From assembly GCA_029863385.1 (NCBI GenBank), contig JAOTVU010000003.1:65-64064 (forward strand): a stretch of DNA of 64,000 nucleotides, given 5' to 3'. The notes under the pieces are model-generated. The model saw only the letters and a program-made list of their open reading frames with translations. It had not been told where the DNA came from and ran no database searches. A program made the position numbers and the translations under genes. This stretch comes from Acidimicrobiia bacterium (lineage in GTDB: Bacteria > Actinomycetota > Acidimicrobiia > Acidimicrobiales > SZUA-35). Below, piece after piece: positions 1 to 64,000 of this stretch. Each line of letters starts with the position of its first letter. Position 1 is the stretch's first letter.

Positions 1-89
1 AGGGCGGTGACGGCATCGCCGGCATCGATGAGGTGGCGGACCAGGTGAGGTCCGACAAAGCCTCCGGCACCGGTGACGAGCGCTTTCAC
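1..89 (-). CDS. NAD-dependent epimerase/dehydratase (NDP-sugar; N-terminal fragment, runs off the window edge)
   Basis: Reverse strand from GTG at 89 reads MKALVTGAGGFVGPHLVRHLIDAGDAVTA, with the TGxxGxxG Rossmann motif of extended SDRs. TATGAT lies just upstream. Not in the ORF track because it is truncated. Confidence 0.8.
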   Translation of the reverse strand, partial: MKALVTGAGGFVGPHLVRHLIDAGDAVTA

Positions 90-210
90 CCCCGTGATCA
101 TAGTGGTCGGTTTCCGTCGCCTCGGTCATGGATGTTCGGTGGCTGATGTCGAGGCCCGCCTTTGATGTCGTCGATGAAGCGTTTCGGGGGGACGCAACGA
201 GTAGCATTCG

Positions 211-3200
211 GTGGTCGTGACTCACATCAACGAATCACCTTCTGTCGACCGAGCAGCGGTTCCGTCGATCGCACCGGATTCGGTCCCCGACGCTCCGGAA
301 ATGCGGGACATCCCGGCGGTGGTGGCGGTCGTGGTGGCCTCGAACCCGGGTCCTCACTTCGCTCAGACGCTCAGCTCACTGGCCCAGCAGGACTATGAAA
401 ACCTGTCGGTCCTCGTCGTCGACGCGGGCAGCGACGAGCCGATAGCGGAACGGGTGGCCGAGGTCCTGCCCAAGGCCTACCTCCACCGTCTGGCCGGCGA
501 TCCCGGGTTCAGCGTGGCCGCAAACCAGTCGTTGGAGCTGGTCTCAGGGTCACCGTTCCTGCTGTTCTGCCACGACGACGTCTACCTCGAGCCCGATTGT
601 GTCTCGACTCTGATGAGCGAGCTGTATCGCAACAACGGCGGTATCGCCTGTCCCAAACTGGTGAGTTGGGACGACTCCCGCCGCCTGGCCCAGCTCGGCA
701 TGGGTTCGGACCGCTTCGGCGTGATGTTCGACCAGGTGGAGCGGGGCGAATTCGACCAGGACCAGTACGACGCGGTCCGCGAGGTCTTCGTCGCGCCCGG
801 CGGCGTGCAGCTCATCCGGGCCGACCTCTTCGCCGCGCTCGGCGGTTTCGACCCCGGCATCAAGGTGCTGGGTGAGGACCTCGACCTCTGTTGGCGTGCC
901 CACGTGGCCGGGGCACGGGTCATCGTTGTCCCCGGAGCCAAGGTCCGCCACCGGGAAACCATGGACGAGCGGGTCAACCAACGCGAACGACGACGCCTGC
1001 TGGCCCGCCATCGTCTGCGGACCGTGCTGGTCACCGCCGAGCGGCGCACGATGCTCACCTACGTGCCGCTGGCGTTCGTCCTGATCGTGCTGGAGACGCT
1101 CTACGCCCTCGCTGCCGGGCGCCGGGGTCAGGCCCGCGACATCATGGCGTCGATCCCGTGGAACCTGTCGCGGCTCGACGACGTCCGCCGCCGCCGCCGG
1201 CTGGTTCGCCGTACCCGCTCGGCCAGCGACGCCAAGGTGGCCGAGCTGCAGATGCGGGGATCGGCCCGTATCGCCAACTTCTCACGCGGTCAGGTCTCGG
1301 CTGGTCAGGACCGTTTCTCGGATCTGGTCGGTTCGGTGCGATCGTCGTTCGCCGGCGAGGACGCCGGCAATGTCCGCGACGCCGTGGTGATCAGCCTGTT
1401 CGTGGCGGTGCTCCTGCTGTTCGGCAGCCGCCACCTCCTGACCAGGGGCGTCGTTCCCGTCGGGCAGATCCCGTCCGTGCCCGATGGGCTTTCCTTGTTC
1501 CGCGAGTGGCTGGGAGGGTGGCGATCGACCGGAACCGGAGGACCAGGGAATGCGCCAACGGCGCTGTTCGTTCTGGCTGTCGGTCGGCTGCTCTTCTTCT
1601 GGGGTTCGGGGCTGTTCCAGACGCTGGTGGCCGTCGGGCCGGCCCTGTTCGCACCGCTCGCCATGTACCGTTCGCTGCGGCCGCTCTCCAGCGCCCGAGC
1701 GGCGATGGTGGCTGCGCTTCTCTACGCCTGCAACCCCCTGGTCGTGGCCATGTTCTCGGCCGGTCGGTGGGATGCGCTCGTGGTCTGGGCCGCCGCACCC
1801 TACCTCCTGTCGAGTCTGTTCAAGCTGAGCGGTCACAGTCCGTTCGGGACGGGCGGTGGCCCGTCCGGGCCCGGTGTCGCCGACCGGTCCGAACCGGTTC
1901 GGCTGATCCGATTCGGATTCCTCGTGGCCATCGTGGCGACCTTCGTGCCCGCCATCGTCCCCGTGGCTGCGGTGACCGCACTCGTGTTCACCGTCGTCGC
2001 GCTGGCCACCGGCGCAGGCCGCCCGAGGGAGCTGGCGTTGGCCTCGGTGGTTTCGGTCGTCGCCGCCGTCGCCCTCCACGGACCGTGGAGTTACGACCTG
2101 CTCCGCAGCCTCACATGGCGGTGGGTGATCGGTCCCGACTCGCCGGAGACGTCGTTCTCGACACTGCTCGAGCTCATCCAGTTCGCGCCGAACACCTACT
2201 CGCCGAGAGTTCTCGTGCTGGCCATGGTTGGCCTGGCTGTGCTGGCGCTGCTGTACACCCGTCAGAATCTGCTCCACATCGGCCTCACGGGCTGGCTCGT
2301 GGCCATCACCTTCTGGGGGCTCGCCTGGTCCGACCGTCGAGGCTGGCTGCCGATCGAGCTTCCCGCACCGGAGATTCTCCTGGCGATGGCCGCCGCCGGC
2401 TTGTGTTACGTCGTGGCGGTCGGCGTTCGATCGCTCGAGATCGAACTGACCGGGGGCAAGCTGTCGAACCGGGGTGTCCAGATTCGAAAGCTCGGTGTGA
2501 CGCTTGGATCCGTGGGCGTCGCCGCCATGTTCCTGGTCGGCGTGCTCGGGGCGTTCAGCGGTTCCTGGCGGGCGCCGTCGTCCAACTTCGCCTCGTCGGT
2601 CGATTTCCTGGTCGAGCGGGCCAACACCGAGTTCGAGGTTCCCGTCCAGAGCCGCGTGCTGTGGATCGGCGACGCCTCGGTGCTGCCGCTCGACGCCATG
2701 CACTCCGACACCGGGATCGACTATGTCGTCACCGACGGCGGCACGGCCGAGGTCTGGGGCCGCTGGCAGGCCGGACCGGTGGGCTCGACCGACGGGGTGG
2801 GTCGCCAGCTCGATCTGGCCCGGGCGGGCGAGATCGTGCGTCTCGGGCGCCTGCTCGCCCCGTACGGCATCGATTACGTGGTCGTCACCGAAAAGCTGGC
2901 TCCTTCGCCCTACGACGGACCTTCGATCGATGCCGGCGACGGCATCCAGCGGGCGCTGGCCCAACAGCTCGACCTCCAGCGGGTGCCCGGTGTACCCGAC
3001 CTGGCGGTGTTCCGCAACCGATCGAGCCGCGGCGTCACACCACTCGTACCCTCGACCGATCAGGCGCAGGCAAAGACCGCGGCTGAAACCCTCGACGTCG
3101 ATCTGACGTCGGGGGTGGCCGGCTTTGTGCAGGAGCAACCGGGTCGCTGGTTGATCGACGCTCCGGAGGGATCCGACGTGCTCGTCTCGCTGCACAGCAA

Positions 3201-3399
3201 CGGGTTGCAGGCGTCGGGCTCGCGGACCGAGGCCATCTCCGGATTCGACGAGCTTCTCGTTCTCCCCTCGGGATCCGGTGGTGAGGTCGTCGTCGAGTTC
3301 GCCTCCGGGTTGCAGCGTCGCCTCGCCATCCTGGGCCAGTTCTTCCTGGTCGCCATCGGCGCCCTGCTGGCGCAAACCCGGCGGGAGGGAGCGACATGA
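211..3399 (+). CDS. Large GT2 family glycosyltransferase with multi-pass membrane C-terminal region
   Basis: N-terminal GT-A fold (VVDAGS, HDD, GEDLDLCWR motifs) followed by many hydrophobic segments. Overlaps the next gene (ATGA). Start may be GTG 217. Confidence 0.85.
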   Translation: MVVTHINESPSVDRAAVPSIAPDSVPDAPEMRDIPAVVAVVVASNPGPHFAQTLSSLAQQDYENLSVLVVDAGSDEPIAERVAEVLPKAYLHRLAGDPGFSVAANQSLELVSGSPFLLFCHDDVYLEPDCVSTLMSELYRNNGGIACPKLVSWDDSRRLAQLGMGSDRFGVMFDQVERGEFDQDQYDAVREVFVAPGGVQLIRADLFAALGGFDPGIKVLGEDLDLCWRAHVAGARVIVVPGAKVRHRETMDERVNQRERRRLLARHRLRTVLVTAERRTMLTYVPLAFVLIVLETLYALAAGRRGQARDIMASIPWNLSRLDDVRRRRRLVRRTRSASDAKVAELQMRGSARIANFSRGQVSAGQDRFSDLVGSVRSSFAGEDAGNVRDAVVISLFVAVLLLFGSRHLLTRGVVPVGQIPSVPDGLSLFREWLGGWRSTGTGGPGNAPTALFVLAVGRLLFFWGSGLFQTLVAVGPALFAPLAMYRSLRPLSSARAAMVAALLYACNPLVVAMFSAGRWDALVVWAAAPYLLSSLFKLSGHSPFGTGGGPSGPGVADRSEPVRLIRFGFLVAIVATFVPAIVPVAAVTALVFTVVALATGAGRPRELALASVVSVVAAVALHGPWSYDLLRSLTWRWVIGPDSPETSFSTLLELIQFAPNTYSPRVLVLAMVGLAVLALLYTRQNLLHIGLTGWLVAITFWGLAWSDRRGWLPIELPAPEILLAMAAAGLCYVVAVGVRSLEIELTGGKLSNRGVQIRKLGVTLGSVGVAAMFLVGVLGAFSGSWRAPSSNFASSVDFLVERANTEFEVPVQSRVLWIGDASVLPLDAMHSDTGIDYVVTDGGTAEVWGRWQAGPVGSTDGVGRQLDLARAGEIVRLGRLLAPYGIDYVVVTEKLAPSPYDGPSIDAGDGIQRALAQQLDLQRVPGVPDLAVFRNRSSRGVTPLVPSTDQAQAKTAAETLDVDLTSGVAGFVQEQPGRWLIDAPEGSDVLVSLHSNGLQASGSRTEAISGFDELLVLPSGSGGEVVVEFASGLQRRLAILGQFFLVAIGALLAQTRREGAT

Positions 3400-5147
3400 A
3401 CCGCTGGCCCTTCATATTCGTGGTATTTGGCCTCCTGGCCGCCGGCCTGGCCTACGACCGAGTCTCGGAGCCGGATCCGATCTCGACCACGGCCGAGATC
3501 GTCGAGTTCGACGTCATCACTCCGGCGCTGTCGGATCCGCCGCACCTGGACAGCGCCTGGTACTGCCCCATTGGATCGAGTGACTCGGGCGGCTTCGCTG
3601 ATCACGAGGTCTACATTTCGAACCTGGCCGAGACCTCGGCGGTCGCCAACCTCAGTATTCTCACCGCCGACGGCCAGGGTGCCGGTCGCCGAATCGAGCT
3701 GGCCCCGCTGCAGACCGAGCGGGTTCAACTGTCCGAGAGCCAGGAGAGCCCGGTGGCCGGGGCCGTGGTGGAGATCATCTCCGGCGAGGGTGTGGTCGGC
3801 CATGCGGTCACCACCGATCACGGTCGGGCCGAGGGTCCGTGCGCGACCCACGTCTCGAACCGCTGGTACTTCGCCAGCGGTCGCACCGAGCTCGATTCGA
3901 AACAGTACGTGGCCCTCATGAACCCCTTCCCGGAAACGGCGGTGTTCAACGTCGAATTCCGCACGCTGGCCCGTAGCCGGCAACCCCAGGCTCTGCAGGG
4001 CGCCTCGGTTCCCGCCCGATCGGTCCGCATCATCGACATCGGTGAGAACATCACCAGCGAGGCCAACGTCGCCACCATCGTCACCACCCAGCGGGGCCGG
4101 TTGATCGCCGAGCGGTTACAGGTGATCGACGGCAGTCTCGGAGCGAACGGAGCGGCGCTCCAGCTCGGTGTCGCCCGCCCGGCCAACAGCTGGATCATGC
4201 CTGCCGGACGCATCAACGAGGGCGGCGATCACAGCCTCATCGTGTTCAATCCGGCCGAACCGAACGATCCGGTGCTCTCCGTCAACGAGGAAGGCGAAGA
4301 GGTGCTGATCGACGATCAGTCGGAGACGACGGCGGTCGTCGACATCCAGATGTGGCCGAACAACCCTGCCGATCTGTCCCTGTACGGGGTGGTGACGACC
4401 ACCCGGGAGATCCGGCCCGGAAGTTTCGAGACGATCGACATCGGCGCCCAAGCGCTCCGTTTCGGTTTCCCGCTGCCCTACGAGCTCGGCGTCAACGTGC
4501 TGGTCCAGAACGATCTGCCGGTCGTCGTCGAGCGATGGCAGGTGGCCAAGACCCTCCAGGATCCGAGTGACCCGGCCGCCATTGTGGCCGCTGCCGAGGA
4601 CGACGAGGAGGAGCCGCCCGAGGACGGCTCGGAGGCTGCCGCCGACGGCGCCGATGAGGACGCCACCGCAGACGAGGAGGCCGCCGCCGATGGCGAGGAG
4701 GGTGACGCCGCGGCCGACGCCGGAGCCGAAGAGGGCGCCGAGGGTACCGAGGTTGTGGAGAACCCGGTGGTCGACATCAACGGCGAACCGCTCCCTCAGC
4801 CGACGGCGACGGCCGGTCTGGCCACCAGCAGGGGAGTGGAGCAGTTGTCGACCCGGTGGATCGTGCCCTGGGTGACCGTCGCCGGCGATTCGACCGCGGT
4901 GATCGTCGTCTCGCCCGAAGAGGCCTCGGTCGAGGTTCGGGTGATGACCAACGGCGGGTTTGTCGGCCCGACCAGGGCGACCGTACCCCGCGGCGGCAGA
5001 ACGGTGGTCCCGATCTCCCTTCCGGCCGGTGGTGGCGGCGTGATCGAGATCACGTCGGACGTCCCGGTGGCGGTCGAGGCGATGACGGTGTTCGCCGACG
5101 AGAGCCAGGACGTGATTCCGGCGATTCCCACGGTCACCCGGTCCTAG
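3396..5147 (+). CDS. DUF5719-like secreted/membrane-anchored protein
   Basis: N-terminal TM, WYCP and WYFASG motifs, repeated beta-rich units (ALMNPF / IVFNP). Sits after a large GT2, as is typical in actinobacteria. Acidic low-complexity insert at about 4590-4760. Confidence 0.65.
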   Translation: MNRWPFIFVVFGLLAAGLAYDRVSEPDPISTTAEIVEFDVITPALSDPPHLDSAWYCPIGSSDSGGFADHEVYISNLAETSAVANLSILTADGQGAGRRIELAPLQTERVQLSESQESPVAGAVVEIISGEGVVGHAVTTDHGRAEGPCATHVSNRWYFASGRTELDSKQYVALMNPFPETAVFNVEFRTLARSRQPQALQGASVPARSVRIIDIGENITSEANVATIVTTQRGRLIAERLQVIDGSLGANGAALQLGVARPANSWIMPAGRINEGGDHSLIVFNPAEPNDPVLSVNEEGEEVLIDDQSETTAVVDIQMWPNNPADLSLYGVVTTTREIRPGSFETIDIGAQALRFGFPLPYELGVNVLVQNDLPVVVERWQVAKTLQDPSDPAAIVAAAEDDEEEPPEDGSEAAADGADEDATADEEAAADGEEGDAAADAGAEEGAEGTEVVENPVVDINGEPLPQPTATAGLATSRGVEQLSTRWIVPWVTVAGDSTAVIVVSPEEASVEVRVMTNGGFVGPTRATVPRGGRTVVPISLPAGGGGVIEITSDVPVAVEAMTVFADESQDVIPAIPTVTRS

Positions 5148-5157
5148 CCCCGTCTCC

Positions 5158-5562
5158 ATGGAACGACTGATCATCCTGATCGTGCTGATGGGTCTGGCCG
5201 TCGCCGTGGCGCTCGTCCTCCAGCGGCGGCGGCCCGATCCGCCGAGCGCACCGAGCTATCGGGCCCCCAGGCAACTCGACCGAGACGACTTCACCGCTCC
5301 TGAGGCCCCGTCGCTCGTCGTCGTCTTCGCCTCCGACACCTGCGAGACATGTCCCGGCGTCTGGGCCGTGGTTGCGCCGCTCGGATCCGAGACGGTCGCC
5401 GTGCAACAGGTGACCGTCCAGGCCGATCCAGACCTGCACAAGCGCTATCGCATCGACGGTGTGCCCACGACCGTCGTGGCTGCCGCAGATGGGGTGGTGG
5501 TCAAGGCGTTCTTCGGGCCGCTGTCCGCCGACGACCTCGCCGACGCCGTGGGGCGGGCGTGA
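5158..5562 (+). CDS. Membrane-anchored thioredoxin-like protein
   Basis: N-terminal TM helix, CETC (CxxC) motif and the GVPT cis-Pro motif. Confidence 0.75.
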   Translation: MERLIILIVLMGLAVAVALVLQRRRPDPPSAPSYRAPRQLDRDDFTAPEAPSLVVVFASDTCETCPGVWAVVAPLGSETVAVQQVTVQADPDLHKRYRIDGVPTTVVAAADGVVVKAFFGPLSADDLADAVGRA

Positions 5563-5590
5563 CCCGCACGGCCGTTTCGGCCGTGGCTGA

Positions 5591-5968
5591 CTACACGTGC
5601 TGGTCGATCAGGATGACATTGCCGTCGGGATCGGTCAGGGCGATGCTGGCGGGCCCCGAGCCGGTGTCGTCGTCCCCGATGCTGGCGTCGAGCGTGAGCC
5701 CGGCCGACTCCAGTTGCTGTTGGATGGTGCGGACGTCGTCGAACTCATCAACCGCTGAGGCGTTCGCATCCCAACCCGGGTTGAACGTCAGGATGTTCCC
5801 CTCGAACATGCCGTGGAACAACCCGATGGTCGAGTCGCCGTTGCGCATGATCAGGTAGTTCATCGCCTCGTCGCCACCGAAGATCTCGAAACCAAGCGCC
5901 TGATAGAACGCCCTGGAGGCGGCCAGGTCGCTGACCGCAAGGCTTACGGAGAACGCTCCAAGCTCCAT
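5591..5968 (-). CDS. VOC/glyoxalase family protein
   Basis: [22 protein letters not shown]...[12 protein letters not shown] pattern. GGAGG RBS upstream. Confidence 0.85.
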
Positions 5969-5988
5969 CGGCGGTCGCCTCCTCGACG

Positions 5989-7929
<1,941 letters not shown>

Positions 7930-8410
7930 GATTCAAGCCTAATTGGAGAGCGACTCGTTGCCGAGTCGGACGGTCGTTTCAGGTTTCGAGTGGTTGATTG
8001 CTCCAGAACCCGTCGGTCGTGTCGGGTCTTCGGTTAGCACGAACCCACCGGCGTTCCAACACTGCTTATCGTCGTGTCGTCGGAAGTCGATGCACCATGA
8101 CTAGCCGATCAGACGAAAGACCACCTAAAGTCGGCTGCTTCGATCCCGGATAGAACGCAGTGAAGGCAGCCCGATTTCGTCTCCGGCCGGGTCCGGTTCG
8201 AGCGACGGGCGATACCCTTGTCGGGCAACCAGGCCGTGCTTCGCCTGGGGCAGATGTTGACCCGCGACCACCGCTGGATTCGGCGGCGGTCGCGGTCAAC
8301 AGGGCCGCTCGGGCGTCGTCGGGTCATTCCAGCGGCTTGGCGCCGTATGGGCGGTCTGCAGCCGCTGATCGGGATGAGCGCCTACCGCACCCTGGTAGCG
8401 TCGGAAGGCG

Positions 8411-9148
8411 ATGGCGATTCGACTGCAGCCGGGATGGCCGGCCCGCCGCCCAGAGATTCGCTGGGGTCTCCGGGAGGCGTTTCTCTGCCTGTTGGTTGCC
8501 CAGCTGTTCTCGCCCTTCTGGGCTGCAGGCGTCTTCGGCCTCGCCGGACAGAGCCTCGACGAGGATCCGACGAGCATGGTTCTGTTCATCGGGGCCAATG
8601 TCGGCCTGTGGCTTGCCTATGTGCTCGGCTCGATCGTCATCAGCCGTCGCCTGGGCCGCGGGCCCCGGACCGACTTCGACGTCGGCATCATGGGAAGCTG
8701 GGAGGCGGCCGAGGCGGTGATGACCGGCATCATGCTCCAGCTCATCGCCCTGCCGGTGCTGTACTCGCTGATCGGGCTGTTCGTGGACGTCGACCCCGGT
8801 GAATCGGCCCGGATGATCGTCGACCTCGTCGACAGCCCACTTGACGTCGTCCTGCTCACACTCGCCGTTGTTCTCGTTGCACCGGTTGTCGAGGAGGTCT
8901 TCTACCGCGGTGTCTTTCTGCCCGCGCTCACCGCGGCCACCGGACCGCTCGTCGGTGTGGTCGGCAGTGCGCTCATCTTCGCGCTGGTTCACCAGCAGCT
9001 CGTCGTGATTCCGGGTCTGACCCTGTTCGGGCTCGTGGTGGCGTGGCAGACGGCGACCAAAGGCCGGGTCGGACCGGCGATCGTCACGCACATGGCCTTC
9101 AATGCCACGACCGTGGTGCAACTGCTGCTGACCTCGCCGAACCTCTGA
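8411..9148 (+). CDS. CPBP (Abi/CAAX) family intramembrane glutamic endopeptidase
   Basis: EEVFYRG, FALVH and HMAFN motifs in a multi-TM protein. Start uncertain. Confidence 0.88.
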   Translation: MAIRLQPGWPARRPEIRWGLREAFLCLLVAQLFSPFWAAGVFGLAGQSLDEDPTSMVLFIGANVGLWLAYVLGSIVISRRLGRGPRTDFDVGIMGSWEAAEAVMTGIMLQLIALPVLYSLIGLFVDVDPGESARMIVDLVDSPLDVVLLTLAVVLVAPVVEEVFYRGVFLPALTAATGPLVGVVGSALIFALVHQQLVVIPGLTLFGLVVAWQTATKGRVGPAIVTHMAFNATTVVQLLLTSPNL

Positions 9149-9342
9149 TCGCGCGGATCATGAGCCACGCGACCCATAGCAGCCGCTGACGCTAACGATC
9201 GTGCCCGTCGGGCCGACCCAAGGACTCGCAACCGAGGACCACTCGGCGGCTCGAAACCGGGGTTGCGGCGCACATGGCGACGACACCTTGAATGAGTGCC
9301 GAGTGGAGTGGCAGACGGTCCAGGCCGCCACCAGGAGAGGTA

Positions 9343-9900
9343 ATGAGCACCACCGACGGCAATTCGACAACCAGCCCGCTGCGACGGCGAAAGAGCAAGC
9401 GATTCGATCGCAGCGGTGGATCGCCGCAGGCGACAGGTTCGACGGTCCTCGACACCGACGATGATGCCGCCGACGATGACGTCGAAGTCGACCTTCCGGA
9501 GACGACACTGGAAGCGACCGACCCGGATCCGGTGGCGGTGGAAACGACACCGGACATTGAGGAGCAACCGGAGGCGGCGGCCGGTGCCGACGAGGACGGC
9601 TTCGATGAGACCTCCGCGACGTCGACGCCGCAGGAGTCGGCACTCGCGGTCGTCGAGGAGGACGGCAACACGGATCCTCGACCGGATGCGCCCGGGCGCA
9701 ACCGGACCGTTGACCAGATGACCCCATGCGGTCGCTGCGGGCACGACGTTTCGACCGTTCACATCGAGGTCGACGGCAACGTGCTCATCATGGAGTCCTG
9801 TGACAACTGCGACACTCGGCGCTGGCAGCTCGCCGGGGAAACCGTGGAGCTGCAGCAGGCGCTGGATCACGTCGGAGAACACGCCGGTCGACGTCGCTAG
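9343..9900 (+). CDS. Hypothetical protein with acidic disordered N-terminus and C-terminal Zn-ribbon
   Basis: AGGAGAGG RBS before ATG 9343. C-terminal CGRC-x20-CDNC. Confidence 0.6.
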   Translation: MSTTDGNSTTSPLRRRKSKRFDRSGGSPQATGSTVLDTDDDAADDDVEVDLPETTLEATDPDPVAVETTPDIEEQPEAAAGADEDGFDETSATSTPQESALAVVEEDGNTDPRPDAPGRNRTVDQMTPCGRCGHDVSTVHIEVDGNVLIMESCDNCDTRRWQLAGETVELQQALDHVGEHAGRRR

Positions 9901-9987
9901 GCGAAGCCGGGCCTCGTGGCTGTGGCCCCGCCCCCGCGAAGCGTCCGCGCCGCACGGACATGGTGATTTCTTACTATCGTCTAACAG

Positions 9988-12909
9988 GTGTCTGGTAGTA
10001 CCGTTCGAGGCGACAGCGCGCTTCACGAGTCCAACCTTCGGGGACGCTTCGGGCTCCTCGTGGCGGGAGCCTGCGCTGTCTTCGTCTTCGCTCTTCTGAA
10101 CTGGCCGGACGCCGACAGCCTTTCGGATCTGACCGAGCCGCTGCTGTTCGTCAACACCACGCCCTCGGGTGGCGACATGGGCGCTCACGTCTGGGGTCCC
10201 GCCTACCTGCGCGATCACCTTCTCCCGCAGGCCCGACTGAGCGGTTGGACGCCCGACTGGTACAGCGGGTTTCCCGCCTTTCACTTCTACATGGTGGTTC
10301 CTTCGCTCGCCATCGTCGCGCTGAACGTCGGCCTGCCGTGGCCGTTCGGGATCGGCCTCATCGCCGTTGCCGCTGGCGGTTTGTACCTCCTGGAGCGGCG
10401 GAGCTCGGATCGGTCGGCGACGAGCACCCGGCTCGACCGGCTCCGTCGGTTTGCCTCGGCACCGGAGAACCGGGCGCCGGTGGCCGTGGCGCTCGTGATC
10501 GTTGCGGTGGTGCTGGTCGGACTGCCCTACGGCGTGGCGTTCAAGCTGGTCTCGGTCAGCGGTCTCGTCGCCTTCCCGCCGGCCGCCTGGCTCATGGGCC
10601 GGCTCGCCGGATCGCCGGAGCCCGTCCCGGCGTTCCTGGCCCTCGGCGCGTTCATCTTCCTGTTCGACACCAACTTCACCATCTACGGCGGCAACATCAC
10701 CTCGACGTTGGCCGGCGAGTTCGCCTTCTCGATCTCGCTCGGCCTGACGCTGGTCGCAATCGGTTTGGCGTTGGGGGGAATGGACCGCAACATATGGCTC
10801 GCCCGGACCGCTGTGGTTGTAGCCGTGGTCGCCCTGTGCCATCTCATCCCCGTCTTCTTCATCATCCCGGCATTGATGTTGGCCTGCCTGTCCGATGGCC
10901 GGACCACCGCTCGAAGCTGGATGCTGGCGGGTTCGATTGCGTTGGCCCTGCTGCCCGTCGCCTTCGCCGACGGTCGCGGCCTCGGTATGATCGCGCTCGC
11001 CCTGTCCGCGTTGATCGTGGTTTTCGTTGCCGCCGCAGCGGGAGATTCGACCGTCTTCGCCCGGTATCGATGGCTTCTCGTCGTTGGTCCCGTCGCCATG
11101 CTGGTCTCGGCCTTCTGGCTGCTTCCGTTCTACCTTCGTGAGCCGTACTTCAACGACATGGGCTGGGAGCGCCTCGACGAGGTCGGCGCTCCCATGCTCA
11201 CCATTCCCATGAAGCTGGCGTTGCCGGTCGCCGCCATCGGTTTGTTGCTGGCCTACGCGGCCCGGGAGCGCATCGGCATGATCTTCGGTGGTCTCGCCGC
11301 GGTGTTCGCCGCCGCCGTCGCCAACCTGGGCGAGGGTCCGCTCTGGAACGCCCGACTCCTGCCGTTCTACTACCTCGCCGTCTACCTGACCGCGGCCGTC
11401 GGCGTCGCCATGATCGTCCGCTACGTCGGCTCACTGGTAACCGGTGACCTCGACCGACCCTCGGTTTCGACGCTGACGCTTTCCTCCCTGGCCGCACTCG
11501 TGGCGGTCTTCGTCGCGGTGGCCATGCCGCTGCGCCTGATGCCGTTCGGGGGGATCAACGACGAGGGCGACTACGAATGGCTCGTCTTCACCAATTCGGC
11601 TCGAAGCGCGGTTCCGAGCTGGGCCGCCTGGAACTACTCCGGGTACGAGCGGAAGGAGTCGTATCGGGAGTACTACGACATCGTCACCGCCATGGCAACG
11701 GTCGGTGAGACGAACGGCTGCGGGCGAGCCATGTGGGAGTACTCGAAGGAACTCGATCGCTACGGCACACCGATGGCGCTCATGTTGCTCCCGCACTGGA
11801 CCGACGGCTGCATCGGTTCGATGGAGGGCCTGTACTTCGAGTCCTCGGCCACAACGCCGTTCCACTTCCTGAACCAGAGTGTGCTGTCCGACGCACCGTC
11901 GAGGGCGCAACGCGACCTGCCGTACCAGGGGTTCGACATCGACACCGGCGTCGAACAACTGCAGCTGATGGGCGTTCGCTACTACATGGCCCAGTCCGAC
12001 GACGCGATCGCCGCCGCCGACTCCCATCCTGCGCTCACCAGGATCGGCGAGGCACAGCCGTTCGCTGTCTTCGAGGTCGGCGACAGTGAGCTCGTGGAGG
12101 GTCTGAGCTACGAGCCGGTGGTCGTGTCGGGGCGTTCCCCGGAGCAGCTGGCCAACGATGAGGCGGTGAGCCGATTCGATCTCGGTTGGGTCGGTCAGGC
12201 CGTGAGCCAATACAACGATCCCGCCGCCTACCTCGCCCTGCCGGCCGAGGACGGGCCCGCCGGCTGGGAGCGACGTGAGTCGCTGTCCACCTCCGACGGC
12301 GAACCGATCGATCCCGTCGGCGTCTCCAACATCGCCACGACCGACTCGACCATCAGCTTCGACGTCGACCGGGTGGGAGAACCGGTGCTGGTGAAGGCGT
12401 CCTACTTTCCGAATTGGACGGTCGACGGCGCCGACGGGCCGTGGCGTGTCGGTCCGAATCTCATGGTCGTCGTCCCCACAGAGACCTCGGTTCGTCTGGC
12501 CTACGGTCGAACGCCGATCGACTGGCTCTCGAACCTGTTGACCCTGATCGGTCTCGTGATCGTCGCCATGCTGGCGGTTCGGGCCAGGCGGCGGCCCAGC
12601 CCGTCGATCCGCCCGGAGCCCGTCATGATGCCACCGATGTCGGAAGGCGACGCGCAAGGCAGCGCGGGAGGCACCGAGCACCCCGACGAGCCGAACGCCG
12701 CGGTTCCGCCGCTCGAGCGTCCCACGCCTGTCGGTGCGGCCGCGGCGGTTCCGAAGGCCATCGGTGCGCCGACCGCAAGCCCGGTCGCGTCGAAGGATGC
12801 ATCCGGCAACGGAGGGCGGGACACCGCGTCCGGTCCCGGTGACCCGGCTGCCGAACCGCCTGCCGAACAGTCCGAACCACCGGAACAGTCGGCCGTGTCC
12901 CGGCCGTGA
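9988..12909 (+). CDS. GT-C-like polytopic membrane protein (6-pyruvoyl-tetrahydropterin synthase-related membrane protein family)
   Basis: GGDMGAH and GWTPDWYSGFPAFHFY motifs, many TMs, and a C-terminal extracellular domain ending VKASYFPNW...GPNLMVVVP (YfhO-like) plus a TM. Confidence 0.7.
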   Translation: MSGSTVRGDSALHESNLRGRFGLLVAGACAVFVFALLNWPDADSLSDLTEPLLFVNTTPSGGDMGAHVWGPAYLRDHLLPQARLSGWTPDWYSGFPAFHFYMVVPSLAIVALNVGLPWPFGIGLIAVAAGGLYLLERRSSDRSATSTRLDRLRRFASAPENRAPVAVALVIVAVVLVGLPYGVAFKLVSVSGLVAFPPAAWLMGRLAGSPEPVPAFLALGAFIFLFDTNFTIYGGNITSTLAGEFAFSISLGLTLVAIGLALGGMDRNIWLARTAVVVAVVALCHLIPVFFIIPALMLACLSDGRTTARSWMLAGSIALALLPVAFADGRGLGMIALALSALIVVFVAAAAGDSTVFARYRWLLVVGPVAMLVSAFWLLPFYLREPYFNDMGWERLDEVGAPMLTIPMKLALPVAAIGLLLAYAARERIGMIFGGLAAVFAAAVANLGEGPLWNARLLPFYYLAVYLTAAVGVAMIVRYVGSLVTGDLDRPSVSTLTLSSLAALVAVFVAVAMPLRLMPFGGINDEGDYEWLVFTNSARSAVPSWAAWNYSGYERKESYREYYDIVTAMATVGETNGCGRAMWEYSKELDRYGTPMALMLLPHWTDGCIGSMEGLYFESSATTPFHFLNQSVLSDAPSRAQRDLPYQGFDIDTGVEQLQLMGVRYYMAQSDDAIAAADSHPALTRIGEAQPFAVFEVGDSELVEGLSYEPVVVSGRSPEQLANDEAVSRFDLGWVGQAVSQYNDPAAYLALPAEDGPAGWERRESLSTSDGEPIDPVGVSNIATTDSTISFDVDRVGEPVLVKASYFPNWTVDGADGPWRVGPNLMVVVPTETSVRLAYGRTPIDWLSNLLTLIGLVIVAMLAVRARRRPSPSIRPEPVMMPPMSEGDAQGSAGGTEHPDEPNAAVPPLERPTPVGAAAAVPKAIGAPTASPVASKDASGNGGRDTASGPGDPAAEPPAEQSEPPEQSAVSRP

Positions 12910-14072
12910 GGAGCCGACTCCGACTGTTCGCCCTGGTCGGCGCAGTCGCAACAGCGGTCGATCTCTCTCTGTTCCTGTTGTTGGCTCGGCAGTGGTCGTC
13001 GATCGTGGCCGCCAACGTGGTGGCGCTCGTGTCGGCTGCGACCGTCGCCTACGTGTTGAACCGCCGCCTCACGTTCAAGGGCGACCCCCGTGCTCGATGG
13101 GTGAGCAACCCAAGTCTTTTCGCTGGGACCGCGGTGGTGGCCGGGTCGATTGACACGCTCGTCCTGGTACTCGTCAACCCTGTTCTGGCCCTGCCGGTCA
13201 CCAAGATGGTGGCCATCGGGTTCGGTGCCGGTGTTCGGTGGTTCATGTACCGGTGGATTCTGTTCACCCAGGTTCGGCGGGATCTGGCCCAACGGGTGAA
13301 CCGTCCCGCCCCCGACCGCCCGCTCCGCCTGACCGTGGTCCTGCCCGCGTACAACGAGGAGGATCGAATCGCCGCCACCATCGACGCCGTCCGGCAAACA
13401 CTGAAACCGGTGTTGGGCGACGGCGATCTGGAGATCCTCGTTGTCGACGACGGATCGGCCGACGACACCCCGGCCGCCGCCGAACGGGCCGGAGCCCGCG
13501 TTCTGCGTCAGCCGGTCAACCGGGGCAAGGGGGCGGCGGTCCGACGGGGTGTCCTCGAAGCGCGGGGCCGGAGCGTGGTGTTCACCGACGCCGACCTCGC
13601 CTACCGCCCCGAGCTGCTTCTCACGGTTCTCGACGAGGTCGAGCAGGGCTGGGACATGGTGGTCGGCAGCCGCCGCCATCAACACACAAACGTCCTCGTG
13701 CGGGCCAGGAGGCTCCGCGAACTCGGTGGTCGGATGGTCAACCGTTTGACCCATCTGGTACTGCTCGGCCATTTCCGGGACACGCAGTGCGGACTCAAGG
13801 GTTTCCAGGCCGATATCGCCAGGATCGTCTTCGAGCGAACCCGGATCGACGGATTCGCGTTTGACGTCGAACTCTTCCTGATCGCCGAACAGGATCAGTT
13901 GTCGCTTCGCGAGATCCCGGTTTCGGTTGAGAATCGGGCCGGATCCTCCGTTCGGGTCGTGGCCGATTTCGCCGCCCTGATGGTCGATCTGTTCCGTATC
14001 AGGCGCTGGGTCGGCGAGGGGGTCTACGAGCCGGACGCCGGTCAGCTGAAGATCCTCGAGGAACGCTCGTGA
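12906..14072 (+). CDS. GtrA flippase-like domain fused to a polyprenol-phosphate glycosyltransferase (Alg5/DPM-like GT2)
   Basis: N-terminal 4-TM GtrA pattern (RLFALVG...YVLNRRLTF). C-terminal VLPAYNE, VVDDGS, NRGKG, FTDAD, DTQCGLK and FAFDVE motifs. Confidence 0.85.
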   Translation: MRSRLRLFALVGAVATAVDLSLFLLLARQWSSIVAANVVALVSAATVAYVLNRRLTFKGDPRARWVSNPSLFAGTAVVAGSIDTLVLVLVNPVLALPVTKMVAIGFGAGVRWFMYRWILFTQVRRDLAQRVNRPAPDRPLRLTVVLPAYNEEDRIAATIDAVRQTLKPVLGDGDLEILVVDDGSADDTPAAAERAGARVLRQPVNRGKGAAVRRGVLEARGRSVVFTDADLAYRPELLLTVLDEVEQGWDMVVGSRRHQHTNVLVRARRLRELGGRMVNRLTHLVLLGHFRDTQCGLKGFQADIARIVFERTRIDGFAFDVELFLIAEQDQLSLREIPVSVENRAGSSVRVVADFAALMVDLFRIRRWVGEGVYEPDAGQLKILEERS

Positions 14073-14216
14073 TCGGCTTGGTGACGGCACCGGGTCCGAC
14101 AGCGGTCCACCAACCTGGAATCGCCGCGGCGGTGGAACCTCGACGTACCGAGCGCGACCCCGTGCCGACCGCGTCTGGCCGTCACATAGCCGCTCCATCG
14201 ACCGATAGGTGAACCT

Positions 14217-15590
14217 GTGACCGACATTTCCGTTCTCGACCAGATCGTCAAGGCGTACGACATCCGGGGCACCTATCCGGAGCAGCTCGATGCCAGGATC
14301 TGTCGAGCGCTCGGAGCGGGATTCGGTGTCCTGATCGCCGAGGTCGAGCCGACGACGACGGCGGTTGTCATCGGCCGTGACATGCGGCCCTCAGGCCCGG
14401 AACTGGTCGACGCCTTCGCCGACGGTGTCATGGGCCAGGGCCTCGATGTCATCGACATCGGCTTGGCCTCCACCGACCTCCTCTACTTCGCATCGGGAAG
14501 GCTCGACCTGCCCGGTGTGATGCTCACCGCATCGCACAATCCCGCCGAATACAACGGGATCAAGCTCTGCCGTAGCGCAGCGGCTCCGGTCGGCGAGGAC
14601 TCCGGCCTGTCGACCATCAAGCGGGTGGCGGCCGAGGGCGCCGTCGATGTGCCCGACGCCAAGCGCGGACGCCGCTCGAAACTGGATCTGCTGGCGGATT
14701 TCGCCGATCACGTCCGGAACTTCGTCGACCTGGCCGCCCTCCGTCCCCTGAAGGTCATCGCCGACACGGCAAACGGCATGGGAGGACTGGTCGTGCCGGA
14801 GGTCTTCGCTACGTTGCCCTTCGACCTCGAGGTCATGTACTCCGAACTGGACGGGACCTTTCCCAACCATGAGGCCAATCCGCTCGACGAGAAGAACCTC
14901 GTCGATTTGCAGGCCCGCGTGCTCGAGACCGGCGCCGACATCGGACTGGCCTTCGACGGTGACGCCGACCGGGTTTTCGTGGTCGACGAGAAGGCGCAGC
15001 CCGTTTCGGGATCGCTCACCACCGCGCTCCTGGCCCGCTCGATCCTGGCCCAGAATCCCGGTTCGAAGATCATCCACAACCTCATCTGCTCGAAGGCGGT
15101 TCCGGAGGTGGTGATCGAGCACGGGGGGGAGCCTCTGCGGTCCCGAGTCGGCCACTCCTTCATCAAGCAGATGATGGCGGAAACGGGCGCTGTGTTCGGC
15201 GGCGAGCACTCAGCCCACTACTACTTCCGCGACAATTGGCGGGCCGACTCCGGCCTGATCGCCTCGGTCCTGGTACTCGAACAGCTGTCGCACCACGATG
15301 GCCCACTCTCGGAGTTGCTGGCCCCGCTGAAACGTTACGAGGCCTCGGGCGAGATCAACACCCGGGTGACCGACGCCGCGGTGGTCATCGAACGGGTGGC
15401 CGAGCACCACAGCCAGGCGTCGTGTGATCGGCTCGACGGGCTCACCGTCGACCACGGCGACTGGTGGTTCAATCTGCGCCCTTCGAACACCGAACCGCTG
15501 TTGAGGCTCAACCTCGAGGCCCCGACGAAAGCCGACGTCGATCGGCGGGTGTCCGAGGTTCAAGCGGTCATAGCCGAGGCGTCGCGATAG
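14217..15590 (+). CDS. manB: Phosphomannomutase/phosphoglucomutase
   Basis: KAYDIRG, TASHNP catalytic Ser, FDGDADR metal loop, GEHSAH and RPSNTEP. Confidence 0.93.
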   Translation: MTDISVLDQIVKAYDIRGTYPEQLDARICRALGAGFGVLIAEVEPTTTAVVIGRDMRPSGPELVDAFADGVMGQGLDVIDIGLASTDLLYFASGRLDLPGVMLTASHNPAEYNGIKLCRSAAAPVGEDSGLSTIKRVAAEGAVDVPDAKRGRRSKLDLLADFADHVRNFVDLAALRPLKVIADTANGMGGLVVPEVFATLPFDLEVMYSELDGTFPNHEANPLDEKNLVDLQARVLETGADIGLAFDGDADRVFVVDEKAQPVSGSLTTALLARSILAQNPGSKIIHNLICSKAVPEVVIEHGGEPLRSRVGHSFIKQMMAETGAVFGGEHSAHYYFRDNWRADSGLIASVLVLEQLSHHDGPLSELLAPLKRYEASGEINTRVTDAAVVIERVAEHHSQASCDRLDGLTVDHGDWWFNLRPSNTEPLLRLNLEAPTKADVDRRVSEVQAVIAEASR

Positions 15591-15592
15591 CC

Positions 15593-16843
15593 GTGCGACG
15601 GATCAGCGGCTCACTCCAGCACTATCCCTGGGGCCGGTTCACGGCCATCGCCGAGCTCCGGCACGTTGAACCATCAGGCAGGCCCGAGGCCGAGTACTGG
15701 CTGGGCACCCATCCCCGTGGCCCGAGCCGCGTGATCCTCGACGGTGGGGGCGAAGGTCCGACGCTCGACTCTGTTATCGCCGCCGAACCGGAGCGATGGC
15801 TCGGCTCGCCTGTGCTCGACCGATTCGGCGAACTCCCCTTTCTCCTGAAGATCCTGGCCGCCGACCGGCCGCTGTCGATTCAGGCCCATCCGACCGCCGA
15901 GCAGGCTCGGGTCGGCTTCGAGCGGGAAAACCTGGCCGGTATCGAGCGAGACGACTTCAAACGCAGCTATCACGACCCCAATCACAAGCCCGAGCTGATC
16001 TGTGCGCTGAGCCCGTTCGAAGCCAAGTGCGGGCTTCGGGTTCTGCACGAAACGCGGCGTCTGTTCTCCACATTCACCCCTGCCGCGCTCGACCCGGTGC
16101 GAGCACGACTCGACGGCGACGGCGACGGCGACGGCCCATCGGTTCTCGGTGGGGTGGTCTCGTGGATGCTCGAGTTGGATCAGCAGCGGGCCATGGAACT
16201 CGTCGATGCGGTGGTTTCGGAAGCTCGGCGGCTGCTGGACTCGCCCGACGAGCTGGCCCCGATCGCCGACTTCCGGCTCGATCTCGAGTGGACGGTTCGG
16301 ATCCACGACGTGCATCCCGGTGACATCGGCGTTGTGGTGGCACTGCTGTTGAACCATCTCACCCTGCAACCCGGTCAGGCCCTGTTCCTCGAAGCCGGTG
16401 TTCTCCACGCCTACCTCTCCGGTGTCGGCATCGAGGTGATGGCCAACAGCGACAACGTGCTCCGAGGCGGCCTGACGACCAAACACGTCGACGTCGACGA
16501 GCTCCTGTCGGTGGCGTCCTTCGAGCCCTGCCGACCGCAGGTGCAGACGATCAGCCGGCCGACCCATCGCTTCGACGCTCCGGTCCCCGAGTTCGCGCTC
16601 ACGGCCTACGGGTTCGCTGAGGGGGCCGAGCGGTCGATCTGCGAGGTCGAGGGCCCCGAGATCGTGCTCGTCGAGTCGGGTTCGGCCACCCTGTCAACCG
16701 CTCCTTCGACCATCGCCCCCGGCAATGGTCCAACGGTTCGGCTCTCGCCCGGGCAGGCGGTGGCCATCCCGGCCGCAACGGGCCGCTACGAGCTGGCGCT
16801 CGAAGGAGACGGGACGAGGATCTGGCGGGCGACGGTCGGCTGA
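15593..16843 (+). CDS. manA: Mannose-6-phosphate isomerase, class I
   Basis: QHYPWG, AEYWLGTH, LSIQAHP, DPNHKPEL, HAYLSG and MANSDNVLRGGLT. GTG 15593 lies just after the manB stop. Confidence 0.95.
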   Translation: MRRISGSLQHYPWGRFTAIAELRHVEPSGRPEAEYWLGTHPRGPSRVILDGGGEGPTLDSVIAAEPERWLGSPVLDRFGELPFLLKILAADRPLSIQAHPTAEQARVGFERENLAGIERDDFKRSYHDPNHKPELICALSPFEAKCGLRVLHETRRLFSTFTPAALDPVRARLDGDGDGDGPSVLGGVVSWMLELDQQRAMELVDAVVSEARRLLDSPDELAPIADFRLDLEWTVRIHDVHPGDIGVVVALLLNHLTLQPGQALFLEAGVLHAYLSGVGIEVMANSDNVLRGGLTTKHVDVDELLSVASFEPCRPQVQTISRPTHRFDAPVPEFALTAYGFAEGAERSICEVEGPEIVLVESGSATLSTAPSTIAPGNGPTVRLSPGQAVAIPAATGRYELALEGDGTRIWRATVG

Positions 16844-16845
16844 TA

Positions 16846-17031
16846 GAGTCGGCGATCCGGAGGATCGCCTTCACAAGTTTGCGTTTCGCAAACTCTCGGG
16901 CTCGAAAGGGATGCCCTGGAGATCGGTTTTCCGCCCGGATTGAGTCGGCGAGCCGGAGGATCGCCTTCACAAGTTTGCGTTTCGCAAACTCTCCGGCTCG
17001 AAGGGGATGCCCTGGAGATCGGTCTTTCCGC
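16846..17031. repeat. Tandem direct repeat, two ~89-90 bp copies with 96-bp period and internal palindromes (REP/BIME- or MITE-like)
   Basis: Copies at 16846-16934 and 16942-17031 are near-identical. Each holds GGCGATCC-GGA-GGATCGCC (one mismatch in copy 2) and AGTTTGCG-TTT-CGCAAACT hairpins. Confidence 0.9.
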
Positions 17032-17089
17032 AGCCTGATAGCCTTGTCCGGGTATTCCGATCCGGAGTATCTCTCTCGGAGGTTCACCC

Positions 17090-17326
17090 GTGGCCCTTGC
17101 CCAGCAGCTACTCGACATCCTTGCTTGCCCTGAGGACAAGGGCCCACTGTTGTACTTCGAGCAGGAGGGTTGGCTCTACAACCCCCGCCTTCATCGCCGC
17201 TACCGGATCGAGGACGACATTCCCATCATGCTGATCGACGAATCGGAGCAGGTGGACGGCGCCGAACACGAACGTCTCATGGCTCTCTCCGCCGAGCGGG
17301 CCTTGCGGCCGACGTTCGACGCATGA
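17090..17326 (+). CDS. Trm112 family protein
   Basis: LLDILACPEDKGPL...YRIEDDIPIMLIDE. GGAGG RBS upstream. Confidence 0.9.
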   Translation: MALAQQLLDILACPEDKGPLLYFEQEGWLYNPRLHRRYRIEDDIPIMLIDESEQVDGAEHERLMALSAERALRPTFDA

Positions 17327-17410
17327 CGCCGCCCCTTTTCCGCTCACGTCCGACGCAGTCCGCGTTCACACCCTCCGGATTCACACTCTCTCTCCCCGTC
17401 AGGAGCTGAC

Positions 17411-18883
<1,473 letters not shown>

Positions 18884-18890
18884 TCCACGA

Positions 18891-18934
18891 TCTGTGCGCT
18901 CCTGACCCGGGAAACCGGGTTGTGGGCGCGCAGA
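18891..18934 (+). terminator. GC-rich hairpin after ahcY (terminator-like or REP-like)
   Basis: TCTGTGCGCTCCTGACCCGG-GAAA-CCGGGTTGTGGGCGCGCAGA imperfect inverted repeat, 7 nt after the stop. No U-tract. Confidence 0.5.
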
Positions 18935-18980
18935 ATCAGGGTGGGCCGAAACTGTCACCGCCTCCGAGTAGGGTCGCCCC

Positions 18981-19652
18981 ATGGTGCTCATGCGGGTGTG
19001 TCCCTGGTGTCGGCGAACCGAGCCGTGGCGGCGAGGGTGTGGTTGCCTGCCCGACCCACTCGACTCGCCCGTCCTGCGCACGATCAGCGGGATCGACCTG
19101 GCCGTCGCCGCTCACAACTACGACGAGGTGATTCGACGGTTTGTTCTGGCGGCGAAGAACGGCGGCCGACAGGACCTGCTGCGCCGCTTCGGCGAACAGC
19201 TCGCCCAGGTGCTCGCCCAGGCCACCCGGTTCCCCGATTTCCGGAACGGCCAGCGGCCGACGGTGGTCTGGGTGCCGGCGAGTCGGGGCCGGCGTCGTCG
19301 CCGTGGTTACGACCAGGGTCGCCTCCTGGCCCGAACGGTGGGCCGGGCGCTTGGCCTTCCGGTGCGGCCACTCTTGGTGCGCACCGGTTCTGGGGCGCAG
19401 GAGGGTCGGGATCGGGCCGAACGCCTGGCCGGGCCTCAGCTTCGTTGCCGGGTTCGGCACGCGCCCTCCCACGTCGTCATCATCGACGACGTGATCACGA
19501 CCGGCGCATCGCTCGCAGCAGCCGCCGACGCACTTCGAGGGGCCGGAACCACGGCGATCATGGCGGTGGCGGTAGCATCCTCAGGGTCAAACGGGTCAAA
19601 TCACGCACTGGCGGGAAACGCTGGCTTGCGCCAGGTCTCCCGCCTATGGTGA
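18981..19652 (+). CDS. comF: ComF family phosphoribosyltransferase-like protein
   Basis: N-terminal Cys cluster, RRRGYDQ, and PRT motif IIDDVITTGAS. Usual position upstream of hpf. Confidence 0.85.
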   Translation: MVLMRVCPWCRRTEPWRRGCGCLPDPLDSPVLRTISGIDLAVAAHNYDEVIRRFVLAAKNGGRQDLLRRFGEQLAQVLAQATRFPDFRNGQRPTVVWVPASRGRRRRRGYDQGRLLARTVGRALGLPVRPLLVRTGSGAQEGRDRAERLAGPQLRCRVRHAPSHVVIIDDVITTGASLAAAADALRGAGTTAIMAVAVASSGSNGSNHALAGNAGLRQVSRLW

Positions 19653-19701
19653 GCAGGTAACGAGCGGCATGCTCAAGCGATCGCATCCCATGGAGGTTTG
19701 T

Positions 19702-20259
19702 ATGGAAGTTTCGGTCAGTGGTCGGAAAACAGCCGTGTCCCAGTCTCTGAAACGACAAGCCGAGGAAAAGATCGGGCGTCTGGATAAGTACCTCGACATG
19801 GATCGAGCCGAGGTTCACTTCTGGGAGGAGAAGAACTCCCGAAGCAAGGACACGGAGTACTGCGAGGTCACCATGGAGGGCCACGGGCACCACATCCGGT
19901 GCAAGGTGGCGGCTCCCGACGGATTCACGGCCGTCGACCTGGCGGTGGACAAGCTGGAAAGCCAGCTCCGCAAACTGAAGACCAAGGTCCACAAGCGCTA
20001 CCGCGGACGGGAACGACCGGCCATTCCGCCCGATCTCGTCCCGGAAAAGCTGGTCAGCGACGAGCATGCGGCCGAGCCGATGTACAACATCGTGAAATCG
20101 AAGCTGTTCCAGATCAACTCACTCGACCCCCAGGGTGCGGCGCTACAGATGGATCTCCTGAATCACGACTTCTACCTGTTCACCAACTCCGAAACCGAAC
20201 GGGCCGCCGTCGTCTACCGACGGGACGACGGAAACGTCGGCTTGATCGAGGTCGAGTAG
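19702..20259 (+). CDS. hpf: Ribosome hibernation promoting factor (long HPF/RaiA)
   Basis: AVDKLESQLRKLK and C-terminal LQMDLLNHDFYLF...VVYRRDDGNVGLIE. GGAGG RBS before ATG 19702. Confidence 0.93.
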   Translation: MEVSVSGRKTAVSQSLKRQAEEKIGRLDKYLDMDRAEVHFWEEKNSRSKDTEYCEVTMEGHGHHIRCKVAAPDGFTAVDLAVDKLESQLRKLKTKVHKRYRGRERPAIPPDLVPEKLVSDEHAAEPMYNIVKSKLFQINSLDPQGAALQMDLLNHDFYLFTNSETERAAVVYRRDDGNVGLIEVE

Positions 20260-20328
20260 GCCTGAGCAGCACCTTGCGGGCCGGCGCGTCAGTCGTACGG
20301 GTTCGCCCCAGTAGACTTCATAAGTAAC

Positions 20329-23118
<2,790 letters not shown>

Positions 23119-23124
23119 TCCGCC

Positions 23125-24237
23125 ATGGCCGATCTGACCGAAGATCTCAAGGCGCTGCGGGTCGAACTCGACGAGGCGGAGGAGTACCTCCGGGTCGCCG
23201 AACTCCGGGCCCGGCTGCCCCAACTCGAGACCGAGATGGGCCGGCCCGACCTGTGGGACGACGCCGAACGGGCCCGCGTCGTCCAGACCGAGTTCACCGC
23301 GGTGAAGGACGACCTCGATCTGTTCGACCAGTTGTCGGGCCAGGTCGATGACGCCGAGACATTGTTCGAACTATCCCGCGAGGAGGGTGACGCCGAGCTG
23401 GAGAACGAGGCGGTCGAGCTGATCGAACAGCTCGGGTCGCGCTTCGGCGAACTCGAACTACGGGCCCTGTTCACCGGCCAGTACGACGAAGGTGACGCCG
23501 TCTGTGAGATCCACTCCGGCGCCGGCGGCACCGACTCCCAGGATTGGGCCGAGATGCTGCTCACCATGTACCGCAAATGGGCTCAGAACAAGGGCTTCGG
23601 GTTCGAGCTCACCGACGTGCAGCAGGGCCAGGAGGCCGGCATCACGTCGGCCGAGTTCGTGATCACCGGCCGCTACGCCTACGGCTGGCTCCAGGCCGAG
23701 CGAGGCGTTCACCGTCTCGTCCGCATCTCGCCGTTCGACTCCCAGGCCCGCCGCCACACGGCGTTCGCCTCGTTCGCCGTCGTTCCCTACATCGAGGACG
23801 CGGCCGATCAGGTGAGTATCGATGACAAGGATCTTCGGGTCGACGTGTACCGGTCCTCGGGCGCCGGCGGCCAGCACGTCAACACCACCGACTCCGCGGT
23901 TCGGATCACCCACCTGCCGACCGGCACCGTCGTGTCGTGCCAGAACGAACGCTCTCAGCACCAGAACAAGGACCGCTGCATGCAGATGCTGGCCATGAAG
24001 CTGGTCGACCTGGAGCGACAGAAGCGGGAGGAGAAGCTCGCTTCCGAGGCCGGTGAGTCGAAGAAGGTGGAGTGGGGCAGCCAGATTCGCAGCTATGTCC
24101 TGCAGCCGTACCAGCAGGTGAAGGACGAGCGCAGTGGCGAGACGTCGGGCAACCCGGACGGGGTGCTCAACGGCGACGTCGGCCCGTTCATGGAGGCCTG
24201 GCTCCGGTGGCGCCGGGCCGGCCAAACCAGCAACTAG
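23125..24237 (+). CDS. prfB: Peptide chain release factor 2
   Basis: SPF anticodon-mimic motif, GGQ motif and WGSQIRSY. Continuous ORF with no programmed frameshift. Confidence 0.98.
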   Translation: MADLTEDLKALRVELDEAEEYLRVAELRARLPQLETEMGRPDLWDDAERARVVQTEFTAVKDDLDLFDQLSGQVDDAETLFELSREEGDAELENEAVELIEQLGSRFGELELRALFTGQYDEGDAVCEIHSGAGGTDSQDWAEMLLTMYRKWAQNKGFGFELTDVQQGQEAGITSAEFVITGRYAYGWLQAERGVHRLVRISPFDSQARRHTAFASFAVVPYIEDAADQVSIDDKDLRVDVYRSSGAGGQHVNTTDSAVRITHLPTGTVVSCQNERSQHQNKDRCMQMLAMKLVDLERQKREEKLASEAGESKKVEWGSQIRSYVLQPYQQVKDERSGETSGNPDGVLNGDVGPFMEAWLRWRRAGQTSN

Positions 24238-24308
24238 TATGACGGACGGGTGTCTGAAGGTCAGCCACCCACCCGAATCCTCAAAGCACGAAGCGGGAAC
24301 CGATAGTC

Positions 24309-24989
24309 ATGATCAAACTCGAAGGTGTCTCGAAGTCCTATCCGCAACAGACCGAGGCCGCCCTGCGCGACGCCTACGCCGACATCGCCAAGGGCGAGTT
24401 CGTCTTTCTCGTCGGCCCGTCGGGTTCCGGGAAATCGACCTTCCTCCGCCTCCTCAACAAGGAAGAGGAGCCCGATACCGGCCGAATTTTCGTGGCCGGC
24501 AAGGACATCGGTCAGATGTCCAGCTGGAAGGTTCCGATGCTGCGTCGAAACATCGGAAGTATCTTCCAGGACTTCAAACTCCTGCCGACCAAGACGGTCG
24601 CCGAAAACGTGGCCTTCGCCCTGGAGGTCATCGGGCGGCCCCGCAGTGTCATCCGCACCCAGGTTCCGGCCATCTGTGAGCTTGTCGGTCTCGGTGACAA
24701 GATGGCGAAATATCCCAATCAGCTCTCCGGTGGCGAGCAGCAGCGGGTGTCGATCGCCCGGGCCTTCGTGAACCGACCACTGATCCTGTTGGCCGACGAG
24801 CCGACCGGAAACCTTGATCCCCAAACTTCGATCGGCATCATGCGCCTGCTGGACCGCATCAACAAGACCGGTACCACCGTGGTCATGGCCAGCCACGATC
24901 GAGGCATCGTTGACACCATGCGCAAGCGGGTCATCGAGTTGTCAGAAGGGGCGATCGTCCGCGATCAGGCCCGCGGCGTCTACGAATAG
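24309..24989 (+). CDS. ftsE: Cell division ATP-binding protein FtsE
   Basis: [25 protein letters not shown] and DEPTGNLD, located after prfB. Confidence 0.96.
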
Positions 24990-25122
24990 GCCAGACGCCA
25001 TCCATTCGACGACGTGCGACGGGCTGAGCCCGCCGCCTGACTCTCGGCCCTGACGGTCGAAACCTCCGAGGCCCAGACCGAGCAACGAAGCCGCTACGCA
25101 AAACAAGGAATACAAAGCCCTC

Positions 25123-26016
25123 ATGGCAATCCGCGCTGACTACCTCCTCAAAGAAACCGGCCAGAACCTCATCCGCAACCCGTCACTGAGCCTGGCCACC
25201 ATCCTCACCGTTGCCGTCTCCCTGTCGCTGATGGGCGTGGCCCTCCTCGTCCAGCAGGGCGTTGGGCGGATCAACACATCGTTCAAGGACGAGGTGGAGT
25301 TCATCGTGTGGCTTGACGTCAACGTACAACAGGAACAGATCGAGAGCATCGACGATTTCCTGGCCTCGAACCCGTACGTCGACAATCGCTACTTCATCGA
25401 TCGCGACGCCACCTATCAGGAGTTCCAGAACTTCTTCGCCGATGAGCCCGAATTGCTGCAGCTCGTGGAGCCGGATCAGTTGCCGATGTCGTTCCAGGTT
25501 CAGCCAAGCGACACCGACGTCGACCTGATCCGCCGAATCGGTGATGAGATCGAGACCATCCCGGGCGTACAGGACGTCGAGTTCGCCAGCGACAACATCC
25601 GAGCCATCAGTACGTTCTCGGAAGGCAGTTCAACGGTGATGTTGGCCGCGGCCGGCGCCGCCGCCGGGGCCTCCGCCCTCCTGATGTACAACTCGATTCG
25701 AACCGCTGTCTTCGCACGGCGCCGGGAGATCGAGGTGATGCGCCTCGTCGGTGCCACCAAGTGGTTCATCCGGATCCCGTTCATGCTCGAAGGTCTGCTC
25801 CAGGGCCTGTTGGGCGCAGTGCTCAGCATCTTCACCGTGTTCGCGGTCAACAAGCTGATCTCCAGCTTCTTCCAAGATCTCCAGAGCTATATTTTCCGTG
25901 ATTTCGCCGTGCCCTCGGCCCAGGTGCTCACGATCGGCGGTGCCCTGCTCATGGTCGGGGCGCTGATCGGCGCCGTCGGGGCCGGAGTGGCCGTCACCCG
26001 CTATCTCGACGCCTGA
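25123..26016 (+). CDS. ftsX: Cell division permease FtsX
   Basis: 4-TM topology and ARRREIEVMRLVGATKWFIRIPFMLEG. Confidence 0.95.
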   Translation: MAIRADYLLKETGQNLIRNPSLSLATILTVAVSLSLMGVALLVQQGVGRINTSFKDEVEFIVWLDVNVQQEQIESIDDFLASNPYVDNRYFIDRDATYQEFQNFFADEPELLQLVEPDQLPMSFQVQPSDTDVDLIRRIGDEIETIPGVQDVEFASDNIRAISTFSEGSSTVMLAAAGAAAGASALLMYNSIRTAVFARRREIEVMRLVGATKWFIRIPFMLEGLLQGLLGAVLSIFTVFAVNKLISSFFQDLQSYIFRDFAVPSAQVLTIGGALLMVGALIGAVGAGVAVTRYLDA

Positions 26017-26079
26017 TCCGGCGACCCCTTCTTGGGTCGCAATCGTTTTGCGCCTGCATGACCTGGCTATTGTTTTGCC

Positions 26080-27606
26080 ATGACTCTGCTCGTCGTCGTT
26101 GCCGTCTTCGTGGTGGTGGTCGCCGTGATGGCGATCATCGACCTGTTTCAGACACGTCACGCGGTTCGCCGGAACTATCCACTGATCGGTCGGCTGCGCT
26201 ATCTGCTGGAGAAGATCGGACCGGAGCTCCGCCAGTACATCGTGACCGACAACGACGAGGAGCGGCCGTTCAGCCGCGACCAGCGGCGCTGGGTGTACGC
26301 GTCGGCCAAACGGGAGAACCAGTACTTCGGCTTCGGTTCCGATTCGAAGATGGACGCCCCCCAGTATCCGATCATCCGCCACTCGGTGTTCCCGTTCGAC
26401 GTACCGGACGCTGTCGATCCGACCGACGAGAGCTACCTGCCCTGCACCAAGGTGTTGGGGGAGTGGCGGAACCGGCCCAAAGCGTTCCGGCCCGAGTCGG
26501 TCGTCAACATCTCCGCCATGAGCTTCGGTTCCTTGTCGGGAGTGGCCGTCGAGTCCCTCAACCGGGGCGCGAAAATCGCCGGGTGCATGCACAACACTGG
26601 CGAGGGTGGGGTCAGCCGTCATCATCGCCACGGTGGTGATCTCATCCTGCAATTCGGCACCGGCTACTTCGGGGCCCGCAACCCGGACGGGACGTTCAAC
26701 CTCCACAAGGCGGTCGAGCTGGTCGAAACAACGCCATCGATCCGCTGCATCGAGATCAAACTCAGCCAGGGGGCAAAACCCGGCCTCGGCGGGCGGCTAC
26801 CAGGCCCGAAAGTGACCGAGGAGATCGCACAGGCCCGCGGCGTCCCGGTCGGGATCACGGTCGCAAGCCCGTCGAGCCATTCGGCCTTCAACTCCGTGCC
26901 GACCATGATCGACTTCATCGAGACCCTGGCCGAGGCCACCGGACTCCCGGTCGGAATCAAGTCGGCGGTCGGCGATCGTCAGTTCTGGAGCGAGCTGGCC
27001 CACGCCATGGCCCTGACCGGGCGAGGCCCGGACTTCATCGCCATCGACGGTGGTGAGGGCGGTACGGGAGCCGCTCCGCTGGCGTTCTCCGATCATGTGT
27101 CCCTGCCCTACCGGATGGGCATGGCCGAGGTGTTCCGCACCTTCGCCAGCCAGGGAATGCATGACAAGGTGGTGTGGATCGGGGCCGGCCGGCTCGGCTT
27201 TCCCGGAGAGGGTCTGCTCGCCATGGCCCTGGGGGCCGACATGATCAATGTGGCCCGGGAGGCGATGATGGCCGTCGGTTGCATCCAGGCTCAGCGGTGC
27301 CACACCGGCCACTGTCCGACGGGCGTCGCCACGCAGTCGCCGTGGCTGACCCGTGGTCTCGATCCGGACGACAAGTCGGTGCGGGCGGCCAACTACGTGA
27401 TGAGCCTTCGTCACGAACTGCTCATGCTGGCGCACGCCTGCGGGCATGCCCACCCGGCATTTGTCGGCGGCGAAGCGATCGACCTGTTGGTGGAGGGTGA
27501 CGAGGCGATCTCACTGTGGGATCACTACCGCTACGACAAGACGTGGTGGGAACCGATCACCAGCAGATCCGACGAACTGGTCCAGATCATGTACTCCGGC
27601 GTTTGA
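26080..27606 (+). CDS. FMN-binding glutamate synthase family protein (stand-alone)
   Basis: SAMSFGSLS, NTGEGG, EIKLSQGAKPG, DGGEGGTGAAP and the [3Fe-4S] motif CIQAQRCHTGHCPTG. N-terminal TM. Confidence 0.92.
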   Translation: MTLLVVVAVFVVVVAVMAIIDLFQTRHAVRRNYPLIGRLRYLLEKIGPELRQYIVTDNDEERPFSRDQRRWVYASAKRENQYFGFGSDSKMDAPQYPIIRHSVFPFDVPDAVDPTDESYLPCTKVLGEWRNRPKAFRPESVVNISAMSFGSLSGVAVESLNRGAKIAGCMHNTGEGGVSRHHRHGGDLILQFGTGYFGARNPDGTFNLHKAVELVETTPSIRCIEIKLSQGAKPGLGGRLPGPKVTEEIAQARGVPVGITVASPSSHSAFNSVPTMIDFIETLAEATGLPVGIKSAVGDRQFWSELAHAMALTGRGPDFIAIDGGEGGTGAAPLAFSDHVSLPYRMGMAEVFRTFASQGMHDKVVWIGAGRLGFPGEGLLAMALGADMINVAREAMMAVGCIQAQRCHTGHCPTGVATQSPWLTRGLDPDDKSVRAANYVMSLRHELLMLAHACGHAHPAFVGGEAIDLLVEGDEAISLWDHYRYDKTWWEPITSRSDELVQIMYSGV

Positions 27607-27623
27607 CGACCCACGAGGCTCCC

Positions 27624-28499
27624 ATGTCCTACGAAACCATTCGACTCGACCGCGACGGCCACGTCGCAACCCTCACGCTCGATCGACCCGAGCGGCTGAA
27701 CGCCTTCAACGACACGATGGTGCAGGAGCTGGTTGCGGCCTGCGACGAGATCGACGGTGATGACGAGATCCGTGCTGTTGTGGTCACCGGGGCCGGGCGC
27801 GCCTTCTGCGCCGGCGCCGACCTTGGTAGGGGCGACGAAACCTTCGATGCCGACGCCCGTTCGAAGTCCGACGGTGACGGAGCCGACCGCTGGGCCAACG
27901 GCATCCGACGTGACGGCGGCGGCATTGTAACGCTCCGGTTCTTCGATCTCACCAAGCCGCTGATTGCCGCCGTCAACGGCCCGGCGGTCGGGATCGGGAT
28001 CACGATGACGCTCCCCATGGACGTGCGGCTGCTGGCCGACGGCGCCAAGATCGGCTTCGTCTTCGCCCGCCGTGGCATCACCCCCGAGGCGTGCTCTTCG
28101 TGGTTTCTACCCCGACTCGTCGGGATGTCACAGGCGGCCCGCTGGTGCTACTCCGGCCGCGTGTTTCCGGCGGCCGAGGCGGCCGAGGGCGGGCTGGGTG
28201 AGCTGGTGGCTCCCGACGAGCTTCTCGATCGAGCTCGGGAACTGGCCGACGAGTTCGCCGGGTCCGCCCCGGTGTCGGTTGCGCTGACCCGCAGGTTGTT
28301 GTGGCGAGGCCTGACGCTCGCGCACCCGATGGAGGCCCATCGGGCCGACTCCCGGGCCATCCAGGCCCTCGGCCGGATGGCCGACGCTCGGGAGGGGGTC
28401 ACCAGCTTCCTGGAGAAGCGGCCCCCCGAATGGTCGCTGAAGCCGTCCGAGGATCTGCCCGATGTGTTTCCCGACTGGGACCAGCCGACCTTCCACTGA
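27624..28499 (+). CDS. Enoyl-CoA hydratase/crotonase family protein
   Basis: TLDRPERLNAF, FCAGADL, KPLIAAVNGPAVGIG and EGVTSFLEKR. Confidence 0.92.
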   Translation: MSYETIRLDRDGHVATLTLDRPERLNAFNDTMVQELVAACDEIDGDDEIRAVVVTGAGRAFCAGADLGRGDETFDADARSKSDGDGADRWANGIRRDGGGIVTLRFFDLTKPLIAAVNGPAVGIGITMTLPMDVRLLADGAKIGFVFARRGITPEACSSWFLPRLVGMSQAARWCYSGRVFPAAEAAEGGLGELVAPDELLDRARELADEFAGSAPVSVALTRRLLWRGLTLAHPMEAHRADSRAIQALGRMADAREGVTSFLEKRPPEWSLKPSEDLPDVFPDWDQPTFH

Positions 28500-28505
28500 C
28501 GCTGT

Positions 28506-29771
28506 CTAGCGTCGGCTTCCCTGAAGCGACCCGGTCAGATCCTCGTCGAGGATGGCGCACGCATATCGGGTGTCATCGTCGGCCCAGGCGTCCTCGTTCG
28601 GATACCAGTAGGGGAACCGACCGAACTCCGACTCGCCAGGCTCGATGCCGATGAACGCCAGGAACAGGCTGCGGCACTCCTGCTCCGTCAAGGCTCTCGC
28701 CTGTGCATCTCCGGGGAAACGTAGATCGGCATCGAACGTGCCGCCGCCGATCATCTGCCCTCGGTGAGGCTGGGAGCAGCGGATCGGGCGGACGTGGTCG
28801 TCGAGCGTGAGAGACTCCGCCGTCTGCTCCGGCAGGAGCCCGAAGCACTGGCCGGTGCCGAGTTTGTGCAGCTCGGGGTAATCGGCCGGCACGAACGGGC
28901 CATCGATCGGCCGGTCGCTGAGCACCGCACACAGAACCTCCCTGTCGCCGTCCTCCCACCTCGATCGGGACGGTCGCCAGAACCGGAACGTATAGCCAAC
29001 TGCGGACTCGACTCCGAAGAACGACTCGAAGGCGGCTGAACAGGTCGAGGTGCTCTCATCGGTCAACTCGTTGTCGGAGGGTATCGGCGCGTCGTCGGGG
29101 TATGGGAGATTCCCTCGACCGAAGAAGAGACCGGCGAACGAGCCCGAACAATCGACAAGCTCCACCACGTCACCACTGCGGAGCCCGAACGGGTCGCTCG
29201 ATCCGGCCGGATCGAAGCAGTCGCCGGGCATGAGACGATCGATGGCGACGATGTCACCGCGAGCGAAGTCGTCGGCACGGCCCTTCACCGATCCGGTCAG
29301 CGGATCAGAGCCTTCGCCGACGGTGACGTAGCAGGTGGCGTGGTGAACACCGTCGTCCCAATCACGCTCCGAGGGCACCACGATCGGGGCGTCGAGTGTG
29401 GTGGTCAGGTGGTCGGCGCCGAGATAGTCGGTCGTGACGGCTTGGCAACTCTGCTCGAACCAGACCCTCGTCACGTCGTCACCGGGAAATGGACGACCGC
29501 TGTCCGGGTGGGTGGCCAGCCCAACAACCTCACCGTCGTGGGGAAGCGAACAATCGACGGCCTGAAGTGCCGACGGATCGTCGTCGGCGAGCCGAACGCA
29601 GTCGCCGGTATCGAGGGCGAAGCCGGATGAGGCATCGGCCACACCGGGGAAACCGGCCTGGGCCAGTACCAGCCAGCCGACGGCCAGCGTGATCATCCCC
29701 GCGACGACACCGGCGCTGTACGCTCGACGGCGATCCGTCGGCGGCGAAGGAGCGGCGCTCGCCAGAGACAT
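28506..29771 (-). CDS. Septum formation family protein (three Cys-containing repeats)
   Basis: N-terminal TM, then three units of the type GDC...VDC..PH.GE...C...P....W..G.....C. Confidence 0.75.
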   Translation of the reverse strand: MSLASAAPSPPTDRRRAYSAGVVAGMITLAVGWLVLAQAGFPGVADASSGFALDTGDCVRLADDDPSALQAVDCSLPHDGEVVGLATHPDSGRPFPGDDVTRVWFEQSCQAVTTDYLGADHLTTTLDAPIVVPSERDWDDGVHHATCYVTVGEGSDPLTGSVKGRADDFARGDIVAIDRLMPGDCFDPAGSSDPFGLRSGDVVELVDCSGSFAGLFFGRGNLPYPDDAPIPSDNELTDESTSTCSAAFESFFGVESAVGYTFRFWRPSRSRWEDGDREVLCAVLSDRPIDGPFVPADYPELHKLGTGQCFGLLPEQTAESLTLDDHVRPIRCSQPHRGQMIGGGTFDADLRFPGDAQARALTEQECRSLFLAFIGIEPGESEFGRFPYWYPNEDAWADDDTRYACAILDEDLTGSLQGSRR

Positions 29772-29874
29772 CCGACAATCCTGCTAAAAATCCAAGTCGG
29801 CAACAACCCGTTGGGCCAACTCGCCACGTCGACGACATGATGATCAACCGCTGATCAAGAACTCAGCGTAGGGC

Positions 29875-30753
29875 TCAGAATCTCTTCTCGAACCAGCACT
29901 TCGCAAACGGATTGTCGTTGTAGCGGTCGATTGGCTCGTAGCCCGCCGATCGGTACATTGCGATCGCCTCGGTGAGCACGCTGTTGGTGTCGAGCCGCAC
30001 AACGGTGCAGCCGAGTGATCGGCCTTCCTGTTCGAGGCGTTCGAGGATGCGTCGCCCGAGCCCGATGCCTCTCCAGTCGGGGTTGACCCACATCCGCTTG
30101 ATCTCTGCGATATCGGGCGTAAGTCGGTGAACAGCGCCGCACGCAACGGCGTCGTCACCGTGATGTGCCAGCAGGAAGGCGCCACGGGGAGGTCGGTAGA
30201 AATCGGCATCGGCGGTGACGGAGTCGGCTTCGTCGAATCCCGTTTCGAACCGTTCGTCGAGTTCGCCGAAGTAGCGACGAAGTGACTCGACGGCCGCTGA
30301 GTCGGCAGGGTCAACCGGTTCGATTGTCACCGCGGCGGCCGACAGGAGCCGGTCTGCTGTGATCAGGGCCTCGGCCAGACGCTGCCGCTGGCCGACCCCG
30401 AGCGGGGCTATGAGCGTCTCGGCGAGCACCTGCGACCGCCTGTCGAGTTCCTGCCATTCCCGGCGGCCCGACTCGGTGAGCGTCGCCCGTCGGCGCCGGC
30501 CGTCGGTGGGGACCGGTTCCGTGACAACGAGGCCCTCGGATTCGAGCTGCCTCAGCAACCGACTCAGGTAGGCCGAATCGACCCCGAGCGTCTGACGGAT
30601 GTCGCCGACGGCTCGCCCGTCGAGCCCTATCTCCCACAGGAGTCGCGATGACGCCAGCGGTCGGTCGAGGCCCAGGAAGCGGTCCTCCAGGACACCGATT
30701 CGTTGCGTGAAGCGGCGGTTGAAACCACGAAGTACGTCGACGGCGCCGGTCAC
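29875..30753 (-). CDS. MarR HTH-GNAT acetyltransferase fusion
   Basis: FNRRFTQRIG, DSAYLSRLLR and DGRRR wHTH motifs, plus a C-terminal GNAT (EIKRMWV...RGIGLG...LDTN...YNDNP). Confidence 0.92.
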   Translation of the reverse strand: MTGAVDVLRGFNRRFTQRIGVLEDRFLGLDRPLASSRLLWEIGLDGRAVGDIRQTLGVDSAYLSRLLRQLESEGLVVTEPVPTDGRRRRATLTESGRREWQELDRRSQVLAETLIAPLGVGQRQRLAEALITADRLLSAAAVTIEPVDPADSAAVESLRRYFGELDERFETGFDEADSVTADADFYRPPRGAFLLAHHGDDAVACGAVHRLTPDIAEIKRMWVNPDWRGIGLGRRILERLEQEGRSLGCTVVRLDTNSVLTEAIAMYRSAGYEPIDRYNDNPFAKCWFEKRF

Positions 30754-30809
30754 ATACCTGACTCTAGTCAGCTAGTCGAGCGAACGCACCGAGCACTTCG
30801 GTCGGTGCC

Positions 30810-32348
30810 TCAGTCTCCGGTGACACCATTGAGTTCGTCGACCACGGCCATCAGGTCACCGTAAGCGACGAAATCGGCGGCGATTACGGTGGGCATCACG
30901 CCCCGTTCGCCCTCGCATTGTCTCAGTCGCGGCAACAGCGTCTCGGTCAGGTTGACGACCCGATTGGCGTTGAGTGCCGGAGTTATGAAGTGGTTGACCA
31001 TGAACAGCGGGCTGTCGTCCCGTCCTCTGTTCCTCTCGCAGGAGAATTCGGCCGCCGAACTGAAGCTGAACGGCGTCTCCTGAACGAACTCGAACGCCGG
31101 GTGCAGCCATGGGATGTCCCACCTCGTCGAACCGCCGGGCACAAAGGCTTGCGTGCCCATTACACGTGTCACCGCGGGAGTCGCCGATCGTCACCGGATT
31201 GGCTGACAGCGTGAATACGGCAGCGACCGCGAGGCCACCGATGATCGACGCCGGGAGCAGGGTTTGACCGCCAAGGGATCGCCACGACCGCACGTCGCTC
31301 TCCTCGGGGATCAGAGTGGAGATGCGCTTGCCGAGCCCGGTCACCTCGACGATTTCGGCCACAACCGCAACGGCGGCGATGAAGCCGACAATCCTGATTG
31401 CGACAGCGGCCAGGGTCAGCGGCTCGAGGACGGCCCAGACGGCGGCGCCTCCGACGGCCACCAAACGGGCGGAGGTTCCGGCCGTGGTTTGAGGGCGACT
31501 GGACAGCCGTTGAAACTGTTCGACCACCGCGGATCGAGCGTGGCCGACGTTGACCACAGCCCAGGCCAATCCGGCGAGAAAGGCCCCCGCGGTCATCAGC
31601 ATCCACCCCCACGTCTGCAGTTCGCCAACGACGAGCTGCGAGGCGGCAACGACGGCGTCACGCTGGGGCCCGACCGCGGCGAACGAGCCGACGATGACGG
31701 CGCCGACGACCTGCAGCACCAGGATGAACAGGCCAACCAACCCGAGCGTCAATCCTGTGGTACTGATCCCGGTCCACGGGTTGCGGTCGGTGACAATCAA
31801 GGCCAGCAGAGCCACGAACGCAAGAATCGCAATCACGCCGGTGAGCCTTCGCAATGCCCGGGCCATGTCGATCAGCTGGGTGAACATCTCACCGCTGGAG
31901 ATCGAGACGACAACCTCCTCAACGTCGGACGGCATCATGTCGGCCATATCCGGTACGAGTGCCTGCAACGTCTGGTCGAGCATCAGAACGACGTCGGACA
32001 CCGCGATCACGAAACTGTCGGCGTCCTCCTCGAAGACGGTTCGGTGGGCTTCGGTCACGCTCGCCTGCACAGCGGTCTTGGCGACCAACGATTCGAGCAC
32101 ACCCGAAGTCAGGCTTTCGAGCAGCGAGCCGCCGGTTGCCAGGTTGGGGGCCTCTTCGATCAGCGCATCGGAGATCTCACCGGCAAGAAAGTTGTGATCG
32201 CCGGGTCGGACAGGCTGGCGGCGGCAGTGGCTCCGAAATCGTCGCTGTCGAGAAAGCGGTCCTGGGCGAAGAACAGCAGCGTGGCCACGGTCGTCAACAG
32301 GAAGGCGAGAACCGCCAGGATTGGTCGGAGCCATCGTGTCCTCCCCAT
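30810..32348 (-). pseudogene. Disrupted membrane protein with a PI-PLC X-like phosphodiesterase domain (frameshift plus internal deletion)
   Basis: Three frames are needed: MGRTRWLRPIL...SDPAITTFL, shift at about 32186 to AGEISDAL...CNGHASLCARRFDEV, then a junction at about 31119 to DIPWLHPAFEFVQETPF...LFMVNHF...AVVDELNG. The catalytic core is missing. Confidence 0.75.
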
Positions 32349-32577
32349 ATCGATCCAGACTGTACCGGGTGACCACTGGACGCGCCACGGCGCCGGTTCC
32401 GACCCGGTCGTCGGTCCTTTCATCGAACCGAGCAAAGTCAAAACGCTACGATGGCCACGCATGACCTATTTCGAAGACATGGACACGATCCTCGTGCACC
32501 GGAGGCCACCGCACGATTCGTGATCGTTGACGAAGAGGGCGGCTGCGTTGGTGGATGGCACCAACCCCAAAAACAAC

Positions 32578-32609
32578 GAAACCCCCGAACCCGAGGGTTC
32601 AAAGGTTTC
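32578..32609 (-). terminator. Putative intrinsic terminator of ssrA
   Basis: Imperfect inverted repeat GAAACC-CCC-GAACC...GGTTC-AAA-GGTTTC, followed on the minus strand by GTTGTTTTT. Confidence 0.55.
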
Positions 32610-32633
32610 CGATGTCTTGCGATATCACAATTG

Positions 32634-33019
32634 TGGAGCTGGGGGGAATCGAACCCCCGTCCGCTGAGGAGTCACCGCACACGCTACGACCATTCCCGCG
32701 ATTCAGGCTTTGCGGTTGCCTGGTTGCCGGGTCAACGTGAACCTTGCGGTTCGTCCGCCTGGTCTTTCCCAGGAGTCAGCGGTCTTTGCCTGCCGTCAAT
32801 GGTCTCTCCCATCGTCCACCACTGCTTCTGTTGCCGGGCTGCAGTGATCGGGCCCCGCGTGGCCTCACGGCTCGCGATGTTCCTCTGGCTACCTAAGAAA
32901 TTAGGCGGCGAGAGTGAAGTCAGCCTTGTTGGCGCTTCTGTTGAGCCCCGTTTAACGAGTCTGAGCAACTCGGGTCGCACACACGACTTCTCGTCTCAAC
33001 GTCGAAACCGATCAGCCCC
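32634..33019 (-). ncRNA. ssrA: tmRNA; tag reading frame ANKADFTLAA* at 32933-32901
   Basis: 5' end GGGGCTGATCGGTTTCGAC. 3' end GACGGGGGTTCGATTCCCCCCAGCTCCA (alanine acceptor with G3:U pair). Tag ends in LAA-stop. Adjacent to smpB. Confidence 0.97.
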
Positions 33020-33167
33020 GAGGTGAGAGAAGAGTCATTCACGGCCAAAGGCCGCTCTGTGGCTCATCTCGGATTTCAAGTAGCAGTATCGGGGCTGTCG
33101 GCCCTCGAGTTCCGGCCAACGGCCACAACGCACCCCCGTTGGGGGACCTTCCAGTGTAGCGCCATGA

Positions 33168-33632
33168 TCAGCGGCGCCGGGTGCGTTCCGCCAGCTCGCG
33201 TCGGGCCTCCCGGTCGGCGTCACGTTTGGCGATCAACTGCCGTTTGTCGACTGTCTTGCGGCCCCGGCCGAGACCGATCTCAAGCTTGGCCCGATTGTCC
33301 TTGAAATACAGTGCCATCGGGACGAGAACCAGATGATCCTGCTCGGTCTTGGAGAACAGCCGGTCGAGCTCGGCCCGGTGCAGCAGCAGTTTACGTTTCC
33401 GGGTCGGTTCGTAGCGTAGATGCGAGCTGGATCGGGTGTAGGGCGCAATATGCAGCCCGACCAGCCACAGCTCGCCATCCTCGAATCGAGCATAGGCGTC
33501 GCTGATCTGCACCTTCGACTCGCGGAGCGACTTGACCTCGCTACCCCGAAGCGCGATACCGGCTTCGATGGTCTCGGAGATCTCGTAGTTGCGGTGAGCC
33601 TGCTTGTTGGTCGCAACCATCTTGACGGCCAT
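33168..33632 (-). CDS. smpB: SsrA-binding protein SmpB
   Basis: ATNKQAHRNY, EAGIALRGSEVKSLR, RKRKLLLHR and GRGRKTVDKR. Confidence 0.97.
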   Translation of the reverse strand: MAVKMVATNKQAHRNYEISETIEAGIALRGSEVKSLRESKVQISDAYARFEDGELWLVGLHIAPYTRSSSHLRYEPTRKRKLLLHRAELDRLFSKTEQDHLVLVPMALYFKDNRAKLEIGLGRGRKTVDKRQLIAKRDADREARRELAERTRRR

Positions 33633-33678
33633 CACCCCAAGGCTAGGCCGCACCAACCAGGGCGGCACGGCTCGCCGT

Positions 33679-34659
33679 CTACCTCGTCGGGAGCGGGGAT
33701 GCCGAGCGGGCCGCGGTCATCCCGGATCGATCGAACCGGCCATCCGGGGAGCGGGGAACCGGCGTGTACCGTTGCCTCAGACGATCAGCGGGAGCAGGCC
33801 GATCCGGGTCGTGGGCATCGTCGAGCACATCGGGTCGGTGGCTGACGGTGTCGGCCAGATCGGTCACCGTCGACGCTGTGGCGATCGGAACCAGTGGCGG
33901 GATCATCGGTACTCGGGTCGGTGTGTGCGCCCGGTCCGCTGTTGGGCGCTCGTCGGTGGCGTCGACCGTGTTCGACCCGCCGGTCGGCCGGCTGGGTGCC
34001 TCGACGGACGTGCGATCCGACAACGATCGCTCGGCCGGCGATCGCTCGGTCGGCGTTGAAGGTTTCGACAGGTCGCGTTCGACGAGACGCCGGTACCGCA
34101 GGCGCCCGAGCCACCCCAGGCTCTGGTTCAGACGATCGCGTTCCTGTTCGAGACTCTTTATTCGGTCGACCATGAACTGGAACTGCTGATCCTCGCTCGA
34201 CAACCGGGTTGTGAGCTCGACCGCCCTGGCCTCCGCCACGGCCTTGTTCCGCCGAGCCTCCTCCAATTCCCGTTGCAGGTCGCCGAGCGACTCGGCCGCA
34301 GCGGCCCGGGCCGCGCGATCGGCTTCGGCCGTCGCCGTCGCCTCACGAAGGCGGCGGAGCAGATCCCGGCTCTCTACCCGGGCCGCCGTAGCCTGGGTCT
34401 TGGCCAGCAAGACGGCGGCCTGGGCCGCCAGCGCATCACCCGAGTAGCGGCTGAGCGCATGCTCGTCGAGCTGATGCTGCAGCGCCGCAAGATCGAGCGT
34501 CCAGCCCTGTTGCTTGGCGACGGTCATCAGCGACATGGTCGGTATCAGCCACTCGCCGTCTCGATCAACCGCTCCGGGGATGGTTCCCTGCTTCGCCAAC
34601 CGACGAACCTGATCATCCGGCACCCCGAGAGCGCGAGCAGCATGTTGTATCGGGAGCAT
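33679..34659 (-). CDS. HTH (MerR/excisionase-like) plus coiled-coil protein, paralog A
   Basis: AARALGV...VRRLAKQGTIPGA...EWLIP, an Ala/Glu/Arg-rich coiled coil, SLGWLGRLRYRR, and a disordered tail. Start may be 34695. Confidence 0.7.
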   Translation of the reverse strand: MLPIQHAARALGVPDDQVRRLAKQGTIPGAVDRDGEWLIPTMSLMTVAKQQGWTLDLAALQHQLDEHALSRYSGDALAAQAAVLLAKTQATAARVESRDLLRRLREATATAEADRAARAAAAESLGDLQRELEEARRNKAVAEARAVELTTRLSSEDQQFQFMVDRIKSLEQERDRLNQSLGWLGRLRYRRLVERDLSKPSTPTERSPAERSLSDRTSVEAPSRPTGGSNTVDATDERPTADRAHTPTRVPMIPPLVPIATASTVTDLADTVSHRPDVLDDAHDPDRPAPADRLRQRYTPVPRSPDGRFDRSGMTAARSASPLPTR

Positions 34660-34857
34660 CTCGCCTCTAGCCACGCAGCGATAGTAGATCCTCATAAGCG
34701 CCTATCCAAGAACCGCGGCAAAACGTAATAAGACGAACGAAAACGCCATGATTTGCGATGAATGTCGAACAAGGTTATTGCTGCTATGTGGCCTTGGCTG
34801 GTGCTGCTTGGAGTATCGGCGGGTCACCGAAGCGGGGTTCGTGTGTGTGCGTGCTGC

Positions 34858-34884
34858 TGCATCCGCGCCGTACCATCCAGCGTA
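34858..34884 (+). promoter_or_regulatory. Candidate ECF sigma promoter
   Basis: TGCATCC-N16-CGTA upstream of the FAD oxidoreductase/DUF1365/CFA operon. Resembles ECF11/SigK-type -35/-10 elements. Confidence 0.35.
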
Positions 34885-34976
34885 ATACCCACCGTCATGG
34901 ACAGTTCCGAGCGACGCATTGCCCTGGAGCGTTCTGTCTCCAGGCTCCGTGGGCGTGTTTGTGGTGCGGTGAACCG

Positions 34977-36245
34977 GTGCGAATAGCCGTCGTCGGATCC
35001 GGAATCGCCGGATTGGCGTGCGCCCACATCCTCGGCCCGCACCACGACGTCGTGCTCTACGAGGCCACGGATCGGTTGGGCGGTCACTCCAACACCGTTG
35101 TCGTCGATGATCCGCAACTCGGCCCGACGGGCATCGACACCGGCTTCATCGTGCACAACGATCGCAACTACCCAAACCTCGTTCGTCTGTTCGCCGAGCT
35201 CGGGATCGAGACCGTCGACAGCGAGATGAGCTTTGCCGTCCGCGATCCCGATGCCGATTTCTACTATCGGGCCACCAACCTCAACACTCTGTTCGCTCAG
35301 CGGCGTCGGCTGGTCGACCCGGCCATGTGGATGATGCTGGCCGACATCGTTCGCTTTCATCGGTCGGGTCGTCGGATGCTGGGGGAGGTCGACAACGGCG
35401 AGACCCGATGGAACGGTCTGACCATCGGTGATCTGCTGGATCGAGGTCGGTATCGTCGCGACTTCGTCGATCGACACCTTGTCCCGATGGGCGCCGCCGT
35501 CTGGTCGACACCACCGAGCCGGTTCCGGGATTTTCCGGCGATCAGCCTTCTCCGGTTTCTCGACAACCACGGCCTGCTGAGCATCGGTGATCGGCCCCAA
35601 TGGCGGACGGTGGCCGGCGGGAGCCGACGCTACGTCTCGGCTATCGAGCAGCGGTTCGATGGATCGGTCCGCCTGGGCTGCCCGGTGCTGGCCGTGACGC
35701 CGTCGAACGGTGGCGTCTCCGTCGTCGACGCAAGCGGCTGTGAATGGTTCGATCAGGTGATCCTGGCCTGCCACAGCGATCAGAGCCTCAGGCTGGTCGC
35801 CGATGGGGCTCCCGAGCTGGCCGGCCTGCTGACCGCCATTCCCTACCAACCAAACCGGGCGACCCTCCACACCGATGTCGGTATCCTGGCGCCCCGGTCC
35901 CGCTCGTGGGCGGCATGGAACTACCGAATCGAGCCCGATGCGGCGGCTTCGACGGTCACCTACGACCTCACGCTGCTGATGCGTCTGGCCACCGACGTTC
36001 GATATCTGGTTACGTTGAACGATACGGACCAGATCAATACCGATCAGATCATTCAAGAGATCGACTACTCGCACCCCGTCTTCGATCATGCGGCGACCGA
36101 GGCTCAAGCGCGGATTCGTGCTCGTAACGGCTCCGATGGGATCTGGCTATGCGGCGCCTGGATGGGCTACGGGTTTCACGAAGACGGCATGCGTTCGGCT
36201 GTCGACGTCTGCCGGCGTCTCGGCGTCCGTTGGGGGTCCCCGTGA
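34977..36245 (+). CDS. FAD-dependent oxidoreductase (NAD/FAD-binding, UfaD-like)
   Basis: VVGSGIAGL, RLGGHSNT, DTGFIVHN.RNYP, WAAWNY and GFHEDG. Confidence 0.9.
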   Translation: MRIAVVGSGIAGLACAHILGPHHDVVLYEATDRLGGHSNTVVVDDPQLGPTGIDTGFIVHNDRNYPNLVRLFAELGIETVDSEMSFAVRDPDADFYYRATNLNTLFAQRRRLVDPAMWMMLADIVRFHRSGRRMLGEVDNGETRWNGLTIGDLLDRGRYRRDFVDRHLVPMGAAVWSTPPSRFRDFPAISLLRFLDNHGLLSIGDRPQWRTVAGGSRRYVSAIEQRFDGSVRLGCPVLAVTPSNGGVSVVDASGCEWFDQVILACHSDQSLRLVADGAPELAGLLTAIPYQPNRATLHTDVGILAPRSRSWAAWNYRIEPDAAASTVTYDLTLLMRLATDVRYLVTLNDTDQINTDQIIQEIDYSHPVFDHAATEAQARIRARNGSDGIWLCGAWMGYGFHEDGMRSAVDVCRRLGVRWGSP

Positions 36246-37060
36246 AACCGGGTCCTCCTGCGCTCTGTCGGGGAACCGTGTCGCATCGTCGGCTCAGTCC
36301 CGCGGCCCATGCCTTCACCCACGACGTCGTCTACGTGTGGTTCGACCCGGATCGGCCCGAGTCGTTGACCGACCGGCACTGGACGTGGTCGACGGGCCGC
36401 TTCCGACCGGCACGAATCGTCGCCGACGACTACGGCTGGCCCGGCGACGAGCCGGTCGCAACGTGGATCGAGGGCCTGTTGCGTCTGGTCGAGCCGGATT
36501 TCGCCGTCGGGGAGGTCCGGTTCCTGACCCAGCCGCGGCGCTGGGGTTGGCTGTTCAATCCGATCTCGCTGTATCTGGTGTGGCCGCCCGGCTCCGACGA
36601 CCGTCCCACCGGTGCCGTTCTGGAAGTCACCAACACCCCGTGGAAGGAGCGGCATCACTACGTGGTGACCTTGGAGAGCGGCGACACGATCGATGCACCG
36701 GAGACAACGGTCGTCGAGGCGACCTTTTCCAAAGATCTCCACGTTTCACCCTTCCTGCCTTCGGCTATGACCTATCACCTGCAGATCTCGGAACGCCCGC
36801 CGGCGTCGGACGGTGCGGGGCCAAGACTGGACATCGCCATTTCCGTATCAGACGAGGCGGGTGACACCGTCCTCGAAACCGGCATGAAGATGGTCCGACA
36901 ACCGGCGACCGGCGAAGGCCTGGTCGGCACCCTGCGTCGGGATGCGTTCCCCACCCACCGAACCAGCGTGGGGATCCACTATCAGGCCGCTCGGCTGCTG
37001 GCCAAAGGCGTCCCCTTCGTCCCCCACCCGAAAAGGAGCAAGAGCCGTGGATCTACTTGA
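36242..37060 (+). CDS. DUF1365 family protein (UfaO-like)
   Basis: GTVSHRR, FNPISLY, EVTNTPWKERH, KDLHVSPF and IHYQA. GTGA overlap with the upstream gene. Confidence 0.9.
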   Translation: MKPGPPALCRGTVSHRRLSPAAHAFTHDVVYVWFDPDRPESLTDRHWTWSTGRFRPARIVADDYGWPGDEPVATWIEGLLRLVEPDFAVGEVRFLTQPRRWGWLFNPISLYLVWPPGSDDRPTGAVLEVTNTPWKERHHYVVTLESGDTIDAPETTVVEATFSKDLHVSPFLPSAMTYHLQISERPPASDGAGPRLDIAISVSDEAGDTVLETGMKMVRQPATGEGLVGTLRRDAFPTHRTSVGIHYQAARLLAKGVPFVPHPKRSKSRGST

Positions 37061-38399
37061 CACCGAACACACGCCCTACCGGATCAGCACGGAAGCCCTC
37101 ATGGCCCGATCGGACCGAACCTCGTGGTCACTCGCGGCGATGCGGGCGGGCCTGGCCGCACGGGTCGTCGAGCGAATGCTCGATCGGATATCGATCGGAC
37201 GGCTGACGGTCGTCGACCATACGACCGGTACCACCACCCACCACGGCGCGTCGGCTGTAACCGCGACGGGGGCGAACGCGACCGACCCCTACGAGGCCAC
37301 GATGGAGATCCACGATCACCGGGCCTGGACGGCGGTTTTGGCCGAGGGCTCGATCGGATTCGGCCGCGGCTACATCGAGGGATGGTGGACGAGTCCGGAC
37401 CCCGTGGCCGTCATTCGCCTCGTCATCGCCAACATTCGTCCGGTCGACGAGATCCGCAATCGGATCAGTCGCGTCGTCGCCCCCGTGTCGGATCGAATCC
37501 GTCGTGTGCTCCCTCGATCGGGGCGGCAGGGTAACAAGGAACAGATCTCGGCTCACTACGACCTCGGCAATCATTTCTTCGCCCTGTTCCTCGACGAGAC
37601 GATGACGTACTCGTCGGCCGTGTTCCCCCGGCCCGATGCGACGCTCGAGGAGGCCAGCCTGCACAAGTACGACATGGTGATCGACGCGCTCGGGCTGAAC
37701 GAGGATCACCATTTGCTCGAGATCGGTACCGGCTGGGGTGGCATGGCGATCCGGGCCGCGGAGCGGACCGGCTGCCGGGTCACGACCACCACGATCTCCG
37801 ACGAGCAGCTGCGGCTGGCCCGCAAACGGATCGCCGATGCCGGATTGACCGATCGCGTCACGGTGATCGACAGCGACTGGCGTGATCTGAGCGGCTCCTA
37901 CGACCGGGTGGTGTCGGTCGAGATGATCGAGGCGGTCGACTGGCGTGACTACCGGCGATTCTTCAGCACCATCGAGGCCTGCCTCAAACCCGACGGTGTG
38001 GCCGTTCTCCAGGCCATCTGCGTCCCGGACCGTCGCTACCAGCGGACCAAGAACACCGAGGACTTCATCGCCCGTTTCGTCTTTCCCGGCGGTTACCTGC
38101 CGTCGATCGGTGCCGTACTCGACGCCGTGTCATCGGCCACCCGACTGCAGCTTGTCGCGCTCAACGACTTCTCCGCCCACTACGCAGAGACCTTGCGGCG
38201 CTGGCGTGAGCGTTTCGAGGAACACCAGGCCGATCTGGACGGACTCGGTCTCGATGAGCGCTTTCACCGCCTGTGGCGCTTCTACCTCTGCTACTGCGAG
38301 GCCGGCTTCCTGGAACGGCACTGCACCGTGAATCACATCTCGTTGGTCGGAGCGGAATGGCGACCGTCACTGTCCCGGGTCCCGACCGTCGCCCGCTAG
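37047..38399 (+). CDS. Cyclopropane-fatty-acyl-phospholipid synthase family SAM methyltransferase
   Basis: HYDLGN, MTYSSA, LEIGTGWG, SVEMIEAV, FPGGYLP and FYLCYCEAGF. Confidence 0.93.
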   Translation: MDLLDTEHTPYRISTEALMARSDRTSWSLAAMRAGLAARVVERMLDRISIGRLTVVDHTTGTTTHHGASAVTATGANATDPYEATMEIHDHRAWTAVLAEGSIGFGRGYIEGWWTSPDPVAVIRLVIANIRPVDEIRNRISRVVAPVSDRIRRVLPRSGRQGNKEQISAHYDLGNHFFALFLDETMTYSSAVFPRPDATLEEASLHKYDMVIDALGLNEDHHLLEIGTGWGGMAIRAAERTGCRVTTTTISDEQLRLARKRIADAGLTDRVTVIDSDWRDLSGSYDRVVSVEMIEAVDWRDYRRFFSTIEACLKPDGVAVLQAICVPDRRYQRTKNTEDFIARFVFPGGYLPSIGAVLDAVSSATRLQLVALNDFSAHYAETLRRWRERFEEHQADLDGLGLDERFHRLWRFYLCYCEAGFLERHCTVNHISLVGAEWRPSLSRVPTVAR

Positions 38400-38582
38400 T
38401 CGCGACGAGCGGCCGAGCTCGTAGCCCGGCCGCTCTGCGTGGTCACCACCCGAAACCTGAACGCCAGGCTACGACAGAGCTTGCCGTTGATCCAGCGTTC
38501 GGGATCGTCTCCTTACGCCGGTTGGACTTCTAGCCTAGGGGTGGCCCCTGGTGCCGGGTAAAACTGCCCGGCTGCGACTGCT

Positions 38583-39494
38583 GTGTCGACACCTATCCCG
38601 GTTTCGACCGATCCAGACCCCCCGATGACGATCGAACCCTGCTCCCTGCCTTCCCATCCACGACCCGACCCCGCTTTGATCGACACGGCCCGGCCGATCG
38701 GCATGTTCGACAGCGGATTCGGCGGCCTCACGGTCGCCCGGGCGATCATCGACCTGCTTCCCAGCGAGGATCTCGTCTACCTCGGCGACACCGCCCGGTA
38801 TCCCTACGGATCGCGCTCGCTCAACGAGGTTCGGGCCTACTCGGTCGAGATCGCCGAGCACCTGGTGTCGACCTACGACGTCAAGCTGCTGGTGGTGGCC
38901 TGCAACACCGCCACCGCCGCCGCCCTCGCCCTGCTGCAGGACACGCTGCCGATCCCTGTGATCGGGGTGATCGACCCCGGGGTGCGTGCGCTCGTCGAGG
39001 CATCCGAATCCGGTCGCATGGGCGTCATCGGCACCGTTGGCACCGTGTCGTCCGGAGCCTACGACAAGGCTGTCGCCGCGCTCGACGCCGATGTCGATCT
39101 GATTTCGCTGGCCTGTCCGGGCTTCGTCGAATTCGTCGAGCGGGGTGTGACCAGCGGGCCCGAGGTGACGCTGCTGGCCCGCCGCCTCCTGGCGCCCCTC
39201 CTGGAATCGAACATCGACGCGCTGCTGCTCGGCTGCACGCACTATCCGTACCTGGCTCGGGTCATCGCCGATGTGGTCGGTCGGGGGGTGGTGCTGGTGT
39301 CGTCGGCCGACGAGACCGCCTTCGCGCTGGCCGACATGCTCAAGCGCAACGGGCTGGCCCACCCGGACGGCTCCCGGGAGGGGCGACACGAGTTCGTCTC
39401 CTCCGGTGATGTCCGGTCGTTCACCCGACTGGGCAGCCGGCTCCTCGGGCCCGAGCTGGTTGACGCCACGTTGTGGCGGCCCGGCCAGCCTTAG
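38583..39494 (+). CDS. murI: Glutamate racemase
   Basis: [20 protein letters not shown] and LGCTHYP. Start uncertain. Confidence 0.96.
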
Positions 39495-39570
39495 AGGCCG
39501 AGCCGGCCACGACCCGACCCCTCACGGCCTATGCTCCAACGGGCACAACGACGACGGGAGAACCCAGATC

Positions 39571-40299
39571 ATGAGACCAGACGGCAGAGCCAACGACGAG
39601 CTGCGACCGGTGCTATTCCAACGCGACTTCACCGACATGGCCGACGGCTCGGTGCTCGTCGAATTCGGACGGACCCGGGTGTTGTGCACGGCCTCGATCG
39701 AAACCGATGTGCCCCGGTGGCTCCGTGACAGCGGAAAGGGCTGGGTCACCGCCGAGTATTCGATGCTGCCGGGGTCGAGCCCGGAACGGATCCGTCGTCG
39801 GGTCTCCGGTCGTGACCAGGAGATCCAGCGGCTGATCGGGCGAAGCCTCCGTGCCGTATGCGACCTGACATTGCTCGGAGAGCGGTCGATCACCGTCGAC
39901 TGCGATGTTCTGCAAGCCGATGGCGGCACCAGGACCGCCGCGATCTGCGGCGGCTTCGTCGCCCTTCACGATGCGCTGACCCGCGTGATGGCGGCCGGTG
40001 GGTTGTCGGCTCACCCACTCACCGACCACTGCGCTGCGGTCAGTGTCGGCATCGTCGACGACGAGTGTCGCCTCGACCTCCCCTACGTCGAGGACTCGAC
40101 CGCCGAGGTCGACATGAACGTGGTGATGAGCGGATCCGGAGGATTCATCGAGGTCCAGGGCACTGCCGAGGGTCGGGTGTTCGATCGTGATCAGCTCACC
40201 ACGCTCATCGACCTGGCGGCGGCCGGCATCGCCGATATCGTCGAGCAGCAGAAGGCCGTGATAGCCACGGCCCCGCCCCCTCGGCCCCGGGAATCCTGA
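39571..40299 (+). CDS. rph: Ribonuclease PH
   Basis: [41 protein letters not shown] and EVQGTAEG. Confidence 0.96.
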
Positions 40300-40328
40300 A
40301 CGCGGACCGAGCGCATCGTGATTGCGCC

Positions 40329-40958
40329 GTGAGCGAACGTCCTCTGCTGGTCCTGGCCACACAGAACCCGGGCAAGGTCCGGGAACTCACCGTCGTGCTC
40401 GGTGACCACTTCACCGTCGCACCCCGCCCGGCTGATCTGGCCGAGACGATCGAGGACGGCGACACGCTGGTCGCCAACTCGATGAAGAAAGCGGCCGAGG
40501 TGGCTGATCACACCGGGGCCATGGCGCTCGCCGACGACACGGGGCTGTTCGTCAACGCGCTCGGCGGCCGGCCTGGTGTCCACAGTGCTCGATATGCCGG
40601 TCCCGACGGTGACAGCGAGGCCAACCGGGCGAAGATGCTGTCCGAGCTCGACGGCATCACCGACCGGAGGGCGTACTTCGAGACGATCATCGTCGTTCGA
40701 TTCGGGCCCTCACCACCGTCGTGGCCCGAACTCCCCGAGCCGCTGCGTCGAGGCGTGCCGGTGATCGGCTGGGGGCGCGTCAACGGCACGATCACCGACG
40801 AACCACGAGGAGAGGGGGGCTTCGGGTATGACCCGATCTTCCAGCCCGACGAAGGGAGCGGGGCCACCTTCGGCGAGATGAGCCTGGCCGACAAGCAGGC
40901 CATCAGCCATCGAGGACGGGCGCTGGTCGACATGCAGCGTATTCTGGGCCTCCGGTAG
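40329..40958 (+). CDS. rdgB: Non-canonical purine NTP pyrophosphatase (RdgB/HAM1)
   Basis: ATQNPGK, ADDTGL, PGVHSARYAG, GFGYDPIF and SHRGRA. Confidence 0.95.
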   Translation: MSERPLLVLATQNPGKVRELTVVLGDHFTVAPRPADLAETIEDGDTLVANSMKKAAEVADHTGAMALADDTGLFVNALGGRPGVHSARYAGPDGDSEANRAKMLSELDGITDRRAYFETIIVVRFGPSPPSWPELPEPLRRGVPVIGWGRVNGTITDEPRGEGGFGYDPIFQPDEGSGATFGEMSLADKQAISHRGRALVDMQRILGLR

Positions 40959-40973
40959 GCCGGTCTGGACGGG

Positions 40974-41057
40974 TGCGGACGGGGGGAGTCGAACCCCCAA
41001 GCCCGTGAGGGCGCCAGGACCTAAACCTGGTGCGTCTGCCAGTTCCGCCACGTCCGC
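40974..41057 (-). tRNA. tRNA-Leu (anticodon TAG)
   Basis: GCGGACG acceptor stem, TGGCGGAACTGGCAGACGC D-arm, CCAGG-TTTAGGT-CCTGG anticodon arm, long variable arm and GGGGGTTCGACTCCCCC T-arm. CCA is not encoded. Confidence 0.96.
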
Positions 41058-41114
41058 AGAACGTGTGTGGATGGGTGCCACCGTAGCCGATGCATCGGCG
41101 GTAGCCTGACCATT

Positions 41115-41723
41115 ATGACAAGTCCTGTTCTGCTGCCAACCGCCGAAACGCCGAGCTCCAGCTTCGGTTTTGACATCTTCCAGCAGCTGCTCAAGCAACG
41201 CATCGTCTTCCTTGGGCAGCAGGTCGATGACAACATCGCCAACGCCCTCGCCGCCCAGATTCTCTACCTGGCCGGCCAGGACAACGACAAGGACATCTGG
41301 GTCTACATCAACTCCCCGGGTGGCTCGGTCACCGCCGGCATGGCCATCTACGACACCATGCAGTTCGTGAAACCAGATGTGGCCACCGTGTGCCTCGGTC
41401 TCGGCGCCTCGATGGGCCAGTTCCTGCTCACGGCCGGCGCCCCCGGCAAGCGCTACGCACTTCCCCACGCCCGGATCCTGATGCACCAGCCGAGTGCCGG
41501 CGTGCAGGGTCAGGCGGCCGACATCGCCATCCAGGCCGAGAACCTGATCAACATCAAGAAGGAGATGGCTCAGCTGATCGCCGATCACTCGGGCCAGGAG
41601 CTCGAGACGATCATCGAGGACTCCGACCGTGACAAGTGGTTCACGGCCAACGAGGCGAAAGACTACGGTCTCCTCGACCACGTGATCACCCGGTCCGGCG
41701 AGCTCGCCGGCGGCGACGGCTGA
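41115..41723 (+). CDS. clpP: ATP-dependent Clp protease proteolytic subunit
   Basis: YINSPGGSV, ASMG catalytic Ser, MHQP and DRD triad motifs. Confidence 0.97.
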   Translation: MTSPVLLPTAETPSSSFGFDIFQQLLKQRIVFLGQQVDDNIANALAAQILYLAGQDNDKDIWVYINSPGGSVTAGMAIYDTMQFVKPDVATVCLGLGASMGQFLLTAGAPGKRYALPHARILMHQPSAGVQGQAADIAIQAENLINIKKEMAQLIADHSGQELETIIEDSDRDKWFTANEAKDYGLLDHVITRSGELAGGDG

Positions 41724-41752
41724 CCGTCCCGCCGGACCGTCGAACGTCTCCG

Positions 41753-43006
41753 ATGGCGTCGCCCGATCACGCCGACGGCGCCGCCGGGTTCGCCGCGCCC
41801 TATGACGCACCGTTCACCCTGGTCGTGGACCGGGTGGCGACCGGCGGAGCCGCACTCGGTTCCGGTCCGGACGGGCGGGTGGTCTTCGCCCACGGTGCGG
41901 TCCCCGGCGAGGAGCTGACCGCAGAGGCCACGACGGTTCATCGCTCCCGGGTCGAAGCCCGCCCCGTCGAGATCCTTCGGGCGTCACCCGACCGGGTGGA
42001 CCCACCGTGCCGCCACGCACGACCGGACGGCGCCTGGGGAGGCGCCTGCGGCGGTTGCGACTGGCAGTACATCGCCGTTGAACGTCAACGGGCGCTGAGG
42101 GTCGAGATCGTCGAGGACTGCCTGAGGCGCCTGGCCCGCCTCGACCCGCTGCCACCGGTCCGGTCCGGGCCCGAACTGCCCGCTGACGGCTACCGCACCA
42201 CCGTGCGGGCCGTCGTGTCGGGAGGGCGGGCCGGCTACCGGAGACGGCGCTCGCATGAGCCGCTGGTCGTCGACGAGTGCGTCATCGCCCATCCCCGGGT
42301 CTCCGAGCTGCTGATCGACGGCCGCTTCGGTCCGTCGGCCACCGAGGTCGTGATCCGGGTTGGGGCCAACAGCGGTGAACGGATGGTCGTGATCGACCCG
42401 GCGGCCGAGGGGGTCGTCGTGCCCGATGATGTCGTGGTGGTCGGACGCAACGAGCTGACCGCCGGCCGCCGACCCCACATCCACGAGGAACTCGGTGGGC
42501 TGCGTCTCCAGATCTCGGCCGACTCCTTCTTCCAGTGTCGGCCGGACGGGGCGCTGGCCATGGCCCGCGTCGTCGGTGATCTGCTGGCTCCCTTCGAGGG
42601 CCCGATGCTCGACGCCTACTGCGGTGTGGGGCTCTTCGGCGCCCTGGCCGCCGTCGGCCGGCCGGTGATCGGCGTCGAGTCGAACCCGTCGGCCGCCGCC
42701 GACGCCCGCTGGAATCTTCGTCCGCACGGGCGGGTGGTGGAGTCAACGGTCGAACGCTGGGAACCCGAGCCGGTGGGGGTCGTCGTCGCCGATCCCGCTC
42801 GAACCGGTCTCAAGGCGGCTGCCTGTGACCGCCTGGTGGCCACCGGCGCGGCCGCCATCGCGCTGGTCAGCTGCGATCCGGCATCACTGGCCCGCGACAC
42901 GATGCTGCTGGGCGACAGGGGCTTCGGACTGGAGTCGGTCACCGTGCTCGACCTGTTCGGGCACACCTCACACATCGAGACGATCTCGCTGTTCGCCCGT
43001 TTTTGA
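41753..43006 (+). CDS. TRAM-domain RNA (uracil-5)-methyltransferase, RlmD/TrmA family
   Basis: GRVVF...PGE TRAM domain, C..CGGC Fe-S motif, SFFQ, DAYCGVG, SCDP and HIE. Confidence 0.9.
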   Translation: MASPDHADGAAGFAAPYDAPFTLVVDRVATGGAALGSGPDGRVVFAHGAVPGEELTAEATTVHRSRVEARPVEILRASPDRVDPPCRHARPDGAWGGACGGCDWQYIAVERQRALRVEIVEDCLRRLARLDPLPPVRSGPELPADGYRTTVRAVVSGGRAGYRRRRSHEPLVVDECVIAHPRVSELLIDGRFGPSATEVVIRVGANSGERMVVIDPAAEGVVVPDDVVVVGRNELTAGRRPHIHEELGGLRLQISADSFFQCRPDGALAMARVVGDLLAPFEGPMLDAYCGVGLFGALAAVGRPVIGVESNPSAAADARWNLRPHGRVVESTVERWEPEPVGVVVADPARTGLKAAACDRLVATGAAAIALVSCDPASLARDTMLLGDRGFGLESVTVLDLFGHTSHIETISLFARF

Positions 43007-43894
43007 TTCTCGATCCCGAACTCGGCCGCCGCGGCCGTCCGGGCTACCGATCGCCATGTAGGAAGCCCGCCAGTCGTTGTCCGGCCATTTCACCGGCGCC
43101 TGGACGGTCGTTCGGGGCAGGAACGCCGACTCGAACAGGTTGAGGGCCGTGTCGACGACCAGTCGCTGTGCCTCCGGGTCGCCCGGCGGTCCGCACGGGT
43201 TGCCCAGAGGCAGATCGGTGAACACGAACCGGGCGACCGCGGCCTGTTCGACGATGTCACGGGCACTGCCGACGACCACCGACGGGAATCCGGCCTGCTC
43301 GAGGTGGCGTGCGACCAAACTCACGGTTTGGTGGCAGACCGGTCACAGGGGAATCAGGATGACCAGATCGACGTCGTCCTCGTCGCACCATGCGGCGATG
43401 GTCTCGGCATCGGCTTGCGTGGATCGCTGACTGTAGGTGGTCGGAACGGAGAAGAACCGGTCGTTGAGCGACCCGAGACGGCCATCGGCGACGAACCCGG
43501 CCAGAGTCCGCAGCGGGAGAAACGACTCGACGTCGTTGGTGGTTGTTGCGGCCTTGTGCCAGAAGAGATCGTCGGTGTACATCTGCTCGGGTGGGGGGTG
43601 GGCGGCGAAGGCCCGAACCGACTTGGGCGGCCTCGAGCCGTCGTGGAACTCGACCGGAAACGTGGTCGTCACCACCGCCAGCCGGCTGGCTGCCAACGGC
43701 CGACGAGGTTTCTGAAACGGTGCCGAGTCGTTCGTCACCCAGCGGTAGGGCCTGGCGTAGCCTTTGGCGGCGTAGTAACGCCGGGATCGATCGATGTAGC
43801 TGATGGCAACGCGATGAGCCGGATCGGGGGTCCCGTCGGCCCGGGTGACGCCGTCTTCGTGCGATGAGGCGAGCGCTGCCTCGGCTTCGGTCAT
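42968..43894 (-). CDS. Selenoprotein of the glycine/betaine/sarcosine/D-proline reductase component B (PrdB/GrdB-like) family; Sec at UGA 43345-43343
   Basis: ORFs 43343..44074 and 42968..43324 share a frame and are separated by one TGA. Readthrough gives VDLVILIPL-U-PVCHQTVSLVARHLEQAGFPSV (UxxC, PrdB-type), 308 aa. Confidence 0.85.
43310..43336 (-). promoter_or_regulatory. Bacterial SECIS-like hairpin
   Basis: UGC-C-ACCAAAC-[CGUGA]-GUUUGGU-C-GCA. The apical loop begins after a 17-nt spacer from the UGA and has GU at loop positions 2-3. Confidence 0.75.
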
Positions 43895-44282
43895 GGCGAC
43901 GAGCGTAGAACACCGGACGGCGGGCACCCCAAACGTCGAGGTCGTGGACCGTCGCCGCGGTGTGATGCGGCCGTCGCGCGGGCGTAGACGGCCCTGGTGT
44001 CGGTAGTATTGGTGGGCGCGGCTGCGGCGTTGGTGAAAGGCGGTCCGCCTGTGTATCCGACAAGACTGAAACATCTGCTCACGGGGGGTTGTCCGATGGG
44101 CTCGTGCACAACGGCGGTTGTTGGTGATACAGCTGCCCTATGGGCAACGTTGGGGGTCGTGTCGGCGGCCGTTGAAGGTGCGGCGAGACGAGAGTCGGGT
44201 TGTGCGCCCTGCCCGTGTGTGTGATGGTGTCGTGGGACCCACGACGATCGCGGTGAACAAGGCTTAGATAGGAGATTCGGCT

Positions 44283-45737
44283 GTGGCCGAGACGGGAAAC
44301 GAAAATGGACCGGCGAACGACGCTCGTGGTGGGGCGTTGAGCGGACCGCCGCCATCGCCTGGTGAAGCGGACCCCGAGTGGTCGACGAGTGACTTCTCGA
44401 GCCTCGACTTGGGGGAGGACGCGGTGGACACCTCGGCCCGGCCGCTCCGTCGGCTCGACCTTCCCCCGCTGGCCCAGACGGGCGACGCCGTGGGATCGTC
44501 CCAGGCCCCCCGACCGGCCGATGCCGGCGTCTTCGCCTCGGTGCCCGACGACGAGAACCTGACGATCAGCTCGTCGGCCGCGGCTGTGGATCGCACCTCC
44601 GGGCAGCCCGTTCGTCACGACGGGCCCGGCGTCGGCGGATTCCAGCCAACGGCGTCGGCCCCCAAGCAGGGAACACCACCTCATCCCCTCAGCGCGGTGC
44701 AAGGACCGGGACCGGGCGCCCCTCCGAGCCGAGGTAACCAGGAACGGTACCGGCCCGGGATGGGAAGCGGACCGCCTCCCGGAGGCAACTACGGCGACTA
44801 CACGACCGTCTACGAGGAGAACACGAGCGCCTTCGACGACCGTTTCAGCGGCACCGATCGGCGACAGGCCGTTCCGATGGGTGGCCCCCGCCCCGTTCCG
44901 CCGGGCGGTCAGGGACCTCGTCAGGCCGGCCGCCCCCAGCTGGAGCTGGCACCGCCGCCCGTCCAGCAGGACCGAAGTCGATGGATGATCCCGGTCGCGG
45001 CACTGCTCGGTGTGCTCGCCCTGGCGGCCGGCTACTGGGTGTTCGTCCGCAACAACGACGACTCGGCCACCTTTGCCGCCGATTCGGACGACTTGGCTGC
45101 GGATCTGGTCGAGGAGGATCTGGAGGGCGACGCCGCCACCGATGCTGGGTCGACCGGATCGGCGGATCCGGCGGCTCCCACCGTGCTCTCGGATTCGCCG
45201 GTTCTGACCCTCGAGGGTGCAGCCGATGGACCGCTCGAGGTGGAGACCCAGTACGAGATGTCGATCGAGGGTGTCCCCAACGGCTCGGACTATCTCGTCG
45301 TCGTCGATGACATCCCGCAGGAACCGGCGCTCGACTATCTGCCGGTGCTCATCCTCCCGGAGGGCAGACACACCATCTCGGTGACCGTTACATCGGGTGG
45401 TCAGACGGCCAACACCAACCCGGTCGAGGTCTACGTGCTCGCACCCGGACTGACGGCGACCCATCGGGCCAACCTGTCGTCGGTGAGCATCGCCGATCAG
45501 GGATGGGCCGAGGCGCTGAAGCAGTTCGACGAGTTCCGTGCGGCCGGACACGAGAATCTGATGCTCTCGCCTTCCGACCCGTATCCGAGCCTCCTGCCCG
45601 GCTTCTGGAACATCTATGTGGCCGGATTCGGCGATCATGCGGCGGCAACGGCCTACTGCGAGCAGTTCGAGTTGTCGATCCCCGACCAGTGCTACCCGGC
45701 GCCGTTCGACCCGAACGGCCCGCCTCGAGACGGCTGA
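44283..45737 (+). CDS. Single-pass membrane protein with Pro/Gly-rich cytoplasmic N-terminus and a SPOR-like C-terminal domain
   Basis: AGGAG RBS, one central TM, and C-terminal YPSLLPGFWNIYVAGF...YC...CY. Confidence 0.6.
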   Translation: MAETGNENGPANDARGGALSGPPPSPGEADPEWSTSDFSSLDLGEDAVDTSARPLRRLDLPPLAQTGDAVGSSQAPRPADAGVFASVPDDENLTISSSAAAVDRTSGQPVRHDGPGVGGFQPTASAPKQGTPPHPLSAVQGPGPGAPPSRGNQERYRPGMGSGPPPGGNYGDYTTVYEENTSAFDDRFSGTDRRQAVPMGGPRPVPPGGQGPRQAGRPQLELAPPPVQQDRSRWMIPVAALLGVLALAAGYWVFVRNNDDSATFAADSDDLAADLVEEDLEGDAATDAGSTGSADPAAPTVLSDSPVLTLEGAADGPLEVETQYEMSIEGVPNGSDYLVVVDDIPQEPALDYLPVLILPEGRHTISVTVTSGGQTANTNPVEVYVLAPGLTATHRANLSSVSIADQGWAEALKQFDEFRAAGHENLMLSPSDPYPSLLPGFWNIYVAGFGDHAAATAYCEQFELSIPDQCYPAPFDPNGPPRDG

Positions 45738-45841
45738 TCCGCCGGGGCTGACCGAACCGAAGACCGCGGCTGCTGCGACATTCTTCGCGCCCGAGGAGGT
45801 GGGGTGGCATCGTCGACCGATGCTGGCAGACTGTCCGACCG

Positions 45842-47515
45842 ATGAGTTCCTCGACAGCGGCATCGACACTGCGTCTACGGGTGTGGCAACGAAGGGCGCT
45901 TGATGCGTTCCTTTCCTCGGGGCAACCGGATTTCCTGGCCGTGGCCACACCGGGTGCGGGGAAGACGACGTTTGCCCTGACGGCGGCACGGATGGCGATG
46001 GCCAACCTTCCGGGCCGGCTGGTCGTCGTGGCCCCCACCCGCCACCTCAAGGAGCAGTGGGCCGACGCCGCCCAGCGGTTCGGTCTCCATCTCTTCACCG
46101 ACTGGCAGCCCGGTGATCTGATACCGGCCGACGCCCACGGTGTCGTCACCACCTACCAGCAGGTCGGCAGTAGTCCGGAACCCTTCTTCGCCCTGTCCCA
46201 GGGCGGCTTTGTCGTGCTCGACGAGATCCACCACGCCGGTGAGGATCGAACCTGGGGCGACGGCGTCCGCTTGGCCTTCGATGGTGCCGCTCGTCGTCTG
46301 GCCCTGTCGGGAACTCCGTTCCGATCCGACACCAACACCATTCCCTTCGTCCGCTATGACGACGACGTCGTCGTGCCCGATATCGAGTACGGCTACGGCG
46401 ACGCCCTGGGAGACGGTCGGGTCGTGCGACCGGTGTACTTTCCGCGATTCGGCGGCTTCATGGAGTGGACCGCCCCGGACGGCTCGGTTCTGGCCGCCTC
46501 GTTCGACGACGCCCTGGCCCGAAACCACGCCAACCAGCGGCTCCGGGCCGCGCTGAGCCTGGAAGGGGAGTGGCTGCCGACCGTGGTCGGGCATGCCAAC
46601 GAGCAGCTCATGAGGATACGGGCCGGCCACCCCGAGGCCGGCGGACTGGTCATCGCAACCGACCAGGATCACGCCCGGGGCATCGCCGATCTCCTGCGTC
46701 GCCGTTACGGCCAGAAGCCGGTTGTCGCCACCAGCGAGGATTCCGACGCCTCGGCTCGCATCTCCCGATTCGCCGAGAGCACCGATCCGTGGATCGTCGC
46801 CGTGCGCATGGTGTCGGAGGGTGTCGATATCCCCCGGCTCCGGGTCGCCGTCTACGCCACGACCACCACCACCGAACTGTTCTTCCGCCAGGCCGTCGGT
46901 CGGATCGTTCGCCACATCGCCGGTCGGGGCCGCCAGCGGGCCTACATGTTCATCCCGGACGACGTCCGTCTTCGCCACTACGGTTTCACCATCGCCGACT
47001 CCCGTCGCCACAGCCTCACGAAGAACACCAGGGAATCGGACGATGACAGAACCCGCGACGCCGACACCGACCAGATGTCGCTGTTCTCGGTTCTTTCCGC
47101 CACCGCCACCGACGCCGACGCCGAACCGGACGTCCTGAGCGTCCACGACGAGCCGGGCCTCGATGACGAGCACGGGACCGACGGCGTCGACGAGCATCTC
47201 GGCCCCGAGGCACTGACGCTCGATCTCGGGCGGCTTCCACCACCGGCCGTCGCCACGGCGACGTCGTCGATCGGGTTCGGCCGATTCGACCGAAACGAAC
47301 GCGACAGACTGCGGCGGATGAACAACGACCTGACGAAGGAGCTCGTCGACCTGACCGGTCGCCCCCACGCCCAGGTCAACGCCGAACTCAACCGGCGTGC
47401 CGGTATCGGCAAGGTGTCGGAGGCGTCGATCGTCCAGCTCAACCGTCGCAGCCGGGCCGCCGAGGACTGGCTCCGACACGAGCACCGACGGTCCCGATTC
47501 GCTCGGTTCACCTGA
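45842..47515 (+). CDS. SF2 DEAD/DEAH-box helicase (actinobacterial Rv2917-like/ResIII family)
   Basis: LRVWQ, ATPGAGKT, DEIHH, LSGTPFRSD, MVSEGVDIP and QAVGRIVR. Confidence 0.9.
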   Translation: MSSSTAASTLRLRVWQRRALDAFLSSGQPDFLAVATPGAGKTTFALTAARMAMANLPGRLVVVAPTRHLKEQWADAAQRFGLHLFTDWQPGDLIPADAHGVVTTYQQVGSSPEPFFALSQGGFVVLDEIHHAGEDRTWGDGVRLAFDGAARRLALSGTPFRSDTNTIPFVRYDDDVVVPDIEYGYGDALGDGRVVRPVYFPRFGGFMEWTAPDGSVLAASFDDALARNHANQRLRAALSLEGEWLPTVVGHANEQLMRIRAGHPEAGGLVIATDQDHARGIADLLRRRYGQKPVVATSEDSDASARISRFAESTDPWIVAVRMVSEGVDIPRLRVAVYATTTTTELFFRQAVGRIVRHIAGRGRQRAYMFIPDDVRLRHYGFTIADSRRHSLTKNTRESDDDRTRDADTDQMSLFSVLSATATDADAEPDVLSVHDEPGLDDEHGTDGVDEHLGPEALTLDLGRLPPPAVATATSSIGFGRFDRNERDRLRRMNNDLTKELVDLTGRPHAQVNAELNRRAGIGKVSEASIVQLNRRSRAAEDWLRHEHRRSRFARFT

Positions 47516-47570
47516 CGCCATCCACAACCGACGATGTTGCTGGACCGACATGAATGTAGGCTGGTCTATC

Positions 47571-48632
47571 GTGGAGATGGGAAACGTGGGTTCCGATCAG
47601 CTGGCTCATGGCCGTGACGGGCTCGATGGCCTCGCCGGTCTCGATGCCATCACCGGTGAGGTTCCCACGCAGCCCCGAGCCCGTGCGTCGGTTCTTGCCG
47701 AAGACGGTCGCCGGAGTACCCGCGATCCAGCCGGCACCATCTCGATCAATCTCGAGACCAACGACGTTCCGTTCCAGCAGCCGAATCCTCGGACCGTGCC
47801 GGCCGAGCCCCCGGGTCACGACTGGCGGGCGGCCGTCGTCGATGCGGGCCGGTGGCCGATCGTTGCGCTCGGTGTCGCCGCCGTTCTCGCCGCCGTCTTC
47901 GCCGCGTTCATCTCCCGCAACGGCCAGTCGCTGAGTGGTGACGCCGACTCGGCTGCGGCGCCGGCGGCCGTCGAATCCACGTCGGGTGCTGCTCCGGCCA
48001 CCGATGCCGTAGCCGCGGGCGCAGCGCAAGCCGAGATCGACCCGGACCCTCTCGCCGCGACCGGCGAACCCGACGGGTCGTCCGGACGATCCACCGGAGG
48101 GCTCGGGCCGGCCGAAGGATCCGGGTTCTTCACCGGGCAGATCGTGGAGCCCGATCGTTCACTGACCGAATCCAACGTCGACTGGGTGCCGACGACAACG
48201 ACACCACCGACGACGGCGACGACGGTCACCACGCCGTCGACCGAGGTGCCGTCGTCGACCGAACCGTCGTCAACGACGACCGACAGCTCCGCCACCACCG
48301 TCGTCCCCGACGAGATCAAGGTCCGTGCCCTCGGTCCGGGAACGGCCGATGAGTCGAGTCCCGCCGTCGTGAGTGGTGGCCGGGTGACCCTCGAAGCGGA
48401 GGGTTCGGACAACGGCCTTCGCTACCGATTCGTGGTTTCCGTGCGCGATGACGACGGGGATTGGCGGCAGGTCGACCGAAGTGGTTGGCGGTCCCGCTCC
48501 AGCTGGACCGTGAGGACCAGGGAGTTCAGGGGCCGCACGGTCCGCTGGACGGTCACAGCGGTCGACCGTTCTGGCGAACGCACCGCCGAGAGCACTCCGC
48601 TGTACTTCCGGGTAGGCGGCGACGACGACTGA
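47571..48632 (+). CDS. Hypothetical single-pass membrane protein with Thr/Ser-rich linker and C-terminal beta-sandwich
   Basis: One TM, a PTTTTPPTT linker, and an Ig/FnIII-like C-terminus (YRFVV...WTV...WTVTAVD). Start uncertain. Confidence 0.55.
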   Translation: MEMGNVGSDQLAHGRDGLDGLAGLDAITGEVPTQPRARASVLAEDGRRSTRDPAGTISINLETNDVPFQQPNPRTVPAEPPGHDWRAAVVDAGRWPIVALGVAAVLAAVFAAFISRNGQSLSGDADSAAAPAAVESTSGAAPATDAVAAGAAQAEIDPDPLAATGEPDGSSGRSTGGLGPAEGSGFFTGQIVEPDRSLTESNVDWVPTTTTPPTTATTVTTPSTEVPSSTEPSSTTTDSSATTVVPDEIKVRALGPGTADESSPAVVSGGRVTLEAEGSDNGLRYRFVVSVRDDDGDWRQVDRSGWRSRSSWTVRTREFRGRTVRWTVTAVDRSGERTAESTPLYFRVGGDDD

Positions 48633-48681
48633 TGAGCGCCGAACGAGAGCGTCGGCCGACCGGTGTTCGAGGTTTTCGCTG

Positions 48682-49518
48682 TCAGGTACGGCCGGGTGTC
48701 TGACCGAACTTCTTCTTCTCGAAGCGACGGCGGGCCAACCAACCCATCGATGCCAATGCGGCGGCCGCCTCACGTTCGGCCTCTATCGATCGTCGAGTGG
48801 CGGCGAGTCGGGCCCGGCGTTCGTCCTCGGCCAATGTCTGCTCCCGCTCGATCCGGGCCCGCAGCTCGGCCATCTTGGCATCGGTGACCATCCTGGCCGA
48901 CCGCTCATCCCGGAGACGGTCGACCGTCTGTTGGCGTTCGTATCGCTCCTCGGCCAGCTCCCTCACCATTCGCTGCTGGCCGGCGGCCATGGCCGCCATG
49001 GCCCGTTGCGATTCGCGGGCCCGGGCTTCGGCTTCGGCCCGTTCCTCGTGCGCGCCGAGGAGCCGGTTGAGGAGGGCACCGTCGACGATCTCGGCCACCG
49101 TGATCTCCTCGGTGGACTGCTCGTAGACTCGGGCGGTCACATCGTGGCCGGGCTCGGGGCGATGCACCAGTTCCCGCCCGTCGCTCGACGTCTCGTTGCC
49201 TGGCGTGTCGATGTTCGACCTGTCGTCGGATGCCGTCCCGGCGTCGGCGGGCTCGATCACGAGCTCGGCGGCCGGTTCGACCTCGGTCACCGTGACGGAC
49301 GGACCATCCTTGGTGAGATCGACCGAGGTCACCGTCCATCCGTGGCGGTTCACCAGCTGATCGACCATGCCCGCCGGTACGACCCAGGTCGGGCCGTCCG
49401 GTGCCGCCACCTTGGCCGCCTCGGGCAGGGCGCCGGTGCGGATCATGCGCTTGAGCAGGTCAACGTCAACGCCGACCCGCCCGGACAATTCACTGAGAGT
49501 TACAACCTCGGTCGTCAT
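48682..49518 (-). CDS. HTH (MerR/excisionase-like) plus coiled-coil protein, paralog B
   Basis: GGAGG RBS, TLSELSGRVGV...KRMIRTGALPEA...TWVVP, a coiled coil, and C-terminal SMGWLARRRFEKK. Confidence 0.7.
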   Translation of the reverse strand: MTTEVVTLSELSGRVGVDVDLLKRMIRTGALPEAAKVAAPDGPTWVVPAGMVDQLVNRHGWTVTSVDLTKDGPSVTVTEVEPAAELVIEPADAGTASDDRSNIDTPGNETSSDGRELVHRPEPGHDVTARVYEQSTEEITVAEIVDGALLNRLLGAHEERAEAEARARESQRAMAAMAAGQQRMVRELAEERYERQQTVDRLRDERSARMVTDAKMAELRARIEREQTLAEDERRARLAATRRSIEAEREAAAALASMGWLARRRFEKKKFGQTPGRT

Positions 49519-49728
49519 GGAGCCTCCACGGCGGTCGAGCACGCCCCGCCCAGAGCGCTCACGTAGGCCAAAGATCGGATGTCTACGATCGACAAAATAT
49601 GGCCCACGGTCGCGCGGTGGGTGGATGGGTCCGACCTGCTTGTCGGATCAGCCCCCGAATCGCCGCTCACCCAGAGGATCCGTCGATTTTTACTTTTCGG
49701 TTACGGGGGGTGGCGCCGAACGGCCGGG

Positions 49729-50691
49729 TCAGGCGCGGTACTCGACGCCGGGCAGTACGCACAACATCTCGTAGAGGAGATTGGCCGCAAGGAGTGAGGT
49801 ACTTCCGGACAGATCGTAGGCCGGTGCCACCTCGACCAGGTCGCAACCCACGACGTCGAGACCCCGGCAGCCCCGGATGATCTCGAGTGCCTGCACCGTG
49901 GTCAGACCCCCGATCTCCGGTGTTCCCGTTCCGGGCGCGAAGGACGGATCGATGCCGTCGATGTCGAAGCTGAGGTAGACGGGTGCGTCGCCGTCGGTAC
50001 CGCCGACCTGGCTTCGAACCTCGGCCATCAGCGGTTCGAGCGACCGGTGCCAGCACTCCTCGACCTGGACCACCCGGAAACCCTGCTCCCGGGACCAGTC
50101 GAAGTCGTCGGCCGCATAGCCGGTGCCCCGCACCCCGATCTGCACGACCCGGTCGCCGTCGAGCAGTCCCTCTTCGACGGCCCGCCGGAACGGGGTGCCG
50201 TGAGCGATCTTCTCGCCGAACATGGTGTCGTTGATGTCGGTGTGGGCATCGACGTGGACCAGGCCGACCGGTCCGTGTTCGGCGGCCATCGCCCGCAGGA
50301 CGGGAAGGACGATCGTGTGGTCGCCCCCCATCGTGGCGGTGCGGACGCCGTGTTCGAGGAGACCTCGGTAGTGGTTCTCGATCCGGGTCACGGAATCGGC
50401 GAGGTTGTAGGGGTTGGTGGCCACGTCGCCGCAGTCGTCGATCCGGAGGCTGTCGAACGGAGCGGCCCTGGTGGCCATGTTGTAGGGCCGCAGCAGTACG
50501 GACTCCGAGCGGATACCCCGGGGGCCGAACCGGGCGCCGGGTCGATTCGAGGTGCCGATGTCGAACGGTACGCCGACGACGGCGACATCGAGCTCGGCGG
50601 GATTCGATGATCCGGGCAGGCGCATGAACGTGGCGATGCCACCGAAGCGGGGCATCTCGTTTCCGCCCAATGGTTGGGGATGGTCGCTCAT
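49729..50691 (-). CDS. speB: Ureohydrolase (agmatinase/guanidinobutyrase GbuA-like)
   Basis: QPLGGNEMPRFGG, GGDH, DAHTD, SFDIDGIDP and GTGTPE Mn-binding motifs. Confidence 0.9.
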   Translation of the reverse strand: MSDHPQPLGGNEMPRFGGIATFMRLPGSSNPAELDVAVVGVPFDIGTSNRPGARFGPRGIRSESVLLRPYNMATRAAPFDSLRIDDCGDVATNPYNLADSVTRIENHYRGLLEHGVRTATMGGDHTIVLPVLRAMAAEHGPVGLVHVDAHTDINDTMFGEKIAHGTPFRRAVEEGLLDGDRVVQIGVRGTGYAADDFDWSREQGFRVVQVEECWHRSLEPLMAEVRSQVGGTDGDAPVYLSFDIDGIDPSFAPGTGTPEIGGLTTVQALEIIRGCRGLDVVGCDLVEVAPAYDLSGSTSLLAANLLYEMLCVLPGVEYRA

Positions 50692-50700
50692 CGTTGTGTT

Positions 50701-51933
50701 CTAGCCTGGTGGGTCGACGATCGTGACGGTGGGAACGGCACGCAGCAGTCGGCCGCCCCAGTCGCCGATGTAATGGAGTTGACGGGAGATCTCGTCGAGC
50801 AGGTTCCACGGCAGCACCAGCACGTAGTCGGGTTTGGCCGCCTTCAGATGGTCCTCGTCGACGATCGGAACATGGCTGCCGGGGAGGAACCGGCCCTGTT
50901 TGTGTGGGTTGGCGTCGACCACGAAATCGATCTGGTCGGCGCCGACGCCGCTGTAGTTCAGCAGGGTGTTGCCTTTGGCCGCAGCCCCGTAGGCGGCGAC
51001 CGATTTGTCATCGGCTTCGGCCTTGGCCAGGAAGTCGAGCAGTCCCTGGCGGATGGCGTCGACCCGGGGTTGGAAACCCCGGTAGTACTCGGCGGTGTCA
51101 ACACCCGCCTCGGTCTCCCGGGTCAGCAGCTCGTCGACTGCGGCCGAACGCGGACGCTCGCCGGTGTCGGAGCGCTGGGCGAACACTCGCAGGCTGCCAC
51201 CGTGGGTGGGGATCTCGGCCACGTCGAACACGGTCAGGCCGTTGGCGGCAAGCACCTGCTCGACGGTGATCAGCGACAGGTAGGAGTAGTGCTCATGGTA
51301 GATGGTGTCGAAGAGGCACTCGTCGACCAGGGGAACGAGGTGCTGGAACTCGAAGGACGACACACCGTTGGGTTTCAGCAGCGTGGCGAATCCGGCGGCG
51401 AAGTCGTTGATGTCGGGCACGTGGGCCAGGACGTTGTTGGCCGCAGTGAGGTCGGCCTGGTGACCATCGGTGACCAGCCGTTCGGCCAGGGCCACCCCGA
51501 AGAACTCGTTGACGATCTCGATGCCCTTGTCCCGGGCCGCTTCCGCCGTGCTGAGCGTCGGTTCGACACCGAGGCAGGGAATACCCCGTTCCGCCACGTA
51601 CTGGAGCAGGTAACCGTCGTTGGCCGCCACCTCGACCACCTGGCTGTTCTCGTCGAGCCCGAACCGCTCCACGGCTTCATCGACATAGGCCTTGGCGTGG
51701 GTCAGCCACGAGGTGGAGTAGGAGCTGAAGTAGGCGTAGGTCGAGGCGAAGAACTCGTCGGCCTCTGCGAAGTCCTCGGTCTGGACGAGCCAGCAGTTCT
51801 CACACACCAGAACCCGCAGCGGATAGGAGTTCTCCGGCTGGTTCACATCGGTGAGGTAGGAGTTGGAGGGCGGCGACTGGTCGAGGTCGACAAAGACCAG
51901 CTCCAGCGGGGTGTGACAGTGTCGACAGTTCAT
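50701..51933 (-). CDS. SAM-dependent C-methyltransferase (NDP-hexose 3-C-methyltransferase-like)
   Basis: N-terminal CRHC...CENC Zn site, EVAANDG, FDTIYHEH, HGGSLR, YGAAAKG and LPWN. Confidence 0.88.
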   Translation of the reverse strand: MNCRHCHTPLELVFVDLDQSPPSNSYLTDVNQPENSYPLRVLVCENCWLVQTEDFAEADEFFASTYAYFSSYSTSWLTHAKAYVDEAVERFGLDENSQVVEVAANDGYLLQYVAERGIPCLGVEPTLSTAEAARDKGIEIVNEFFGVALAERLVTDGHQADLTAANNVLAHVPDINDFAAGFATLLKPNGVSSFEFQHLVPLVDECLFDTIYHEHYSYLSLITVEQVLAANGLTVFDVAEIPTHGGSLRVFAQRSDTGERPRSAAVDELLTRETEAGVDTAEYYRGFQPRVDAIRQGLLDFLAKAEADDKSVAAYGAAAKGNTLLNYSGVGADQIDFVVDANPHKQGRFLPGSHVPIVDEDHLKAAKPDYVLVLPWNLLDEISRQLHYIGDWGGRLLRAVPTVTIVDPPG

Positions 51934-51960
51934 CAGATCGTTCGCCTCACGCCGGGGTGT

Positions 51961-52455
51961 TCATCCGCCTTCCGGTTTGGAATCGTACCCAGCCGATACG
52001 AGGCTTTGCACGGCGGCCACGATGTTGGTGTAGCCGGTGCACCGGCACAGATTGCCAGACAGGCCGATGCGGATTTCCTCCTCGGATGGACGCGCGCCGC
52101 GGTCGAGCAGCGCCCGGGCCGAGATGAGCATGCCGGGCGTACAGAACCCGCACTGGACGCCCCCGGCGTCGAGGATCGCCTGTTGCAGAGGGCCGAGGTC
52201 GTCGCCGACGGCCAGGCCTTCGACCGTGGTGATCTCCCGCCCCTGGGCCTGGGCGGCCAGATAGGAGCACGAGTTCACCGGTTTACCGTCGAGCAGCATC
52301 ATGCAGGCCCCGCACTCGCAGTCGTCACAGCCCTCCTTGGTTCCGGTGAGACCAACCTGGTTGCGCACCGCATTCAGCAGGCTGAGATGGTTGGGTCCGG
52401 TCACCGGATAGTCGACACCGTTGACGGTGAGAAGGTAGGAGATCGACGTGGTCAT
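51961..52455 (-). CDS. Molybdenum hydroxylase small subunit (2x[2Fe-2S], CoxS/XdhC-like)
   Basis: GTKEGCDDCECGAC, QCGFCTPG and GNLCRCTGY. Confidence 0.95.
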   Translation of the reverse strand: MTTSISYLLTVNGVDYPVTGPNHLSLLNAVRNQVGLTGTKEGCDDCECGACMMLLDGKPVNSCSYLAAQAQGREITTVEGLAVGDDLGPLQQAILDAGGVQCGFCTPGMLISARALLDRGARPSEEEIRIGLSGNLCRCTGYTNIVAAVQSLVSAGYDSKPEGG

Positions 52456-53366
52456 TGGATTCCCTTCCTGCCGACACCGATCGATCGGTTGACCGGTACG
52501 GCGAGATGCTCGCCTCGGGCCCGGGCGGTCGCTGCCGCCACCGCCCGCTGGGCCATGACCCCGACGGTGTGGCGCCGGTAGGCGTCGGAGGCCCGCAGAT
52601 CGGAGATCGGTGTGGCCTGGGCTCGAGCGGCATCGACCACGGCGGTGAGCAGGTCGTCGTCGACCGCTCGTCCGGTGAGGCCGTCGAGACCGGTGACCTC
52701 GAGGATCGTGGGCGCCACCGCGGTGAGCGCCACCCGAATCGAACTCAGCGTGCCGCCGTCGTGGAGTTCGACGGACGCGGCGGCCCCGACCACGGCGATC
52801 TCCATGGCCCGCCGGTATTCGAGACGCACATAGGCACTACCGGATGACGACGCCCGGGACGGGAGGAGGCAAGCCGTCAGCAGCTCATCGGCGGCGGCCG
52901 AGGTGCTGCCGGGGCCGGTCCAGAGCTCACCGGGTTCGACGACTCGTGTTCCCCGTCCGGATACCAGCTCGAACCGGGCTCCGAGCACCACGAGCGGCGC
53001 CCCGGTGTCCATGGCCGGTGAGCCGTTCATGATGTTGCCGCCGATCGTGCCGGCATGCCGGGTGGCGGGGGAGCCGACCAGGGCGGCACCGTCGGCGAGC
53101 GCAGTGTAGGAGTCGACGATGGCGGACTCGGTCATCAGCTCGGCGTGGGTGACGAGCGCGCCGATGCGCAGCTCGCCGGTGCCATCGTCGATCTCGAAGC
53201 CGGCGAGGTCGCTGATCCGGTCGATGGCGACCAGACGGTCGGGGAGCGGCGCCTTGCCCTGGCGATGACCGACCACGAGGTCGGTGCCTCCGGCCAGGAC
53301 CCGGGCACCGTCGGCCATCAGGGCGACGGCCTCGTTGACCGTCGAGGCGATGGTGAAGGCGCTCAT
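52452..53366 (-). CDS. Molybdenum hydroxylase FAD-binding medium subunit (CoxM/XdhB-like)
   Basis: LAGGTDL, GTIGGN and PISDLRASDAYR. ATGA overlaps with both neighbours. Confidence 0.93.
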   Translation of the reverse strand: MSAFTIASTVNEAVALMADGARVLAGGTDLVVGHRQGKAPLPDRLVAIDRISDLAGFEIDDGTGELRIGALVTHAELMTESAIVDSYTALADGAALVGSPATRHAGTIGGNIMNGSPAMDTGAPLVVLGARFELVSGRGTRVVEPGELWTGPGSTSAAADELLTACLLPSRASSSGSAYVRLEYRRAMEIAVVGAAASVELHDGGTLSSIRVALTAVAPTILEVTGLDGLTGRAVDDDLLTAVVDAARAQATPISDLRASDAYRRHTVGVMAQRAVAAATARARGEHLAVPVNRSIGVGRKGIQ

Positions 53367-55684
53367 CGGTCGCCTCCAGTCCCGGCGCCGGATTCGCTGT
53401 CGGGATCCTGCATGGCCGTCCAGATGCGTTCCGCGGTCATGGGAAGTTGCCGGACCGGGCGGCCGACCAGTTTCGCCACGGCGTTGGCGATGGCGGCGGC
53501 AGTGGCGACGTTCGGTGCTTCGGCCAGCCCCTTGGCCCCTTTCGGACCCTGACCGGGGGTTCCGGATTGGATGAAGTCGACGGTTACCTCCGGCCCGTCG
53601 GCCGCTGTCTGGAGCTTGTACTCGAGCAGCATCGGGTTGCGCTGGCGGCCCTCGTCGTCGTAGACCGTGCCTTCGGTGAGAGCCTGGCCGATGCCCATCA
53701 TGATCCCGCCGTGCACCTGGCCGAGCGCCCCCATCGGGTTGATGATCGTGCCGGAATCGTGGGCCGCCGCCACCTCCAGGACCCGGACCACACCGGTGTC
53801 GCGATCGAGGCGGATGCGCACGGCGTGGCACGAGAACTGGGGGGAGGCCCAGGCCGCAACGCCGTGGTCGCCAACGCAGGTGGCGCCGACCAGTTCCGGA
53901 TACTCGCCGGGCGTGCCCGAACCGTGCCCGAGCAGCAACTCGCCGCCGGCCGCCACGGCCGCCAACTCGGCGATCGGGACCGAGGTGGCAGGGCTGCCGG
54001 CCACCGAGGCGGCCCCGTCGACCAGCACGATGTCACCGATCGCGGCCTCCAACCGCTCGGCCGCCAGCGCCTTCAACTGGGCGGCCACCTGTTGTGAGGC
54101 CTCGACCACGGCCCGGCCGTTGTTGAGCAGCGTCTGGGAGCCGGTGGCGCCGGTGTCATAGGGAGCGGCCGCCGTGTCCTGGTAGACGATCTCGAAGTCC
54201 GTGGGGTCCATGCCCAGCTCGTCGGCCGCGAGGTCGCGGAGCGTCATGACGGCGCCCGTCCCGCATTCCTGGGCGCCGGTGACGATCTGGCCCTTGCCGT
54301 CGTCGTCGATGCGGACATAGGCTCCGGAGGCGCCGGGGAAGCTCGGCCACCAGCCGACGGCCACACCGATCGCCTCGTCGTCTGTCCCGTTTGCCTGCGT
54401 GTCGGGGTCGTAGCCGATGCGGTCGACGGCCGTGTTCAGACACTCGGCCAGACCGATGTCGCCGTAGGTCTGCCCGGCGGGTCCCACCGAACTGTTGGTC
54501 ACGATGTTGCGACGGCGGAACTCGACCGGGTCCATGCCGACGGCTCGGGCCAGTTCGTCGGTGTGGGATTCGAGCGCCCAGCAGGCCTGCGGTGCGGTCG
54601 GGGCCCGCACCGACCCGGACGGCTGATGGTTGGTGTAGACCAGGCGGGCGTCGACGTGCAGATTCGGTATCCGATAGGGTCCGGCGACGTGCATGGCCGC
54701 GATCTGGGGGAAGAAGGCGGCATCGGCGATGTAGGCGCCGTTGTCGATCACCAGTCCGCCGGTTCGGGCCACGATGGCGCCCTCGGCATCGAGCCCGGTG
54801 GTGATGTCGACCACCATGCCCTCCCGGCGCCGATCGGGGGCCAGGAACTCCTCCCGGCGGCTGAACACCAACTTGACCGGGCGTTTGGCCGCCCGGGCCA
54901 GCGCCGCAATGTGGGCCTCGTAGTGGAATCCGCACTTGCCGCCGAAGCCGCCGCCCAGGTGGGGGACGATGACCCGAACCCGGTTGGTCGGCAGCCCGAG
55001 GGTCTGGCAGACACCGGCCCGGGCGTTGTAGGGGACCTGTGTCGAGCTGTGGATGGTGACCCGGTTGCCCTCCCACTGGGCCACGACCGCCCGTGGTTCG
55101 ATGGGGACGGCGTGACTGGCGTCGGCCACGTAGCGGCTCGATACGACGGTGTGAGCGCCGGCCATGGCCCCCTCGGCATCACCACGGGAGATCGACGAGA
55201 AGGAGGCCACGTTGCGGTCCCGAACCGTCTCGGGGTCGGCGTCGTAGCCCGCCCAGTCGGGGTGGACGAGCGGGCTGTCGGGCTCCAGAGCGGCCTCGGG
55301 ATCGACGACGGGGGGCAGCGGCTCGTAGACGACGTCGATGGCGTCCGCCGCGGCCTGAGCCGCCTCCGTCGACGTGGCCGCGACGGCGGCGACGATCTCC
55401 CCCTCGAACCGCACGACGTCACGGGCGAAGAGTCGGCGATCGGCCACACCGGCCGAATAGCGGACGTCGGGTACGTCGTCGGCTGTCAACACGGCCAGCA
55501 CACCGGGCATCGCCCTGGCTCGGGAGGTGTCGAGCGACACGATCCGGGCATGGGGGTGATCGGCGTAGCGGAACTTGGCCCACAGCATGCCGGGGAGCAC
55601 CAGATCCGCGGCGTAACGCCCGCTTCCGGTGACTTTGTCCGGGCCGTCGGCACGGACGAAAGGAGGAACGTCAACGGCTGTCAT
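53363..55684 (-). CDS. Xanthine dehydrogenase family molybdopterin-binding large subunit
   Basis: KVTGSGRY, GGGFGGK, active-site loop VRAPTAPQ and catalytic Glu in AKGLAE. Confidence 0.93.
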   Translation of the reverse strand: MTAVDVPPFVRADGPDKVTGSGRYAADLVLPGMLWAKFRYADHPHARIVSLDTSRARAMPGVLAVLTADDVPDVRYSAGVADRRLFARDVVRFEGEIVAAVAATSTEAAQAAADAIDVVYEPLPPVVDPEAALEPDSPLVHPDWAGYDADPETVRDRNVASFSSISRGDAEGAMAGAHTVVSSRYVADASHAVPIEPRAVVAQWEGNRVTIHSSTQVPYNARAGVCQTLGLPTNRVRVIVPHLGGGFGGKCGFHYEAHIAALARAAKRPVKLVFSRREEFLAPDRRREGMVVDITTGLDAEGAIVARTGGLVIDNGAYIADAAFFPQIAAMHVAGPYRIPNLHVDARLVYTNHQPSGSVRAPTAPQACWALESHTDELARAVGMDPVEFRRRNIVTNSSVGPAGQTYGDIGLAECLNTAVDRIGYDPDTQANGTDDEAIGVAVGWWPSFPGASGAYVRIDDDGKGQIVTGAQECGTGAVMTLRDLAADELGMDPTDFEIVYQDTAAAPYDTGATGSQTLLNNGRAVVEASQQVAAQLKALAAERLEAAIGDIVLVDGAASVAGSPATSVPIAELAAVAAGGELLLGHGSGTPGEYPELVGATCVGDHGVAAWASPQFSCHAVRIRLDRDTGVVRVLEVAAAHDSGTIINPMGALGQVHGGIMMGIGQALTEGTVYDDEGRQRNPMLLEYKLQTAADGPEVTVDFIQSGTPGQGPKGAKGLAEAPNVATAAAIANAVAKLVGRPVRQLPMTAERIWTAMQDPDSESGAGTGGDR

Positions 55685-55727
55685 GGGCCGATCATAGGAC
55701 CGGCCGGCGATCGTGCGCCACCGGCTG

Positions 55728-57524
55728 TCAGCCCTTCCGTCGGTTCTGCTGCTGCTTCTTCTGCTTGGCCTCGTTCTCCCGCCGCTTCTGGATGTTGGCC
55801 CACTCGTCGCGGAGGCCGACGGTGCGGTGGAAGACCGAGGTGTCGTCGGGATCGACGGCGAAGTAGCCGAGACGTTCGAACTGCACCACCTGGCCCGGCT
55901 CGACTTCGGTCAGCGCCGGTTCGAGCTTCGCCTCGGTCAGCGTCTCGCAGGAGAGGGGGTTGAGGCTGTCGAGCGGATCGGCGCCGCCTTCACCGGGGTA
56001 CGGGTCGGTGAACAGCCGATCATAGAGGTTGACCGTCGCACCGATGGCGTGCGCGGCCGACACCCAGTGAATCGTGGCCTTGACCTTGCGGCCGTCGGGG
56101 GTCGAGCCGCCCTCGCTCTCCGGATCGTAGGTGCAGTACACGGTGGTGACGTTGCCGGCGCCGTCGGTCTCGACGTCGGTGGCGGTGATGTAGAAGCCTG
56201 CCCGTAGCCTCACCTCCCGCCCGATGGAGAGGCGATAGTACTTCGGCGGCGGATCGAGCTTGAAATCGTCCTGTTCGATCCACAGTTCGCCGCTGAACGG
56301 CACCAGGCGCTTGCCGGCCGTGGGATCCTCGGGATTGTTGATCGCTTCGAGCTCCACCACGCCGTTCTGAACACCGTCGTCGGGCCAGTTCGTGATCACC
56401 ACCCGCAACGGTCGCAGCACGGCCATGCGGCGCAGTGCCGACTGGTTCAGCTCGGTGCGCACGAACGATTCGAGCAGCTCGATCTCGCTGGTGGAGTTGG
56501 TCTTGGCGATGCCGACCCGGTCGACGAAGGCCCTGATGGCGGAAGCCGGGTAACCCCGTCTCCGCATCCCTCGGACGGTCGGCATGCGGGGATCGTCCCA
56601 ACCGTCGACGACACCCTCGGTGACGAGCTGCAGCAGATGCCGCTTCGACATGAGGGTGTGGGTCAGGCCCAGTCGGGCGAATTCCGTCTGCTCCGGCTTC
56701 TCATAGGGCAGATCGAGGTGCTCGAGAAACCAGTCGTAGACCGCGTTGTGGTCGGCGAACTCCAGCGTGCACAGCGAGTGGGTGACGCCCTCGATGGCAT
56801 CGCCCTGACCGTGGGCCCAGTCGTAGGAGGGGTAGATGATCCATTTGTCGCCGGCCCGGTAGTGCGTCTCCCGGCGGATCCGGTACATGACCGGGTCCCG
56901 CATCTGCATGTTGTCGGCCTGCATGTCGATCTTCGCCCGCAGCACCTTGGCCCCGTCCGGGTAGGCGCCGTCGCGCATGCCCCGGAACAGCTCGAGGTTC
57001 TCTGCGGGGGAGCGATCGCGGTAGGGACTCTCGATGCCGGGCTTGCCGAAGCGGCCCCGTTGCTCGGAGATGGTGTCGGCGTCCTGATCGTCGACGTAGG
57101 CCAGACCTTTGCCGATCAGGTCTTCGGCCCACTCGTAGAGCTGGTCGAAGTAGTCGGAGCAGTAATAGATGTTCGGGGGTGTGTAGCCGAGCCAGTCGAG
57201 ATCGTCCAGGATGGCGTCGACGTACTCCTGCTTCTCGGTCTCCGGATTGGTGTCGTCGAAGCGGACGTTGCACACGCCGCCGAATTCGTCGGCGATGCCG
57301 AAGTTCAGGGCGATCGACTTGGCGTGGCCGATGTGGAGGTAGCCGTTGGGCTCCGGGGGGAAGCGAGTTTGTACCCGCTGTGAGAACCGGCCGGACTGGT
57401 TGTCCTGGATCACCTTGGCTCGGATGAAGTCGACGCCGACGGTCCGGTCGTCGCTGGTGGTGTCGGTGGCACTGCCGTCGGTGGTGGCAGCGCCGTCGGT
57501 GGTGTTCACGGCATCGGTACTCAC
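55728..57524 (-). CDS. glnS: Glutaminyl-tRNA synthetase
   Basis: TRFPPEPNGYLHIGHAK, MRDPVMYRI, THSLCTLEF, MSKR, GWDDPRMPT, IHWVS and QFERLGYF (GlnRS beta-barrel anticodon domain). Confidence 0.95.
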   Translation of the reverse strand: MSTDAVNTTDGAATTDGSATDTTSDDRTVGVDFIRAKVIQDNQSGRFSQRVQTRFPPEPNGYLHIGHAKSIALNFGIADEFGGVCNVRFDDTNPETEKQEYVDAILDDLDWLGYTPPNIYYCSDYFDQLYEWAEDLIGKGLAYVDDQDADTISEQRGRFGKPGIESPYRDRSPAENLELFRGMRDGAYPDGAKVLRAKIDMQADNMQMRDPVMYRIRRETHYRAGDKWIIYPSYDWAHGQGDAIEGVTHSLCTLEFADHNAVYDWFLEHLDLPYEKPEQTEFARLGLTHTLMSKRHLLQLVTEGVVDGWDDPRMPTVRGMRRRGYPASAIRAFVDRVGIAKTNSTSEIELLESFVRTELNQSALRRMAVLRPLRVVITNWPDDGVQNGVVELEAINNPEDPTAGKRLVPFSGELWIEQDDFKLDPPPKYYRLSIGREVRLRAGFYITATDVETDGAGNVTTVYCTYDPESEGGSTPDGRKVKATIHWVSAAHAIGATVNLYDRLFTDPYPGEGGADPLDSLNPLSCETLTEAKLEPALTEVEPGQVVQFERLGYFAVDPDDTSVFHRTVGLRDEWANIQKRRENEAKQKKQQQNRRKG

Positions 57525-57723
57525 CCCCGCAGAGTACCGGCGTCGGTCATGGGCTCGGGCCCGATTCCCCCAGGTTTCGCGTTCTGGAAACACTGGACAG
57601 CGATCCGGTTGGCCACTCGTTCTGGGGCCGTCCGGTCCCACTTCCGGGTCTTGGGAACCCCGGAACCTGACTGCCACCGGTCGATCGGATGCCGTCCACG
57701 CGGCCGAGGTTTAGGCTGTCGAG

Positions 57724-59403
57724 ATGACCGACGCCACGACCGACATCTTTGTGCTCAGTGACCAGGCAACCGATCTCGCCGCCGCAGCCGACCCGATCCA
57801 CGCCACAATGGCCGGCGTGTCCGGCCATGACCACGAATGGCCGGACCTGTCGCCCGCGGGCTACGAGCAGCGAGCCGATGTCTGGGCCGACATCGCCCGA
57901 CGGGCGCACCGCTGCGAGATACGCAATGACCGGGAGCGGCTGGCGCAACACGTCCTCCTCGATGAGTGCAACCTCGTCGCCACGCTGACCGATGCAGGCG
58001 AGCATCTGCGGAACCTCAACAACATCGCCAGCCCGCACCAGGATCTCAGGATGGTGTTCGGATCCAATGACACCCAATCCCGCGAGGGGTGGGATGCGGT
58101 CCTCCGTCGCCTCGAATCGCTGCCGACGGCGCTCGAAAGCTATCGGCAAAGCCTCGAGGAAGGCCGCACCAGGGGCCTCGCCGTCGCCCGCCGTCAGGTC
58201 GAGGCCGCGCTGTCGCAGGGTCGCCTGGCCACCGGGCCCGACTCGAGTTTCGACCAGCTGCTGGCCAAGCTCGATGCCTGGGGTGAGGCGTCCGAGTCGT
58301 TCACCGCGGCCGTCACCACGGCAGTCGAGGGAGCCAAGGCGGCGTTCAACGGCTTCAACAGGTACCTCGAAGCCACGTACGCCCCCCACGCCGTGGAGGC
58401 CGACGGCGTCGGCCGCGAACGCTACGCCATGCTGGCCGGCCTCTACCTCGGGACCTCGCTGGACCTGGAGGAGACCTACAGGTGGGGCTGGAACGAGGTG
58501 GAGCGACTGTGGGCCGAGCTGCAGGCGGTGGCGGCCGAGATCGACTCGTCGAAGTCGTCGGCCGACGTGTTCGACATGTTGATGACCGACCCGGCCTACG
58601 CGATGACGTCGACCGATGAGTTCATCGCTCTCATGAAGGACCGCCAGTTGCAGGCGTTGGAACAACTCGATGGTTCGCACTTCGACGTGCCGGAGCCGAT
58701 CAGGACGATCAACGTGCAGGTCGAGCCAGCGGGCGGCGCCTCAGCGGCATCCTACGTCGGCCCCTCGGAAGACTTCACCCGACCCGGTTCCATCTGGTAT
58801 CCGATCGAGGGGAAGACCTTCCTGCCGCTGTTCCAGGAGATCACCACCGCCTACCATGAGGGATTCCCCGGTCACCATCTACAGGTCGGGGTCCAGATCT
58901 GCCAGGGCGATCGCCTGTCCCGCTTTCACCGCACGTGGGTCTGGTATCCCGGATCGGGGGAGGGCTGGGCGCTCTACGCCGAGCGGTTCATGGACGAACT
59001 CGGCTATCTGGAGCGACCGGAGTATCGAGCTGGGCTGCTGACCAGCCAACTGTTCCGATCCTGTCGGGTGGCCATCGACATCGGCGCTCACCTCGATCTT
59101 CCGATCCCGGACGACGTCAGCTTCCACCCCGGTGAGTCGTGGACATTCGACCTGGCCTACGAACTGCTGCGAACCCGGGCGCTGTTGAGCCATGACGAAG
59201 CCGAGTCGGAGGTGATCCGCTATCTCGGCTGGCCGGGTCAGGCCATCTCGTACAAGGTGGGGGAGCAGGCCATTCTCGACCTCCGGGAAGAGCACGGCGG
59301 CCGCCCCGACTTCGACCTGAAGACCTTCCACGCCGATCTGCTGGCCGTCGGCTCGGTCGGCCTCGACGTCCTCCGATCCCACATGGGGTCAGCGCCGGGC
59401 TGA
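57724..59403 (+). CDS. DUF885 domain metallopeptidase-like protein
   Basis: HEGFPGHHLQ, EGWALYAE, RYLGWPGQAISYKVG and FDLKTFH. Confidence 0.92.
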   Translation: MTDATTDIFVLSDQATDLAAAADPIHATMAGVSGHDHEWPDLSPAGYEQRADVWADIARRAHRCEIRNDRERLAQHVLLDECNLVATLTDAGEHLRNLNNIASPHQDLRMVFGSNDTQSREGWDAVLRRLESLPTALESYRQSLEEGRTRGLAVARRQVEAALSQGRLATGPDSSFDQLLAKLDAWGEASESFTAAVTTAVEGAKAAFNGFNRYLEATYAPHAVEADGVGRERYAMLAGLYLGTSLDLEETYRWGWNEVERLWAELQAVAAEIDSSKSSADVFDMLMTDPAYAMTSTDEFIALMKDRQLQALEQLDGSHFDVPEPIRTINVQVEPAGGASAASYVGPSEDFTRPGSIWYPIEGKTFLPLFQEITTAYHEGFPGHHLQVGVQICQGDRLSRFHRTWVWYPGSGEGWALYAERFMDELGYLERPEYRAGLLTSQLFRSCRVAIDIGAHLDLPIPDDVSFHPGESWTFDLAYELLRTRALLSHDEAESEVIRYLGWPGQAISYKVGEQAILDLREEHGGRPDFDLKTFHADLLAVGSVGLDVLRSHMGSAPG

Positions 59404-60477
59404 CAACCGCCGAACCTCGGTGAAGTGAGCGATCACGTCGGGCAGCCGGCAGTGGGCGTTCAGCCCGCTGGTGCTCGGCATCACATAGACCGGCCGTCCG
59501 CCCAGACTGCGGGGCTGGAGCCCGGCCTTCGCCCGCCGATCGACCGCAATCCGCCAGCCCGACAGGCCGACAAAACACACGACGCCGGGTTGGAGCCAGG
59601 CCACCAACCGTTCGATCCGGCCCAGCCCGGTGCGGTACTCGTCGTCGGCGAGTTCGTCGGCCCGCCGGGTGGCCCGCTTCACCAGGTCGGTCATCCCGAC
59701 CCCGTCACGATGGAGCGCACCGTGGGGATCACGGTCGACAGACACGACGCCGGCCGCCATCGCAGCTGACCAGAAACGATTGCTTCCGGTCACGAAGCCG
59801 ACGCCCGCCTCGGCGGCATGGATGGACGGGTTGAGACCGCACATCAGCACGTTCATATCCGCTCCGACGGTGTCGGGCAGGGTCGAGCGGCGCCGGGCTC
59901 GGATCTCACGAAGACCGGGCCTCAACGTATCGGTCGATTCGACCCCGAAGCCGGCACCCTCCAACAGGTCGAGCAACCCGGGGTCGGTCCACCGCGAGAT
60001 CAGGCGTCCGGGGAACAGATCGGTCGAGCGGCCATCAGTACCCCAGGGCCCCCGACCGTGACCTTCAGCATCGAGAACGAATTCGAACAGCACCGGTGCG
60101 TTGGTCGACAGACAGCGATGCAAATCGGCCAGCGCCATCGGATTGTCGACCGCCCGCACGTGGGTGTGAACGCGGCTGGCCACCGCACCGCCAAGGCTGC
60201 CGACGGCAAACGGCAGCGCGCTGACGGAGGCCTGGACGAGCGGTGCGTTGATCCGCTCTCGGGCGATCTGCAGCATCGCAGCCGCCGCATCCAAACCGAT
60301 GGCCGGTGCTCGCAGCGGCTCCAGGTGCCAGCCCGGACCGCAACCCAGATCGGCAATCGGAAGGTCGTCGATCCGCATCGCCTCGAGCCAGGTCATGGCG
60401 GCCAGGTGGTGTGGTGCTCGTTGCGCCGTCCACGCCGCTGCCCGCTCCTCGTAGACGTCGACCGTCGGCCGGTCCAC
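59389..60477 (-). CDS. Class I SAM methyltransferase fused to a G/U mismatch-specific DNA glycosylase (MUG/TDG family)
   Basis: N-terminal DLGCGPG. C-terminal LPD...CGLNPS, NRFW, GMTDLVKR and MPSTSGLNAH. Confidence 0.85.
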   Translation of the reverse strand: MDRPTVDVYEERAAAWTAQRAPHHLAAMTWLEAMRIDDLPIADLGCGPGWHLEPLRAPAIGLDAAAAMLQIARERINAPLVQASVSALPFAVGSLGGAVASRVHTHVRAVDNPMALADLHRCLSTNAPVLFEFVLDAEGHGRGPWGTDGRSTDLFPGRLISRWTDPGLLDLLEGAGFGVESTDTLRPGLREIRARRRSTLPDTVGADMNVLMCGLNPSIHAAEAGVGFVTGSNRFWSAAMAAGVVSVDRDPHGALHRDGVGMTDLVKRATRRADELADDEYRTGLGRIERLVAWLQPGVVCFVGLSGWRIAVDRRAKAGLQPRSLGGRPVYVMPSTSGLNAHCRLPDVIAHFTEVRRLSARR

Positions 60478-60483
60478 GAGACG

Positions 60484-61134
60484 TCAGACCCAGTGGGCGA
60501 ACGACTCCAGGGGGAGCCGCTCGGACCGCAGCGCGTTGACCGGATGATCGTCGTCCTTGTAGCCGATCGCCACGCCGCAGAAGAGCATCAGTTCGTCGGG
60601 AGCGCCGACGAACTCGGCCACCGCCCGGCAGCGGTTCGTCCAGATCTCCTGCGGGCAGGTCGAAAGGCCGGCCTCCTCGCACAGCAGCATCAGCGTCTGG
60701 AGATACATGCCGCAATCCGACCACTGCGGCGGCAGCATCCGCTGGTGGAGAAAACAGAAGATGGCGGCGGGCGCACCGAAGAACCGGTAGTTCTCCATCA
60801 TGCGTTCGAGCCGGCCGGCCCGGTCCTCGCGCCCGATGCCGAGCAGCTCGTACATCTGCTCGCCGAGTTCGAATCGTGCGGTTCGGTGCGGCTCCCACAA
60901 CTTCGGCGGGTAGATGGTGTAGCCGGGCTCCTCGATCTCGCGGTCGGCGATGAACGTCTGGAAGCGATGCATCGACTCGCCGTTCACGACGTAGATCTTC
61001 CATGGTTGGATATTGCCGCCCGACGGGGCCCGAGCCGCCTTGGTCAACAACTCGGCCAGCGTCTCATCCGGCACAGGGGTGTCGAGAAAGGCTCGACAGG
61101 ACATTCGTTGGTCGACCGCTTTGGACACATCCAC
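60484..61134 (-). CDS. Nitroreductase family protein
   Basis: RMSCRAF, APSGGNIQPW, FFGAP, GLSTCPQ and GVAIGY. GTG start at 61134. Confidence 0.9.
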   Translation of the reverse strand: MDVSKAVDQRMSCRAFLDTPVPDETLAELLTKAARAPSGGNIQPWKIYVVNGESMHRFQTFIADREIEEPGYTIYPPKLWEPHRTARFELGEQMYELLGIGREDRAGRLERMMENYRFFGAPAAIFCFLHQRMLPPQWSDCGMYLQTLMLLCEEAGLSTCPQEIWTNRCRAVAEFVGAPDELMLFCGVAIGYKDDDHPVNALRSERLPLESFAHWV

Positions 61135-61202
61135 GTCGGTCAGGATGGCCGTCGGCGACGCCGGCCGCAACTCGACGGCCGGAACGCCCGGCCGGGCGTC
61201 CG

Positions 61203-62027
61203 TCAGCTGAGCAGCAGCCGGTGCAGCCGGCGACGGGCCACGACACCGAAGATCAATCCCATGATCGTCAGGTAAGCGACGTGGACGAGGTCGGTCCAGC
61301 CGGTGGCGCCGAGCGCAAGGGCCCGGGTCAGGTCGACGGCGTGGAACAGGGGAGTGGCCCACACGATCGGTTGGGCCCAGTCCGGGAACACCGCCAGCGG
61401 GAAGAAAGCGGTGGAGGCGAGGAACATCGGCTGGACGACGAGGTCCATGATGTCGAAATCGGTCCAGGCCCGGGCGTAACTGGTGAGCGTCGCACCGACG
61501 GCACCGAACGCCCACCCGGTGAGCAGGGTTGCCGGCCAGGCCGACAGGGCGTTCAGCGGCTCGGCCAGGTCCAGTCCGATGAGTGTGAGTACGAAGAAAC
61601 CGGAGTAGATGGCGCCCCGCGCCACGGCCCACGAGAGTTCGCCGCCGACGAGCCCGCCGATCGTCAACGGCGTGACCAGCATCCCCTCGTATTGCCGCGA
61701 CTCCCGCAACTTGAAGAAGAAGTTGTAGGTGGTGTCGAAGAGCGTTCCGTTCATGGCCGACGACGCCATGAGGCCCGGCCCGATGAAGGCGGCGTAGGTC
61801 ACGACATCACCCCGAAAGGACAGATCCCCGATGATGGCCCCCATGCCGTAGCCCATGCCGAGGAGGTACATCAGCGGCTCGACGATGCCGCTGGCCAACG
61901 TCAACCACATGCGCCGATACGACACCAGATTGTGCTCGAATACCCGGAGGACCCCGGTGAGCAGACCGGGAACCGGCCGGTCGCCGCGCCCGGCGGTGGC
62001 GGGGCGGGAAGCAGTCGACGGAAGCAC
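61203..62027 (-). CDS. ABC-2 transporter permease (NodJ-like)
   Basis: EPLMYLLGMGYG, YAAFIGPGL, YEGMLVTPL and PLFHAVDLTR. Start uncertain. Confidence 0.9.
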   Translation of the reverse strand: MLPSTASRPATAGRGDRPVPGLLTGVLRVFEHNLVSYRRMWLTLASGIVEPLMYLLGMGYGMGAIIGDLSFRGDVVTYAAFIGPGLMASSAMNGTLFDTTYNFFFKLRESRQYEGMLVTPLTIGGLVGGELSWAVARGAIYSGFFVLTLIGLDLAEPLNALSAWPATLLTGWAFGAVGATLTSYARAWTDFDIMDLVVQPMFLASTAFFPLAVFPDWAQPIVWATPLFHAVDLTRALALGATGWTDLVHVAYLTIMGLIFGVVARRRLHRLLLS

Positions 62028-62030
62028 GAT

Positions 62031-62876
62031 CTATGCCTCGGAAATCGCTTGTTCGAAACCGGTGATGGCGTAGAGCATGCCGATGGCCCCAACGATGAGG
62101 AAGTAGGCGACGTGGATGAGCGAGCCGGCATCGACCGAGCCCTGGGCCAGATCGCGACACAGTTCGACACCGTGCCAGCTCGGCGTGAGGCGGGCCAACC
62201 ACGCCACGCCCGCCGGAACCTCCGACAGCGGGAAGAAGGCGCCGGAGAACAGGAACATCGGGATGGCCCCGAGTCGCAGGAGCATGGGGAACGTGTCTTC
62301 GTTTTCCTGCCTGACCGTGTAGCCGCAGATGATCGCCGCCAGCACCAGAGCCGTCGTCCCGGCCGCCAAGGGAGCGAGCACTGCCCACCAGCTGGTGACG
62401 GCACCGGCCAGCCCGAGCACGACGGTGAACAGAGCGGCGGCGGCCGTGAATCGGATGGCGATCCAACCGACGTGGGCGACCGCGATCTCGGCCTTGCTGA
62501 CCGGCGTGACCGCGGTCAGCAGGTAGGTGCGATCCCATTTCAGTTCACCCGCCGTCGGCCAAAGACTTTGACCGAACGCCCACAGCACCGCCGAGATGGC
62601 GAGCAGTCCCGGTCCGATGAACTCGAGGTAGCTACCGGTTCCCAAGGTGGCCGTCCCGCTCTGGCGTTCATCGACGAGCGAACCCAACCCGAGACCGAGA
62701 AGGCCGAGGAAGAACGCCGGACTCACGACGCCGGAGACCAGCACCGACCGATACTTCGCCGGTGTACGAACGTACAGGTGCTCGAGGATACGAGCGAGAC
62801 CACTGAGCGTCATCGGGCCCGACCGGCTGGCGTCGACGGCCGACTCGGGGTTCGGTGTCTCGACGGCGTTACTCAA
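62031..62876 (-). CDS. ABC-2 transporter permease (NodJ-like)
   Basis: YLEFIGPGL, PMFLFSGAFFP and PSWHGVELCR. Start is TTG 62876 or ATG 62813. Confidence 0.9.
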   Translation of the reverse strand: MSNAVETPNPESAVDASRSGPMTLSGLARILEHLYVRTPAKYRSVLVSGVVSPAFFLGLLGLGLGSLVDERQSGTATLGTGSYLEFIGPGLLAISAVLWAFGQSLWPTAGELKWDRTYLLTAVTPVSKAEIAVAHVGWIAIRFTAAAALFTVVLGLAGAVTSWWAVLAPLAAGTTALVLAAIICGYTVRQENEDTFPMLLRLGAIPMFLFSGAFFPLSEVPAGVAWLARLTPSWHGVELCRDLAQGSVDAGSLIHVAYFLIVGAIGMLYAITGFEQAISEA

Positions 62877-63831
62877 CGAGGGTCCTACCGGTGAGCGTGA
62901 GGAACACATCCTCGAGCGTGGCCCGCCGAATCAGGGTGCTCACCGCGGCGACCCCGTGGCCGGCCAGGGCGGTCACGGCCTTGTCGCCGTCATCCGCGTA
63001 CACGAGCAGCCGGTCGGGGAGTCGTTCGCTGCGAAGATCCAGTCGGGTCGCCGACGCTTCGACGTGGGCCGCATCATCCTCGAGGTCGTCACCGCCGTCG
63101 GGCGAGGGGACACGCCCCCGATCACCGAAACGGAGCTCCACCACATCGCGGCTGCAGTGGGTCTCGATCAATGATCGGGGTGTTCCCTCCGCCACGATCC
63201 GGCCACGGTCCATGATGACGAGTCGGTCGGCGAGCTGCTCGGCCTCATCCATGTAGTGCGTGGTGAGCAACAGGGTGACTCCCTGACGCTTCAGCTGATA
63301 GAGACGCTCCCAGAGCAGATGCCGGGCCTGGGGATCGAGGCCGGTTGTCGGTTCGTCGAGGAGGATCAACTCCGGGTTGTTGACCATCGACCGGGCGATC
63401 GACAGCCTCCGTTTCATGCCCCCGGACAGCGGCCGGACCTGGTCGTCGGCTCGGTCGGCCAGTTGGACGAACTGGAGCAGTTCGTCGGCCCGCCGGCGGG
63501 CCTCGGCGCGGGACAGATCGAAGTACCGCCCGTAGACCGTGATGTTCTCCCTCACGGTCAGGGCCATGTCGAGGATGTCTTCCTGTGGCACCACACCGAG
63601 CCGGGCCCGGATCTGGCGTCCGTCGGTGGCCGGATCGCGGCCGAGTACCTGGAGCTCACCCGATGTGAAGGGGCTGACCGTCGAGATCATCTTCATCGTC
63701 GACGACTTGCCGGCGCCGTTGGGCCCGAGCATGGCGAAGGTTTCGCCCCGCTCGACGTCGAAGTCGATGCCGTCGACGGCGCACTGGTCACCGAAGCGTT
63801 TGACGAGGTTGCGAGCTCGAACGACGGACAC
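62869..63831 (-). CDS. ABC transporter ATP-binding protein (NodI-like)
   Basis: GPNGAGKS, LSGGMKRR, LDEPTTGLDPQAR, TTHYMDEA and TLEDVFL. Confidence 0.93.
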   Translation of the reverse strand: MSVVRARNLVKRFGDQCAVDGIDFDVERGETFAMLGPNGAGKSSTMKMISTVSPFTSGELQVLGRDPATDGRQIRARLGVVPQEDILDMALTVRENITVYGRYFDLSRAEARRRADELLQFVQLADRADDQVRPLSGGMKRRLSIARSMVNNPELILLDEPTTGLDPQARHLLWERLYQLKRQGVTLLLTTHYMDEAEQLADRLVIMDRGRIVAEGTPRSLIETHCSRDVVELRFGDRGRVPSPDGGDDLEDDAAHVEASATRLDLRSERLPDRLLVYADDGDKAVTALAGHGVAAVSTLIRRATLEDVFLTLTGRTLVE

Positions 63832-63931
63832 CCTGTCACGGTAGCCCGGCCGGGGAATCGCCGGCCCCGAAAATGCTCCGGTCGGGTCCGGATGCGATAA
63901 TCGGAGCCGTGAGCCAAGAGAAGAGTCAACC

Positions 63932-64000
63932 GTGACGGTCAAACCACTGGACGGGATCCGTGTGGTGGAGATGGCGAGTTTCGTCGCCGCACCAAGCGCC
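63932..64000 (+). CDS. CaiB/BaiF family CoA-transferase (N-terminal fragment, runs off the window edge)
   Basis: GTG start reading MTVKPLDGIRVVEMASFVAAPSA, the class III CoA-transferase N-terminal signature. Confidence 0.75.
   Translation, partial: MTVKPLDGIRVVEMASFVAAPSA

What the first reader, a model, noticed from the sequence alone, without database searches (positions are those of the whole stretch)
42968..43894. Hidden stand-alone selenoprotein (PrdB/GrdB-like, U-P-V-C) with an in-frame UGA and a SECIS hairpin
Seen in sequence: two same-frame ORFs are separated only by TGA (43345-43343), reading ...ATT CCC CTG TGA CCG GTC TGC CAC CAA ACC GTG AGT..., i.e. IPL-U-PVCHQTVSLVARHLE. A hairpin follows immediately: a perfect 7-bp stem ACCAAAC/GUUUGGU with loop CGUGA, extended by UGC/GCA across a C-C mismatch. 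Established knowledge: UxxC is the active site of D-proline reductase PrdB and glycine reductase GrdB. Bacterial SECIS elements lie just 3' of the UGA with a G near the start of the apical loop. Inference: this is a 308-aa selenoenzyme in an actinobacterium, a group where Sec use is patchy. It has no prdA/grdA/grdE partners or sel genes in the window, which points to a non-Stickland redox function. Standard annotation would split it or call it a pseudogene.
Basis: partly seen in the sequence, partly recalled or inferred. Interest (0 to 1): 0.85.

Follow-up and report, generated by a model that had tools for sequence, protein, structure and literature searches.

The report
Orphan PrdB-like selenoprotein gene
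This is a real selenocysteine-encoding gene from a widespread enzyme family of unknown function related to PrdB/GrdB; gene callers cut it in two at its UGA codon, but the family has been catalogued as a selenoprotein before, so the finding is sound and not a new kind of thing.

Summary
A minus-strand frame (43894-42968, 308 aa) is open except for one TGA at 43345-43343, reading IPL-U-PVCHQ. The described hairpin follows it.

It is a genuine Sec codon:
- Full-length homologs have CPVC at that position, and the closest database entries stop exactly before it.
- Across 167 distinct TGA-bearing relatives, the six hairpin codons are nearly frozen at synonymous sites, with compensatory double changes.
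- The assembly encodes selA, selB, a Sec-containing selD and tRNA-Sec.
- Contigs from three other DNA studies keep the TGA.

The protein is a distant branch of the GrdB/PrdB superfamily and scores below every curated cut-off. No conserved neighbour was found in 120 loci, and no GrdA or GrdE/PrdA was found in the genome (weak negatives). It is therefore not a Stickland reductase subunit, and its substrate is unknown.

"Proline reductase PrdB" UxxC selenoproteins were already listed as abundant in marine metagenomes in 2005 and 2008. This is a new member of a known kind. Interest is moderate to low.

The parts
42968..43894 (-). Complete selenoprotein CDS: 308 aa plus the TGA stop at 42970-42968, starting at ATG 43894-43892.
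   Evidence: Translation with TGA=U is open throughout. The start matches the N-termini of database relatives P0003, P0004 and P0008. The upstream extension to ATG 44074 has atypical codon-position GC. The AF2 model has pLDDT 88.2 and pTM 0.87.
43343..43345 (-). In-frame UGA read as selenocysteine (U184) in the U-P-V-C motif.
   Evidence: It aligns with an invariant Cys in 59 full-length homologs. It is TGA in 175 of 184 motif hits in related loci. It is unchanged in contigs of 3 other DNA runs and one RNA-library run.
43310..43336 (-). SECIS hairpin. Lower stem 43336-43334 with 43312-43310; C-C mismatch 43333/43313; 7-bp upper stem 43332-43326 with 43320-43314; apical loop CGUGA 43325-43321. 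Ten nt separate the UGA from the upper stem.
   Evidence: Folds as described. Third-position entropy in the six hairpin codons is 0.19-0.68 bit, against 1.3-1.9 in the flanks. Loop G and U are at least 90% conserved in 140 sequences.
42968..43342 (-). C-terminal part after Sec (PVCHQ...DLPLGNPCG...), which gene callers drop or call separately.
   Evidence: It is conserved in all full-length homologs: invariant C187, H188, Q189, D227, P229, L230, G231 and others. Codon-position GC looks coding. Many database entries begin at query residue 186 or 192.

Best explanation
This is an intact, translated selenoprotein gene. During translation, SelB carrying Sec-tRNA(Sec) binds the hairpin that starts about 10 nt after UGA-184 and inserts selenocysteine, giving a 308-aa protein. 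The protein is a stand-alone, monocistronic member of an orphan branch of the GrdB/PrdB alpha/beta superfamily. Sec184 sits between a beta-strand (177-181) and the N-terminus of a helix (185-200), with Cys187 one turn away. Shown here: the recoding signals, the Sec machinery, the homology and the absence of any conserved partner. Inferred: the chemistry is PrdB-like. The selenolate attacks a bound small-molecule substrate, Cys187 resolves the adduct to a selenenyl-sulfide, and a cellular dithiol such as thioredoxin regenerates the enzyme. This would happen without the pyruvoyl subunit (PrdA/GrdE) or GrdA of Stickland reductases. The substrate is unknown.
For: - Sec/Cys pairing: CPVC is invariant in 59 full-length homologs, and the closest relatives are truncated at ...PL.
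- In the class-level genome search, 104 of 401 genomes have a match, and all but two listed match rows carry an in-frame TGA.
- All 105 motif hits in loci L014-L043 and L064-L143 are TGA. With the metagenome loci added, 175 hits are TGA and 9 are Cys codons.
- SECIS: 88.9% of cells paired against at most 38.5% when slid; 31 cells with double changes against 7.4 expected; 0 of 500 shuffles reach the observed values.
- This window's CAA...TTG against the usual CAG...CTG is a double synonymous compensatory change, also seen in L178, L197 and L205.
- The Ser codon in the 3' arm of the upper stem is AGT in 134 of 167 Sec forms and in 0 of 9 Cys forms.
- Machinery in the same assembly: selD (341.9 bits, 1 TGA), selA (396.5 bits), selB (267.4 bits) and tRNA-SeC on C77.
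- Independent samples keep the TGA and the hairpin. One is a strain variant with 15 differences; another is a contig from an RNA library that bridges the codon.
- Family placement: TIGR04483 1.5e-14, with GrdH, GrdF and TIGR01918 weaker.
- Stand-alone: flanked by a convergent and a probably divergent gene; no conserved neighbour in 21 loci or 99 loci.
- Model: confident fold with U184 at a strand-to-helix junction.
Against: - No experiment shows Se incorporation. The RNA-library contig does not prove transcription, as itself warns.
- The hairpin's folding energy is unremarkable (z = -1.15), and Rfam has no matching model.
- The catalytic mechanism is inferred only by analogy. The protein scores below the cut-offs of every curated PrdB/GrdB model, and no solved structure resembles it beyond a generic Rossmann-like fold.
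- The absence of GrdA and GrdE/PrdA rests on searches in which no control genome rang, in an assembly that is 92% complete.
- A partner encoded elsewhere cannot be excluded.
Confidence: 0.8

Rival explanations
1. It is the selenoprotein B subunit of a true Stickland-type D-proline, glycine, sarcosine or betaine reductase, with its partners encoded elsewhere in the genome.
For: The best family hits are PrdB, GrdH, GrdF and GrdB models. Public sources name Cys homologs 'D-proline reductase (dithiol) PrdB' or 'glycine reductase'.
Against: Scores are far below the cut-offs: 54 against 300, 28.6 against 65.45, and 13.3 against 22. No GrdA or GrdE/PrdA family was found in this genome, and no GrdA in five other genomes that hold the family. 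None of 120 loci has a conserved partner gene. The family occurs in 8 named phyla, mostly not amino-acid fermenters. The third Cys of GrdB's UxxCxxC motif (motif taken from PMC13188914) is absent: this protein reads U-P-V-C-H-Q-T.
Confidence: 0.05
2. The conserved domain handles an acyl group, forming a seleno- or thio-ester, and works with an adenylate-forming enzyme rather than cleaving a C-N bond as PrdB does.
For: Two representative clusters fuse an N-terminal AMP-binding (acyl-CoA synthetase-like) domain to this domain: P0129 (805 aa) and P0127 (514 aa). An AMP-binding ORF lies upstream in 10 of 99 loci, 6 of them on the same strand. Acyl-CoA dehydrogenase (15 of 99 loci) and SDR (13 of 99 loci) are the commonest neighbours.
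Against: The fusions are rare: 2 of the 150 listed clusters, both Cys forms of a separate N-C-P-V-C subgroup. The neighbour families are large and common in such genomes, so 10-15% within 6 kb may be chance; no background rate was computed. No such gene flanks the gene in this window.
Confidence: 0.1
3. UGA-184 terminates translation. The product is then a 183-aa protein, with or without a separate 118-aa product from GTG 43324, as databases annotate it.
For: Public gene calls give 183-aa proteins such as P0003, P0004 and P0008 and separate C-terminal pieces.
Against: Cys forms are single continuous proteins. The TGA sits in the invariant active-site motif and is followed by a conserved SECIS. 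The Sec machinery is present. Under this reading the model's central beta-sheet would be cut in two.
Confidence: 0.03
4. It is a pseudogene, a nonsense mutation or a sequencing error.
For: None beyond the presence of a stop codon.
Against: The same TGA occurs in 167 distinct sequence contexts from many phyla and in contigs from three other DNA studies. The downstream sequence stays conserved and looks coding.
Confidence: 0.01

Closest known systems
PrdB, selenoprotein subunit of clostridial D-proline reductase (NCBIfam TIGR04483)
   Same: It is the best-scoring curated family: residues 118-256 match model positions 80-220 of 238. Both have a UxxC Sec motif (family motif as listed in PMC13188914). 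Both have a bacterial-type SECIS directly after the UGA.
   Different: It scores 54 bits against a cut-off of 300. It is about 70 residues longer, with a family-specific N-terminal region. No PrdA proprotein, prdC or prd operon was found. It occurs in Acidimicrobiia, Binatota, Myxococcota, Chloroflexota and other phyla rather than in proline-fermenting Clostridia.
GrdB/GrdF/GrdH, substrate-specific selenoprotein B of glycine, sarcosine and betaine reductases (TIGR01917/TIGR01918, NF040794/5, PF07355)
   Same: The C-terminal catalytic domain is homologous: residues about 115-256 match model positions about 276-421 of 431-435. Sec is in the equivalent motif.
   Different: It lacks the roughly 270-residue N-terminal part of GrdB. 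It has UxxC rather than UxxCxxC (motif). It scores below all cut-offs. No GrdA or GrdE was found.
'Proline reductase PrdB' UxxC selenoprotein family of the Sargasso Sea and GOS selenoproteome catalogues (Zhang, Fomenko and Gladyshev 2005, PMC1088965; Zhang and Gladyshev 2008, PMC2398784; passages read)
   Same: Both have the UxxC motif and a distant pfam07355 relationship. In both, Sec forms outnumber Cys forms: 235 against 110 in GOS, and 70 against 9 in the metagenome sample here. Both occur in non-fermenting environmental bacteria, and also in Anaeromyxobacter and Geobacter. This is very probably the same family or a sister of it.
   Different: The passages I read of those papers call it proline reductase and do not note that PrdA is missing.
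Bacterial SECIS of E. coli fdhF (recalled from memory, not from any call)
   Same: Both are stem-loops within the coding sequence just 3' of the UGA. Both have a spacing of about 11 nt to the upper helix and a conserved G-U in the apical loop that SelB contacts.
   Different: The sequence is unrelated. The bulged U of fdhF has no obvious counterpart; here a C-C mismatch separates the lower and upper stems.

Membership tests
Bacterial selenoprotein gene | The in-frame UGA aligns with Cys in homologs. | tested here: met
   U184 aligns with an invariant Cys in 59 full-length homologs. Nine Cys-codon loci were found against 175 TGA loci.
Bacterial selenoprotein gene | A SECIS stem-loop lies directly downstream of the UGA and is conserved as a structure. 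| tested here: met
   88.9% of cells are paired, 6 of 10 pairs show double changes, and 0 of 500 shuffles reach this. Synonymous sites in the hairpin are frozen.
Bacterial selenoprotein gene | selA, selB, selC and selD are present in the genome. | tested here: met
   selD, selA and selB all score over their cut-offs. tRNA-SeC(tca) lies on contig C77.
Bacterial selenoprotein gene | Selenium is incorporated into the protein. | not testable with these tools
   This needs 75Se labelling or mass spectrometry.
PrdB, D-proline reductase (TIGR04483 equivalog) | The whole-protein score reaches the curated cut-off of 300 bits. | tested here: not met
   54 bits. The two paralogs in the same genome score 157.7 and 96.4 bits.
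PrdB, D-proline reductase (TIGR04483 equivalog) | It is encoded with the PrdA pyruvoyl proprotein in a prd operon. | tested here: not met
   No conserved neighbour was found in 21 loci or 99 loci. In the window the neighbours are a tRNA-methyltransferase-like gene and an unknown ORF.
PrdB, D-proline reductase (TIGR04483 equivalog) | A PrdA/GrdE family (PF09338) gene is present anywhere in the genome. | tested here: inconclusive
   There was no match in G000, which is 92% complete, but no control genome rang either.
GrdB-type selenoprotein B (TIGR01918 subfamily; PF07355) | The score reaches the curated cut-offs of 65.45 bits and 22 bits. | tested here: not met
   28.6 bits and 13.3 bits. Some family relatives do pass PF07355: P0094, P0102, P0110 and P0120 (precomputed), and P0127 and P0204.
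GrdB-type selenoprotein B (TIGR01918 subfamily; PF07355) | UxxCxxC motif (as stated in PMC13188914). | tested here: not met
   The motif is U-P-V-C-H-Q-T, with no third Cys. H188 and Q189 are invariant in the family.
GrdB-type selenoprotein B (TIGR01918 subfamily; PF07355) | The partner selenoprotein GrdA (PF04723) is in the genome. | tested here: inconclusive
   There was no match in G000 or in 5 other genomes with the family, and no positive control rang.
'Proline reductase PrdB' family of marine selenoproteome catalogues | UxxC Sec motif with distant pfam07355 similarity. | tested here: met
   compared with the table in PMC2398784.
'Proline reductase PrdB' family of marine selenoproteome catalogues | Sequence identity to the catalogued entries. 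| not testable with these tools

The most novel reading that the evidence does not exclude
The 290-310-aa U/C-P-V-C-H-Q family is not a proline or glycine reductase subunit. On this reading it is a self-sufficient, single-subunit selenium-dependent reductase with a substrate not yet known, possibly a carboxylate handled as an acyl-enzyme, as the rare fusions to adenylate-forming domains hint. It has diversified into at least three paralogs in this one genome. It is kept overwhelmingly in the Sec form across at least 8 phyla, with an almost nucleotide-invariant SECIS. If so, the family long listed as 'PrdB' in ocean and sediment selenoproteomes would be a mis-named, uncharacterised enzyme class.
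Probability: 0.3. Interest if true: 0.6.

Novelty: new member of a known kind. Interest (0 to 1): 0.35.

Why it matters
- Annotation: this gene and most of its relatives are stored in public databases as N-terminal stubs ending at the Sec codon or as separate C-terminal pieces. By my reading of the table, that is about 27 and 19 of the 150 best representative clusters. Family counts, names and Pfam coverage are distorted as a result.
- Biology: the family is one of the few in which Sec forms outnumber Cys forms. It has switched between Sec and Cys at least 14 times on a 232-row tree. It is labelled 'proline/glycine reductase' although the partners that define those enzymes were not found with it.
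- Knowing its substrate would explain part of the selenium demand of sediment and marine Acidimicrobiia and many other bacteria.
- The finding does not open a new category. The recoding mechanism is canonical and the family is already catalogued.

Tried and rejected
- Solved-structure relatives: sequence searches of the PDB found nothing at E <= 1 with the protein or with the 60-sequence profile. Foldseek found nothing at E <= 0.001. VIA-align wide gave only generic Rossmann-like rows: best Z 9.5 (LacI-type regulator), rmsd 4.2 over 141 residues, with SDRs at Z about 8. No functional lead came from these.
- Rfam: only two chance-level rows, E 3.6 and 9.1, neither at the hairpin. I saw no bacterial SECIS family among the matches.
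- Promoter and terminator scan of 42700-44300: no promoter-like site, and two terminator-like sites inside the gene at chance level.
- Longer (fused) relatives by word search: none among proteins of 540-2000 aa (weak evidence). The exhaustive representative search later found a few fusions.
- Positive control for GrdA detection: five genomes that hold the family (G401-G405, reached through L106, L103, L110, L114, L112) gave 0 of 5. The GrdA and GrdE negatives therefore remain without a positive control.
- Literature: 'PrdB-like' plus 'selenoprotein' gave 0 papers. 'PF07355' gave 1 paper, a review. 'selenoprotein' plus 'Acidimicrobiia' gave 2 papers, neither mentioning PrdB or GrdB. These searches found no functional study of the orphan family. 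Subscription journals are not covered.
- Habitat: the run listing names sediment, marine, mangrove and estuary metagenomes, but most rows are small shares that I did not lay, so I make no habitat claim from them.
- Parts without contig cover are not interpreted.
- Alternative start at ATG 44074: rejected. Codon-position GC is atypical and homologs start at the equivalent of 43894.
- Tree caveats: it was built with FastTree only and several long branches meet, so I use only the count of Sec/Cys changes and the nearest neighbours. Rows dropped before the tree were loci L044-L063 (duplicates of L015-L035), rows with fewer than 120 residues before or fewer than 85 after the motif, and identical sequences.
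- Unpublished genome G212 enters only the tally '104 of 401' and two match rows. No other claim rests on it.
Full report
OBSERVATION

On the minus strand the frame from ATG 43894 to the stop at 42970-42968 is open except for one TGA at 43345-43343. Read as Sec, it gives a 308-aa protein with ...LVILIPL-U184-PVCHQTVSLVARHLE.... The ORF listing shows the two same-frame pieces that a gene caller would see.

Ten nucleotides after the UGA a 7-bp helix begins: ACCAAAC/GUUUGGU, at 43332-43326 with 43320-43314. It closes a CGUGA loop and is extended by UGC/GCA across a C-C mismatch. On its own the hairpin is thermodynamically ordinary for this 66% GC DNA (z = -1.15; GC), so its meaning has to come from comparison with relatives.

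IS THE UGA A SEC CODON?

Four independent lines say yes.

1. Homologs. A protein search returned 694 relatives. Full-length ones (about 290-310 aa, 42-55% identical) carry C-P-V-C where this gene has U-P-V-C. The closest relatives (64-98% identical) are 176-183-aa entries that end exactly at ...PL. In a 60-sequence alignment, C184, P185, V186, C187, H188 and Q189 are invariant.

2. DNA of relatives.
   - A six-frame search of 401 genomes of the same class found a match in 104, counting G000 and the unpublished G212. All but two listed match rows contain an in-frame TGA.
   - In the species-representative genome collection, all 78 loci with the motif, out of the 80 kept, have TGA. With the class loci that makes 105 of 105.
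   - A metagenome scan seeded with Cys forms still gave 70 TGA against 9 Cys codons.

3. SECIS.
   - Six of 10 pairs show changes on both sides. There are 31 such cells against 7.4 expected, and 0 of 500 shuffles reach any of the five measures.
   - Third-codon-position entropy is 0.19-0.68 bit in the six hairpin codons and 1.3-1.9 bit in the flanks.
   - The Ser codon in the 3' arm of the upper stem is AGT in 134 of 167 Sec forms and never in the 9 Cys forms, which use AGC 7 times and TCG twice.
   - This window carries CAA...TTG where most relatives have CAG...CTG: two synonymous changes that keep the pair. L178, L197 and L205 do the same.
   - The G and U of the loop are at least 90% conserved.

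4. Machinery and independent samples.
   - The assembly (293 contigs, 92% complete) encodes selD over its cut-off with its own in-frame TGA, selA and selB adjacent on contig C265, and tRNA-SeC(tca) on C77.
   - Contigs from three DNA runs of other studies keep the TGA and the hairpin. One is a strain variant with 15 differences elsewhere.
   - A 258-nt contig from an RNA library bridges the codon. That tool warns that this does not prove transcription.

Pseudogene, sequencing error and plain termination are therefore excluded, or very unlikely.

WHAT IS THE PROTEIN?

- The best curated match is PrdB (TIGR04483; 1.5e-14, 54 bits, cut-off 300), covering residues 118-256. GrdH, GrdF, TIGR01918 and GrdB models are weaker, and Pfam GRDB scores 13.3 bits against 22. 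The protein belongs to the GrdB/PrdB superfamily but to none of its curated families.
- The AlphaFold model built on 60 sequences is confident (pLDDT 88.2, pTM 0.87). It shows an alpha/beta domain (residues about 65-278) with U184 between strand 177-181 and helix 185-200.
- No solved structure is related, by sequence or by fold beyond generic Rossmann-like similarity.
- The ESM Atlas places a Cys homolog among clusters auto-named 'glycine reductase family protein', of which only 14-53% of members carry PF07355.

CONTEXT

- The gene is a single transcription unit. The tRNA-(uracil-5)-methyltransferase-like gene at 41636-43006 (+) converges on it and overlaps its last 39 nt. Upstream, the + strand ORF 44283-45737 (no Pfam hit) is the likelier gene by codon-position GC.
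- Clustering of neighbouring ORFs found no conserved partner, in 20 related loci plus the window and in 99 loci of at least 6 kb from many phyla.
- The commonest neighbours are acyl-CoA dehydrogenase (15 of 99 loci) and SDR (13 of 99 loci), at variable distance and orientation.
- GrdA (PF04723) and GrdE/PrdA (PF09338) were not found in the genome, nor was GrdA in five other genomes with the family. No control genome rang, so these are weak negatives.
- The genome holds two further paralogs, each with TGA in LVP(V/L)-U-PVCH and each below the PrdB cut-off at 157.7 and 96.4 bits. One follows an FAD-dependent oxidoreductase gene.

DISTRIBUTION AND EVOLUTION

- Named loci with the Sec form come from Thermodesulfobacteriota (18), Actinomycetota (13), Myxococcota (12), Pseudomonadota (11), Binatota (7), Chloroflexota (7), Spirochaetota (2) and Acidobacteriota (1).
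- A FastTree of 232 rows (166 Sec, 66 Cys) needs at least 14 Sec/Cys changes, 9 of them forced by well-supported branches.
- The window's protein groups with an Actinomycetes MAG and Ilumatobacteraceae, which is consistent with vertical descent in Acidimicrobiia.
- An exhaustive search of 1.84 billion cluster representatives gave 1021 hits at E <= 0.001, 379 at 1e-10 and 35 at 1e-30. Many listed hits end at query residue 181-183 or begin at 186 or 192, so they are fragments split at the Sec codon.

MECHANISM

- Shown: canonical bacterial Sec recoding signals, and a conserved U/C-x-x-C at a strand-to-helix junction.
- Inferred from PrdB/GrdB chemistry (recalled, and as summarised in PMC13188914): a nucleophilic selenolate, a resolving Cys187, and regeneration by a dithiol.
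- Because the pyruvoyl and GrdA partners were not found, and no gene travels with this one, I read it as a self-contained reductase with an unknown substrate (confidence 0.8 for the whole statement, about 0.95 for the recoding part).
- A weak alternative lead comes from rare fusions of the domain to an N-terminal AMP-binding enzyme (P0129, P0127), and once to a Ser/Thr kinase (P0138).

COMPARISON WITH WHAT IS KNOWN, AND NOVELTY

- 'Proline reductase PrdB' with a UxxC motif was the third most abundant known selenoprotein family in the Sargasso Sea, with 42 genes (PMC1088965, passages).
- It had 235 Sec against 110 Cys members in GOS (PMC2398784, passages).
- 'Proline reductase' selenoproteins were listed in Anaeromyxobacter and Geobacter (PMC1794560, passages) and in a worm symbiont (PMC1976440, passages).
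- The passages I read of a 2026 review list only GrdB (PF07355) and D-proline reductase (TIGR04483) for this superfamily, with no separate orphan family (PMC13188914, passages).
- A 2026 preprint reports universal Sec machinery in another Acidimicrobiia lineage without naming this family.
- The gene is therefore a new member of a known kind.
- Whether the catalogued 'PrdB' entries are this exact family could not be checked, because supplements are closed.

VERDICT

This is a real, correctly read selenoprotein gene with a textbook-quality SECIS. It is mis-annotated in databases and mis-named by homology, and its function is unknown. Interest 0.35.

Noticed in passing
L224:7661-8665 (+) and L225:9389-10387 (-), i.e. 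G000 contigs C40 and C82: The same genome holds two more PrdB-like paralogs, each with an in-frame TGA in LVP(V/L)-U-PVCH. They score 157.7 and 96.4 bits on TIGR04483 (cut-off 300). The C40 copy lies directly after an FAD_binding_3 oxidoreductase gene and before an SDR gene.
   Followed up: partly
L001 (G000:C127:7135-8115, -): The genome's selD itself contains one in-frame TGA, so it is a Sec-containing SelD. selA and selB are adjacent on contig C265, and tRNA-SeC lies on C77:914-1009.
   Followed up: partly
P0129 (805 aa), P0127 (514 aa), P0138 (480 aa): Rare Cys-form fusions exist. An AMP-binding (acyl-CoA synthetase-like) domain, and in one case a Ser/Thr protein kinase domain, sits N-terminal to the PrdB-like domain, in a subgroup with the motif N-C-P-V-C-H-Q. 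An AMP-binding ORF also lies upstream in 10 of 99 loci. This is a possible functional hint, or it may be chance.
   Followed up: partly
window 44079-45989: Two long overlapping ORFs, 44079-45989 (-) of 636 aa and 44283-45737 (+) of 484 aa, have no Pfam hit. Codon-position GC favours the + strand ORF, which would be divergent from the selenoprotein gene.
   Followed up: partly
window 42968-43006: The convergent tRNA (uracil-5)-methyltransferase-like ORF (41636-43006, +; weak Pfam hit of 25.1 bits) overlaps the last 39 nt of the selenoprotein gene.
   Followed up: no
L064-L223 (alignment A4): The SECIS core, the upper stem plus loop as in alignment A4, is almost identical at nucleotide level in Sec forms from 8 named phyla. 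That is far more conserved than the surrounding synonymous sites. It may reflect a tight SelB-binding constraint or horizontal spread of the gene.
   Followed up: partly
L076, L093, L086, L146, L148, L151, L160: A minority of Sec forms replace the usual hairpin by a shifted one built on a Thr codon in place of Val (protein reads ...SLT... instead of ...SLV...). This looks like an alternative SECIS solution within the same family.
   Followed up: no
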